NCBI GenBank assembly: GCA_048882025.1
Contig: JBHLSA010000002.1
Location: 1 to 41,433, forward strand
Source: Candidatus Thorarchaeota archaeon
GTDB taxonomy: Archaea > Asgardarchaeota > Hermodarchaeia > Hermodarchaeales > Hermodarchaeaceae
Length of the DNA stretch: 41,433 bases
Direction: 5' to 3'
Shown: positions 1-41,433 of the stretch, piece by piece
Numbering within the stretch: position 1 is the first letter of the stretch
How the letters are laid out: the number at the start of each line of letters is the position of its first letter
The notes under the pieces: model-generated
The model's database searches: none
What the model saw: the letters and a program-made list of their open reading frames with translations, nothing else
What the model was told of the DNA's origin: nothing
Made by a program: the position numbers and the translations under genes

Positions 1-1
1 G

Positions 2-103
2 ACTGCTCAAATCATTCTTACTGAGAAAGGTGTCGAATTTATTCAATCTGAACTTTCGCCTGAATCCTTGCAGTTTTTAGAAGAATCTGGACATATTGCC
101 TAG
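2..103 (+). CDS. 3' end of an upstream CDS (partial, product unknown)
   Basis: Frame 2 is open from the window edge to TAG at 101-103 (..TAQIILTEKGVEFIQSELSPESLQFLEESGHIA*). No recognisable domain. Confidence 0.3.
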   Translation, partial: TAQIILTEKGVEFIQSELSPESLQFLEESGHIA

Positions 104-230
104 GAGTAATATTGGTAGCGCCATAACACCAATAAAGACACCTACAAACTTTAACCCAAGCTACGCCTAAAGTATATTTAGGACTACATCTCTTTAGTGA
201 TGTAGTTGCTTCCTGCGGAGAGACAAGGAT

Positions 231-896
231 TTGGCGTCAAAGCCAAGAGTAACTGATGTCGCACGGTCAGATTCCAATGCCCCAGTAGTCCATCTTAGGC
301 AAGCGTATCGAGTCTATGTTTCTAAAAAAGTACGTCAAGATTTAATGTTACCTTCATTACGTATTCTTGCTAGCCTTTTAGGAACACAGGAACTTGGGCG
401 AGAACCAGAAGCCCTCTTTGCAGCAGCACTCTACATTGCCTTCCGACACCCCAATACGTATCCCAATCTAGTTCCACGAAGCCATTTTTCTGCTATAGAT
501 TCGAAACTCACGAAACGAAAACCTGCTGAACCCTTGTTTAAAGATTCATTTGGGGCCAAAGACACAAGTATTGATTGGTACTCGAAACGAATTGTCGAAA
601 AACTAGGGATCATTGTTCTTTATGATGAACGAGGATTGCCATATTTTCTGGAAAAAACAGGACCCATTTACAGATTGATTGAAGCATTAGGTGAAGAAGC
701 CGCGATTGATGCGGTTCTATCGTCTCATATCAGTAATCGCCCGGAGCTTTTGGAACCTGTATTAAGCGGGCTGTTAAATCGTATTTTTACAGTCTTAAAA
801 TTACTTCCAAGAGTGTTCTATAACTCACTCTACGACCATTTAGCACCTCACGTGGAGGCTTTGATTGACAATGCCAAATGGGCAATTGGCCTTTAA
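231..896 (+). CDS. Hypothetical protein with a TFIIB/cyclin-repeat-like segment
   Basis: 221-aa ORF with a TTG start. The segment LGTQELGREPEALFAAALYIAFRH resembles the GRsPe-iaAAalYiAcR helix of TFB/TFIIB cyclin repeats. There is no Zn ribbon and the rest is unrecognised. Confidence 0.5.
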   Translation: MASKPRVTDVARSDSNAPVVHLRQAYRVYVSKKVRQDLMLPSLRILASLLGTQELGREPEALFAAALYIAFRHPNTYPNLVPRSHFSAIDSKLTKRKPAEPLFKDSFGAKDTSIDWYSKRIVEKLGIIVLYDERGLPYFLEKTGPIYRLIEALGEEAAIDAVLSSHISNRPELLEPVLSGLLNRIFTVLKLLPRVFYNSLYDHLAPHVEALIDNAKWAIGL

Positions 897-1216
897 CCAC
901 CGTTCTCCATATGTGTCTTGACTTCCTCGACTACTGTTCGCCCAGCTACTACTTGATCAATCGAATGAACGGAAGCCCCACAGGCTTCGAGTGCAGCTTT
1001 AACCTCTTCAAAATCGAGATTATCTCCTTCAACTGTAACTTTAATTGACTCTGTATGAGAGTCGACTTCGACAAGGGAAACGTTAACACCAACAACCCCA
1101 TCAATCTTACCAAGTAATCTCGCAATATCTACTGGTGAAGGTTGGTGTGGTTTTAGAACGTCTAAAACAAGTCTTTTAATTCCAGAGTCCACTTTTGGAT
1201 TCTCCTTATTTATCAA
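893..1216 (-). CDS. DUF211 family protein
   Basis: 107 aa. RLVLDVLKPHQPSPVDIARLLGKIDGVVGVNVSLVEVDSHTESIKVTVEGDNLDFEEVKAALEACGASVHSIDQVVAG matches the conserved archaeal DUF211 pattern. Apparent TTG start. Confidence 0.75.
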   Translation of the reverse strand: MINKENPKVDSGIKRLVLDVLKPHQPSPVDIARLLGKIDGVVGVNVSLVEVDSHTESIKVTVEGDNLDFEEVKAALEACGASVHSIDQVVAGRTVVEEVKTHMENGG

Positions 1217-1484
1217 AAAGCAGTGTCATGAATCTTGTATTTCTTTATTTTCCCATATCTATATTCTTTTTTGTTTACTGGTTTTTAGCCCAAAGATGCC
1301 TTTTTTCCTTCTTTCAATATTAGACCAACCCTTTCTTTTGAGAATGAAACTTTGAGGTTCTCAAAGCGAAGAGGAGAAAATTCACTAGATGGAATATTCT
1401 TGTTTGAAGTTTCAAAAGTTCTTTGCATAGGATATAGTTTGCCAACGTTCAAATTGGAGTTCTTTAGGATGCCAAATGGTGTGT

Positions 1485-2717
1485 CTATTCCGTGTGTACA
1501 CGAAATAGGTCAATATCGCCTTGCATTTGGGTTAGAAACTCACGTGTTGAACGCTCAACATCATGAGATTGAGTGATGTACCGCCCAACCACGATAATGT
1601 CAGCTTTAGCTTTAAGCGCAGCTTGAATATTATCGGGGCGAATCCCACCCGCTACGGATACTAAGAGACGTTTACCCTTGAACGCGGTCTTAACTTCTTT
1701 CACAATTTCCCACTTGTGTTCAGCACGCCCCTCTGTATCAATACCCCGATGCATGATTACCACATTAGGTGGCATTTTCAGACTCTGAAGTTTGGCAATC
1801 GGATCTTCGACGTTCATCATATCGACAAATGAATAGATACCTAAACGGTTGGTTTCATAGATGAATTGATCAATTGTATCAACAGACGCTAAGCCTGCCA
1901 CAACGACTGCATCAGCTGATTCGTCAAAGGCTAAATCGACTTCGACCTTTCCTACATCCAAGGTCTTTAAATCAGCAACTAAAAACTTGTCTTTGGCGAC
2001 TTCGCGTAAATCGCTAAGAACGGCAGTTCCATACCGCTTAATAAGTGGAGTGCCTGCCTCCAAAATGAGATTATCACTCCGCGGTAAGGCAGCAATAATT
2101 TTCTTGGTTTTCTCAAGACTAGGGACATCTAAAGCAATTTGGAGGTAGGGTGGACGCCACAGTCTTGGTACTCGAAAGCCCATGATTGGATGGGTTGCAC
2201 GATCCTTATCATACATGATTTTATCCACAGGAGGATAACTTGAAAGGGCGCGTTGAATAGAAAGTTTTGTAGCTGCATAGTTGTAATGGTAAATTCTCCG
2301 ATAATCTTTCGCATCTGGATGAATAAAGACACTGCAAATAATTACCCATTCGTCAACTTTGGCTTTTGGAATTATGCCCTCTTCTAATGCGTCCGCCACA
2401 GCTTTTGCTACGGCAGCTTGGGCAGGTCCAAAGATTTTCTCGGCATCACCCATATCTTTAACGGTAACCTTCGGCACAATTAGGGTATGTGGTTTAGGGG
2501 GTAAATTGGGTCGAATTACTGCTAATAATGGAGAATGCCCATGCGAGACATTGGTCATTCCTTGGGCAAAAGCAGTTCCAACCGGACCTGACTTTTCACC
2601 AATAATGAGATCTATATGGGCTATTTCCGAGCCTTTGCCTATGAGAGCTTCACCAACTAAGTAGACCATTGGATCGCTTCCTTTATGGAGAAAGTAGCGA
2701 ATGTGTAAATCAGTCAT
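1485..2717 (-). CDS. fae-hps: Bifunctional formaldehyde-activating enzyme / 3-hexulose-6-phosphate synthase (Fae-Hps)
   Basis: The N-terminal part (VGEALIGKGSEIAHIDLIIGEKSGPVGTAF) is Fae-like. The C-terminal part (YLQIALDV.., KTLDVG, VAGGIRPDN, IIVVGRYIT) is an OMP-decarboxylase-fold HPS. The true start may be the internal ATG at 2669 (MVYLVGEAL). Confidence 0.9.
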   Translation of the reverse strand: MTDLHIRYFLHKGSDPMVYLVGEALIGKGSEIAHIDLIIGEKSGPVGTAFAQGMTNVSHGHSPLLAVIRPNLPPKPHTLIVPKVTVKDMGDAEKIFGPAQAAVAKAVADALEEGIIPKAKVDEWVIICSVFIHPDAKDYRRIYHYNYAATKLSIQRALSSYPPVDKIMYDKDRATHPIMGFRVPRLWRPPYLQIALDVPSLEKTKKIIAALPRSDNLILEAGTPLIKRYGTAVLSDLREVAKDKFLVADLKTLDVGKVEVDLAFDESADAVVVAGLASVDTIDQFIYETNRLGIYSFVDMMNVEDPIAKLQSLKMPPNVVIMHRGIDTEGRAEHKWEIVKEVKTAFKGKRLLVSVAGGIRPDNIQAALKAKADIIVVGRYITQSHDVERSTREFLTQMQGDIDLFRVHTE

Positions 2718-2952
2718 CCAATATTTAATGTTTTGTTAGAAATGTCTATCAGCTCTCGGCCTTCCATTCAAAATTCTTTCACATAATTTGGTCAGATACC
2801 AGAATAGAACTCGATCTAGTTGATGTTAATTAAGTGTACATGCCTAGAAAGTATTTGATAGTATGCAAAGATAGTTGTTTGATGGATGATAACAAAATCA
2901 ATTGAAGCAATAATCAAAAGCCACCAATATTTCCACACTGACAGAGAACCAG

Positions 2953-3168
2953 TTAATAGACATAATGCACGATTGGAAGCTGATGGTCATTCTTCCCTAT
3001 GTTTAAGTTTTGCTCACTGGTATTCTCCATGATTCTATTGCGGAGAATAGAGCCAATAAACGGTAAAATTATTCTGTAGTAAACTCTTCTTTGTTGTAAA
3101 TCAAGTTCTATCTGAATGAACCAACAATTAATAACAATGCTTGCTCGCTCAGACCCGGCCTTATCCAT
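2953..3168 (-). CDS. Possible small ORF (71 aa) translationally coupled to the RHH gene
   Basis: Its ATG overlaps the TAA stop of the upstream RHH gene (TAATG on the minus strand). No recognisable domain, so it may be spurious. Confidence 0.2.
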   Translation of the reverse strand: MDKAGSERASIVINCWFIQIELDLQQRRVYYRIILPFIGSILRNRIMENTSEQNLNIGKNDHQLPIVHYVY

Positions 3169-3632
3169 TATGCACCAGCTCCCTGTTTCATTAATCGTTG
3201 TAGTGCTGCTTTCACTTCAGGCGAAGCTCGTAAAATTCCATATACCTTCACACCCACTACAGCCTTCTCAATATGTTGGGGTGTGACATCCTTTGCAATT
3301 CGAAGCATCCCTATTGCGGTGATCTTCATCGATTTTCCTTGTCTAATCGTTTCCTCAAAGTCTTCCTTATTAAGGCTAAGTATACCTGCCCCGTAAAACC
3401 GAGTTTCTTTTTCTCCCTCAATGTGTTCTTCTCCAAAGGGCATTGTGATTGATGAGATTTGCTTTTGAATGAAATCTTGATGCCCGTCAAGTTGAGTTCG
3501 AATGGCTGCGCGAATAAATTCAGTTCGGCTTGGATAATAGCCAGCTTCAACAAGAAGATCCATGCGTGCTAGTTCCATCGGTGGCAGATTAATCGTCAAT
3601 TTTTCCATTTTCGGTTCTTGATACATTTCCAA
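3168..3632 (-). CDS. Ribbon-helix-helix (CopG/NikR-type N-terminus) DNA-binding protein with an uncharacterised C-terminal domain
   Basis: KLTINLPPMELARMDLLVEAGYYPSRTEFIRAAIRTQL is a classic RHH beta-alpha-alpha motif. The roughly 100-aa C-terminal domain lacks the NikR His/Cys metal ligands. Confidence 0.75.
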   Translation of the reverse strand: MEMYQEPKMEKLTINLPPMELARMDLLVEAGYYPSRTEFIRAAIRTQLDGHQDFIQKQISSITMPFGEEHIEGEKETRFYGAGILSLNKEDFEETIRQGKSMKITAIGMLRIAKDVTPQHIEKAVVGVKVYGILRASPEVKAALQRLMKQGAGA

Positions 3633-3701
3633 TCATACCCTGTTGTGGAGATGTTTTATACCATCCATAAGGATGTTATAGGGATGTCATCATATAAAAA
3701 C

Positions 3702-3713
3702 GTTTCTAGAAAC
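3702..3713. promoter_or_regulatory. Perfect 12-nt palindrome GTTTCTAGAAAC upstream of the RHH gene (candidate operator)
   Basis: Seen directly. It lies about 70 nt upstream of the RHH start (3632). TATA-like TTTTTATAT and TATAAAA boxes (minus-strand reading, about 3654-3699) sit between the palindrome and the gene. Confidence 0.3.
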
Positions 3714-3913
3714 CGAACCAGCTGAACTTAATGAAAGCAGACTAGTAACTTGAATACTGAGAGAGCCAGAATTTAGCACAAAATAAAGATGGAGCCCATT
3801 CTGGAAGATGAAATTCAACTGAAAGATACTTATTTGGACAAATAGTTCCTCTGGAAACTTTTTCTTGTTTGCAAAAATAAGGTGAACATAAGACAATATT
3901 CTTGTCTCTTTTC

Positions 3914-4087
3914 TTACCATGTAATTTCTCGTTCGAAGAGCAGGTAATGATTGATCCAATTAGGATCTCCTGTAGCTTGATAGGTATGAAGGCGCCAGCC
4001 TTCTTTCTGGTATTCATCAATCACTCGAGCTATGTTCTTGTGATGGTTAACTTGAACACAGACGTATTCATATTCAACAGCTTTCAC
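3914..4087 (-). CDS. Small protein (57 aa), DUF4177-like; below the ORF-track length cut-off
   Basis: Hand translation from GTG at 4087 gives MKAVEYEYVCVQVNHHKNIARVIDEYQKEGWRLHTYQATGDPNWINHYLLFEREITW*. The YEY..V start, the central ..GW.L.. and the hydrophobic-FER end match the DUF4177 pattern. Confidence 0.4.
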   Translation of the reverse strand: MKAVEYEYVCVQVNHHKNIARVIDEYQKEGWRLHTYQATGDPNWINHYLLFEREITW

Positions 4088-4265
4088 GTCAGTTTCACCT
4101 ATGATAAATCATTAGTAATACGAATAAAAGGATTAGCTGTCAAAAAATAATGGAGATGGTTAGATAGCGGAACCCGAAAGGGATTATTCGAATTATATTG
4201 AGCATAAGTCAAATATTGTAAATGTCAGTGCGCTTTTTGCAGGTTTCACATTCACCATCATTACT

Positions 4266-4646
4266 TTGCTACTTACACAACTTCCCCCAAATCTGTTGCA
4301 AAGTAATATCTTTGTGCAAGTCACCTTATTCTTCTTAATCATCCTCTTTGAGATTTGGTCGTTATTGATTGGTTGGACTATTTCAGATATCGTTCTGTAT
4401 TGTAAACACCTTCCATTTGATGAACCGGAATACAAACAAAGGTACAACTTTGATTTTCTCCTGTGGTTGGGTAGCGCCTTATTTGGTGTGCCAATAATTT
4501 TGATGTATCTTCTCTGGGGGTTAATGGTGCTCTCTTGGGCTGCAACGACAACTTGGGTGATTTACATCATCATATCGACAACAATCATTCTAAGGCTGGG
4601 TAAGAAATCTGCTCAAATTCGCAAGAAAAGATTTGGTCGAACATAA
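4266..4646 (+). CDS. Small integral membrane protein (3-4 TM), function unknown
   Basis: Hydrophobic helices (VQVTLFFLIILFEIWSLLIGW, LLWLGSALFGVPIILMYLLWGLMVLSWAA, WVIYIIISTTIIL) and a basic tail. The frame is open upstream to 4164 and encodes another TM-like stretch, but with no ATG, GTG or TTG. Confidence 0.5.
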   Translation: MLLTQLPPNLLQSNIFVQVTLFFLIILFEIWSLLIGWTISDIVLYCKHLPFDEPEYKQRYNFDFLLWLGSALFGVPIILMYLLWGLMVLSWAATTTWVIYIIISTTIILRLGKKSAQIRKKRFGRT

Positions 4647-4849
4647 TTACCAGGAGAAACAAGGAATCGAAAATTCGATAAAGTGATGTTTCATAAAAGC
4701 AAAAGCCGCTGTTCTTAGAACTATACTAGACGTCACGTTCAATGAGAATAGGTAAAAAAACTTAACCAAAACGTTAATACCCAGCGATTTCTACTGCACT
4801 CTCACCATATTCCTTACCAAGATGGAGGTGACATGCATGGCAACTAATC

Positions 4850-5236
4850 ATGATGGGGTTGACTGCGAAATCCTCCACCAAAGAATACTTCCTTAATGAT
4901 CTTGGTTTGACATTACCTTTTGAACTTCTTTTATTACAGTTAGCGTACGCGTTCACTAAACTGGCAAAAACCCGACTCACAGAAAAGCAGCAATTTCTCT
5001 TATTTGCTGCACACCAAACACTGCATTATCACACAAAATGCTCCTTTACAGCGCTGGCTGAACATCTTTCAAGGAAACTACAAATGCCACTGAGTACAAC
5101 GAAGTTTAATCTGAATATCCTTAGGAACGCCGGATTGCTTAAGTGTAAACCTGCAGGTAGGCGTCGAACTACAACTAGCCTTTCTTACGGCGGTCAACTT
5201 CTCATTCAACTTTTATCCAAACCAAATATGGAATAA
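4850..5236 (+). CDS. Putative winged-helix (ArsR/MarR-like) DNA-binding protein
   Basis: 128 aa. FTALAEHLSRKLQMPLSTTKFNLNILRNAGLLKCKP looks like a helix-turn-helix plus wing. Confidence 0.5.
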   Translation: MMGLTAKSSTKEYFLNDLGLTLPFELLLLQLAYAFTKLAKTRLTEKQQFLLFAAHQTLHYHTKCSFTALAEHLSRKLQMPLSTTKFNLNILRNAGLLKCKPAGRRRTTTSLSYGGQLLIQLLSKPNME

Positions 5237-5253
5237 AGTAGTACCTAAACGTT

Positions 5254-5300
5254 GGACACGAGAATTTGAAACCCTCGATGGTTCTCGTGTCCTTGGTTTT
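5254..5300. terminator. 11-bp inverted repeat hairpin plus T-rich tract between convergent genes
   Basis: GGACACGAGAA (5254-5264) pairs with TTCTCGTGTCC (5282-5292) and is followed by TTGGTTTTATTTT. It lies between the stops of 4850-5236 (+) and gap (-). Confidence 0.4.
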
Positions 5301-6306
5301 ATTTTAATTTGGAAGCAACTAATTGAGTTAGTTCAATTAATCGGTGACTGAATCCTGCTTCATTGTCATACCATGCGACAACATGAGCGAAATTGTTATC
5401 GAGTATTTCTGTGAGTTGACTGTCAAAGATTGATGAATGAGAATTGCCGATAATGTCAGTGGATACGATTGGATCTTCATTATATTGGAGAATGCCTTTG
5501 AGGTTGGTTTTCGCAGCGTGTTGAAAGGTTTGATTGATGTCTTCTTTGGACGCGTTCTTTTCAAGTGCAACACTTAGATCAATGATAGATCCATCAGGTA
5601 CGGGAACACGATAAGCCATAGCAGCCATTTTACCTTTTAGCTGTGGAAAGAGGCGAATGATAGCGTTAGCCGCGCCTGTTGTGGTTGGGAGAATGTTAAT
5701 TGCTGCAGCACGGGCACGGCGATAGTCTTTGTGGATGCCGTCTAGAAGGCTTTGATCAAGAGTATACCCATGAATTGTGGACATGAATCCATACTTGATT
5801 CCATATTTTTCAATAATTACTTTGATAACGGGAGCAAAACAATTTGTGGTGCATGACGCGTTTGAAATGACATGATGATTATCTGGATCGTACGTGTGAT
5901 CATTTACGCCGAGCACAAACATAGCATCTTCTCCTCGCCCAGGCGCTGAGATGATTACTTTGCGAGCCCCAGCTTCTAGATGAAGAGCAGCTTTTTCACG
6001 ATCCCGAAAAACACCAGTAGCTTCTATTGTAATGTCAACCTCGAGTTGTTTCCAAGGGAGCTGAGCGGGATTACGTTCTTGGAACAGTTTTACTGAATGA
6101 TTGTCGATGATTAGTTCATCTTTCTGAACATTGATAGAGCCAGAGAATTGCCCATGGACTGAGTCATATTTTAAAAGATGGGCTAGAATCTGTGGATCGC
6201 CTAAATCGTTTGCGGCAACAAGTTCGATGTCTTTAGCTTTCAGGACATTACGGAGGAAAAAGCGTCCAATTCGACCGAGACCATTGATAGCAACTTTTAC
6301 AGCCAT
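5299..6306 (-). CDS. gap: Class I (bacterial/eukaryotic-type) glyceraldehyde-3-phosphate dehydrogenase
   Basis: MAVKVAINGLGRIGR Rossmann N-terminus, active-site SNASCTTNC, and WYDNE near the C-terminus. The ATG at 6306 is preceded by GGAGGG. Confidence 0.9.
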   Translation of the reverse strand: MAVKVAINGLGRIGRFFLRNVLKAKDIELVAANDLGDPQILAHLLKYDSVHGQFSGSINVQKDELIIDNHSVKLFQERNPAQLPWKQLEVDITIEATGVFRDREKAALHLEAGARKVIISAPGRGEDAMFVLGVNDHTYDPDNHHVISNASCTTNCFAPVIKVIIEKYGIKYGFMSTIHGYTLDQSLLDGIHKDYRRARAAAINILPTTTGAANAIIRLFPQLKGKMAAMAYRVPVPDGSIIDLSVALEKNASKEDINQTFQHAAKTNLKGILQYNEDPIVSTDIIGNSHSSIFDSQLTEILDNNFAHVVAWYDNEAGFSHRLIELTQLVASKLK

Positions 6307-6428
6307 AAAGTATCCCTCCAAGGGGAATGACGATTCAATATATTATGGCTATAAGTGTTTCCGCATTTTTCGCTGAAAATAATTGGTAGATACCAAGGAA
6401 AGAGGGCTTCTATGCATTATGAGGTTTT

Positions 6429-6860
6429 CTAGAGTTGTTCAGTGATGCTTTCAGGGAGAGGCTCACGTGCTAATAGATAGATAACCGAGAGAAGGAAAAG
6501 ATCAAAGTCAGATAGCCCTTCAATGTTTGCCCAGGGTGTTGACTCGAGAGTGATACATAAAATTACGGGCTCTTTCTCTTCTTTGAGAGCAGATACGTGT
6601 CCCATTTTTAGGTCAATTTCAAAGGTGGCTTCATCCCTTGTAATCAACAAGCGGTTTCCTCGAATTTTGAAGCCTTCTGATTTCAATATTTGTTTCAAAC
6701 GTTCAAGGTTTCGACTTTGAGTAGGTTTTAGTTTTCCGGTAACCTGCAAGTCGCGTTTTCTTCGCAGATCATATAGCCACTCCTCACTTTGAATTTCATC
6801 ACCATTACTAGATGTTGATGAACGTTTTGTGGAACGCGTTGGATTGATGGATAGCCACAC
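6429..6860 (-). CDS. Hypothetical protein (143 aa) immediately downstream of the profilin-like gene
   Basis: ORF with a GTG start, 67 nt after the profilin stop on the same strand. Ser/Thr-rich basic N-terminus. No recognisable domain. Confidence 0.4.
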   Translation of the reverse strand: MWLSINPTRSTKRSSTSSNGDEIQSEEWLYDLRRKRDLQVTGKLKPTQSRNLERLKQILKSEGFKIRGNRLLITRDEATFEIDLKMGHVSALKEEKEPVILCITLESTPWANIEGLSDFDLFLLSVIYLLAREPLPESITEQL

Positions 6861-6927
6861 CCCTTGAGTGGAAAATTTTGCTCACGATATACATTCACAC
6901 TGGTTTTGATCAATATTTGGGATAGTC

Positions 6928-7299
6928 TTACATGAATCCTCCAATATTCGCTGATGCCTTAGCAACTTCAACGTAAGCACCTTGAACATCGCCTTGAGGA
7001 GACACATATGCAATTACGTACCCCTTATCCCGTGCGGCAGTGATAACTATTGAACCTTGGCCTCGAACATTTGTTGCGACTAGATGATGATCAGTAACCT
7101 GAATCGTGCTGTACTTGACTCCTTGAATTGTAATGCTGGGTGGTTTGTTTTGGATTGCGTTTAGAATATCAGCCCCAGTTATTGCCCAATTAGGAGTAGT
7201 GAACAGAACGGTTCCGTCTTTTCGGATAACCGAAACAGCCATGATTGTATTATCGACCTGCTGCATGTAGTTGACCCAGGCTTGGATATTATCAGACAT
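6928..7299 (-). CDS. Profilin-like protein (eukaryotic signature protein)
   Basis: 123 aa from the ATG at 7299. MSDNIQAWVNYMQQ.. (N-terminal W/Y), ..SITIQGVKYSTIQV.., ..GQGSIVITAARDKGYVIAYVSPQGD.. and a C-terminal helix ..YVEVAKASANIGGFM follow the profilin fold layout. Confidence 0.75.
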   Translation of the reverse strand: MSDNIQAWVNYMQQVDNTIMAVSVIRKDGTVLFTTPNWAITGADILNAIQNKPPSITIQGVKYSTIQVTDHHLVATNVRGQGSIVITAARDKGYVIAYVSPQGDVQGAYVEVAKASANIGGFM

Positions 7300-7386
7300 T
7301 TTCCGCCAACACCCATTCACTGCCAGATTCAAATGGTGCATAAGACATTTTTGATATCGCTTACTAAAAGCTTCTGGCAGATTAAA

Positions 7387-7668
7387 ATGATTGAGCCGCA
7401 CAATAAGGGAACCTTACTAAGTGTTCGTGTTAGACCTCGTTCAAAAAAACAAGCAATAATTTTGAATGAGGAAAATGAGTGTTATGTACATGTGAAGAGT
7501 GCCCCGCTACGTGGTCAAGCTAATTTGGAATTATTGAAACTATTTGCTAAAGTTCTCAAAGTTCCAACCGAACGAATCCATATTATTTCCGGTGAAAAAT
7601 CGCAAAATAAAACGCTCCTTATCGAAGCAGTAAAACCAAATATTGTACGTGCCGCTTTGAAAAAATGA
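7387..7668 (+). CDS. DUF167 / YggU (UPF0235) family protein
   Basis: LSVRVRPRSKKQAI..VHVKSAPLRGQANLELLKLFAKVLKVPTERIHIISGEKSQNKTLLIE is the conserved family pattern. I used the internal ATG at 7387 because the track start at 7282 would overlap the divergent profilin start. Confidence 0.8.
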   Translation: MIEPHNKGTLLSVRVRPRSKKQAIILNEENECYVHVKSAPLRGQANLELLKLFAKVLKVPTERIHIISGEKSQNKTLLIEAVKPNIVRAALKK

Positions 7669-7675
7669 TTTCTCC

Positions 7676-9448
7676 TTACTTAACCTTACTTTGACCCTTA
7701 TAGGCCTCAATGATGTCATCGACGGAAGTGGCTTCATCTGGTGATTTATCGTAGCGCCAAGTTCCATCAAATCGTGGAAACCGAATAGCAAGACCTTCAT
7801 TGGGTGCGACTTGATTGAACGCACATGTATGTACAGGGCTTCGAGTAATTTCATCGCCAACAACCTGTAGAATAATTGCTGGTTGGAACCAAAGATCAGC
7901 TTTCATTGTTGAATCAACCAATGGATCCTTCTTAGCGAGCATGTATTCTTTGAACCGCTCAGGAAGATGCTCCAATTCTTCATCACTAAAACCTGTGCCT
8001 ACTTTGCAGACTGTTTTGAACTCTCCACTTTGTTCATCTCGAACAGCTGCCAGAAGTGCACCATATGTTTTTGCCCGTCGACCTCGTCCCCAAAACGCGC
8101 CAACGACAACAAGATCAACTGGACCAATGGCTTGTGCTTGATATGATTCCTTGAGTTTTACCCAGAGCCAGCTTCGAGCACCGGCCCTATAAATGGAATC
8201 AGGACTTGTGGACTTTATTATTAACCCCTCACATCCATGCGTAAGTGCATCACGAAACATCTTATCGATTTCAACCGAAGTGGTGAGCTGTGTTGCAGGA
8301 ACTAGACGTGTGAAGTTATTTTGGCGAACTATTTGTTCTAATTTAGTTCGACGTTCTAAGTATGGTTTTTGGGTTAGATCATTACCATTTGCGTATAGAC
8401 AATCAAAGAAAAAAATTGCTACTGGAATTTCAGCAACCATTTCATCAATTTTATATTTTCGACGCCTGCGCATAAGAATTTGAAATGGAAGAAGTTTTTG
8501 TTGATTTTCCTTATCTACAGCAACGGCTTCACCTTCAACAATACACTGTTTTGCTTTCAGTTGGGTTTTCGCTAGTTGAATGACATCAGGATACATTGAC
8601 GTAATTTGTTCAAGCCGCCGAGAAAAAATTGTGATATCATTAGAATCTTTATGAATTTGCATTCGTTCTCCATCGAGTTTCCATTCTCCTGAAAGTTGCC
8701 CCTGTAATTTTTCTACAATTTCTTGGGCGGTCGACAATTTTTGAGCAGCCATCATTCGAATTGGTTTTCCCAAGGTTACGTGAACATCGTCGATGCCTTT
8801 GAGTCCTTTAAAGGCAATTAACCCTGCAATTTGCCCCAAATCGCTCGTAAGATTATATGCACGTTCGATTTTTTCACGGCAGTCCTTGCTACCAGTAAAG
8901 GCGATGGCAAGAGCGTCGATTACTGTCATCTCTGCAATACCAAGCCTTAGTGAACCAGTAACTGTTCTGAGTAAATAGCGAGCTTCAAGAGGAACAGCTG
9001 CGTTAATCAAACCAGCTAATGTCCTGACTTTGAAATCAGCACTTCCGGGTCCTTGAGCTAGTGCAATTCTTTCTAATGATTCATAGACATTTTGAATTGT
9101 TAGAGGAATTTGAAAGAGTGCTGTTTGACGTTTTGTACTTAAGAGCTGTTCACATGCAATGCCAATATCTCCCGTTATATTAACAACCGTGGTAACTTGT
9201 TTATTGCTGATTCCTAAGGCGATGGCAATTGCGTTAATCGCCATCTTCTCAGCTATCCCAATTTCAGGTTTTCCAGTCCAATCAGGATAGAGTTTTCCTT
9301 GTGTCAGATAGATGACACGGTCAATGTTCTTGGCATCTTTTTCCTCAGAGAGATTTGAAAGGAGATTGGCGAAGATATCAATCATTTCAAGTCGTTTTGT
9401 TGTATTCTCTAAGCGGTTGTAAAACTCGCATACCTCACGATACTGCAA
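7676..9448 (-). CDS. lig: ATP-dependent DNA ligase
   Basis: 590 aa. Motif I is EWKLDGERMQIH (KxDGxR), with EGEAVAVD and EGLIIKS motifs and an OB-fold C-terminus. Apparent TTG start. Confidence 0.93.
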   Translation of the reverse strand: MQYREVCEFYNRLENTTKRLEMIDIFANLLSNLSEEKDAKNIDRVIYLTQGKLYPDWTGKPEIGIAEKMAINAIAIALGISNKQVTTVVNITGDIGIACEQLLSTKRQTALFQIPLTIQNVYESLERIALAQGPGSADFKVRTLAGLINAAVPLEARYLLRTVTGSLRLGIAEMTVIDALAIAFTGSKDCREKIERAYNLTSDLGQIAGLIAFKGLKGIDDVHVTLGKPIRMMAAQKLSTAQEIVEKLQGQLSGEWKLDGERMQIHKDSNDITIFSRRLEQITSMYPDVIQLAKTQLKAKQCIVEGEAVAVDKENQQKLLPFQILMRRRRKYKIDEMVAEIPVAIFFFDCLYANGNDLTQKPYLERRTKLEQIVRQNNFTRLVPATQLTTSVEIDKMFRDALTHGCEGLIIKSTSPDSIYRAGARSWLWVKLKESYQAQAIGPVDLVVVGAFWGRGRRAKTYGALLAAVRDEQSGEFKTVCKVGTGFSDEELEHLPERFKEYMLAKKDPLVDSTMKADLWFQPAIILQVVGDEITRSPVHTCAFNQVAPNEGLAIRFPRFDGTWRYDKSPDEATSVDDIIEAYKGQSKVK

Positions 9449-9549
9449 ATTAAGTCGCCATTAGAAAAAGAGGTGTATTCAAACTTAAAGATACTCTAGG
9501 AATAACAATACACTATCGTAAGTCTTATGCCTCGTGACACACCTTTCTA

Positions 9550-10677
9550 ATGAAGATGATGCTGTGCGCTTTATGCAACCAAGAAAGTGGTGTTGCTGAG
9601 ATTCTTCCTGTTTGTGCGTCCTGTATTCGGGAAAGACCAGATGATGCTGAATCTTTTATTCAATCGGCACATAAATGGCGCCAGTATCTGTTTGAACTCC
9701 CACAAAAAGTACCCAAGAATTCCAATGGTGTAAGATGTAGAATTTGTGCAAACGAGTGTATTATTCCACTTAATGAACTTGGTTACTGTGGTTTACGTTC
9801 AAACCAGGAGGGACGTATTCGGGGAAAGGTTTCAGCAACAAAAGCCTTAATGCACTATTATTTAGATCCGCATATAACCAATTGCTGTGGATCGTATTTT
9901 TGTCCTGGTGGAACAGGAGTTGGCTACCCACAGTGGGCAACCAAGCCACGACCTGAATATGGGTATTCTAATCTTTCCGTTTTTTTCTATGGCTGTGGCT
10001 TGGATTGTTTGTTTTGTCAAAATGTCTCTCATAAACAACTTTCCCACGGTAGCTTAGTGGATATATCAGATTTTCTGGACCTTGTTAAACAAAATTCAAG
10101 GATTTCCTGTATCTGTTATTTTGGTGGCTCACCGGAGCCCCAGATGACATTTGCATTAAATGTAATGAAAGCTTGTAAAGTGCAATTTAAAAACCGGATT
10201 CTACGGCAATGTTTTGAAATGAATGGTCATGGGAATCCGAAATTAATGAAGAAAATGGGAATCATGGTTGAAGCAACAGGAGGAATAGTGAAGTTTGATC
10301 TGAAAGCATTTTCAAATTCAATTTATCAAGCGCTGTGTGGAGCATCAAAAGAACCTAGTTACGATAACTTTGAGATGCTAGCAAACTCTCTTGCTTTTGA
10401 TGAAAAAGACTATCCGCCATTAATGGCTACTACCCTCTTGGTTCCCCATTATGTTGATGAATATGAAGTGAGGCAAATTGCTAGATTTCTGAAAGGGCTT
10501 AACCAGCCCTCTATTGAATATAGTTTATTAATTTTCCATCCCCAACATCTAATGAGTGATTTACCAATTACACCACTAGAACAGGCACAGCGTTGCTATG
10601 ATGCTGTGAAGCAGGAACTCGGAAAGCCTCCGCATGTAGGTAATCTTGGATTGCTTGGCGGTCAACTTCAATTATGA
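9550..10677 (+). CDS. Radical SAM protein (PflA / AmmeMemoRadiSam-like activase family)
   Basis: [10 protein letters not shown] is a CxxxCxxC cluster motif. An N-terminal Cys-rich region ([22 protein letters not shown]) is typical of this subgroup. Confidence 0.8.
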
Positions 10678-10774
10678 GATAGTTATGAGTAGCAGGACTA
10701 GCGAAATTCTTATATGGAAGCGCAAGGCATCGGAATCCCATCCGCCTACCAAAAATTGTATGGAGGAGTGATTC

Positions 10775-12403
10775 ATGTCACTAGGTGGAACACCAGTACT
10801 ATTGCTAAAAGAAGGTACAAAACGTGAACGTGGCCGCGATGCACAACAAAATAACATAATGGCGGCCGTTGCAATTTCAGAAGCTATTCGAACAGCGCTT
10901 GGCCCGAAAGGCCAGGATAAAATGCTAGTCGACAGCTTTGGTGATGTTACTATTACAAACGATGGCGCAACAATTTTGAAAGAAATTGATGTAGAACATC
11001 CTGCCGCAAAAATGATTGTTGAAGTAGCGAAAACCCAAGATGATGAAGTGGGTGATGGAACTACTTCAGCAGTTGTGTTGGCAGGCGAGTTTTTAAAACA
11101 GGCTGAAATGCTAATTGATCAGAAGATTCATCCCACTGTTATTGTAGAGGGATACAGAAAAGCTACTGAAAAAGCCCTTGAAATACTTGATTCAATAGCA
11201 GTCGAAGATTCAACCATTGGAATGCTTAAGAAAGTCGCAATGACATCAATGCAATCAAAGGTCGTATCCGGATTTCGTAAAGAACTATCTGATTTAGCAG
11301 TGAAAGCCATTCAACGCATCACCGATACAGTTGATGGAAAGCGAGTAGCTGACATTGATAACGTGAAAGTCGAAAAGAAAGAGGGTGGGACAATCGGAGA
11401 TACTATGTTTATCGAAGGGTTAGTTCTTGATAAGGAGATAGTCCACCCTGGAATGGCAAAGTCAATCGAGAATCCAAAAATAGCACTTGTCCAGAGCGCC
11501 TTTGAAGTTGAAAAAACTGAATTTACAGCTAAGATTGACATCCGAGAAGTTTCTCAGATGCAAGCTTTTCTCGATGAAGAAGAGCGAATGCTTAAGACCA
11601 TGGTTGAGAAGGTAAAAGCAGTGGGCGCTGATGTCGTCTTGTGTCAGAAGGGAATTGATGATGTAGCACAACATTTCATGGCTCAAGAAGGCATTATTGC
11701 AGTTCGGAGAATTAAAGAAAGTGATATGGAGAAGCTAGCCCGTGCCACTGGTGGCAAACTCATCTCAAATCTAGATGATGTTTCTAAGAAAGATTTAGGA
11801 ACAGCTCAAATCATTGAAGAACGAAAAGTTGCAGATGACAAAATGGTCTTCGTTGAGGGATGCAAGAATCCTAAAGCCGTTAGTATTTTGTTACGTGGAG
11901 GCACTGATCTGGTTGTTGATGAAGCAGAACGAGCGGTTCATGATGCACTCTGCGTTATTCGGAACGTTGTTGAAGATGGCCGAGTCGTTGCTGGCGGCGG
12001 CGCCCCTGAGATTCATGTTGCACGACAATTATCAGATTATGCTGAAAAACTCCCTGGTCGTGAACAATTAGCTGTCCTAGCTTTTGCTGAAGCAATGGAA
12101 ATTATTCCAAAGACCCTTGCTGAGAATGCAGGACTTGACCCCATTGACATTATTGCTGATCTCAGAACACGTCATGAGAAAAACCAAGTTAGCGCTGGTG
12201 TCGATGGTATAAACGGCAGAGTTTCAGATCTTGCAAAAGCAAACGTCTGGGAGCCGCTCGTTGTAAAACGCCAAGCTATCAAATCAGCTAGCGAAGTAAC
12301 GCAAATGCTTCTTCGGATTGACGATGTCATTGCCTCTAAGGGCATGGAAGGCGGTCCAGGTGGACCTGGCGGAATGCCCGGCGGCGAAGACTTCGAAGAC
12401 TAA
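10775..12403 (+). CDS. ths: Thermosome subunit (group II chaperonin, CCT homologue)
   Basis: [30 protein letters not shown] and VAGGGAPE motifs, with a [12 protein letters not shown] tail. GGAGG lies upstream of the ATG. Confidence 0.95.
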
Positions 12404-12432
12404 ATTCAAAACTAAAAAAAGAGGCGGAGAAT

Positions 12433-12681
12433 GTGTCCAAGAAAGGACCTCAAATCGGTCCAAACCGAATGACCCGATATGAAAAATCTCGTGTAGTTGG
12501 AGCTCGTGCCCTACAGATTTCCATGGGCGCACCTATTCTAACTCGAATAGATTCTAGTTACACTGACCCCATTCGCATTGCTGAGTTAGAATTGCAGAAA
12601 AGAGTACTACCAATTACAATTAGACGAAAACTTCCTTCTGGCGCATTTGAAGATATCGCCTTAGTCGATCTCATTGATTGA
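12433..12681 (+). CDS. rpoK: DNA-directed RNA polymerase subunit K (Rpo6/Rpb6 homologue)
   Basis: 82 aa. [43 protein letters not shown] is the Rpb6/RpoK signature. GTG start after GAGGCGGAG. Confidence 0.85.
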
Positions 12682-12865
12682 ACCGACTCCGCCTTCATTT
12701 CTCTTTTTCAATTCAATAGGCTAGTTGCCTTATCTAGGCGGTAGCTGTTACTATTAGTCCTAAGTAGTATCAAAAGTAGTTTAGTTGAACTTTTGTTAAA
12801 CCTTCGAAACTCTTTTTGGATTCAAAAAACTAAGCTGTGCTCAATTACCTTAAGGCATTCTTCCC

Positions 12866-14464
12866 ATGGGTGATTTAATGAAGCGGTTTCTAACATTTGA
12901 AGAACTAAAATCGATGAAGTATGAGGAAATTGAAACCTTACAAAATCGAAAATTTCGAGCATTTATTCGCTATCAGGTGTATCCCAATCACCCTTTTTAC
13001 CGACAATTGTTCAAGAAACATAATGTTGATCCATTCGATTTTAGGTCTCCAACGGATTGGGAGAAATATGGACTTCCGCTAGTGAAAAAAGCAGACTACA
13101 AGGGTAATCTTAGAGAGTTTGTGCTTAATCCCCAAGCAGTTGATGGCAAAGATAGGGAACCTGCAGAAATAATTAGAAATCTCCTTGACTATTACAAAGA
13201 AGCTGATTATAAAGATGAACATAGCTTTGTATTCCGCCGTGGACTCAAAGTAAAACTTCGAATTGGAAAAGAGCAAGCCACCAAGGAGCTCTTAGACCAT
13301 ATTAAGTACCAATATTCGCCACGATTCTTTTGGTTTTCTTCAGGGCGCGCCTCGGGGCTCCCTTCACCAGTATTTCTTACTCATTACGATAATGAACTTA
13401 TGCTAAATAACATGGCCAAGTCTGGAAAAATGGCAATAGACCCCTTCGTTAAAGATGGATTTGAACTCCGAGCCATGAATCTCTTTCCTTGTGCCCCTCA
13501 TTTAGGCTTCTTTGGAGTCGACGGAGGATTACTACAAATGTCTGATTTTGTAGTCCGATCTACAGCAGGTGGGGCAATTTCAACCGATAAACTAGTTCAG
13601 TTAGCAGAATTGTTCAAGGTAACGGGTTTCGCCGCGATGCCTGGATATCTCCGAAATATTTTCTGTCGTGAATTGTTGCATCAGAAAACAAAGCTAGAAA
13701 AGCGGGGTATAATTCTGTTGGCAGGAGAGAGAATTTATGATGCAGTAGTCGATGACATCAAGGAACATTTTGCTGAAGCAGGGATGACAGATACACGTGT
13801 TATTGGTGGTTGGGCAGCAAGTGAAACCAAAATTGGTGTAGCGTGCCAGTGTCAAGAAAAAGGAGGTTATCACAACTTATCACCCTTGGCGTTTGCAGTT
13901 CGATTTGTTAAATTCACTGATGATTCTGGGAGTTACGAATTCACCAGTCCTGATGAAGGGGGATATATCACCATCTTTCATGTAGACGGTCGTTCATCCA
14001 TGTTTGAAGGATACTTAATGGGTGACCATGTTGACAAAGTTACTACTGGAAAGTGTCCACACTGCGGGTTAGAGATGCCCTGTTTCATCAATATCTCTCG
14101 TGAATCAGAAATTGAAACTCAGATGCAAATTATGGGAATTGCCGAGGAGAAAATCAAGGGTTCAACTGTTAACCTTACTTCATTACGTGAATCCTTGCTT
14201 GCAATGAACGAAATTCATGAAGCCCAGATTATCGTGAGTAAATCAAAACCTGACGATCCATATTCCATGGATGTTCTTTCATTGAATATCGTACTGAAAG
14301 CAGGGGCGAGCCAAACAAAAACCCAAAGAGCAATTCTGAAATTAACAAAGACTGAGACTGAGATTACGCCCTTAGTTAATTTCATGGATTTAGATACATT
14401 TCTTGAGAAAGCAGGGGGGTTGAAGTTTCAAGAAATTGTTGATTCCCGAGTCAAACCTGCATAG
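12866..14464 (+). CDS. Divergent adenylate-forming enzyme (phenylacetate-CoA ligase / coenzyme F390 synthetase-like)
   Basis: The PaaK-type N-terminus is LQNRKFRAFIRYQVYPNHPFYRQLFKKHNVDPFDF..PLVKKADY. The P-loop is degenerate (SSGRASGLPSP), there is an insert of about 80 aa, and a CPHCG element is present. Confidence 0.6.
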   Translation: MGDLMKRFLTFEELKSMKYEEIETLQNRKFRAFIRYQVYPNHPFYRQLFKKHNVDPFDFRSPTDWEKYGLPLVKKADYKGNLREFVLNPQAVDGKDREPAEIIRNLLDYYKEADYKDEHSFVFRRGLKVKLRIGKEQATKELLDHIKYQYSPRFFWFSSGRASGLPSPVFLTHYDNELMLNNMAKSGKMAIDPFVKDGFELRAMNLFPCAPHLGFFGVDGGLLQMSDFVVRSTAGGAISTDKLVQLAELFKVTGFAAMPGYLRNIFCRELLHQKTKLEKRGIILLAGERIYDAVVDDIKEHFAEAGMTDTRVIGGWAASETKIGVACQCQEKGGYHNLSPLAFAVRFVKFTDDSGSYEFTSPDEGGYITIFHVDGRSSMFEGYLMGDHVDKVTTGKCPHCGLEMPCFINISRESEIETQMQIMGIAEEKIKGSTVNLTSLRESLLAMNEIHEAQIIVSKSKPDDPYSMDVLSLNIVLKAGASQTKTQRAILKLTKTETEITPLVNFMDLDTFLEKAGGLKFQEIVDSRVKPA

Positions 14465-14486
14465 CTTGAAAGTTATTAAAAATGAA

Positions 14487-14585
14487 TGGAGCCTCGAGCG
14501 GGGATTGAACCCGCGACCAGCAGCTTACTCGAAAATTTGTTGAATCTTATACGAGGCTGTCGCTCTACCACTGAGCTATCGAGGC
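14487..14585 (-). tRNA. tRNA-Thr(CGU) with a canonical 37/38 intron of about 24 nt; CCA encoded
   Basis: Minus-strand fold: GCCTCGA-TA-GCTC-AGTGGTA-GAGC-G-ACAGC-CTCGTA[TAAGATTCAACAAATTTTCGAGTA]A-GCTGC-TGGTC-GCGGG-TTCAATC-CCCGC-TCGAGGC-T-CCA. Confidence 0.8.
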
Positions 14586-14660
14586 TTTGTAAGGAAAATA
14601 GCTAGAACACCCAAAAAGATTTCGTCACCTTATATCATTGTATATGTGGAGTGCGTATTT

Positions 14661-15659
14661 ATGTCTGAAAAGCCCAAAACTGTCTCCGACCTTGGAGAAC
14701 GGGGATTGATTCGCTGGTTTCAAGATCTTATTACTCCTTTTGACCAAGCCCTTCTAATCGGCACAGAGGACGCAGTGGGAGTTCCTTTCAATGGAGATGC
14801 ACTAGTTGTGAACAGTGATATGCTTGTGGGTTCAACCGATGTTTTACCTGGAATGACAGCCGGAGATATTGCTTGGAAAGCAGGAGTTATGGGATTAAGT
14901 GATTTGGCAGCAAAGGGTGCGGCACCAATGGGTATTATCGTATCACTAGGATTCCCAAAAGATACTCAAGCTAATTTTGTGGCTGCTCTTGTAGGAGGAT
15001 TAAACTGTGTGAGCCTTGAACATAATACCTACTATCTAGGGGGAGATACAAATCAATGTGAAGAGCTAGTGATTAATTGCACTGCCGTTGGAAGAGTCCC
15101 CAAAAAGCAGCTTATTCGCCGAAAAGGAGCTAAGCCAGGTGATATTGTAGCAATAACTGGTGAATTTGGATATACAGGAGCTCTTTTTGCAGCGCTTTTA
15201 CAAGGATATAAAGAACCCAGCCAAACGGTTGAAACGATAAGAGAAAAAGCCCTTCGCCCGTATGCTAAGTTTTGTGAGGGACAAACTCTATCAAAAGAGC
15301 AAGTGATATCGTCAGCAATTGATAGTAGTGATGGATTAGCCTGGTCATTACATGAACTTTCAGCTGCTAGCAGAGTTGGCTTTCGAATTGATTCTCTGCC
15401 TATTCCTAAAATTTGTAGAGAATTTGCCACAAAGAATGGACTGGATCCGGTTGAGTTTGTGTTATACGGAGGCGAGGAATTTGAGCTTATTGTGACAATT
15501 CCTGAAAATCTTTGGTCAAAAGCAGTTCAAGTGATCGAACAGCGTGGAAAACAATTAATTAAGATTGGGAAAGCCACTGAGGAACCTTTACAAGTTCTGA
15601 AATTTAATGGAGAAGATAGAATTATTGAGCCAAGGGGTTATGAGCATTTTTCTAAATAG
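14661..15659 (+). CDS. thiL: Thiamine-monophosphate kinase
   Basis: AIR-synthase-related fold. GERGLI..GTEDAVGV..VVNSDMLVGSTDV..DIAWKAGVMGLSDLAAKGAAP matches ThiL. The ATG at 14661 is preceded by GGAG. Confidence 0.8.
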   Translation: MSEKPKTVSDLGERGLIRWFQDLITPFDQALLIGTEDAVGVPFNGDALVVNSDMLVGSTDVLPGMTAGDIAWKAGVMGLSDLAAKGAAPMGIIVSLGFPKDTQANFVAALVGGLNCVSLEHNTYYLGGDTNQCEELVINCTAVGRVPKKQLIRRKGAKPGDIVAITGEFGYTGALFAALLQGYKEPSQTVETIREKALRPYAKFCEGQTLSKEQVISSAIDSSDGLAWSLHELSAASRVGFRIDSLPIPKICREFATKNGLDPVEFVLYGGEEFELIVTIPENLWSKAVQVIEQRGKQLIKIGKATEEPLQVLKFNGEDRIIEPRGYEHFSK

Positions 15660-15664
15660 AGAAG

Positions 15665-15785
15665 TGGCGGGCTCGGGGGGAATTTCGGTAACGTAAAATT
15701 CGTTCATTCGAACCCCCGACAATCGGGTGTCTCTAGTACATGTACTTTAAGAGCCCGACGCTCTGCCTGGCTAAGCTACGAGCCC
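15665..15785 (-). tRNA. tRNA-Lys(CUU) with two introns (anticodon loop 37/38 and T-loop); CCA encoded
   Basis: Minus-strand fold: GGGCTCG-TA-GCTT-AGCCAGGCA-GAGC-G-TCGGG-CTCTTA[AAGTACATGTACTAGAGAC]A-CCCGA-TTGTC-GGGGG-TTCGAAT[GAACGAATTTTACGTTACCGAAATT]CCCCC-CGAGCCC-G-CCA. Confidence 0.75.
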
Positions 15786-15885
15786 GTATTTGAGCAATTT
15801 TTCAACCACTTACTTTAAACCTTTCTGAAGAATGGCTGAGCCATAGTATTTTATTAACATGCAAGTGTTACAAAAGCAAACGAAA

Positions 15886-16335
15886 ATGACTAGTAAACGT
15901 ATCGTAATCGCTGGCACATTTGATATTTTACATCCAGGTCATGTATTCTTAATAGCCGAAGCTGCAAAAATGGGTGAAGTACTTGTAATAGTAGCCCGAG
16001 ATGAAAATGTACTCCGCGCTAAAGGTCATCCGGTGATTGTTCCTGAAAAGCAACGTCTATTCATGGTTCAAGCTTTAAAGGGTGTATCAGAAGCAATTTT
16101 AGGTAATCCTGGACCTGATTTCATCACAATTATTGAGGATTTAAACCCAGATATTCTGCTTTTAGGCCCCAATCAAAACATTTCAGAAAAGGAAGTTCAA
16201 AATCGATTACAAAAGCGTGACTTAAAGACACAAGTGATGCGGTTAGACGATTTTTTTGATGAGTATCCGCTTAGTAGCACAACTAAGATTATTGAAAAGG
16301 CGTTTAAGAACAGGAAAGATCGCATTTCACAGTAA
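15886..16335 (+). CDS. ribL: FAD synthase (archaeal RibL, cytidylyltransferase fold)
   Basis: MTSKRIVIAGTFDILHPGHVFLI..VIVARD matches RibL. An ATG at 15859 is an alternative start. Confidence 0.85.
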   Translation: MTSKRIVIAGTFDILHPGHVFLIAEAAKMGEVLVIVARDENVLRAKGHPVIVPEKQRLFMVQALKGVSEAILGNPGPDFITIIEDLNPDILLLGPNQNISEKEVQNRLQKRDLKTQVMRLDDFFDEYPLSSTTKIIEKAFKNRKDRISQ

Positions 16336-16987
16336 TTATATCATTATCCGATACAGCAAGCTTCTCACGAAGATAAGTCGGGGCGATGATTTCAACAACA
16401 TTAGGGTGATGGTGCGTCCGTTCTATTAAAAGAAGAGCTGCTTTGTATTCATCGTTTATTATGGTAGGATAACAGGTTACCGGACCAAAACTTCGATCCC
16501 CACTTACAAATCCATGAATGTCAATTCCTATGGTCGCTTGAAGCAATTCAAATTCGGTTACATCTGTTTCGGAAAGTAGTTGGATATTCAGAGTGCCTGG
16601 ATATGGATTAAATCCTAATTTCTTTCGAAATTGTTTTCGGTAACCTTCTAACCGTACATAATAGGCCCCCTCACCTAATCCAGTAAATATTCGTCCGCGA
16701 AGTGTTATTGAACGTTTCTTAGTCATTGCTAATTCGAGTATAGATTGGATGCGGGTTAATTCAGTTAGCCCCTTTGGCCCAATACGGATCAATTGACCCC
16801 GATTGTTGAGGCGTCGAGAGATCCAACCTTTTTGTTCAAGAGTGGAGAGTCTGCGCGAAGCTGTTTGTTGACTAGCCTCAATAAGTTGAGCGATTCGAGC
16901 TGTTGATGTTCGAATACTGTTGTTTATTGCTCCGAGTTGAGCTAGTGTAAGTAATGTAAACCACAAATGTTCTTTCAAGAGCATCAT
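16304..16987 (-). CDS. ribK: CTP-dependent riboflavin kinase with an N-terminal winged-helix domain
   Basis: The C-terminal domain (RGRIFTGLGEGAYYV..YRKQFRKKLGFNPYPGTLNIQL) is the archaeal RibK signature. The N-terminus has an HTH (IAQLIEASQQTASRRLSTLEQKGWI). Its ATG overlaps the nfi stop (ATGA). Confidence 0.85.
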   Translation of the reverse strand: MMLLKEHLWFTLLTLAQLGAINNSIRTSTARIAQLIEASQQTASRRLSTLEQKGWISRRLNNRGQLIRIGPKGLTELTRIQSILELAMTKKRSITLRGRIFTGLGEGAYYVRLEGYRKQFRKKLGFNPYPGTLNIQLLSETDVTEFELLQATIGIDIHGFVSGDRSFGPVTCYPTIINDEYKAALLLIERTHHHPNVVEIIAPTYLREKLAVSDNDIITVKCDLSCS

Positions 16988-17646
16988 CCTTTCTTTTTTA
17001 GCATCTGTCGAGCTTCCGTTGCATAGCGATGGGCCCAGCGAGTGGGTTCTGGAAGGCGATAGGTGGTCACACAGTTTAGAGTTATATCCACTGCGGTTTT
17101 GAGAGAAATTCGATGACCTATACTCACATAAATGGGGTTACAGCCAGCTTTGGAAGTTACTCTAGCCCCAACAATCTGATCCTTGAATATAATATTGTCA
17201 AATGATTCAGGGCAGGAATGAATTTCTCCACAAAGAAGACGTTTGGCTACACCAATTGTGGGAATGTTTTTCAGCACTCCGAAATGGCTGGCAGCCCCTA
17301 GCATTCGAGGGTGTGCACGTCCATGGGCATCAACGAAGACTAAATCAGGTTTTTTCTGGAGCGCGGAAAATGCCAGTGAAAGGGGAGGATATTCACGAAA
17401 CGAAAGATACGTTGGAATATAAGGAATTGGAGATTGGCAGTAAACAATTGCGTGTTCCAGCATTTGCATCTGTGGGAAGCTCATGAGTACTGCAACACCA
17501 ACCGCTGTTTGATTGTGATAGGCTACATCTAAACCACAGACTCTTTGAAGTGGTTTATTGAAATCGTCTCGCACACTTACACGGTTAGCAAATTCCAATT
17601 GCACTTCAAGGGCTTTTTTAGTTGAGAATCTTTGAGGCAGAAACAT
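16984..17646 (-). CDS. nfi: Endonuclease V
   Basis: GLDVAY, YIPTYLSFREYPP and FVDAHGRAHPRMLGAASHFGV..PTIGVAK motifs. Confidence 0.9.
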   Translation of the reverse strand: MFLPQRFSTKKALEVQLEFANRVSVRDDFNKPLQRVCGLDVAYHNQTAVGVAVLMSFPQMQMLEHAIVYCQSPIPYIPTYLSFREYPPLSLAFSALQKKPDLVFVDAHGRAHPRMLGAASHFGVLKNIPTIGVAKRLLCGEIHSCPESFDNIIFKDQIVGARVTSKAGCNPIYVSIGHRISLKTAVDITLNCVTTYRLPEPTRWAHRYATEARQMLKKKG

Positions 17647-17654
17647 CTAGCCCC

Positions 17655-18302
17655 CTATCGTTTTCCAAGCATTTTTTGAAGCGAACTTATACCCGTTAGC
17701 AAACGTCGGTTCTCGATTGCTGTATTGAGGTCCGCACGAGTTCTTTCAACTAGACCTCTTGCCACATCGGTTTTTCTTCTAACCCCAGGAGTCAAACCCT
17801 GTGGAAAATCAAAGGTCATTAGCACCGTGTAAATCGATTCCATCTGAGTGAACGCGCGTTTAGCTTCGTCTAAATTATCGTTTGTTAAAGAATCTAGAGC
17901 ATATCTCCGGAGTTCACCAACAAAGTCACCTAACCCCTGTAGATATCCAATATCGCTTATTCCGAATTCTTGAGGGGGTGGTGATTCCTGTTTTTCCAGA
18001 AAAGCCAGAAAAAGGCCAGCTTCTGCTAATTCCCCCTCCGCGTTATTTACTAGCCCTAATACAGGAAGTTGATTTAGTTTCTTTTGATGCTTTTGGGTAT
18101 CCTGTAACATGGATTGAGCATTTTTGATAGATGTTCGAGCTCTACTCATATCACCACGATGTATTGCAGAAATTGCCTCACGAGTTATTCTTAGCACTTT
18201 ATTCATTTCATCGATAAGATGGTCCCGTGATTTATTTTGGACCGCTAGTTTTTCATAGATTTGGTTCCCGATTTCTTGAATGCTCATAATCGAAGGCTCC
18301 AT
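17655..18302 (-). CDS. Translin/TRAX family protein
   Basis: YLQGLGDFVGELRRYALD and a helical repeat layout typical of the translin family. It lies 8 nt upstream of nfi on the same strand. Confidence 0.7.
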   Translation of the reverse strand: MEPSIMSIQEIGNQIYEKLAVQNKSRDHLIDEMNKVLRITREAISAIHRGDMSRARTSIKNAQSMLQDTQKHQKKLNQLPVLGLVNNAEGELAEAGLFLAFLEKQESPPPQEFGISDIGYLQGLGDFVGELRRYALDSLTNDNLDEAKRAFTQMESIYTVLMTFDFPQGLTPGVRRKTDVARGLVERTRADLNTAIENRRLLTGISSLQKMLGKR

Positions 18303-18369
18303 TTAGAGAAATATTATCGCAGATTGGTGCAGTGAAAACGGCATACTTAAATGATTGGCTTTAAGTGAA

Positions 18370-19314
18370 ATGGCGGTTGGTCTCGTGGTTTCAGTTGAAC
18401 TAGCAAAGATATATCGTAAGCAGCGTTATCGGTTCATTGGTAGAAATAGTGTCTTGAAGAAGTGTTTTCATCTTCACAAAGCATTGACGCAGCAACGTCC
18501 TTGTTACAAGCAAACTTTCTATGGAACAATCAAAACCCATCGTTGTATGCAACTTTCACCAACCTTTCAGTGCACTCAAGCATGTCTTTTTTGCTGGCGA
18601 ACGATGCCTGGTGATGATGGGGTTTCCTCCAAGTTAGAGAAAGAAATACCTGATGACCCTGTAGATATTTTGGATAATGCAATTGTTGCGCAAGGTAAGA
18701 TTCTTGACGGTTACAACCCTGTTTGCCATCCTAAAGTTCAACCTCGAATGTACGAAGAGGCAAGAAATCCACAGCATGTTGCTATAAGCCTAGTTGGTGA
18801 ACCAACAATGTATGAACGGCTTTCTGATCTGATTCGCGAATGCGACCGACGAGGTTGGACGAGTTATCTTGTGAGCAATGGAACCAACCCACAAGTTTTG
18901 GAAAATATTCAGGAACCCACACAACTTTACATATCCTTTGTTGCCCCGGATAAGAAAGCACATCAAAAATTATGTCGTCCAACAATACCTAAAGCCTGGG
19001 AACGTCTACAGAAGTCACTCAGTTTATTTTCCTCATTCTCTTGCCCCACAGTTATTCGCATGACTCTGGTTGCAGGACATAACATGCACGCAATTACAGA
19101 TTATGCGAAAATTCTCACTGAAACAGATCCTGATTATATTGAATGCAAGGCGTATATGCATGTTGGAGGCAGCATGCACCGTTTGTCTCGTGAGAATATG
19201 CCTTCAATGAACGCCATTCGTGATTTCGCCAACGCTTTAGCGAATCAAACAGGCTATTTGGTCACTAATGAAGACTCCTTAAGTCGAGTCGTTCTTTTAT
19301 CAAAAGCGCATTGA
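18370..19314 (+). CDS. taw1: tRNA 4-demethylwyosine synthase (Taw1/TYW1 radical SAM)
   Basis: CYKQTFYGTIKTHRCMQLSP..CTQACLFCWR, then AISLVGEPT and SNGT. The track start (TTG at 18355) is an alternative. Confidence 0.85.
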   Translation: MAVGLVVSVELAKIYRKQRYRFIGRNSVLKKCFHLHKALTQQRPCYKQTFYGTIKTHRCMQLSPTFQCTQACLFCWRTMPGDDGVSSKLEKEIPDDPVDILDNAIVAQGKILDGYNPVCHPKVQPRMYEEARNPQHVAISLVGEPTMYERLSDLIRECDRRGWTSYLVSNGTNPQVLENIQEPTQLYISFVAPDKKAHQKLCRPTIPKAWERLQKSLSLFSSFSCPTVIRMTLVAGHNMHAITDYAKILTETDPDYIECKAYMHVGGSMHRLSRENMPSMNAIRDFANALANQTGYLVTNEDSLSRVVLLSKAH

Positions 19315-19325
19315 ACCATTGGTTG

Positions 19326-19943
19326 CTAATCTGCGAGTTGAAGTTCCTGTGATTCTATACCTTCAGGTGTTACGATAAGAAGATCAATTCCATCACCTGA
19401 CATGGCATCACGACGGGTTGCAGAGCGAATTGCCTTTATGGCTAAATTGATAGCTTCCTTTTTTGAGAGGTTTTCACGATAATTAGCTTCTAACACACCT
19501 AGGACAAGGGATGTAGCTGTTCCAACAGCAGCATACTTTTCTGCAATTAGGGAACCCGCAAGATCAAGGCTGTAAAGATGGGAACCATCCTGATCCACCC
19601 CACCAATTAGGGTTTGCGTTAAGAATGGCATAAATTTTCGACTGAAGAGTATATTGGAGAGGAGCTGAGCTGCTGCATTTACAGTTATTGGTCTTCGATT
19701 TTCAAGTTCGAAGAGGTTGGATTCGGCCGTTAGATAAGATGAAAGCATTTGGTAATCTCCACTTACACCAGCACTCCCAACAATGATGTTTTCAGTTATT
19801 GGAAATACCTTCTTACCAGTTTTGCTTACAACTGTATAACCCCAAAGAACCCGTTTTTCCGCTCCGATGACTATTCCATTCTCGAAGGTTATGCCAACTG
19901 TTGCTGCACCAAAGAATGGTGTCAGATCTGATTGACCACTCAT
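19326..19943 (-). CDS. psmB: Proteasome subunit beta
   Basis: Propeptide followed by TVGITFENGIVIGAEKR (Thr1, Lys33 context). Ntn-hydrolase layout. Confidence 0.9.
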   Translation of the reverse strand: MSGQSDLTPFFGAATVGITFENGIVIGAEKRVLWGYTVVSKTGKKVFPITENIIVGSAGVSGDYQMLSSYLTAESNLFELENRRPITVNAAAQLLSNILFSRKFMPFLTQTLIGGVDQDGSHLYSLDLAGSLIAEKYAAVGTATSLVLGVLEANYRENLSKKEAINLAIKAIRSATRRDAMSGDGIDLLIVTPEGIESQELQLAD

Positions 19944-20025
19944 TTTGAATTACCTGCATCAGCTATCGTAGGAAAGCAGTTAAAAAATCTTTGTGACTTG
20001 CTTCTCTTAAGAGCTGTATCTGAAA

Positions 20026-21063
20026 TTGAACCCATTTACAAAGCTAAAATATGTGTTAACCAGCAAGGAGCTTCTTGATGTAGCCTTTGCTCGTGCTTCA
20101 AAGATAACACTACCCAAATCGAAAAAGCCACCTCATATCCGTGCCCGTACTAAAGAGATTGCGAAGTTAAAGAAAGTCGAAGATAATCTCACTACACGAC
20201 TTGAAGACATAGTTCAGCGCTTTCCGAACTTTGATGAAATTCATCCTTTCTATCGTTCTCTTGCAGATACCGTTGTGACAATAGATGAGATTCGGCAGGC
20301 TCTTGCCTCAGTTTCGTCCGCAATTCGTATTATTAAGGAAATCATTCGTGAGAGCACTAGGAAGCTAAAGCGTGTAAAAACCCCAGATGAAGCAAGAAGG
20401 CTAAGAGCCGCTGCCTATGGACGCATCTCTTCTGTAATTAATCGATTAGAGCCACGTCTGGTTATTATCCAGCGAGCTGCAAATGAATACCGCCGTTTTC
20501 CATCAATCAATCTTAACTTACCAGTAATTGTTGTTGCAGGATATCCCAACGTAGGAAAGAGTTCACTTGTTGCGCTTATTTCGTCTGCTACTCCTGAAGT
20601 TGCTGAATACCCCTTCACAACAAAAAAAATTAGTGTAGGTCATATTCCAATCAATTCTTTTGAGGGACAGATTCTCGATGTTCCTGGCCTCCTTGATCGG
20701 CCAATGAAAAAGAGGAATCCAATTGAGCAAAGGGCCATTGCAGCAATTCAATACTTAGCAGATGTTATTTGTTTCTTAGTAGATCCAACTCTAAACTGTG
20801 GGTATGAGCTGAATAGCCAAGTTTCCTTACTTCACGAAATTACTTCAACATTTCCAGACTTGGAGATTTTTCCTATCTTGAATAAAGGTGACATTGCAAC
20901 AAAGGGAGAAATTACCACAGCATTGGACATAATAAATCTAGGAAACATTCCAAAAATTAGTACTCTAACTGAAGAGGGGGTTGAACAGGTGTTTCATGAC
21001 ATTATATCACATTCTAAGATGATTCAGAAGAAGCTGAAGAACCTTCATGCCCAATCCCTTTGA
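20026..21063 (+). CDS. NOG1-family GTPase
   Basis: NOG1 N-domain pattern (FPNFDEIHPFYRSLADT), G1 GYPNVGKSS, G2 YPFTT, G3 DVPGL. TTG start. Confidence 0.8.
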   Translation: MNPFTKLKYVLTSKELLDVAFARASKITLPKSKKPPHIRARTKEIAKLKKVEDNLTTRLEDIVQRFPNFDEIHPFYRSLADTVVTIDEIRQALASVSSAIRIIKEIIRESTRKLKRVKTPDEARRLRAAAYGRISSVINRLEPRLVIIQRAANEYRRFPSINLNLPVIVVAGYPNVGKSSLVALISSATPEVAEYPFTTKKISVGHIPINSFEGQILDVPGLLDRPMKKRNPIEQRAIAAIQYLADVICFLVDPTLNCGYELNSQVSLLHEITSTFPDLEIFPILNKGDIATKGEITTALDIINLGNIPKISTLTEEGVEQVFHDIISHSKMIQKKLKNLHAQSL

Positions 21064-22090
21064 CAGAAATTTGTGCAGGCTTCCCCAATGTTCCTTTCAC
21101 GCTAAATTTGATGTCAAGAAAATGTTCTGCGATTTGAATATTTGTAACAGTATGCATGGTGAGTTCTGATATTGTTAAAGATGACGCGCCTTTTGCTAAT
21201 GCAATATATGGAATGAGCATGTCAGCTTGATACCGATCGACAAATGCGTTAGTTTTCAGTTCCGCTAAAAGCATCGATGCGGCTTTTTCACCAACCTTTT
21301 CAGCTTTTAGTCCTCGACGTCCTAAGGCATCTGAACCCATCAGCAAATAGGGTTTACTTGTAGCCCATAGTGTAATTCCGCTACCTGGAGAACGCGTCTG
21401 CTTATTATGTTCAACTTGTATTCTCTCAACATGGTATGATGCTTGATTAAGTATGTTCATTGCTGTATCAGCTTGGCGTTCAGCAACATGTTTTGGTAAA
21501 GATCCACAATGAGAAAGACCTTGGATTATGGGATTGGCATTATTAGATTCCAATATAAGAGAGGACAAAGTGTTGATTGGAAAAAGTGTACCTTTAACTA
21601 GTCCTCCACCGCGCGGATAATACCCACGCTGTTCTAATTCCAATGTGCCTTGATAACCCATTTGCTGTAATCGTGGGAGTAAAACATGAACTAAATACTC
21701 AAAAGGTGGACTCCAAGCAACATTGGTGCCTCCTGAGAGTGTAATGAAAACTGGATGTTCACAATAAGGAGCAACAATCATGATCGTTTGCAAGACGAGT
21801 GTAATTGCCCCAGCGGTTCCAATGTCAACGAGTATTTCTCCTCCATGTTGTGAGTTTGGATAGAATTCAATTCGGGTAGAACCAACATGAGTTCCCTTAA
21901 CATCTGCATTAGTGAGCTGCTTTGCCGCTAATATGCCATTAAGATGTTGTGGTCGAAGTCCTGGTGTTTTTCTTTTGGCACGAATTTTGTTGACTTCAAC
22001 GGGTGTTTTCAAAACCGCAGCAAAGGCAATCGCGGATCGAAGAATTTGACCTCCGCCTTCTAGAATGGAACCGTCAATTTGTATGACCAT
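21014..22090 (-). CDS. rtcA: RNA 3'-terminal phosphate cyclase
   Basis: IDGSILEGGGQILRSAIAFAAVLKTPVEVNKIRAKRKTPGLRPQHL signature. The 3' end overlaps the convergent NOG1 gene by 50 nt. Confidence 0.9.
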   Translation of the reverse strand: MVIQIDGSILEGGGQILRSAIAFAAVLKTPVEVNKIRAKRKTPGLRPQHLNGILAAKQLTNADVKGTHVGSTRIEFYPNSQHGGEILVDIGTAGAITLVLQTIMIVAPYCEHPVFITLSGGTNVAWSPPFEYLVHVLLPRLQQMGYQGTLELEQRGYYPRGGGLVKGTLFPINTLSSLILESNNANPIIQGLSHCGSLPKHVAERQADTAMNILNQASYHVERIQVEHNKQTRSPGSGITLWATSKPYLLMGSDALGRRGLKAEKVGEKAASMLLAELKTNAFVDRYQADMLIPYIALAKGASSLTISELTMHTVTNIQIAEHFLDIKFSVKGTLGKPAQISVKGIGHEGSSASSESS

Positions 22091-22141
22091 TTTTCCGTCA
22101 CTGAAATTTCTTTATAGTGGATGAATTAAAGTGCTTATGCT

Positions 22142-22723
22142 ATGACCGCAATTTGTATTGGTACCATGCAAGTATTAGCAAATCGGTGGCTAGCGTTAGC
22201 TGTGGAAGAAGCAAGCGCAAAGCTGGTTGCCTGCACATCTTCAGATATTTCATCTCAGAGTGCAGAAAAGAGTTTGAAAAATACTCTTCATCGATTAAAT
22301 CAGATAAGAATGGTTGATGACACACTTCAATCTCCGCGTCTCATTACTATTGGTGATCAACTCATCCAACTTATTAAAGGAAAAGGGCATCAATTTACTC
22401 TTGATGAGATTTCTCAGAGAAATTGGTCTTCTGCTCGATCTATTATTTCACAGAAATTACTAGAGGTTCCAAGAGGAAAAGTAATCTCTTACGGAGGGCT
22501 TGCAAAGCAAAGCCGCTCTTCACCAAGAGGTGTAGGAATCGTTATGCGAAGCAATCCAGTACCATGGGCAATTCCCTGTCACAGAGTAATTCACTCTGAT
22601 GGAAAATTAGGAAAATTAGGAGGAACTGTGAGCGGAACAAAGGAGAAAGCGAGAATATTACAAGCCGAAGGTGTACCCTTTAACCGTGATGGAACAGTAA
22701 AGGAGCAAGCAATCATATCCTAA
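22142..22723 (+). CDS. ogt: Methylated-DNA-protein-cysteine methyltransferase (Ogt/MGMT family)
   Basis: VPRGKVISYGGLA.. and active site IPCHRVI in the C-terminal domain. Confidence 0.8.
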   Translation: MTAICIGTMQVLANRWLALAVEEASAKLVACTSSDISSQSAEKSLKNTLHRLNQIRMVDDTLQSPRLITIGDQLIQLIKGKGHQFTLDEISQRNWSSARSIISQKLLEVPRGKVISYGGLAKQSRSSPRGVGIVMRSNPVPWAIPCHRVIHSDGKLGKLGGTVSGTKEKARILQAEGVPFNRDGTVKEQAIIS

Positions 22724-22738
22724 GAATGGTGACTTTGT

Positions 22739-23251
22739 ATGAGACAGCCAGGTCTTTTCATTGGAAGATTTCAACCATTTCATAAAGGTCATCTTCATGC
22801 ATTGAAAGAGATATTGGCGCAAGAAGAGCAAGTTTTCATTGTTATTGGTAGTGCTCAAGCCAGTCATACGCCAACTAACCCATTTAGTACCGCGGAACGG
22901 ATTATTATGTTGCAGCTTATCCTCGAAGAGCTGGATATTCCATGTTCGCGGTACTTACTCATTCCCGTTCCTGACATACATAACTATGAATTATGGGTTG
23001 ATCATGTGAAACGTTTTGTGCCTCCCTTTGGGATCGTTTATGGCGGATTAAAAACAAGTTTAGAACTATTTTCGGAAAAAAAACTTCCAGTAAAAGAAAT
23101 AACGCCTCACAAAAAGAACATCTATTCAGGTACTGAAGTACGAAGAAGAATGAAGCAGGAAGAGGATTGGCGTTCATTGATTCCAGATGTAATTATAGAG
23201 TTCATAAAGGAAGTTGATGGAGTTAGACGCGTAAAATCATTTAATTACTAG
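22739..23251 (+). CDS. nadM: Nicotinamide-nucleotide adenylyltransferase (archaeal type)
   Basis: GLFIGRFQPFHKGHLHALKEIL and SGTEVRRRM motifs. Confidence 0.85.
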   Translation: MRQPGLFIGRFQPFHKGHLHALKEILAQEEQVFIVIGSAQASHTPTNPFSTAERIIMLQLILEELDIPCSRYLLIPVPDIHNYELWVDHVKRFVPPFGIVYGGLKTSLELFSEKKLPVKEITPHKKNIYSGTEVRRRMKQEEDWRSLIPDVIIEFIKEVDGVRRVKSFNY

Positions 23252-25433
23252 TTTCTGAAGCACGAACTAATTCCAATATCCTTTTGAAAATTTCTTGTTT
23301 TCTTTCTTTAGCAGACCGATAAAGTCGTTCGACGATTAATTCGGGTGTTGATTTAGCAATTTTACCAAATTGAGGAGAACGATTAACAATCAGATTAAGT
23401 TGAGGATCAAGGCCTGTCGCTTCAATACCATCAACCCGAATTGAACCTCTTGAAAGCTGAAGAATATCTTCGGCTAGATGTGAGACAAAGATTACACAAG
23501 AATGGGGATTTTCTGAAAAGAGCTCAAGCACAGCAGCAACGACCTTAGCAGCGGCACCGGGTTCAGTGCTCGCCTCCCATTCATCAAAACAAGCAAGTTT
23601 TGAAGCATCACTTAGAACAATATTTGCAAGATTAGTCAGTGAGGATTCAAACGCACCTGCAGATAACATTCCTGTGGATTTTGCATAGTAGAAAAGTTCA
23701 TCAAAAATCCCTACCTCAGCTTTTGATGCGGGAACTAACATTCCCATTTGAGCAAGAATGGCCACTTGAGCAATGCTTTGAAGTAAGCAACTTTTTCCAC
23801 CACTATTTGCCCCAGAGAGAAGAACAACTCGTTCACCTGCAGTTCTTTCCGGTGCCCAACTGTTTTGTCCAATAGAATATGAGACGGGAACGACTTGGAG
23901 TTTTCCCGTTTTTGCTTCTTGCATAAGAAAGAGGTTACGACCTTCTTCAAATGCTAAGCCAACATTTTCAGTCCGAACCACCGGAACTGAGAGTTGATAT
24001 TCAACCGCAAATTGACCTATTGCTTGAAAGACATCAAAATCTAATAGGGTTTGAACAGCATCCTTGACCAATTGTTCATACTTTGTAAGTTTCGAAGCAA
24101 TTTCTTTTTTGAGCTGGTGTTCCCGTGCATGCATAGCCCGTCGAAGATTATTTTGCAGATTGCTAGCGAGTTGACGATTAGCTTGGATGGGTAAAGCAAG
24201 ACTTTGAGAAAAAATCCCATCCACCCATTCAAGTTCATTTCTTTTGAGTTGTAACAACTGGGCAAGATGATCTTCGGAATCTTGCAGAGCAGTTATTAGA
24301 ATATCAAATACCTGTGGCGGAAGATATTGGCGCAGTTGATCAGCCCCAATTGATTCCGCTGTTGATGCTTCAAGGATGCTAATTATCTGATCCCCTTCCA
24401 ATACAACTTGGCTACTGGAAACTTCATTTCGAATTCGATCATTAGCCCAAATTTCAGTCTCGCTTAATGTCGCTTCAAATTTTTGTGACGCATTTCTAAG
24501 TCGATCATAATCTTCATCTGCACCCATAGAGAGGGCTCCGGAACTAGTGATTTTTTGAATGAGTGCTAGAAGTTCATTTAATTCGGTTAAATCCAATTTC
24601 TCAATGAACCTTTGAAGAGCTGGTGTATTGGGGAGCTTTGTGAGCGCATCAGCGGCATTACAAATGGCTAGAATTGTTTCGTGGTTGGTAGCATAAAATG
24701 AGATTATCGATTCGGGCGACACATCCGCATTAGTAAAGTCACTCTTTAACAACTCTAGATTTCCTGCTTGCTCCGCTACCCTACTCATTCCTGCTACTTC
24801 TAAGATAGCTATGACATAATCATAAGATTTGAGGTACTCATCTAGTTGTTCACCAGGTTTTAGGCGAATGAGGCGTGAAAGCTTATCTGCTTTGTATTCC
24901 CTCATTTTTTGTTGTGCCTCATCATTATCAGTGAGGATTACTCTCCATGTTGCCATGGGTGGAGTTGCTCCTCGACGTAAAGGTTTAGCAGTGGAAAGGA
25001 GTGTTCCCATTTCAGTCAGCTGTTCCTGAGAACATTTCCTTACTAGCTCAGCAGCTTGCTCAAACCAGTTTAGTCGTTGGAGTATTATATCGAGCTTTGA
25101 AGAGGGTAATGGGTAATAGAGAGATAATTTATCTTTGGCAAAAAGACTATTCGCATATGTTTGGATGAGTGATAAAATGCGATTGTAGATTGTCCTTATA
25201 TCTTCTGTCTTTAACACTTCGAAAGCGCTTATTCCTTCTCGAATTGTGTATGAATCTTGCACAATATCGAGCGCTTTTTTCTTTCCAACCCCTGGTATGC
25301 TTGCTAGTGTAGCCACTTGAGCGTTATTGATAATGTCTAGAGCGGCTTCTTCGGAGCCGAAAACATCAATTAGCTTCTGGGCTAATCGCGATCCTACACC
25401 GGGAATTTGGTCTAATCGTTCAAGCTCTGGCAA
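23241..25433 (-). CDS. MutS-related ATPase (MutS2-like, no Smr domain) with N-terminal tandem helix-hairpin-helix
   Basis: IPGVGSRLAQKL and IPGVGKKKALDI HhH motifs. Walker A is LLSGANSGGKSCLLQ, with MutS domain V features (FDEWEASTEP, SHL). Confidence 0.8.
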   Translation of the reverse strand: MPELERLDQIPGVGSRLAQKLIDVFGSEEAALDIINNAQVATLASIPGVGKKKALDIVQDSYTIREGISAFEVLKTEDIRTIYNRILSLIQTYANSLFAKDKLSLYYPLPSSKLDIILQRLNWFEQAAELVRKCSQEQLTEMGTLLSTAKPLRRGATPPMATWRVILTDNDEAQQKMREYKADKLSRLIRLKPGEQLDEYLKSYDYVIAILEVAGMSRVAEQAGNLELLKSDFTNADVSPESIISFYATNHETILAICNAADALTKLPNTPALQRFIEKLDLTELNELLALIQKITSSGALSMGADEDYDRLRNASQKFEATLSETEIWANDRIRNEVSSSQVVLEGDQIISILEASTAESIGADQLRQYLPPQVFDILITALQDSEDHLAQLLQLKRNELEWVDGIFSQSLALPIQANRQLASNLQNNLRRAMHAREHQLKKEIASKLTKYEQLVKDAVQTLLDFDVFQAIGQFAVEYQLSVPVVRTENVGLAFEEGRNLFLMQEAKTGKLQVVPVSYSIGQNSWAPERTAGERVVLLSGANSGGKSCLLQSIAQVAILAQMGMLVPASKAEVGIFDELFYYAKSTGMLSAGAFESSLTNLANIVLSDASKLACFDEWEASTEPGAAAKVVAAVLELFSENPHSCVIFVSHLAEDILQLSRGSIRVDGIEATGLDPQLNLIVNRSPQFGKIAKSTPELIVERLYRSAKERKQEIFKRILELVRASETSN

Positions 25434-25576
25434 TCAGCTTCCTCCCTTTGACACACTGCATTTTCAGATAGTATATTTAATTGATACCCCCCTACATAGA
25501 AGTGGATAAATGCCTTTTTAAGGAAAAATATAATTTGACTGAGTTTATTCTAAAATAGAATTGAGGGCATTTAACA

Positions 25577-26965
25577 GTGATTCAAGTTACTTTATTAGCA
25601 ATATCCGGACTTCTCGTAGCCTTTATTGTAACATTCATTGTGATGCCATATGTTATTAAAACGATGAAGAACCGAAAAATTACTGGTATTGATGTACACA
25701 AGCTGAATAAACCTGAAGTCGCCGAAATGGGTGGGATTGGAATCCTTTTTGGTGTAACCGCAGGCTGTTTAGTATTATTTATCGGAACCGGTCTTGTATA
25801 TCCCGGTCTCTTTGATTTCCGAATCATTATATTCCTTATAGTAATTCTTTTCGCTGGGCTTATTGGAGCTATTGATGATATCAAGACTCTTGGACCTAAA
25901 ATCAAACCTTTATTGACAGCACTGGCTTGCCTTCCAATTCTTGCTTATACGTGGATGATTAGCCTTTCAGTAATACCTCCGATCTTCATACCTGCATATA
26001 ACCCAGGTCCTTATCTACCATTCTTAGGTCAAACCCGACTGACAATTGTATACCCCCTTGTATTGATTCCATTGGGAATAGCAATAACTGCTAACTCTGT
26101 CAATATGATGGATGTCTTTAATGGCGTAATGCCGATAACTTCGGTAATTATGTTCGTGGCACTTCTTTTCGTCTCAGTGTTGATGTGGTTCATTGGAGTT
26201 TCTGAGGCTGGATTAGGCATTCTTTTCTCATGTGTAATGATTGGCACACTTCTTGCTTACTATTATTTCAATCGAAATCCGGCGAAAGTCTTTGCAGGTG
26301 ACACAGGATCCCTTCTAGTTGGAGCTGCTTTAGGTGCAATTGCTATAATGGGTCGGGTTGAAATTGTAGCTATTGTGGCGCTGTTACCAGCAATCATGAA
26401 TGCCTTCTATTGTCTAATTAGCAGTGGCGGTTTGTTAGAACGACGACAAATGAGAGAGAGACCTACAATTTTTCAAGAGGATGGACGTCTTGCAGCTTCA
26501 CGTGAGCCAACAGCGCCTCTTACTTTGAGTCGATTGGTATTAGCCAGAGGTCCCCTATCGGAACAACATATAATTTTGTCATTAGCAACCTTAACGTTAG
26601 CCAGCAGTCTTCTAGCAGTACTAACTGTATTTCTCATTCCCTTCGATGGTGGTTACCTGTTAATTTGGCCCTTTTCAATGAGCCTTGTCATTATCCCCTT
26701 TATTCTCATTCTTGGGGTGTATTTGATATTAAGAAAAATAGATCAACTCGGTTTGCGACTAGCGGGATTGATTTCTATAATGGTAGGAGTCTGGGCTCTT
26801 GGGATGGCTGGTTTTTGGCTTCTAGATTATTTGATATTTATTTTTCAGAACCCTTGGTGGCCTATAGCAGGAATTCTCTTTATTTTTGGATGGTTAGTCT
26901 TGTGGCACTTCTCAACGCGATTATATTTCCGTTCTGAAATCGGTAAAGCCAAGACTGTTACTTAG
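25577..26965 (+). CDS. aglH: UDP-GlcNAc:dolichyl-phosphate GlcNAc-1-phosphate transferase (AglH/ALG7, MraY-like GT4 family) with a C-terminal multi-TM extension
   Basis: IGAIDDIKTLG, NSVNMMDVFNG and FAGDTGSLLVG motifs. About 130 extra C-terminal residues contain further TM helices. GTG start. Confidence 0.85.
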   Translation: MIQVTLLAISGLLVAFIVTFIVMPYVIKTMKNRKITGIDVHKLNKPEVAEMGGIGILFGVTAGCLVLFIGTGLVYPGLFDFRIIIFLIVILFAGLIGAIDDIKTLGPKIKPLLTALACLPILAYTWMISLSVIPPIFIPAYNPGPYLPFLGQTRLTIVYPLVLIPLGIAITANSVNMMDVFNGVMPITSVIMFVALLFVSVLMWFIGVSEAGLGILFSCVMIGTLLAYYYFNRNPAKVFAGDTGSLLVGAALGAIAIMGRVEIVAIVALLPAIMNAFYCLISSGGLLERRQMRERPTIFQEDGRLAASREPTAPLTLSRLVLARGPLSEQHIILSLATLTLASSLLAVLTVFLIPFDGGYLLIWPFSMSLVIIPFILILGVYLILRKIDQLGLRLAGLISIMVGVWALGMAGFWLLDYLIFIFQNPWWPIAGILFIFGWLVLWHFSTRLYFRSEIGKAKTVT

Positions 26966-27788
26966 TCCGTTTCCTCACTGTAGCATGCTGCCAACGATAT
27001 TCAAAGCTTTGCTGAAAAATGGCAACAATACCTTCATTAGCTGAATAGCTTGGGCGATAAACGTACCGTGGTTGACTTTTTTCTCTCTTTGGAGACGCCC
27101 AGATGAGAAACACAACTCTTGAAGAATCAGCAAGCGTGCCTCTTACAGGAAACCGTAAATCAGCAGGTTGTTTCACACTAGCTCCTAATTTTCGAAGCTT
27201 CTGAACTGCAGTTCGTGTTGCTTCATGTTGCATATTCATAAGGACTCTTATCTTCACTCCTCTTTCGATGGCCTTAGCTAGATCATGTTGAACTGCATCA
27301 AACCAGCTGAAGATGTCAGTGAATATGTCAAGAGTCTTTCTGGCTTCAGAAATCAGGAGTTTAGTTTGTTTTTCAGTTATCGCTAAATTTTCCAAAGATT
27401 CCAAGAGATCCTCTGGTCGTATTCGAAGACGCTGACGCCAAAAAATTGGTGACAGAACTTCTTTAACTTCTAGACTTGTATCTTCCAATTGCTTAATCGA
27501 GTCTGCAATTGCACGTTTTCGTATTGTTATTAGTTTTCGAAGACCCTCATCAGGGCTAATTATTTCAAATTTTTTCGGACGGCCTTCAATAATGACAATA
27601 AGCCCAAGAGCTTTTAGACTTTCAAGGACTCCGTAAACTCGTGGAATGGGAATATTGGCTTTCCGAGCTACCTCCTCCGCACTCATTTGTGAGCCTTGCA
27701 CGAGAATAAGATAAGCTTGGGTTTCGTATTCGGTTAGGCCTAGTTGTCGGATTTTTTCAGCAGCTTCTTTCATTGTAAGGTTTCCCAT
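26958..27788 (-). CDS. TrmB-family transcriptional regulator
   Basis: LGLTEYETQAYLILVQGSQMSAEEVARKANIPIPRVYGVLESLKALGLI wHTH, plus a TrmB-type C-terminal domain. Confidence 0.8.
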   Translation of the reverse strand: MGNLTMKEAAEKIRQLGLTEYETQAYLILVQGSQMSAEEVARKANIPIPRVYGVLESLKALGLIVIIEGRPKKFEIISPDEGLRKLITIRKRAIADSIKQLEDTSLEVKEVLSPIFWRQRLRIRPEDLLESLENLAITEKQTKLLISEARKTLDIFTDIFSWFDAVQHDLAKAIERGVKIRVLMNMQHEATRTAVQKLRKLGASVKQPADLRFPVRGTLADSSRVVFLIWASPKREKSQPRYVYRPSYSANEGIVAIFQQSFEYRWQHATVRKRTK

Positions 27789-27895
27789 ATAGTGTGTTGA
27801 ACTTCTCCTAAATTATCGTTTCGAATAAACTGGTTTAAACGTAATATCGGTAACTTTTTAGGGTAAAAAAGTTTCTCTAGCATGAGGCGAAATCA

Positions 27896-28858
27896 ATGAA
27901 ACCCATAGGAGTTGGCGTTATTGGAATTGGGGCATGGGGAAAGAACCATATTCGCATCTTCTCCGAGCTGGAGGAGACTACGCTTGTCGCCATAGCCGAG
28001 CGGGATACCGAGCGAGGTAAAGCTTTTTCCAAAAAATATGACACCATTCATTATGCTAGTGCTGATGAATTATTCCGTCGGAACGACATTGATGCCGTAA
28101 CCATCTGCACACCAACAGTAACGCATGCCGATTTAGCATTGCAAGCGATTGAAGCTGGTAAACACCTACTTTTAGAGAAGCCTATGACGGAAACACTGCA
28201 GCAAGCCCAACGAGTAATTGATGCAGCAAAATCTGCAAAGGTGAGCGTGATGGTGGGCTTCGTTGAGCGATTCAATCCGTCAGTCGAAACCGCCACCCAA
28301 TTGATTGACCAAGGACAAGTAGGTGAACTGGTTTTAGGTTCTGCAAGACGTTTAGGTCCATTTGTACCAGGACGAGTGGCAGATATTGGAATAATAAAAG
28401 ATTTGGCTATTCATGATATCGATATTGCACGTTTTCTAGTTAAACAGGAAGCAACTTCGGTTTATGCTATTGCAGGTAGTCTTTATCATAAATATGAAGA
28501 TCATGCTAATCTGGTAATCCGTTTTGATGATAAGCCTACGTTTTTTCTTGAATGTAATTGGCTAACCCCACGAAAACTCCGAGGCCTTAGCATTACAGGC
28601 TCTGAAGGTGTTCTATCATTGGATTACATATCACAAGAGGTATCCTTAGGAACTAAACAGTGGGAGCAAAAATCCACGTCAACATGGGATGAGCCCTTGA
28701 AACGAGAACTTTCACATTTTGCCAAGTGCATAATAGACCACCAATTACCACTAACATCAGGAAATGACGGATTAGAAGCACTGCGAATTGCTGAGGCCGC
28801 ACTAGAAAGCGCCAAAAGTAAACGCATAATCCATCTTGAGGAGCTTCGTTCAAATTGA
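27896..28858 (+). CDS. Gfo/Idh/MocA-family NAD-dependent sugar-nucleotide oxidoreductase (WbpB-like)
   Basis: IGVGVIGIGAWGKNH Rossmann motif and EKPM motif. Its stop overlaps the start of the next gene (TTGA). Confidence 0.85.
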   Translation: MKPIGVGVIGIGAWGKNHIRIFSELEETTLVAIAERDTERGKAFSKKYDTIHYASADELFRRNDIDAVTICTPTVTHADLALQAIEAGKHLLLEKPMTETLQQAQRVIDAAKSAKVSVMVGFVERFNPSVETATQLIDQGQVGELVLGSARRLGPFVPGRVADIGIIKDLAIHDIDIARFLVKQEATSVYAIAGSLYHKYEDHANLVIRFDDKPTFFLECNWLTPRKLRGLSITGSEGVLSLDYISQEVSLGTKQWEQKSTSTWDEPLKRELSHFAKCIIDHQLPLTSGNDGLEALRIAEAALESAKSKRIIHLEELRSN

Positions 28859-29628
28859 ATGTAAAAGAAAAAGTTCATCCAAGCGCAGTAATAGAAAAAG
28901 AAGTAAAGTTGGCACCAGATTACACAGTAGAGCCTTATGTGTTCTTAAGAGGAAAGATCCAAGCTGGAAAACGATGCTATTTTAGCACGGGATGTAAAAT
29001 ACAAGGTCCTGCAAATATTGGTAACAATGTATTTTTTGGTGAACAAACCACAATAGGTTTCCCAACTCAACATCAAATCGAGCAATACCAAAAAGAAAAG
29101 AAAGCGTCACCATGGATGAATTCTGAATTAACAGAGATAGGAGATGACTGTATTATACGTGCAGGATCGGTTCTCTATTCAAGTTCAAAATTAGGGAATA
29201 ACGTCAGGATAGGTCACAATGTATTGCTACGCGAAAATGTCCAAATTGGAGACAATTCCCTAGTGGGAACGAGCGTCACTATTGATGGCAATTCATCAAT
29301 TGGAAAGAAAGTATCAATTCAGACAAACGTTTACATTCCCTGGAATACTATTATTGAAGACCACGTCTTTCTTGGTCCTCATTGTGTCCTTACAAATGAC
29401 AAATATGTCATGCGAACTCATTTTGAACTTAAAGGCCCAATCATTCGGAGAGGAGTTAGCATCGGAGCTGGAGCTGTAATATTACCAGCAATTGAGATTG
29501 GTGAGAAAGCAGTTATTGGAGCTGGAGCTGTTGTTACCAAAAATGTTCCTCCAAAAACAATTGTTCATGGTGTTCCAGCTCGGGTACAATCTGTTATTCC
29601 AGAAAACTGGAAGATACCGTTAGAATAG
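28855..29628 (+). CDS. Hexapeptide-repeat (left-handed beta-helix) acetyltransferase (WbpD-like)
   Basis: Repeated [LIV]-G-x4 hexapeptides (IGDNSLVGTSVTIDGNSSIGKKVSIQ.., VSIGAGAVILPAIEIGEKAVIGAGAVV). TTG start. Confidence 0.8.
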   Translation: MNVKEKVHPSAVIEKEVKLAPDYTVEPYVFLRGKIQAGKRCYFSTGCKIQGPANIGNNVFFGEQTTIGFPTQHQIEQYQKEKKASPWMNSELTEIGDDCIIRAGSVLYSSSKLGNNVRIGHNVLLRENVQIGDNSLVGTSVTIDGNSSIGKKVSIQTNVYIPWNTIIEDHVFLGPHCVLTNDKYVMRTHFELKGPIIRRGVSIGAGAVILPAIEIGEKAVIGAGAVVTKNVPPKTIVHGVPARVQSVIPENWKIPLE

Positions 29629-29770
29629 GTGATACCAGAACCCAAATATGGATATACCTTGAAATCTAAACGGAGAATGTCGGTTAGAATATTGAGTTTG
29701 CTAGTTTTCATTGTAAATAAGAGAATGCTTATATACGTGAAAATAATCGACAAATCGAAATCCGGTATCG

Positions 29771-31504
29771 GTGAGTGACAGCGTGAAAACCAGAGCTTTA
29801 CTACTACTTGTGCTAATATGCTTACCATTGGCCTTTGTATTCATCCCGCCTACAAGTGCAGATTCTTCGCAATTGGTAATTGATGAAGCCCAGCGCGATG
29901 TTGAACTTCAAATTTATGGAATGATCCTTGTAACTGATACTATTACAATTAGTAATCTAGGGCCTGTACCGGCTTTCAATATTATGGCTGCTTATCCATT
30001 AGCTGAAATAAAAAATGTTAAAGAATTTACAGCAGCGACAATTAATGGAACTAGCCTCTACCACCAAAGGATCGCGCGCATTGGTCCAAATTGCACTGGA
30101 TGGCAAGTCTTCCTAGCCGAGCCCTTAATGCCAGAACAAACTGTAACATTTACAGTTCAGATGGCTATTGAGGGACTAGTCACAATAGACGAAACAACAG
30201 CAACGGCAAGCATACCAATAATCGTTACAAGCCCATACAACATTACTAGTTACTCAACTAGATTGACTTACCATGATGCGCTAACAGCACCAACGCAAAC
30301 TAGCTGGACTGGAGATTCAGTTCACCCCTACAGTTTTGAGCTCCGGGCAGTTATCTTAGACCACATCACTGATGATTTTGCACCAATTATTTCGTATTTA
30401 GAGCTTAAGCGAACCTTCTATATTGATGCGTGGGGCTATTTGTTTGCTCAAGAAGCACATATGTTTCGCCTTGAAAGCGTTAACCCAAGATTTACAAATT
30501 CAGAACGGCGCTGGAATTCACTCACTGTCACTTTACCAGCAGGAAGTGAATTTCTTCGAGTCTTTGATAACATTGCCAACTTATCAAATAGCCGAATAGA
30601 AACACCCACCAATGTAACTCACCCAGGGTCGATTGCGGTTCAATTACGATATCATCTCGAAGAAGGAGATGTATACCAGTTTTTCCTTGAATACCGAATT
30701 CCCTTAGACCTTCGACAACTCGTATTACAAACAGGTCAAGCCTTATTTTTTGAACCCTATTATAAAGAGCCGTGGATAATCCGAAACCAAATTACTGAAT
30801 TTATTCTTCCATCAGGGAGCTGGTTACAAGGAGTACCTATTGACGCAGAAACAACCTCAACGCCCACAGGACAGTATTTGATTAGCTTCTCAGCTCAAAA
30901 CGTGACCTCACTTCATCAGTCCAATCTAAGTCTTTTCTATGTTTACCCTGTTCTTCCTGCTCTAGCCCGACCGATGCTTTTCTTCGTAGTTATTGGGGCA
31001 GCCTGTCTAGTGTATATAACAGCTCGACGAGTTTCCTTCTTCCGTGAAGAAGAGGAAATTATTGCACCCACAATAGAAATAGATCCGATTATTCTGGACG
31101 AATTCTGTACTTTCTATGGAGAGAAAATTGCGCTATTATTGCAAACAGAAAAACTAGAACAGACTATGCTGCAGGGTAAGATATCGAAACCCAGATATCG
31201 AAAAGAGAAGAAGAACTTCGAGCGAAAAATTCGTGCAATTGACCGAGAACTCAGCACTCGTAGCCAACCTCTTATCGAGGCTGGAGGCAAATATGAATCA
31301 GCCGTTCGACAACTAGAGCTACTCGAGGCAGAACGCGTTAGTTCAATTGAAGCACTACACGCCCTTGAACAGCGATACCGCCAGAAACGAATTACAGCTC
31401 AAGTTTACCAAAAGCTACAAAAAGATCTTCAAAAACGGCGAGATAAAGCAGTTGGACGAATGGACCGTATCTTACTTAGTTTACGCGAAGAACTAGCATT
31501 ATAA
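29771..31504 (+). CDS. Ribophorin I / OST1-like type I membrane protein with a long helical cytosolic tail
   Basis: Signal peptide, a roughly 365-aa ectodomain with seven N-x-S/T sequons, a single TM (PMLFFVVIGAACLVYITA) and a roughly 155-aa charged helical tail. Blocks QRDVELQIYGMILVTDTITISNLG, KRTFYIDAWGYLFAQEAHMF, LPAGSEFLRVFDNIANLSNS and VQLRYHLEEGDVYQFFLEYRIPL parallel ribophorin I blocks as I recall them (KRTVDL.., [57 protein letters not shown]). Confidence 0.6.
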   Translation: MSDSVKTRALLLLVLICLPLAFVFIPPTSADSSQLVIDEAQRDVELQIYGMILVTDTITISNLGPVPAFNIMAAYPLAEIKNVKEFTAATINGTSLYHQRIARIGPNCTGWQVFLAEPLMPEQTVTFTVQMAIEGLVTIDETTATASIPIIVTSPYNITSYSTRLTYHDALTAPTQTSWTGDSVHPYSFELRAVILDHITDDFAPIISYLELKRTFYIDAWGYLFAQEAHMFRLESVNPRFTNSERRWNSLTVTLPAGSEFLRVFDNIANLSNSRIETPTNVTHPGSIAVQLRYHLEEGDVYQFFLEYRIPLDLRQLVLQTGQALFFEPYYKEPWIIRNQITEFILPSGSWLQGVPIDAETTSTPTGQYLISFSAQNVTSLHQSNLSLFYVYPVLPALARPMLFFVVIGAACLVYITARRVSFFREEEEIIAPTIEIDPIILDEFCTFYGEKIALLLQTEKLEQTMLQGKISKPRYRKEKKNFERKIRAIDRELSTRSQPLIEAGGKYESAVRQLELLEAERVSSIEALHALEQRYRQKRITAQVYQKLQKDLQKRRDKAVGRMDRILLSLREELAL

Positions 31505-31566
31505 GTATTCATTTCTAATGCCGAAACACTGAATAAGGCTTAACGAAAAGAAGCGTGTTAGTTATT

Positions 31567-31688
31567 AGCCCGGTAGTGTAGCCTTGGTTACAGAGGCAAA
31601 GTGGTCAATCATTCGGGGCTTTGGAGCTGCAACATTTCAACAGCGGAGTTACCCCGAGACCGCGGTTCGAATCCGCGCCGGGCTACCA
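31567..31688 (+). tRNA. tRNA-Gln(UUG) with two introns (D-loop and anticodon loop 37/38); CCA encoded
   Basis: AGCCCGG-TA-GTGT-AGCC[TTGGTTACAGAGGCAAAG]TGGTCAA-TCAT-T-CGGGG-CTTTGG[AGCTGCAACATTTCAACAGCGGAGTT]A-CCCCG-AGAC-CGCGG-TTCGAAT-CCGCG-CCGGGCT-A-CCA. The D-arm without the insert is one base different from the tRNA-Glu D-arm at 36493-36511. Confidence 0.7.
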
Positions 31689-31690
31689 CT

Positions 31691-32530
31691 TCATTTTCCC
31701 TTAACTGTTAAATTTGGATACCAACTCTTAGCTTTAGCTTCACTGGCTTGTTTATCCCAGTCAGCAAGAATCTTAGCTGCTTCACACGCGGTGTGGCTTG
31801 CTTCTTTTTCGCCGAGTGTAGCAAATTCCTCAGTTTCCCGATTTGCGAAAACAGTGCATACCGCACCACTTCTTAAGCCAAATAGATTTGCCAAGGTAAA
31901 TATCGTCGAGCATTCCATCTCAAAATTCAATACACGAGCAGCTTTCAAATCCGATATGATATTATCCATAGAGGATTGCCAAAAGCCATTGTACCCAGGG
32001 CGTCCCTGTCCAGTGTAAAAACTGTCAGTACTACACGTTATTCCAATATGATAACGATAGCCTAAACTTTCTGCTGCTTCTATGAGCGCAAGTACAACTT
32101 GATAATGCGCGAAAGCAGGATACGTGGAAGACACGTATTGTTTACTAGTACCATCATTTCGAACGGCGCCAGTTGTAATAATTAGATCACCACACTTGAT
32201 GTCTTTATGAATAGCTCCAGAACTCCCTACACGAATCAACGTTCTTGCTCCAATTGTGGCGAGCTCTTCGATAGCAATCGCTGTTGCTGGACATCCAATT
32301 CCTGTTGATGTTGTGCTGATTGGTGTGTTTTTGTAGACACCCGTATAGGTAACATAAGTTCTTTTTTCAGCCATTTGCTGAGCTGTGTCCCATAATTTAG
32401 AAATTAGGGTAGCGCGTGCAGGATCGCCGGGTAACAATACTGTTGGCGCAATATCATCTGGTTTTATTCCGATATGATACTGAATCTTATTCGCTGTTTC
32501 AGGTCTGCTTGCGGATTCCCATTTTTTCAT
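31691..32530 (-). CDS. udp: Uridine phosphorylase (PNP/UDP family 1)
   Basis: LLPGDPARA, STGIGCPATAIAIEEL, IRVGSSGAI and NFEMECSTIF closely parallel bacterial Udp. The ATG at 32530 (MKKWES) is preferred over the track start at 32545. Confidence 0.85.
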   Translation of the reverse strand: MKKWESASRPETANKIQYHIGIKPDDIAPTVLLPGDPARATLISKLWDTAQQMAEKRTYVTYTGVYKNTPISTTSTGIGCPATAIAIEELATIGARTLIRVGSSGAIHKDIKCGDLIITTGAVRNDGTSKQYVSSTYPAFAHYQVVLALIEAAESLGYRYHIGITCSTDSFYTGQGRPGYNGFWQSSMDNIISDLKAARVLNFEMECSTIFTLANLFGLRSGAVCTVFANRETEEFATLGEKEASHTACEAAKILADWDKQASEAKAKSWYPNLTVKGK

Positions 32531-32556
32531 CCCTCCACCTCCCAAGAGGTTTTTAC

Positions 32557-33162
32557 TTAGCGGGTTCCCCGTCTGTAACTCGGTCGAACTTTTCGAGTAG
32601 TCTTCTCTTCCCGTTCTTCAATTTCTCCTTTTTCAATGAGATAATCTAGGGCTTTATCCAGTTCTGAACGACTTATTTGGAGCGAGTTGGCAACTTCACC
32701 TCGTGAATAACCCTCCGCATACAATTCAACAATTTTAGTAAGGATTAGTTTACCGAAATAGACATGTTTACCTTGTGAGATGATAAGTAATCCTGGGAGT
32801 TTTGTCATTTTAGATTTAGCCATACGATTTAATTCAAATTCAATTTTTGCAGGAGTTTCTTCGAGATTCTGGGCTAATTCAATTAACGTAATTCGTTCAG
32901 CAGTTGCTAATTCGGTTCTTAGGTTTTGGATGAAAGTTCTACGACGATAAAATAGTATGGTCCCAATAAATGATATCATGACTACCATGAAGATCATCAG
33001 AAACCAGCTCAGAAGCGGGTTAACATTGAATAACATCGTAACTGTGGTAATGAAGGCAGTGGTGTTTATTGCTTGAAAAAGAAAAAAATCAATAAGAAAT
33101 AATACTAGGGCTATTGCAAGTATAGTAGCTAATATTTTGACAAGAGCAGATTGAAGTGACAT
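32557..33162 (-). CDS. Membrane-anchored protein with two cytoplasmic HTH-like segments, function unknown
   Basis: Two N-terminal TM helices, then ITLIELAQNLEETPAKIEFELNRM and GYSRGEVANSLQISRSELDKALDYLIEKGEI. Confidence 0.5.
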   Translation of the reverse strand: MSLQSALVKILATILAIALVLFLIDFFLFQAINTTAFITTVTMLFNVNPLLSWFLMIFMVVMISFIGTILFYRRRTFIQNLRTELATAERITLIELAQNLEETPAKIEFELNRMAKSKMTKLPGLLIISQGKHVYFGKLILTKIVELYAEGYSRGEVANSLQISRSELDKALDYLIEKGEIEEREEKTTRKVRPSYRRGTR

Positions 33163-33191
33163 GATTTTACATCAACCACGGTTTGAAAGAA

Positions 33192-33965
33192 TTAGCCTAT
33201 GTAACTTGCACTTTCTGTTTCGTCTCTCGGTTCTCTTTGTTCACGTTGTTGTAAGAGATGATGTTTCACTTGAGCGTAAATTCCTTTCATTTCTTCGATT
33301 CTTTGTTCCAATTCTGATACATCAGCGTTAATGTCAAATCGGTCGTTCAGAACTTTGACAATCAATTTTGATGCCCGAGGATCTTGCCTAAGTAAAGGAA
33401 CGGTTTCGGCTAGAAGACAAACACCCTCGATACCGTATTTTAGATTCGCCCATGCAGGGATTACACCATTTGCCCCATTTATGACTCCATCAGACATTGG
33501 TATGACGTAATCTAACTCTGTGAAGAAAGCTTGGAATTTTGGCCCAGTTGAGGAAACGAAAACCTTTGGTGTTTCAGGGAACTCACCTGGAACATAGGCA
33601 CCTGTCGCTGCAATCTTCTTGACATTCATTTTTTTGAAGGTCTCTGCGATTCGATCAGAAAACTCATAAATTCCTTGTGATGATGATGGTTGAAAATCCC
33701 CTGAAACTAATATGATATCATGTTTCAGCTTAGGATTTTTATGAAGGTAAATTTGGCATTCAGGGATTTTCATCATCCCCTTATCATCAATCATCACATG
33801 GGGAGGAAAATCATCTGAAAGAACTTGGATTATTGGTTCTGCCTTTAGATTTTTAATTAAAACCTCGATTGCTAATTTTCCAACACTAGCAATACCTGGC
33901 ATACCTACTAGGGCAATTGGGTTTCGAATTTCTTTTACTTCTTTTAACCAAATAATCTCAATCAT
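33192..33965 (-). CDS. PAC2-family proteasome assembly chaperone
   Basis: NPIALVGMPGIASVGKLAIEVLI.., ..ILVSGDFQP.. and the PAC2/DUF75 layout. Confidence 0.8.
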   Translation of the reverse strand: MIEIIWLKEVKEIRNPIALVGMPGIASVGKLAIEVLIKNLKAEPIIQVLSDDFPPHVMIDDKGMMKIPECQIYLHKNPKLKHDIILVSGDFQPSSSQGIYEFSDRIAETFKKMNVKKIAATGAYVPGEFPETPKVFVSSTGPKFQAFFTELDYVIPMSDGVINGANGVIPAWANLKYGIEGVCLLAETVPLLRQDPRASKLIVKVLNDRFDINADVSELEQRIEEMKGIYAQVKHHLLQQREQREPRDETESASYIG

Positions 33966-34058
33966 AGTAGGTTCCCTGCAGGTCGTTTAGGCTTCTGGAA
34001 GATTGAATTTAAACTTTATGTCCTATTAGGTTTATCATGTGAAAGATGAACTTTTACA

Positions 34059-35066
34059 TTAATTAGTTATTCCTGAGGAATAAGCCGTTATAAAGTCAAT
34101 ACGTTGGCGAACCATTTTTTGTAGAGAACGCTTGATTTTTTCTTGGTCTAAAGGTAATATTTGAAAGAAATCGTCGCGATGATGGTCAATAGTTCTTCGT
34201 AATGTTTCTGGTACAACAATGATTACATTGTGTTTATCTGCATATTCACGAGCTAAAATTTTCAGTTGTTCTTTTTCACCATCGAAGAAGTATAGGACAA
34301 GATGAAGGTCAGAAAGAAAAAATACATGATTCGACGCTTCTCTATACTGAAGAGAAAGCTCATCTAAAATACCTTTGATAATATGTTTAAAATACGTCTC
34401 TAAAGCTTTGCTTCGCTCAAAGAAATATAACGTCTCAGACCCACATCTTTCACACTGAATACCAATCCGCTTCGAAAGCTCTTTGACACTTTCAGAAGGG
34501 ATATTCAAGTACCTAGTGAGGTATCGTTGAGTCCAATACGTTTTGATCGCATTTCTAAGATGCAAATAGAGATTGTCATGTTTTTCACTTCGAGATGATG
34601 GAGGTTCTTGCGATTTTTGAGCCTCCTTGGAGTTTAGCGTTTGAAGAAGAGGTAGTGACCTTCGATCGTTGCTGGGTTTTGACCAATTTTCTAGTGAATC
34701 GAGAAACCATGATAGATTAGTTTCTGTTAACTCGTGAACTGAGATCGAATTTGCCGCATTTGGAATGTCAATTCCCTCTGCTTTTAACTCGGACACGACT
34801 TGTAAGACTTTATTTTTGAGTTCTGCAGCTTCTCTGATGAAAAATTTCATTCGAGCTTTGAGTGGCGTTCGTATTTCTAATATCCATCGAAGTGTTTCAA
34901 TATCAATGTGGGCTAAAGGAAACAGAACTAATTCTTGTGATTCAGTAATGTAAACTTCAGTCAGCTTACACCCTAAGGCATCTTCAGATAAAACAAAATC
35001 AATGCAACGATTTTTTAAGCTGCCGAGAAAAGCGCCAATGTATTCTTGGATTGATGAAGGACACAT
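34059..35066 (-). CDS. Hypothetical two-domain protein (335 aa)
   Basis: Long ORF with an ATG start. N- and C-terminal alpha/beta-looking domains are separated by a Ser/Pro/Gln-rich linker (..KEAQKSQEPPSSRSEKHD..). It has a single CERCG element and no family I can name. Confidence 0.55.
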   Translation of the reverse strand: MCPSSIQEYIGAFLGSLKNRCIDFVLSEDALGCKLTEVYITESQELVLFPLAHIDIETLRWILEIRTPLKARMKFFIREAAELKNKVLQVVSELKAEGIDIPNAANSISVHELTETNLSWFLDSLENWSKPSNDRRSLPLLQTLNSKEAQKSQEPPSSRSEKHDNLYLHLRNAIKTYWTQRYLTRYLNIPSESVKELSKRIGIQCERCGSETLYFFERSKALETYFKHIIKGILDELSLQYREASNHVFFLSDLHLVLYFFDGEKEQLKILAREYADKHNVIIVVPETLRRTIDHHRDDFFQILPLDQEKIKRSLQKMVRQRIDFITAYSSGITN

Positions 35067-35189
35067 ATGTCATCAAAAACAAGATAAGAAAATAGTAAAT
35101 AAGGTCGTAAATTAGAATTTGATCAGTTCCCATTTGGGCTCATGCGTATTCCTTATCGCTTCTAGATGATTGGGCAATTCTGAGGAGTA

Positions 35190-36050
35190 TTATGAATCAG
35201 AAAAAAGGTAGGTATATTCTTCATACCGTCGCCCATTAATGATCGTTCCGGGGGATTTCTTTAGAATTTGTTTCTTTTTCAGATGCGCCCTTAATCTCTG
35301 ATTAGCAATTTCTAGATTGCTTTGTTCTAACCAATGAAGGGGAACATTGACAAAGAGTGGTCGAGCAGGAACAACATGACGCGTGGTTTTTTGAGTAAAA
35401 ATCTCCTGATTTAATGCGCTACTAATAACTTCCTTCTTAGTAAGCGATGGAACAATTAGAACGGTTCGAAGAGCTGATTCAATGCTTTGTAAAGCATCAG
35501 ATTCAGTACTATATATTAGTTTAAAACCCAGTTCTTGGCCCAAGGATTCAATCTTGGCAATTTCATCATAAATCTCCTTTATCGAAAGATTATGGGTTGA
35601 ATTAAGAAGCACAGCGTTTTTTCCTATGGCTAGAGCTGCAATAGTCTTTCGATTCTTCACAAGGTCAAAGGCTTTGTTGGAGGAGGTTTGAACAGTATCA
35701 AGTAGATCTTTTGCTGAAATTTCTTTTGAAAACTCAGATAAAGAAAGATCACCAATAAATTCCCGGTACCATGCATTGACTTCTATGGAGGGGTTTTGAT
35801 AGTCGACGAGACACACAGGGGCAAGTTTATAATTAAGGGTCCTTAATGCCGCAACACGGTGCATTCCATCTAAGACTACTAATGTATCTGAATCAACAAT
35901 TATTGGGTGCTTTAGAATTTGTTCTGCCACAATTTCCTTTTCTAATTTTTCAAGTGCGGATGCTATTGTTTCTTCGTGAATGAAGAGGGAATCAATCGAA
36001 ACGAGCTCGATTTCCATTAGTAGTTGTGGAGTTTCAATGATTACTCCCAT
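35190..36050 (-). CDS. ParB/Srx-fold (ParB-like N-terminal domain) protein with an uncharacterised C-terminal domain
   Basis: LVSIDSLFIHEETI..ILKHPIIVDSDTLVVLDGMHRVAALRTLNYKLAPVCLVDY carries the DGxHR core of the ParB/sulfiredoxin fold. Confidence 0.6.
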   Translation of the reverse strand: MGVIIETPQLLMEIELVSIDSLFIHEETIASALEKLEKEIVAEQILKHPIIVDSDTLVVLDGMHRVAALRTLNYKLAPVCLVDYQNPSIEVNAWYREFIGDLSLSEFSKEISAKDLLDTVQTSSNKAFDLVKNRKTIAALAIGKNAVLLNSTHNLSIKEIYDEIAKIESLGQELGFKLIYSTESDALQSIESALRTVLIVPSLTKKEVISSALNQEIFTQKTTRHVVPARPLFVNVPLHWLEQSNLEIANQRLRAHLKKKQILKKSPGTIINGRRYEEYTYLFSDS

Positions 36051-36122
36051 TCAAACATGCCCCATGAATTTTGAATCTTGTTATACGATGTACTAAATTT
36101 TGATTACAGGATTTTTGCCATT

Positions 36123-36332
36123 CTAAGCTATGATAACATCTTCATCCTGACGAAGAATCATTAAGCGTGTTACATATCCAGCAATTCTGTTTCGCAAACG
36201 TTTAGTAGTATTTGTAAGTAGCTCGTCTAAAATCTCTTTATTTTGAGCAAAATCTGTTGTAAAACTATCTGAATATCGTTCAACAAGTTCTCTTGAAAGG
36301 CGTTTGATTAGGACCGTTCTAACTTTACCCAC
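36123..36332 (-). CDS. rps17e: 30S ribosomal protein eS17
   Basis: MGKVRTVLIKRLSRELVERY..FTTDF..NK..L...TKRLRNRIAGYVTRL. GTG start preceded by GGAGG. Confidence 0.9.
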   Translation of the reverse strand: MGKVRTVLIKRLSRELVERYSDSFTTDFAQNKEILDELLTNTTKRLRNRIAGYVTRLMILRQDEDVIIA

Positions 36333-36483
36333 AGTTTTTTCCTCCAGTAACTTGGTTTTTCACATTTAACGCGATACTTTTTGTAAGCTATTAGGGTTTT
36401 GTAGGTTTGAATGTGATTATTATTGTGCTCTATGGACAATCGTCGAAAGTTTAAAAAACCGATGCTAGAACACATTTATCGTA

Positions 36484-36589
36484 GCCGCGTTAGTGTAGCC
36501 AGGTCAATCATCTGAGGCTCTCGACCTTAGGACCGGGGTTCGAATCTTGTTAGAAAGTCTAACGAGAGAAATTCCCCGACGCGGCACCA
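36484..36589 (+). tRNA. tRNA-Glu(CUC) with a 28-nt T-loop intron; CCA encoded
   Basis: GCCGCGT-TA-GTGT-AGCCAGGTCAA-TCAT-C-TGAGG-CTCTCGA-CCTTA-GGAC-CGGGG-TTCGAAT[CTTGTTAGAAAGTCTAACGAGAGAAATT]CCCCG-ACGCGGC-A-CCA. A TATA-like GTTTAAAAAA lies about 25 nt upstream. Confidence 0.8.
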
Positions 36590-36625
36590 TTATTTACAGG
36601 TAAAGCTCCTTAAACGCCTCACCAA

Positions 36626-38218
36626 TTAACCAATTTTTTCGACTATGGTTTTCAGTGATTCGGTTGTGAAGTCTGTCTGGAAAAAGAGACAAGTTTTTCC
36701 GATTTTTTCAAATTTTTTCCGACACCGGTTTGAAAAGGTGCGCCAATAAGTATTTGGTTGGAATAATCCATAAACATTCGAATATTGCTGATTGTGTTGA
36801 ATGTACCGAAACAACTGCTTTAGAAGATGAGAAGAGTCTTCAATTTGGAAGGATTTGGGAATTTCATTTTGAGCAAGAGGATAAGTATTTGTTAGTTCGA
36901 GCGGAACTAGCCCTAGATAGGGGCAAAGAAATAGTATATCGATGCTTATTGATGTGCAAGAATTCATTTGCAGGTACAAAGCTCTAAAACGCTTGTATTC
37001 CATCGAGAAATGATAAGGACGGTTGGATGGGGCAGAGAATAATAGTAACTCTTTTCGGTTAGTCTTTGGTGGAGAATATTCTGAAATTCGGTTGTTGTGA
37101 CGGTAGATTTCAGGTTGAAAAAGCGACCATTTGCTTGTTATAAAAATCGCTCTTTTCTTCGTTACCGGAGAGAGTTGTTCGAAAATCTTTGGATAGGAAA
37201 TCATCTTCTGCATAGCATCAACCATGGCAGGATGACTACTAATTCGACTCTCAACAAGGCGCCAAAGTCGTCCTTCACGAATAGCTTGTTTTATTCGAAC
37301 GATTTCATTTTGACAAATTCTGAGATTATGTTCCGCTAAAACTCGGATGCGCGCATTTTTTTCTAGCCTTTTAATTTCAGAAATTGTAAATTTACTGCAA
37401 CTAGGACACGTACAAAACTGTTCATGTATTTCTTGAAGCCGGTAAGTTCCAGTGGGTGTAAGAAGGCGATCATGCCTTGCAAATAATGCATAAGCTGCTG
37501 AATCAAACATATCACACCCCATGGCTACAATTAAGGGGAAGATGAGTGGGTGTCCTGCTCCAAAAAGATGAACTGGCTTATTATGGGGAATATTTCTTTT
37601 TGCAGTCATCACTAGTTCGACGAGTTTATCAAAATGATATTGTTCCATTAATTGTGTGGGACTACCAATTGCAAAAATAGAAAAATCCAGCTTCGAAACT
37701 TCTTTTGCGGATTTTGCTACTAAATCAGGATACGTTCCTCCTTGGATTGGTCCTACCCAGAGAATATCTTTCCTCGTGCGTAACGAACTAGATGCCTTCG
37801 CACGTCTGAGGGTTTCATCAACTGTTTTACTTGCCTCTTCGTAGGTAGAATGGCCTCCAGTGGGAACATCTAAAATAACTGCGATGTCTGATTCGATTTT
37901 CTCTTGGAATTCAATTATTTGGTCAGGTGTGATTTCAACGTCTCCGTATATTAGGAGTTGATATGCTCCTGAGTCAGTCATAATCACTCCAGGATAGTCA
38001 AGAATTTCATGAAGAACTCCTTCATTTGCAGCTTTTGAAAGTAAGTATGCGTTGGTTATGATTGCTTTACAATTAAATTCGGAAAACATAGTTCGGGGTG
38101 GAATTAAGACTCGTGTTGGATGAACTACTGGAAGAAAGATTGGTGTTTCAACTATTCCAGTCTTCGTTCGAAACTTCGTAATTCTCCCAAGTAGATCCTT
38201 ATGGGTGATTTCAATCAT
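36626..38218 (-). CDS. tgtA: Archaeosine tRNA-guanine transglycosylase (ArcTGT)
   Basis: GRITKFRTKTGIVETPIFLPVVHP, TDSGAYQ, FAIGSP, LFGAGHP and the Zn site CTCPSC. Confidence 0.9.
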   Translation of the reverse strand: MIEITHKDLLGRITKFRTKTGIVETPIFLPVVHPTRVLIPPRTMFSEFNCKAIITNAYLLSKAANEGVLHEILDYPGVIMTDSGAYQLLIYGDVEITPDQIIEFQEKIESDIAVILDVPTGGHSTYEEASKTVDETLRRAKASSSLRTRKDILWVGPIQGGTYPDLVAKSAKEVSKLDFSIFAIGSPTQLMEQYHFDKLVELVMTAKRNIPHNKPVHLFGAGHPLIFPLIVAMGCDMFDSAAYALFARHDRLLTPTGTYRLQEIHEQFCTCPSCSKFTISEIKRLEKNARIRVLAEHNLRICQNEIVRIKQAIREGRLWRLVESRISSHPAMVDAMQKMISYPKIFEQLSPVTKKRAIFITSKWSLFQPEIYRHNNRISEYSPPKTNRKELLLFSAPSNRPYHFSMEYKRFRALYLQMNSCTSISIDILFLCPYLGLVPLELTNTYPLAQNEIPKSFQIEDSSHLLKQLFRYIQHNQQYSNVYGLFQPNTYWRTFSNRCRKKFEKIGKTCLFFQTDFTTESLKTIVEKIG

Positions 38219-38454
38219 CGCGAATGTAAATTACCCTGCATTGAAGGTCAGGGCTTTGGACTTCATGTCGTTGGCTCGAGCTAGCTAGCCCATAGATCCT
38301 ACTCGCCGTTTTAGTGATTTTGCCCAGGCATGCGGGTATTTGGAATGTGCTCACCGAGTTAATTTTCACAACTGGGTCCCCCAAGGATGGTTTAAGCTCC
38401 GCAATACCTTCATGTCCTAAAGGATTGGGAATCATAACGGCCTTCGATTCTTTC
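38219..38454. other. GC-elevated structured spacer; candidate ncRNA or 5' leader
   Basis: 236 nt between the Sm-like gene and tgtA. It looks more GC-rich by eye than the flanks. Hairpin TGAAGGTC-AGGGCTTTG-GACTTCA (38242-38265), nested palindromes GGCTCGAGCTAGCTAGCC (38273-38290) and CCCAGGCATGCGGG (38323-38336). The ORFs here have no coding signature. Confidence 0.25.
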
Positions 38455-38904
38455 TTAGCTAGGAGTTTCCTCTGCTTTGGTTTTTTGTTCTTCGATGAAG
38501 CGAGTGTATATTTTTCTTATGCGATCAGCAAGTGGACCTGTCCCTTCTACCCCTTCTTCGGTTAAACGAACCTTGTTTAGCACAACAATGACACGTGCGT
38601 CTTCAAGGAATCTGACCTCTCCAGGAGGAAAGAGTGTTTCGAGTTGTTCAGCCAGCCCCTTCAAGTCAAATGGATCTTCGGTCTTGACGAGTTCTAATAT
38701 CGTATGGCCCGTAACCACAATCTTGTGGTAGACCGTGCCTTTTGAGTCACGCGCATCAGACAATACAACACTTAACGTAGCAGGATCATAACCTCGCATT
38801 TTTCCAGTGAGAGATTTTCCTGTATTTGTACTAATAACCACAGTTGCTCCAATCAAAGAGGCTAGTTCTTTGAAAAAATGTCGAGCCCCAGTACTTTGTG
38901 CCAT
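38455..38904 (-). CDS. Sm-like (LSm) protein with a C-terminal extension domain (SmAP3-type architecture)
   Basis: Sm1 is LIGATVVISTNTGKSLTGKMRGYDPATLSVVLSDA and Sm2 is YHKIVVTGHTILEL, followed by a roughly 75-aa extra domain. The ATG is preceded by GAGGAAA. Confidence 0.7.
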   Translation of the reverse strand: MAQSTGARHFFKELASLIGATVVISTNTGKSLTGKMRGYDPATLSVVLSDARDSKGTVYHKIVVTGHTILELVKTEDPFDLKGLAEQLETLFPPGEVRFLEDARVIVVLNKVRLTEEGVEGTGPLADRIRKIYTRFIEEQKTKAEETPS

Positions 38905-39001
38905 GCTAGTTTCCTCTAAAGATTCTGTTTGGAGTAGTGATTATACATCCGTTTTTATATGTTGTTGAGCCACATTATGAAAACATAATAAACGAACTAA
39001 G

Positions 39002-39358
39002 GTGAATTCTTTGGTCTCGGGTACGGGAGTTATTGAAAAACGGGAAACCACACAAACTCAAATTATTCAGTATTTTGTTAAAGTTAATAAAAGGTTTCAA
39101 GTTGATTTTGAATTACCAGCTAGTGAAAGTGCACTCGAAGGAGGACAGAAAGTCACAATCGCAATTAATACAAGTAAACCAAAAAAATCCAATGCCCTCC
39201 TAACACTTCGGGGTGAGGTGTACCAAATAGAAAAAACTAGTGCGGGAATTAGGTATATCATATTTTTCTCTGGTTTACAAGGAAGTATAGTTGCAAAACG
39301 TGGAATTACCGGGCTAAAGACTAAGAAAACAATTTATCTATCAATTTCAAAACGATGA
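39002..39358 (+). CDS. Putative RNA polymerase subunit Rpo8 (RpoG/Rpb8-like)
   Basis: 118 aa. ..RFQVDFELPAS..GQKVTIAINTS.., LRGEVYQIEK....IRYIIFFSGLQGSIVA....KTIYLSISK parallels Rpb8/RpoG (YGKVYRIE....YVSYGGLLMRLQG....VYLLMKK). GTG start. Confidence 0.5.
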   Translation: MNSLVSGTGVIEKRETTQTQIIQYFVKVNKRFQVDFELPASESALEGGQKVTIAINTSKPKKSNALLTLRGEVYQIEKTSAGIRYIIFFSGLQGSIVAKRGITGLKTKKTIYLSISKR

Positions 39359-39569
39359 AGACACCGAGATTGAAAAGATTCAATTTTTGAAAATCAATAC
39401 TAGTGAATAGTTTCAGTGTCGCGTCTCTGTGAGAGTAGAGAATTCATTCAAACGTACACAACGCTCTGCTTATTCAGATGTTGTTTTCGCTGCAAGAGCG
39501 ATTTGCATGCCAAAAGTCTGGTTAAGAGGAAATGCGCTTTGGGACTTAGAACTGCCCAAAGTGATTCAG

Positions 39570-40577
39570 ATGGAGGACATGCGCTGCACAGAATGCCTTG
39601 GAACCGCGATATTAGTCAACGGTGAATATGTGTGCACTAGTTGTGGTCTAGTACTAGCACGCCAAGTAGTTAGTTCACCGTATCAGATGTACAAAGAGGA
39701 AGGAGGTACTTCGTCACATTCGAAGACTTATGTTGCGTTGGGAAAAAGATCCGTCATGGTGGGCGGTTTAGGAAGCTTCATTGACTACCAAGCCAGCCGC
39801 TTTTTCTATGATCGGACAGGTAGACCACTCACCCCACGAAACCAACGATTGTATCGAAGGTTGAAATTTGATTATAATCTCCGTCTTCGAATTGCAAAGC
39901 GTGAGACAACATACCGTGCATTGCGATCATTGAGTAGAGTTACTGATTTGCTCTCTTTACCTGACAGCATCAAGGATAGAGCAGCATACTACTATCAAAA
40001 GATGGACATGAAGCTTGAAAGCCGAGATATAACAAGCCACCTAACTCTTATGGCGTATGGACTGATGTTGGCCGTTCGTGAATCAAAAGAAAATGCCCCC
40101 ATTACCTTACAAGAGATTGCAGACGCTTTTCAGAAGATAGGTCATCGAGTGACTAGCCGCTCCATCATTCGTCAAGCCCTCACTGTCAAAAAGAAACTTC
40201 CAATTGCTCCCACCAAACGAAAGAGCGAAGATTACCTGCAACGAATAGTATCTCAAACAGTGCATCACCCTACAGTGCGTCTAAGAATACGACGTGCAGG
40301 TTTATCGCTTCAGGAGTATCAGGTTCGCTTATTAGAACATGCCAGCCATCTATTTAGTCGAATTGATGTTTCTGAACGAGGAGGAAGAAACCCGTTCATT
40401 TTTGCCGTCGCAGTTGTCTACAGCTCAGATTTGCTAATAGCCAAGATGGCCAAACGTCGTCCAATACTCACTCAGCGCTTGATTTCAAAAGCAACAAGTG
40501 CCGCCGAATACAGTGTACGAGACCATTATGCCAAGTTACTGAAAAGGCACCTCATCGAGATGTTACCTGAAGCATAG
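39570..40577 (+). CDS. Divergent transcription factor B (TFIIB-like) paralogue
   Basis: Zn ribbon CTEC..x14..CTSC, a linker lacking the usual EWRAF-type B-reader, then two cyclin-like repeats (YRALRSLSRVTDLLSLPDSIKDRAAYYYQKM.., ..NPFIFAVAVVYSS..). The ATG at 39570 is preferred over the track GTG at 39429. Confidence 0.75.
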   Translation: MEDMRCTECLGTAILVNGEYVCTSCGLVLARQVVSSPYQMYKEEGGTSSHSKTYVALGKRSVMVGGLGSFIDYQASRFFYDRTGRPLTPRNQRLYRRLKFDYNLRLRIAKRETTYRALRSLSRVTDLLSLPDSIKDRAAYYYQKMDMKLESRDITSHLTLMAYGLMLAVRESKENAPITLQEIADAFQKIGHRVTSRSIIRQALTVKKKLPIAPTKRKSEDYLQRIVSQTVHHPTVRLRIRRAGLSLQEYQVRLLEHASHLFSRIDVSERGGRNPFIFAVAVVYSSDLLIAKMAKRRPILTQRLISKATSAAEYSVRDHYAKLLKRHLIEMLPEA

Positions 40578-40805
40578 CTGAATTGAATGCAGAGCAATAA
40601 TTACTATTACAAAGAGTGAAAAAAGGAGGACCACCCGAAACACGGCGAACCCAGCCAATAATGCAAATAAAAGCACGAATGGTATTGATGTGATGATCAC
40701 TCCTGAGATGACGACAAGACAAGTAATGTCATTAATAATCGATTGAATGATCAGCAGTAGTAACCACAAATAAAGAATTATTTTTAAAATTGTTAAGAGA
40801 AACAT
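40563..40805 (-). CDS. Small hydrophobic membrane protein (80 aa, about 3 TM)
   Basis: Almost entirely hydrophobic helices. It lies 11 nt downstream of the 40817-41212 ORF on the same strand. Confidence 0.4.
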   Translation of the reverse strand: MFLLTILKIILYLWLLLLIIQSIINDITCLVVISGVIITSIPFVLLFALLAGFAVFRVVLLFSLFVIVIIALHSIQLCFR

Positions 40806-40816
40806 TTTGTCACTTC

Positions 40817-41212
40817 TTACTCAGCCTGAAAAAGAATCTGTAGTGAGGAATTAGTAGGAGTTATCGTCAACAAGTGTAATCCGCTATGGCTAGGTCCCAC
40901 GAGAAATATTGTGTACCTGTATGTTCTTGTTATGATGTACCAAGAATCAAGGTATACTTTGAATATTAATTGGTTATACTCAGCTTCCAGAGTTACATTA
41001 CTTGGTACAACAACTCGGACCGAAACACTCTCTCCACTCTGATCAGCAAGGAGGATTGAGGAGTCTACATCATTTACAAAATTTTGAAACACAATTGATT
41101 GTTCAGATTCTGAAATGACTTGTGTTGTAGTGATAAGAAGTGGTAAACCGATTGTGATGAGGAGAGTAAGGTTTAACCCGATGATTACTATTTTTTCGAG
41201 GCTTTGATTCAA
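40817..41212 (-). CDS. N-terminally membrane-anchored beta-rich protein (possible pilin / FlaF-FlaG-like), function unknown
   Basis: Short polar N-terminus, one hydrophobic helix (IVIIGLNLTLLITIGLPLLITT) and a beta-strand-like remainder. TTG start. No clear class III signal-peptide cleavage motif. Confidence 0.4.
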   Translation of the reverse strand: MNQSLEKIVIIGLNLTLLITIGLPLLITTTQVISESEQSIVFQNFVNDVDSSILLADQSGESVSVRVVVPSNVTLEAEYNQLIFKVYLDSWYIITRTYRYTIFLVGPSHSGLHLLTITPTNSSLQILFQAE

Positions 41213-41357
41213 TTAAGTCCCAGTTTAGATTTCCCTAAAAGAAATTTAAAGTCCTATTCTCAAGATTTTTCTTGCTTTAAATACGAATTTCCAAAGTAAC
41301 CCTGCGGTTAGTATGGTTTGTCCAGTTCAGGTGAAAAAAGAAACCCCCAACGCAGTT

Positions 41358-41433
41358 ATGTTGGAGTTTTGTTGTGACCTCTGTCAATCTCAGGAAACGA
41401 CAAAAGGTGATATCACTAGTAATCCACACTGTC
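41358..41433 (+). CDS. Possible 5' end of a Cys-rich ORF running off the window
   Basis: ATG at 41358 with an open frame to the window edge (MLEFCCDLCQSQETTKGDITSNPHC). Only 25 codons are visible. Confidence 0.2.
   Translation, partial: MLEFCCDLCQSQETTKGDITSNPHC

Follow-up and report, generated by a model that had tools for sequence, protein, structure and literature searches.

Profilin is a eukaryotic signature protein, and through it the Asgard archaea are connected with the way in which the actin cytoskeleton of eukaryotes arose; poxviruses and a few cyanobacteria have profilins too. The prediction of Asgard profilins dates from 2015-2017, and members of the family were solved and assayed in 2018-2022. 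Odin profilin is said to have been crystallised on rabbit actin by Akil and Robinson, in Nature in 2018. The Loki, Odin, Thor and Heimdall profilins all inhibit the polymerisation of rabbit actin and all respond to PIP2 (PMC8410842; bioRxiv 10.1101/2021.08.06.455371). Polyproline is bound by the Heimdall and Thor profilins and not by those of Loki or Odin (PMC8410842), and the N-terminal extension of the Thor and Heimdall proteins is implicated in this binding (PMC8410842; bioRxiv 10.1101/2021.08.06.455371).

Hermodarchaeota are already among the listed profilin-encoding lineages (PMC8410842). In the literature on this lineage, the main text of the Liu et al. preprint does not mention profilin, and the ISME J paper contains only the word 'profiling'. 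As a family the Asgard profilins are established; five of their structures have been solved, and actin assays have been published. With Hermodarchaeota listed among the encoders as well, the Hermodarchaeia (Hermod) gene described here is an expected orthologue, of an already known kind. Its Hermod-specific aromatic residues (W-x-x-Y and GGFM) and the orphan gene invariably linked to it downstream are mildly new.

The window, i.e. the whole stretch of DNA that was analysed, is 41,433 nucleotides long. A first-pass annotation made from its letters had proposed a profilin gene, which we consider almost certain to encode an Asgard profilin of the short Odin type, in a Hermodarchaeia archaeon; the protein most likely binds monomeric actin. 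The features of the locus are as follows.

6928-7299, minus strand: profilin coding sequence, 123 codons plus the TAA stop (6928-6930), start codon ATG at 7299-7297; supported by PDB and Pfam matches, an AlphaFold2 model, Foldseek and purifying selection.
7310-7314, minus strand: Shine-Dalgarno-like GGGTG, 10 nt 5' of the ATG, from an alignment of 15 orthologous upstream regions.
7300-7386: divergent spacer between the profilin and DUF167 genes, 87 nt, its length and sequence kept across Hermod loci.
7387-7668, plus strand: DUF167/YggU gene (Pfam PF02594, E 4e-20), in the same place and orientation in 15/15 Hermod loci, with no known link to profilin.
6429-6860, minus strand: orphan ORF, on the same strand as profilin and 67 nt 3' of it, directly after profilin in 15/15 Hermod loci.

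Translation from the ATG at 7299 gives a product of 123 aa, MSDNIQAWVNYMQQVDNTIMAVSVIRKDGTVLFTTPNWAITGADILNAIQNKPPSITIQGVKYSTIQVTDHHLVATNVRGQGSIVITAARDKGYVIAYVSPQGDVQGAYVEVAKASANIGGFM. Compared by phmmer with all PDB chains, this protein had only five matches, every one an Asgard profilin: Odin profilin 5ZZA_P (E 6.3e-26, residues 16-119 aligned), Thor profilin 7PBH (E 5e-16), Loki profilin-2 5ZZB (E 1.6e-11), Loki profilin-1 5YED/5YEE (E 1.5e-10) and Heimdall profilin 6YRR (E 3.6e-6). The Pfam profilin family PF00235, to which the first-pass annotation had pointed, was matched with E 2.7e-5 and 24.7 bits (residues 8-112 against profile positions 3-114 of 127); as the gathering cut-off is 25 bits, this match is significant by its E-value although 0.3 bit below the curated cut-off. 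The same family was matched by 22 of the 23 close homologues at E<=0.01 (best 1.1e-6). These results establish homology to profilins.

A search of 5.8 billion proteins recovered 22 relatives at E<=1e-14, and 1.84 billion cluster representatives, searched exhaustively with an HMM, yielded only 132 clusters at E<=0.001, four of which were at E<=1e-30. As a sequence family this is a small one, in which the Hermod group makes up one 50% cluster. Some public records leave the profilin homologues unnamed or call them 'hypothetical protein', and one says Roadblock; for this protein, unnamed or mislabelled in several records, the present analysis gives the correct gene boundaries. Elsewhere among the profilin-domain proteins collected, 61 of 153 (~40%) were at least 160 aa long. 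In many of these long proteins, found among P0026-P0096 and encoded outside the window, a low-complexity linker precedes a conserved C-terminal module of ~45 aa, with the consensus IDPxLKxEIExFLxWIKxPxGLxxYIxYY..ND..I..LA.IY..FRQIF. Proline-rich stretches precede the profilin domain in two proteins (P0053 and P0058).

The AlphaFold2 model, built from the 23-sequence alignment, had a pLDDT of 84.7 and a pTM of 0.79. It has the fold that a profilin assignment calls for: seven strands (19-26, 31-34, 55-58, 61-68, 72-76, 83-89 and 93-99) lie between an N-terminal helix (2-15) and a C-terminal helix (105-119), with an internal helix at 42-51. In a Foldseek comparison with the PDB, the model superposed on Odin profilin in its actin complex with E 2.6e-14, TM 0.90/0.93 and an rmsd of 1.2 Å; TM values were 0.88-0.89 for the Loki profilins, 0.77 for Thor, 0.71 for Heimdall, 0.80 for yeast, 0.77 for Acanthamoeba and 0.70 for bovine profilin (2BTF). 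The best 20 matches were profilins without exception. Thus the best matches in sequence and in structure are Asgard profilins solved by crystallography or NMR, with eukaryotic profilins next (TM 0.70-0.80), and the identification made in the first-pass annotation holds; neither of the outcomes named there as contradicting it, a missing profile match or a missing profilin fold, was seen. Its statement that profilin outside eukaryotes is established essentially only in Asgard archaea was slightly too strong, a poxvirus profilin (4QWO) being among the Foldseek matches. The central motifs that it named are all present (G60-V61-K62-Y63, G80-Q-G-S-I-V-I86 and G93-Y-V-I-A-Y-V99); G120-G-F-M123 is present too, not at the end of the C-terminal helix where it had been placed but just after it.

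The mechanically called ORF (6928-7401, minus strand) opens at a GTG at 7401, 34 codons 5' of the ATG at 7299. As the DUF167 gene starts with an ATG at 7387, this extension overlaps the first 15 nt of the divergent gene, as had been pointed out in the first-pass annotation. Nineteen of the 23 database proteins in the alignment are exactly 123 aa long, the window product counted among them, and two longer homologue calls (140 and 136 aa) have unrelated N-terminal extensions. In the 40 in-frame codons 5' of the ATG, stops occur in 11 of the 15 Hermod loci and no conservation is seen at the protein level; the long ORF from the GTG at 7401, unconserved in its extension, interrupted by stops in these 11 loci and overlapping DUF167, was rejected, and these same stops show the spacer at 7300-7386 to be non-coding. 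Where the window has GGGTG, the orthologous loci have GAGAGGTG, 10-11 nt before the profilin ATG (upstream-region alignment, n = 15). This GGGTG/GAGAGGTG motif, which we take to be complementary to the archaeal 16S 3' end, is a putative ribosome-binding (Shine-Dalgarno) site. The conserved length, the interrupted upstream frame and the conserved Shine-Dalgarno-like motif together show that the gene starts at the ATG at 7299, the start codon originally chosen. Two further blocks of the spacer are conserved, CTTTTAGTAAG (7370-7360, minus strand) and ATATCAAAAATGTCTTAT (7357-7340); they are candidate BRE/TATA elements of the profilin and DUF167 genes.

When one genome per GTDB species was scanned, 16 profilin loci were obtained, 15 of which were 68-93% identical to the window profilin. 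Compared with these 15 loci, the gene showed ~80% nucleotide identity versus ~91% amino-acid identity, and nearly all substitutions fell at third codon positions (in locus L001, differences by codon position were 5/3/64). The profilin gene is under strong purifying selection. The 15 close MAGs are labelled mostly Candidatus Hermodarchaeota, Hermodarchaeum yapensis, 'Hermod' or Promethearchaeota, with one labelled Odinarchaeota and two 'uncultured archaeon'. In all 15, the genes follow one order: radical-SAM, ATP-dependent DNA ligase, DUF167 (divergent), profilin, orphan ORF, GAPDH and a small HTH-like ORF, the neighbouring genes being 45-81% identical. The 16th locus, from Candidatus Atabeyarchaeum deiterrae, is 44% identical; only the ligase is kept beside profilin there, and the orphan ORF is absent. 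A chance ORF or a eukaryotic contamination was ruled out by the conserved synteny and the third-position substitutions. Because the genomes are closely related, the synteny is of little functional weight. The GAPDH gene, which is kept beside the profilin block in all Hermod loci, lies at 5299-6321 (minus strand) in the window; it has the class-I (bacterial/eukaryotic-type) signature SNASCTTNC and strong Gp_dh_N and Gp_dh_C matches. A class-I rather than an archaeal class-II enzyme would presumably suggest an acquired gene.

The profilin gene is placed among unrelated housekeeping genes. The window encodes a thermosome, a proteasome beta subunit, PAC2, a NOG1 GTPase, RtcA, Taw1 and arcTGT, together with Lsm, endonuclease V and a MutS-domain protein (MutS_V + HhH). 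Judged by their matches, the thermosome, the proteasome beta subunit and the Ribophorin-I-like and Rpb8/RpoG-like proteins are archaeal/Asgard markers. From this gene content and the shared synteny, it follows that the window comes from a Hermodarchaeia (Asgard) genome; the Asgard origin deduced earlier from the profilin signature is thereby confirmed by the nearest loci, which are mostly Hermodarchaeota/Promethearchaeota MAGs with a common gene order. Search for actin, gelsolin or Arp genes had been proposed for the contig or genome; it was run by Pfam on the 41-kb window, and none of the ORFs of at least 90 aa there matched an actin, gelsolin or Arp domain.

Several other genes of the window were observed. 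An apparent N-glycosylation cluster extends over 25577-31504, on both strands, with a GT4 (ALG7/AglH-like) glycosyltransferase at 25577-26965, a GFO/IDH/MocA oxidoreductase, a hexapeptide acyltransferase and, at 29771-31504, a protein of 577 aa that matches Ribophorin I (PF04597, E 9.5e-10), itself another Asgard eukaryotic signature protein. At 39002-39358 (plus strand) and 38455-38904 (minus strand), a weak RNA polymerase subunit G/Rpb8-like match (PF16992, E 8.5e-5, below the cut-off) adjoins an Lsm + Lsm_C protein; archaeal Rpb8 homologues are of evolutionary interest. Two genes encode eukaryote-like RNA or ribosome-biogenesis factors, a Translin-family protein (17655-18302, minus strand, E 2.9e-8) and the NOG1-type GTPase (20026-21063, plus strand; NOG1_N, MMR_HSR1 and NOG1 domains). 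A fusion of Fae (formaldehyde-activating enzyme) with an OMPdecase/HUMPS-family domain (1485-2717, minus strand) is of the Fae-Hps type, typical of the archaeal ribulose-monophosphate pathway. At 14490-14585 (minus strand), Rfam identifies a tRNA (57.4 bits, 96 nt) and ARAGORN finds none; this is probably an intron-containing archaeal tRNA.

The orphan ORF, possibly co-transcribed with profilin, has a conserved core of ~115 aa (...LRRKRDLQVTGKPKP...RNLERLKQILKSEGFKIRGNRLLI...EATFEVDLKMGHV...LCVTLES.PWAN...LSDFDLFLLSVIYLLAREPLP.SI.EQL). Its 53 homologues are all unnamed or called 'hypothetical protein'. The Pfam search gave no match (best SAP, E 0.041), nor did comparison with PDB sequences, and Foldseek returned nothing at E<=0.001 with an AlphaFold2 model of pLDDT 73, the core of which (residues 50-100) reached a pLDDT of ~90. 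The orphan ORF was considered as an actin-related partner and rejected, as no Pfam, PDB-sequence or Foldseek match pointed there. Its start is uncertain: where most orthologues have their ATG, the window has CTA, and in some loci a stop lies just 5' of the conserved I-S-I-N-P. In one Hermod MAG (L008, 6423-6875), the orphan frame has an in-frame stop, GV*ISINP, where the other loci have Cys or Trp, which suggests that translation would start downstream, or that 'GV[CW]' may really be a ribosome-binding sequence (GGNGTGTG).

Conservation was measured in 128 relatives with a profilin domain that do not belong to the close Hermod group. It peaks at T35-x-N37-W38 (W in 94%), G60-V-K62-Y63-S64 (Y or F in 98%), L73-V-A-T-N77, G80-x-G82 (91%) and P101. 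For comparison with eukaryotic proteins, human PFN1 and Acanthamoeba profilin IA were used (100% matches to 4X1L_A and 1PRQ_A, respectively). In hhalign, the conserved segments pair tentatively, at low probability, with strands beta4-beta6 of the eukaryotic actin-binding face. Against eukaryotic profilins, the Hermod-only profile reached a probability of 9.5% and the profile of the 143-sequence family one of 3.4%, and because of these low values residue equivalences to the eukaryotic actin, lipid and polyproline sites are tentative. K62, where 78% of the family have K or R, aligns by phmmer with the lysine of the Odin GVKYS motif. If the numbering of the crystallised chain is shifted by two residues, this lysine appears to be Odin K58, the counterpart of human K69 and like it predicted to contact PIP2 (PMC8410842).

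In the mechanism that we propose, Hermod profilin would bind the organism's Lokiactin-type monomeric actin at its barbed-end face, with strands beta4-beta6 and the first part of the C-terminal helix as the contact surface. Binding would dampen spontaneous nucleation and act as a buffer for the pool of monomers; phosphoinositide-like acidic lipids of the membrane would probably compete via the conserved Lys62, causing the profilin to be released. Actin binding is expected because the protein is 38% identical, in the Foldseek alignment, to Odin profilin, whose crystal structure is of a complex with rabbit actin. The lipid regulation and the identity of the actin partner, which the window does not encode, are likewise proposed; the partner should be present in the Hermod genome because Lokiactin is reported to be conserved in all Asgard classes (PMC9834061).

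Two other readings of the gene were weighed. It might encode a Roadblock/LC7/MglB-type regulator domain of small GTPases instead of a profilin, since the Roadblock fold is a similar alpha-beta-alpha sandwich, abundant in Asgard archaea. Foldseek does list the Prometheoarchaeum Roadblock3 homodimer 9JUE (E 2e-5), but its chains superpose with TM 0.57-0.70 and an rmsd of 4.7-7.0 Å, compared with TM 0.90 and 1.2 Å for Odin profilin. A JGI record for P0013, a homologue with 74% identity, bears the name 'predicted regulator of Ras-like GTPase activity (Roadblock/LC7/MglB family)', whereas no Roadblock Pfam family was matched at E<=10 by the window protein or at E<=0.01 by the 23 members, 22 of which matched Profilin, and five of five PDB sequence matches were profilins. 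A Roadblock domain is extremely improbable.

The profilin fold could also have been kept while its function drifted away from actin, towards a lineage-specific adaptor that would act, for example, with the downstream orphan ORF. The linkage of this same-strand ORF in 15 of 15 Hermod loci is compatible with such a drift; it holds, however, among close relatives only, and Atabeyarchaeum has no orphan beside profilin. The window has no actin-system genes nearby, and the protein has the Hermod-specific W8 and Y11 and has lost the W49 found in 71% of relatives; yet GVKYS, LVATN and GQG are intact and aligned to the actin-binding strands, and every Asgard profilin tested so far affects actin (PMC8410842). 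We consider such a loss of the actin function very unlikely, and retain an actin-binding profilin as the reading of the gene.

The N-terminal helix of this profilin contains W8 and Y11, three residues apart (AWVNY), as noted in the first-pass annotation, where they were read as the profilin N-terminal pattern. They are probably not the canonical Trp3/Tyr6 pair: the alignments put W8 at Tyr6 and I5 at Trp3. Thus, by phmmer W8 lies opposite Thor Y28, and Thor Y28 and V24 correspond to human Y6 and W3, respectively (bioRxiv 10.1101/2021.08.06.455371); in a global hhalign alignment of low probability, A7-W8-V9-N10-Y11-M12 lies opposite A-Y6-I-D-N-L10, with I5 at Trp3. In the 128 Asgard relatives, position 8 is mostly I, A or V and position 11 mostly N, E or K, so that W8 and Y11 are a peculiarity of the Hermod group. 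WxxY was rejected as a family signature, W..[YF] occurring within the first 25 residues in only one (P0095) of ~130 non-Hermod relatives. Position 49, W in 71% of relatives, is I in the window protein, and W8/Y11 may possibly represent a core swap with W49.

An aromatic polyproline groove between the two terminal helices is a defining feature of eukaryotic profilins, and the Loki and Odin proteins do not have it. In human profilin it consists of W3, Y6, W31, H133 and Y139; in the Hermod protein the aromatics W8, Y11, F33 and F122 are present, with W8 aligned at Y6. It is conceivable, although in our view rather unlikely, that Hermodarchaeia profilins independently gained or uniquely retained a eukaryote-like aromatic polyproline groove made of W8-x-x-Y11, F33 and the terminal ...IGGFM. 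If so, formin/VASP-like recruitment through polyproline would be possible where it is unexpected, by a eukaryote-like and not a Heimdall-like mechanism, and the groove would exist in a minimal, Odin-sized profilin devoid of the N-terminal extension that is implicated in the binding of polyproline by the Thor and Heimdall proteins.

The Hermod protein was compared with the profilins already described, among them those of eukaryotes (yeast 1YPR, Acanthamoeba 1ACF, human PFN1). It shares the architecture of the eukaryotic proteins (TM 0.70-0.80), the PF00235 match and, in the low-probability hhalign alignment, a local N-helix pattern A-[WY]-[VI]-[ND]-x-[ML], and its C-terminal IGGFM resembles the '...IGQGF' of Acanthamoeba. 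It differs from them by an identity of 13-18% and by an apparent Ile5 at the Trp3 position, and their aromatic polyproline groove is not demonstrably conserved in it. With the Thor (7PBH) and Heimdall LC3 (6YRR) profilins it has in common the profilin fold and the conserved core; these two proteins carry a flexible N-terminal extension of ~20-24 residues, whereas the Hermod protein begins at the N-terminal helix. Loki profilin-1 and -2 (5YED/5YEE, 5ZZB) have the same fold (TM 0.88-0.89); they are 136 aa long and have an insertion after the internal helix, the 'Loki-loop', which the Hermod protein lacks, as shown by gaps against 5ZZB.

The closest described protein is Odin profilin (5ZZA chain P), from another Asgard class. 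The identity in the structural alignment is 38%, the Hermod N-terminal helix (1-15) is not alignable by sequence, and W8-x-x-Y11 and the C-terminal GGFM are missing from the aligned Odin part. The two proteins are nevertheless of the same length class (123 aa versus 119-121 aa for Odin), neither has a Loki-loop or an N-terminal extension, and the motifs PNW, IQGVKYS, ATNV-GQG and YVSP-GD occur in both; on these alignments, Hermod profilin is a short profilin of the Odin type.

Follow-up and report, generated by a model that had tools for sequence, protein, structure and literature searches.

A thorarchaeial member of the ribophorin I/OST1 family with a conserved cytosolic four-helix bundle and a putative ribosome-docking role

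A thorarchaeial gene whose product is still publicly annotated as a hypothetical protein is, with a probability of about 80%, orthologous to OST1/ribophorin I, which forms the large noncatalytic subunit of the eukaryote-type oligosaccharyltransferase (OST), and its product carries a ribosome-docking tail. Ribophorin I of Asgard archaea is a eukaryotic signature protein that has been used to argue for an archaeal origin of the ER translocon-OST machinery. Shown in this analysis are the membership of the 577-amino acid (aa) protein in the ribophorin I/OST1 family, its fold, its predicted topology and the equivalence of its tail to the solved OST1 tail of the Lokiarchaeon MK-D1.

The gene was found in a 41,433-nucleotide stretch of DNA (here termed the window), at the position where an earlier reading of the sequence alone, made without database searches, had placed a 577-aa open reading frame. 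The NCBI record of the same contig (Candidatus Thorarchaeota archaeon) lists this gene as locus tag ACFFD8_00445, product "hypothetical protein," and starts it at an in-frame GTG at 29783, which yields 573 aa. An NCBIfam search with the 577-aa protein returned no family. A TATA-box-like element upstream could serve this gene as an archaeal promoter of its own. A 144-aa ORF downstream (31584-32018, + strand) was rejected as spurious, as it belonged to no family and overlapped a PNP gene on the opposite strand. The gene, the element and the predicted parts of the protein up to the membrane are as follows:

29771..31504, + strand: OST1/ribophorin I gene, 577 aa, GTG start at 29771, TAA stop at 31502-31504
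29729..29735, + strand: TTATATA, TATA-box-like element 35 nt 5' of the GTG, called from the sequence only
29771..29860, + strand: predicted Sec signal peptide, aa 1-30, with K6/R8, a core at 9-27 and a T-S-A↓D cleavage-type site, presumably cleaved (hydropathy, sequence)
29861..30949, + strand: extracellular beta-sandwich ectodomain, aa 31-393 (Pfam, profile alignments, Foldseek, sequons)
30950..31030, + strand: single TM helix, aa 394-420, followed by RR..R (positive-inside) and aligned to the TM helices of RPN1 and Ost1 (AF2, hydropathy)

The predicted topology is that of a type I membrane protein, with a cleavable signal peptide, a large ectodomain and a single TM helix. Only two hydropathy peaks were observed, at aa 3-31 and 393-424. 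The full-length AF2 model (pLDDT 87.1) contained an N-terminal helix at aa 3-23, with a pLDDT dip at 21-30, and placed the TM helix at aa 394-420, close to the approximately 395-418 proposed in the sequence-only reading, whose ribophorin I-like topology was borne out. All seven N-x-S/T sequons lie in the ectodomain, N-terminal of the TM helix, and the ectodomain is acidic (net charge -17). In some members of the family, the ectodomain is preceded by a fused FKBP-type PPIase.

Family membership was supported by sequence profiles and by structure. Pfam Ribophorin_I (PF04597) matched with 38.6 bits (E = 9.5e-10; gathering cutoff, 25 bits), aligning aa 245-417 to profile positions 254-435 of 437, and the same family was matched by 58 of 75 diverse relatives (the family-wide Pfam scan took in 75 of 149 diverse members). 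A profile built from the thorarchaeial family and searched against the PDB recovered the MK-D1 tail structure 8WHN (9.2e-23), human RPN1 (3.6e-12), where the match was collinear over ectodomain and TM helix and reached residue 604 of 607, and yeast Ost1 (1.2e-6), where the alignment stopped at the TM helix. Four ectodomain blocks that the sequence-only reading had named as ribophorin I-like were all located, at aa 41, 58, 213, 265 and 290, and HMMER aligned them to the same RPN1/Ost1 blocks: the N-terminal qRnv..itvvN with yeast KRTIDV..ITIKN, and lkRqfsidaWGyllvlE, ydslanlsss and evklqykleegdvYqffleYRipL each with the block previously named. In a Foldseek search with the full-length AF2 model, the modeled ectodomain fold matched OST1/RPN1 first, with RPN1/Ost1 chains as all of the best eight matches (1.5e-30 to 6e-19) and the next fold class at 2e-7; TMt was at most 0.67 for the tail-less RPN1/Ost1 chains.

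Comparison with characterized relatives placed the protein among the tailed members of the family. OST1 of MK-D1 (Candidatus Prometheoarchaeum syntrophicum, WP_147663064.1) likewise has a signal peptide, an ectodomain, one TM helix and a basic cytosolic four-helix bundle, but it comes from the Lokiarchaeia and has 607 aa, compared with 577 aa for the protein from the Thorarchaeia. The two tails are approximately 28% identical, and the binding data come from MK-D1 whereas the thorarchaeial protein is known from sequence and model. Human RPN1 (6S7O chain E, 8B6L chain O) is a member of the same family (profile, 3.6e-12; Foldseek, 1.5e-30) and has the same topology, with a four-helix bundle after the TM helix; a G-K-[IL]-x-K-x-x-Y turn and a C-terminal D-x-I-L are common to both proteins. 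Overall identity to human RPN1 is nevertheless only 14-16% (Foldseek), with the full-length alignment to 8B6L_O spanning 598 columns at a global rmsd of 13.8 Å, and RPN1 is an ER protein that acts in the STT3A complex together with DC2/KCP2, whereas the plasma membrane is the presumed site of its archaeal relative. Yeast Ost1p (6EZN, 6C26) shares a homologous ectodomain and TM helix, including the N-terminal K-R-T-[IV]-D block (Foldseek against our model, ~1e-20, TMt 0.67), but terminates just past the membrane and lacks the cytosolic bundle; the thorarchaeial protein is thus of the metazoan RPN1 type and not of the yeast type.

The region after the membrane comprises a linker and the bundle, with two related turn motifs at helix junctions:

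31031..31084, + strand: acidic low-confidence linker, aa 421-438 (FREEEEIIAPTIEIDP), pLDDT <50 at 424-433
31085..31501, + strand: cytosolic four-helix bundle, aa 439-577 (139 aa), RPN1-type tail (AF2, Foldseek, phmmer, diverse tail profile)
31175..31204, + strand: turn motif 1, G-K-I-S-K-P-R-Y-R-K, aa 469-478, at the H1/H2 junction
31382..31414, + strand: turn motif 2, Q-K-R-I-T-A-Q-V-Y-Q-K, aa 538-548, at the H3/H4 junction

Modeled alone, the tail folded into a confident four-helix bundle (pLDDT 90.4, pTM 0.79; H1 439-467, H2 473-504, H3 507-537, H4 543-576) and not into a long coiled coil. It superposed on the Asgard OST1 tail 8WHN with an rmsd of 1.4 Å over 140 columns (TM 0.83/0.92, E = 5.2e-6), which was the only Foldseek match of the tail model with E ≤ 1e-3, and phmmer linked the thorarchaeial protein to 8WHN at 4.7e-15. 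Generic four-helix bundles, including Rex1BD, chemoreceptor ligand-binding domains and designed proteins, also matched the tail at E of ~0.5-2, so the fold alone is nonspecific; human RPN1 was not among the best 50 matches of the tail-only search, and for a direct structural match to the human bundle the present reading draws on the published comparison made with 8WHN. The composition of aa 421-577 is 20% K+R and 17% D+E, for a net charge of +4, rising to +7 over aa 436-577.

Across 149 diverse Asgard representatives, including Thor, Loki, Odin, Hod and Borrarchaeum, the tail was found in every one (149/149), with a median net charge of +8, and it was the most conserved region of the protein (column entropy of 0.60 bits vs 1.3-1.4 in the ectodomain). 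Both turns were well conserved over these tails, with K470 in 72%, I471 in 61% and Y476 in 81% for motif 1, and S/T542 in 77%, Y546 in 86% and L549 in 81% for motif 2. The sequence-only reading had described two K-I-(S/T)-x3-Y-x-K repeats; the first stands as such (KISKPRYRK, aa 470), but the second reads R-I-T in place of K-I-(S/T) (RITAQVYQK, aa 540). Alignment of the two helical hairpins with hhalign put the turns in register (P = 0.0064, probability 5.9%). One helical hairpin with an L-E-x(5-6)-K-I-x(4)-Y-x-K turn may have been duplicated to give the bundle, an origin for which these values are suggestive but short of establishing it. SHOCT (PF09851) units were considered for the K-I-S/T-x3-Y turns and rejected, with 1 of 75 members matching, below the cutoff. 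Matches of the tails to CdvA-like, GvpG and coiled-coil Pfam families were weak and were judged to be artefacts of composition or helicity.

The likeness of the tail end to that of metazoan RPN1, also noted in the earlier reading, proved correct in register, but its significance depended on the profile used. A profile of the 149 diverse tails scored 23.8 bits on human RPN1 461-604 (E = 3.5e-4 at PDB size), a score reached by none of 2,000 shuffles (best shuffle, 13.6 bits; reversed sequence, 8.1), whereas a profile of thorarchaeial tails only (35 close relatives) scored 2.1 bits, with the 95th percentile of shuffles at 4.0. In the alignments from the thorarchaeial-family and diverse profiles, the conserved G-K-[IL]-x-K-x-x-Y turn and C-terminal [IM]-D-x-I-L of the archaeal tails fell opposite their human counterparts, and motif 2 aligned with human A-G-K-L-K-K-D-T-Y-I-E. 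Judged from these alignments, the tail appears to be homologous to the human RPN1 tail, through a link detectable in sequence only with the diverse profile. A second homologue search from the diverse alignment, aimed at TACK and eukaryotic members, recovered only the same thorarchaeial-family proteins.

Several parts of this picture were already in print. The crystal structure 8WHN is that of the cytoplasmic domain of MK-D1 OST1, and this tail was reported to have the topology of the human RPN1 tail, with somewhat different helix angles, and to pull down human ribosomes, with the ectodomain as the negative control (Carilo et al. 2024, J Biol Chem, PMC11417166). The view in the sequence-only reading that the Asgard tail had gone unanalyzed is therefore out of date, and the novelty that it implied for a ribosome-coupled OST older than eukaryotes is not supported, as that case has been made (Carilo et al. 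2024; preprint 10.1101/2023.10.04.560972). The sequence and structure checks proposed in that reading came out on its side, and its two statements on eukaryotes were correct: the mammalian RPN1 tail contacts the ribosome, at eL28 and rRNA H25 and H19/20, and yeast Ost1 is without this tail (PMC6761772).

In the Thorarchaeia the OST1 gene lies within a conserved neighborhood of glycan-biosynthesis (precursor) genes, represented in the window by three genes upstream:

28855..29628, + strand: hexapeptide-repeat sugar N-acetyltransferase of the NeuD/PglB/VioB type (Hexapep, 2.7e-33; TIGR03570, 1.6e-31; synteny)
27896..28858, + strand: archaeal UDP-GlcNAc 3-dehydrogenase-like oxidoreductase (NF040723, GFO_IDH_MocA, synteny)
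25577..26965, + strand: polyprenyl-phosphate sugar-1-phosphate transferase, Glycos_transf_4, of the MraY/WecA/Alg7 superfamily (PF00953, 1.1e-28; synteny)

The NF040723 match of the second product (4.4e-102, 341.6 bits) lies under the 450-bit equivalog cutoff. No STT3/AglB, OST3/6, WBP1 or other OST subunit is encoded within the 41-kb window; the literature records STT3/AglB and OST3/6 in Asgard genomes (PMC11417166, PMC10307638), with Ost3, Ost4 and Ost5 homologues among the additional subunits described there (PMC10307638).

Taken together with the published work, these data are best explained by the following mechanism. As predicted from the sequence, a Sec signal peptide sends the protein to the cytoplasmic membrane, where two beta-sandwich domains face the outside, one TM helix provides the anchor and a basic four-helix bundle of ~140 aa faces the cytoplasm. 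The TM helix and ectodomain would join the catalytic STT3/AglB and the small OST subunits of Asgard archaea next to the SecYEG/Sec61 channel, placing the thorarchaeial protein in a complex with AglB. The cytosolic bundle would dock on the large subunit of the archaeon's own ribosome, and this docking would keep the OST at the translocon exit so that sequons could be glycosylated while the chain emerges.

The alternative that survives best, although we consider it improbable, accepts a true OST1 homologue but gives its bundle another native partner, such as itself, the SRP receptor/FtsY, a cytoskeletal or ESCRT-like protein or the membrane surface, with the reported ribosome binding being electrostatic and nonphysiological. 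Because the pull-down used heterologous human ribosomes and a control ectodomain whose counterpart here is acidic (-17), and the tails are strongly basic (median +8; +7 in the window protein), the tail might have bound rRNA nonspecifically, simply as a basic domain. Weak matches to CdvA-like coiled coils, seen in 7 of 75 members in Pfam and at E of 0.2-0.7 in Foldseek, are a further point for another partner, but they superposed at an rmsd of ~20 Å and were nonsignificant. Arguing against such a partner are the homology to the human tail that can be seen at sequence level (23.8 bits) and the very strong conservation of the tail, which would suit binding to something that evolves slowly, like the ribosome.

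Less probable still is a role independent of the OST: the protein might, for instance, act by itself outside the cell as a chaperone or receptor of secreted proteins as they emerge, while AglB would work unaided, as it does in other archaea. For catalysis archaeal AglB suffices by itself, the window is without an OST partner, and the FKBP-type PPIase fusions of some members suggest a folding role on emerging chains. A chaperone role of that kind would, however, be compatible with OST membership, and in the solved yeast and human complexes it is the homologous ectodomain and TM helix that pack onto the core of the OST. The synteny of the OST1 gene with glycan-precursor genes and the presence of Ost3, Ost4 and Ost5 homologues in Asgard genomes (PMC10307638) also speak for an OST subunit.

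Finally, it is very unlikely that the archaeal and metazoan tails are merely analogous, as bundles gained independently after the TM helix in the Asgard and eukaryotic lineages: the score of the thorarchaeial-only profile inside the shuffle range, the tail-less yeast Ost1 and the commonness of four-helix bundles (unrelated Rex1BD attains a TM of 0.7-0.8) would allow it, but the diverse profile and its shuffled and reversed controls, the equivalent register of the turn and C-terminal motifs, the same place after a homologous TM helix and the same published helix topology (PMC11417166) argue for common descent.

Our preferred reading, an OST1 orthologue with a ribosome-docking tail, adds a well-supported thorarchaeial OST1 to the family. 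The conceptual point, the key structure and the binding experiment have already been published, so the value of the finding lies mainly in annotation and corroboration. What is modestly new is the presence of the tail in 149 of 149 representatives, its higher conservation than that of the ectodomain, the link to the human tail through a diverse profile and the glycan neighborhood in the Thorarchaeia; the distribution, conservation and repeat data go slightly past the 2024 paper, which dealt with one Lokiarchaeon. A broader proposal, which we put at somewhat below even odds, is that this bundle is universal in Asgard OST1, is its most constrained part and docks on the archaeon's own ribosome, such that STT3A-type cotranslational N-glycosylation would predate the ER and would have been lost in, e.g., budding yeast. 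The published idea of a pre-eukaryotic coupling of ribosome and OST is strengthened, though not established, by these results. Since the tail is universal among the representatives, more conserved than the ectodomain and apparently homologous to the human tail, these data suggest that it is functionally central in archaea and not incidental.

The window's OST1 gene (29771..31504, + strand) encodes 577 aa from a GTG start to a TAA stop; the identical product in public data is 573 aa, begins at an in-frame GTG at 29783 and is named 'hypothetical protein'. A TTATATA sequence 35 nt 5' of the GTG may represent the gene's own promoter. Thorarchaeota are placed within the Asgard kingdom Promethearchaeati, and ribophorin I has been known from Asgard archaea since 2017 (as cited in PMC11417166, PMC10307638). 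The product matched Pfam Ribophorin_I (PF04597) at 38.6 bits (gathering cutoff, 25), while NCBIfam, searched with the same protein, contained no model for OST1/ribophorin I. The ectodomain blocks that a sequence-only reading had named were all present where stated, and HMMER paired them with the RPN1/Ost1 blocks it quoted. A profile of 36 close relatives, searched against PDB chains, matched three kinds of chain: 8WHN, a crystal structure of the OST1 cytoplasmic domain from Lokiarchaeon MK-D1 (9.2e-23); human RPN1 (3.6e-12), in a single collinear alignment from the second half of the ectodomain through the TM helix to residue 604/607; and yeast Ost1p (1.2e-6), restricted to ectodomain and TM helix.

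The AF2 model of the full-length protein had a pLDDT of 87.1, with low confidence confined to the linker at 424-433. All of the best eight Foldseek matches of this model in the PDB, at E 1.5e-30 to 6e-19, were RPN1 or Ost1 chains taken from OST structures of human and yeast, so that sequence, profile and fold agree and establish the protein as an OST1/ribophorin I family member; the sequence-only reading thus identified this unannotated member correctly. The next fold class, at 2e-7, was the N-terminal beta domain of M1 aminopeptidases/LTA4H. These M1 matches (LTA4H, IRAP, ERAP, APN) covered ~215 residues at E ~2e-7 and 3.6-5 A, and fall on the N-terminal beta domain of the ectodomain (window 29861-30400, approximately); judged from the model, a distant fold relationship is possible.

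The predicted topology is that described in the sequence-only reading. The full-length hydropathy profile contained two hydrophobic segments only. The first (core, aa 9-27) has K6/R8 ahead of it and T-S-A, then D, behind it, and is predicted to be a typical Sec signal peptide. The second (aa 393-424) coincides with an AF2 helix at 394-420 and is followed by RR..R, and 7/7 N-x-S/T sequons lie upstream of this TM helix. The ectodomain is acidic (net -17) and the tail basic.

The tail, which had been thought unanalysed, has in fact been crystallised and functionally probed in MK-D1 (PMC11417166). When the whole window protein was searched against PDB sequences with phmmer, the one strong match lay within the tail (residues 423-573 against 8WHN, 4.7e-15). 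8WHN, named 'Ribophorin 1 superfamily protein', is the OST1 cytoplasmic domain of this cultured Lokiarchaeon, solved by Carilo, Senju, Yokoyama and Robinson (J Biol Chem 2024, PMC11417166; preprint 10.1101/2023.10.04.560972). Our tail-only AF2 model comprised four helices (H1-H4; pLDDT 90.4, pTM 0.79) and superposed on 8WHN with an rmsd of 1.4 A over 140 columns (TM 0.83/0.92, Foldseek), its sole PDB match at E<=1e-3. Model and superposition both indicate that the helices pack into a compact bundle and do not form a generic extended coiled coil, and the modelled tail is equivalent to the solved MK-D1 tail; its presumed structural match to the human bundle rests on the published comparison. Pfam PF18822 (CdvA-like coiled coil) weakly matched the tails of 7/75 family members (best E 3.5e-5), and Foldseek aligned the tail model with S. 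islandicus CdvA at E 0.2-0.7 and an rmsd of ~20 A, which is probably generic helical similarity.

Resemblance of the tail to its human counterpart had been proposed from similar motifs, and the register proved right. A tail profile from 35 close Thorarchaeal relatives scored 73.4 bits on the MK-D1 tail and 2.1 bits on human RPN1 461-604, the latter a score that shuffles also reach (n = 2000; mean 0.95, 95th percentile 4.0). The 36-relative profile, scanned over 1.84 billion cluster representatives, returned 741 clusters at E<=1e-3, 200 of them at E<=1e-30, and nearly all of the top 150 reached the last profile positions. In an alignment of 148 of these with the window protein, each of the 149 members covers window aa 436-577 with 110 aligned residues or more. 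On the human tail, the resulting diverse tail profile reached 23.8 bits (E 3.5e-4, PDB-sized search), above the best of 2000 shuffles (13.6 bits) and the reversed sequence (8.1), placing the consensus r-r-g-k-i-s-k-e-a-Y...i-d-k-i-l against human A-G-K-L-K-K-D-T-Y...I-D-H-I-L. By these profile scores, homology between the archaeal and human tails is real but faint.

Named tail-bearing members came from Thorarchaeota, Lokiarchaeota (Harpocratesius), Odinarchaeia, Hodarchaeota, Borrarchaeum and unclassified Promethearchaeota, all annotated 'hypothetical protein'. Within the Thorarchaeal family the tail is far more conserved than the rest of the protein: mean column entropy was 0.60 bits in the tail, 1.27 in the TM helix and 1.3-1.4 in the ectodomain, and pairwise identity was 60-89% for tails and 39-71% for ectodomains. 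Across the 149 diverse tails (median net charge +8), the best-kept positions were F445, Y449, E451, K452, K470, Y476, E519, E521, R535, Y536, S/T542, Y546, L549, I/M564, D565, L571 and R572. The two K/R-I-S/T-x3-Y-x-K motifs noticed in the sequence-only reading occupy the H1/H2 and H3/H4 turns and are found again across the family:

31175-31204 (aa 469-478), turn motif 1, H1-H2 hairpin
31382-31414 (aa 538-548), turn motif 2, H3-H4 hairpin

Both hairpins share, again family-wide, the turn L-E-x(5-6)-K-I-x(4)-Y-x-K; hhalign aligned them in register but weakly (P=0.0064, probability 5.9%), and duplication of a hairpin is a possible, not an established, origin of the bundle.

Two relatives, P0083 (975 aa) and P0131 (986 aa), keep the full tail and carry a ~425-aa N-terminal extension ahead of the ectodomain, in which an FKBP-type peptidyl-prolyl isomerase domain (E 2.2e-13 and 1e-7) is accompanied by a bacterial Ig domain; this foldase-OST1 fusion hints at an ectodomain that may act on emerging unfolded chains. 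Two further divergent homologues, P0043 (ACFFCZ_28870) and P0045 (ACFFCZ_25050), are both tailed and share a locus-tag prefix, and so belong to a single Promethearchaeota MAG, an indication that some Asgard genomes carry paralogous OST1 genes.

Directly upstream of OST1 lie two overlapping same-strand genes, encoding an archaeal UDP-GlcNAc 3-dehydrogenase-like oxidoreductase (NF040723, 4.4e-102) and a hexapeptide sugar N-acetyltransferase of the NeuD/PglB/VioB type (TIGR03570, 1.6e-31). Farther upstream, these two are preceded by a divergent TrmB-family regulator and by a Glycos_transf_4 (GT4) polyprenyl-phosphate sugar-phosphate transferase of the Alg7/WecA/MraY superfamily. Relatives with OST1 proteins of only 61% and 51% identity (L001, L002 and the contig of P0030) have the same gene order, GT4 - TrmB - dehydrogenase - acetyltransferase - OST1 - PNP. 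This conserved neighbourhood fits a role in protein glycosylation and suggests that a diacetamido-sugar N-glycan pathway is tied to OST1 in Thorarchaeia. STT3/AglB, OST3/6 and WBP1 were not found within the 41,433-nt window, the remainder of which consists of housekeeping genes. Homologues of Ost3, Ost4 and Ost5 occur in most Asgard classes, and WBP1/Ost2/Swp1 are confined to Heimdallarchaeia (Eme et al. 2023, PMC10307638). The annotated features are as follows:

17655-18302, - strand, Translin-like protein
20026-21063, + strand, NOG1-type GTPase
25577-29628, + strand, glycan neighbourhood (GT4, dehydrogenase, acetyltransferase)
26958-27788, - strand, TrmB-family regulator
32557-33162, - strand, 201-aa ORF of no clear family, with two or three N-terminal hydrophobic segments
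33192-33965, - strand, PAC2 proteasome-assembly-chaperone-like protein
34059-35066, - strand, 335-aa ORF of no clear family
36123-36332, - strand, ribosomal protein S17e, named by position in syntenic loci
38455-38904, - strand, Lsm+Lsm_C protein

The Translin-like, NOG1-type, PAC2, S17e and Lsm+Lsm_C entries add further information-processing genes to the contig. The 335-aa ORF had no Pfam or NCBIfam match, and the 201-aa ORF showed a weak C-terminal wHTH of Lrs14/Sta1-like type (E ~1.5e-5); both ORFs are conserved beside OST1 on L001, on L002 and on the contig of P0030. A 157-aa ORF at 6928-7401 (- strand) matched Pfam Profilin below threshold (E 5.6e-5, 23.7 bits; cutoff 25) and is probably an Asgard profilin, a further eukaryotic signature protein on the contig.

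In mammals, the four-helix bundle of RPN1 touches the 60S subunit at eL28 and at rRNA H25 and H19/20 and is one of two ties between STT3A-OST and the ribosome-Sec61 complex; yeast Ost1p is without the bundle, and in yeast there is no direct coupling of glycosylation to translocation (PMC6761772). The His-tagged tails of the MK-D1 and human proteins pulled down human ribosomes and the MK-D1 ectodomain did not, from which the authors concluded that OST1 brings ribosomes to the translocon in Asgard archaea (PMC11417166). Because that experiment used heterologous ribosomes and a basic bait, with an ectodomain (acidic in its window counterpart) as negative control, non-specific rRNA binding could account for it, an explanation we consider improbable. 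By homology, the window protein would most likely serve as OST1 in a plasma-membrane OST of Thorarchaeia, with a cytosolic bundle that would dock on the large ribosomal subunit and so couple translocation and glycosylation. Its family, fold, predicted topology and tail equivalence come from the present analysis, the structure and human-ribosome binding from the work of others on MK-D1 (PMC11417166); we infer assembly with AglB and binding of the tail to the native archaeal ribosome.

The evolutionary proposal of the sequence-only reading, that ribosome-coupled N-glycosylation machinery predates eukaryotes, is the one already published. What is added here is that the tail is universal across Asgard classes and under stronger constraint than the ectodomain, together with its faint but significant homology to the human tail, the conserved glycan-gene synteny and the FKBP-fused variants. 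These additions support the published picture and do not alter it.
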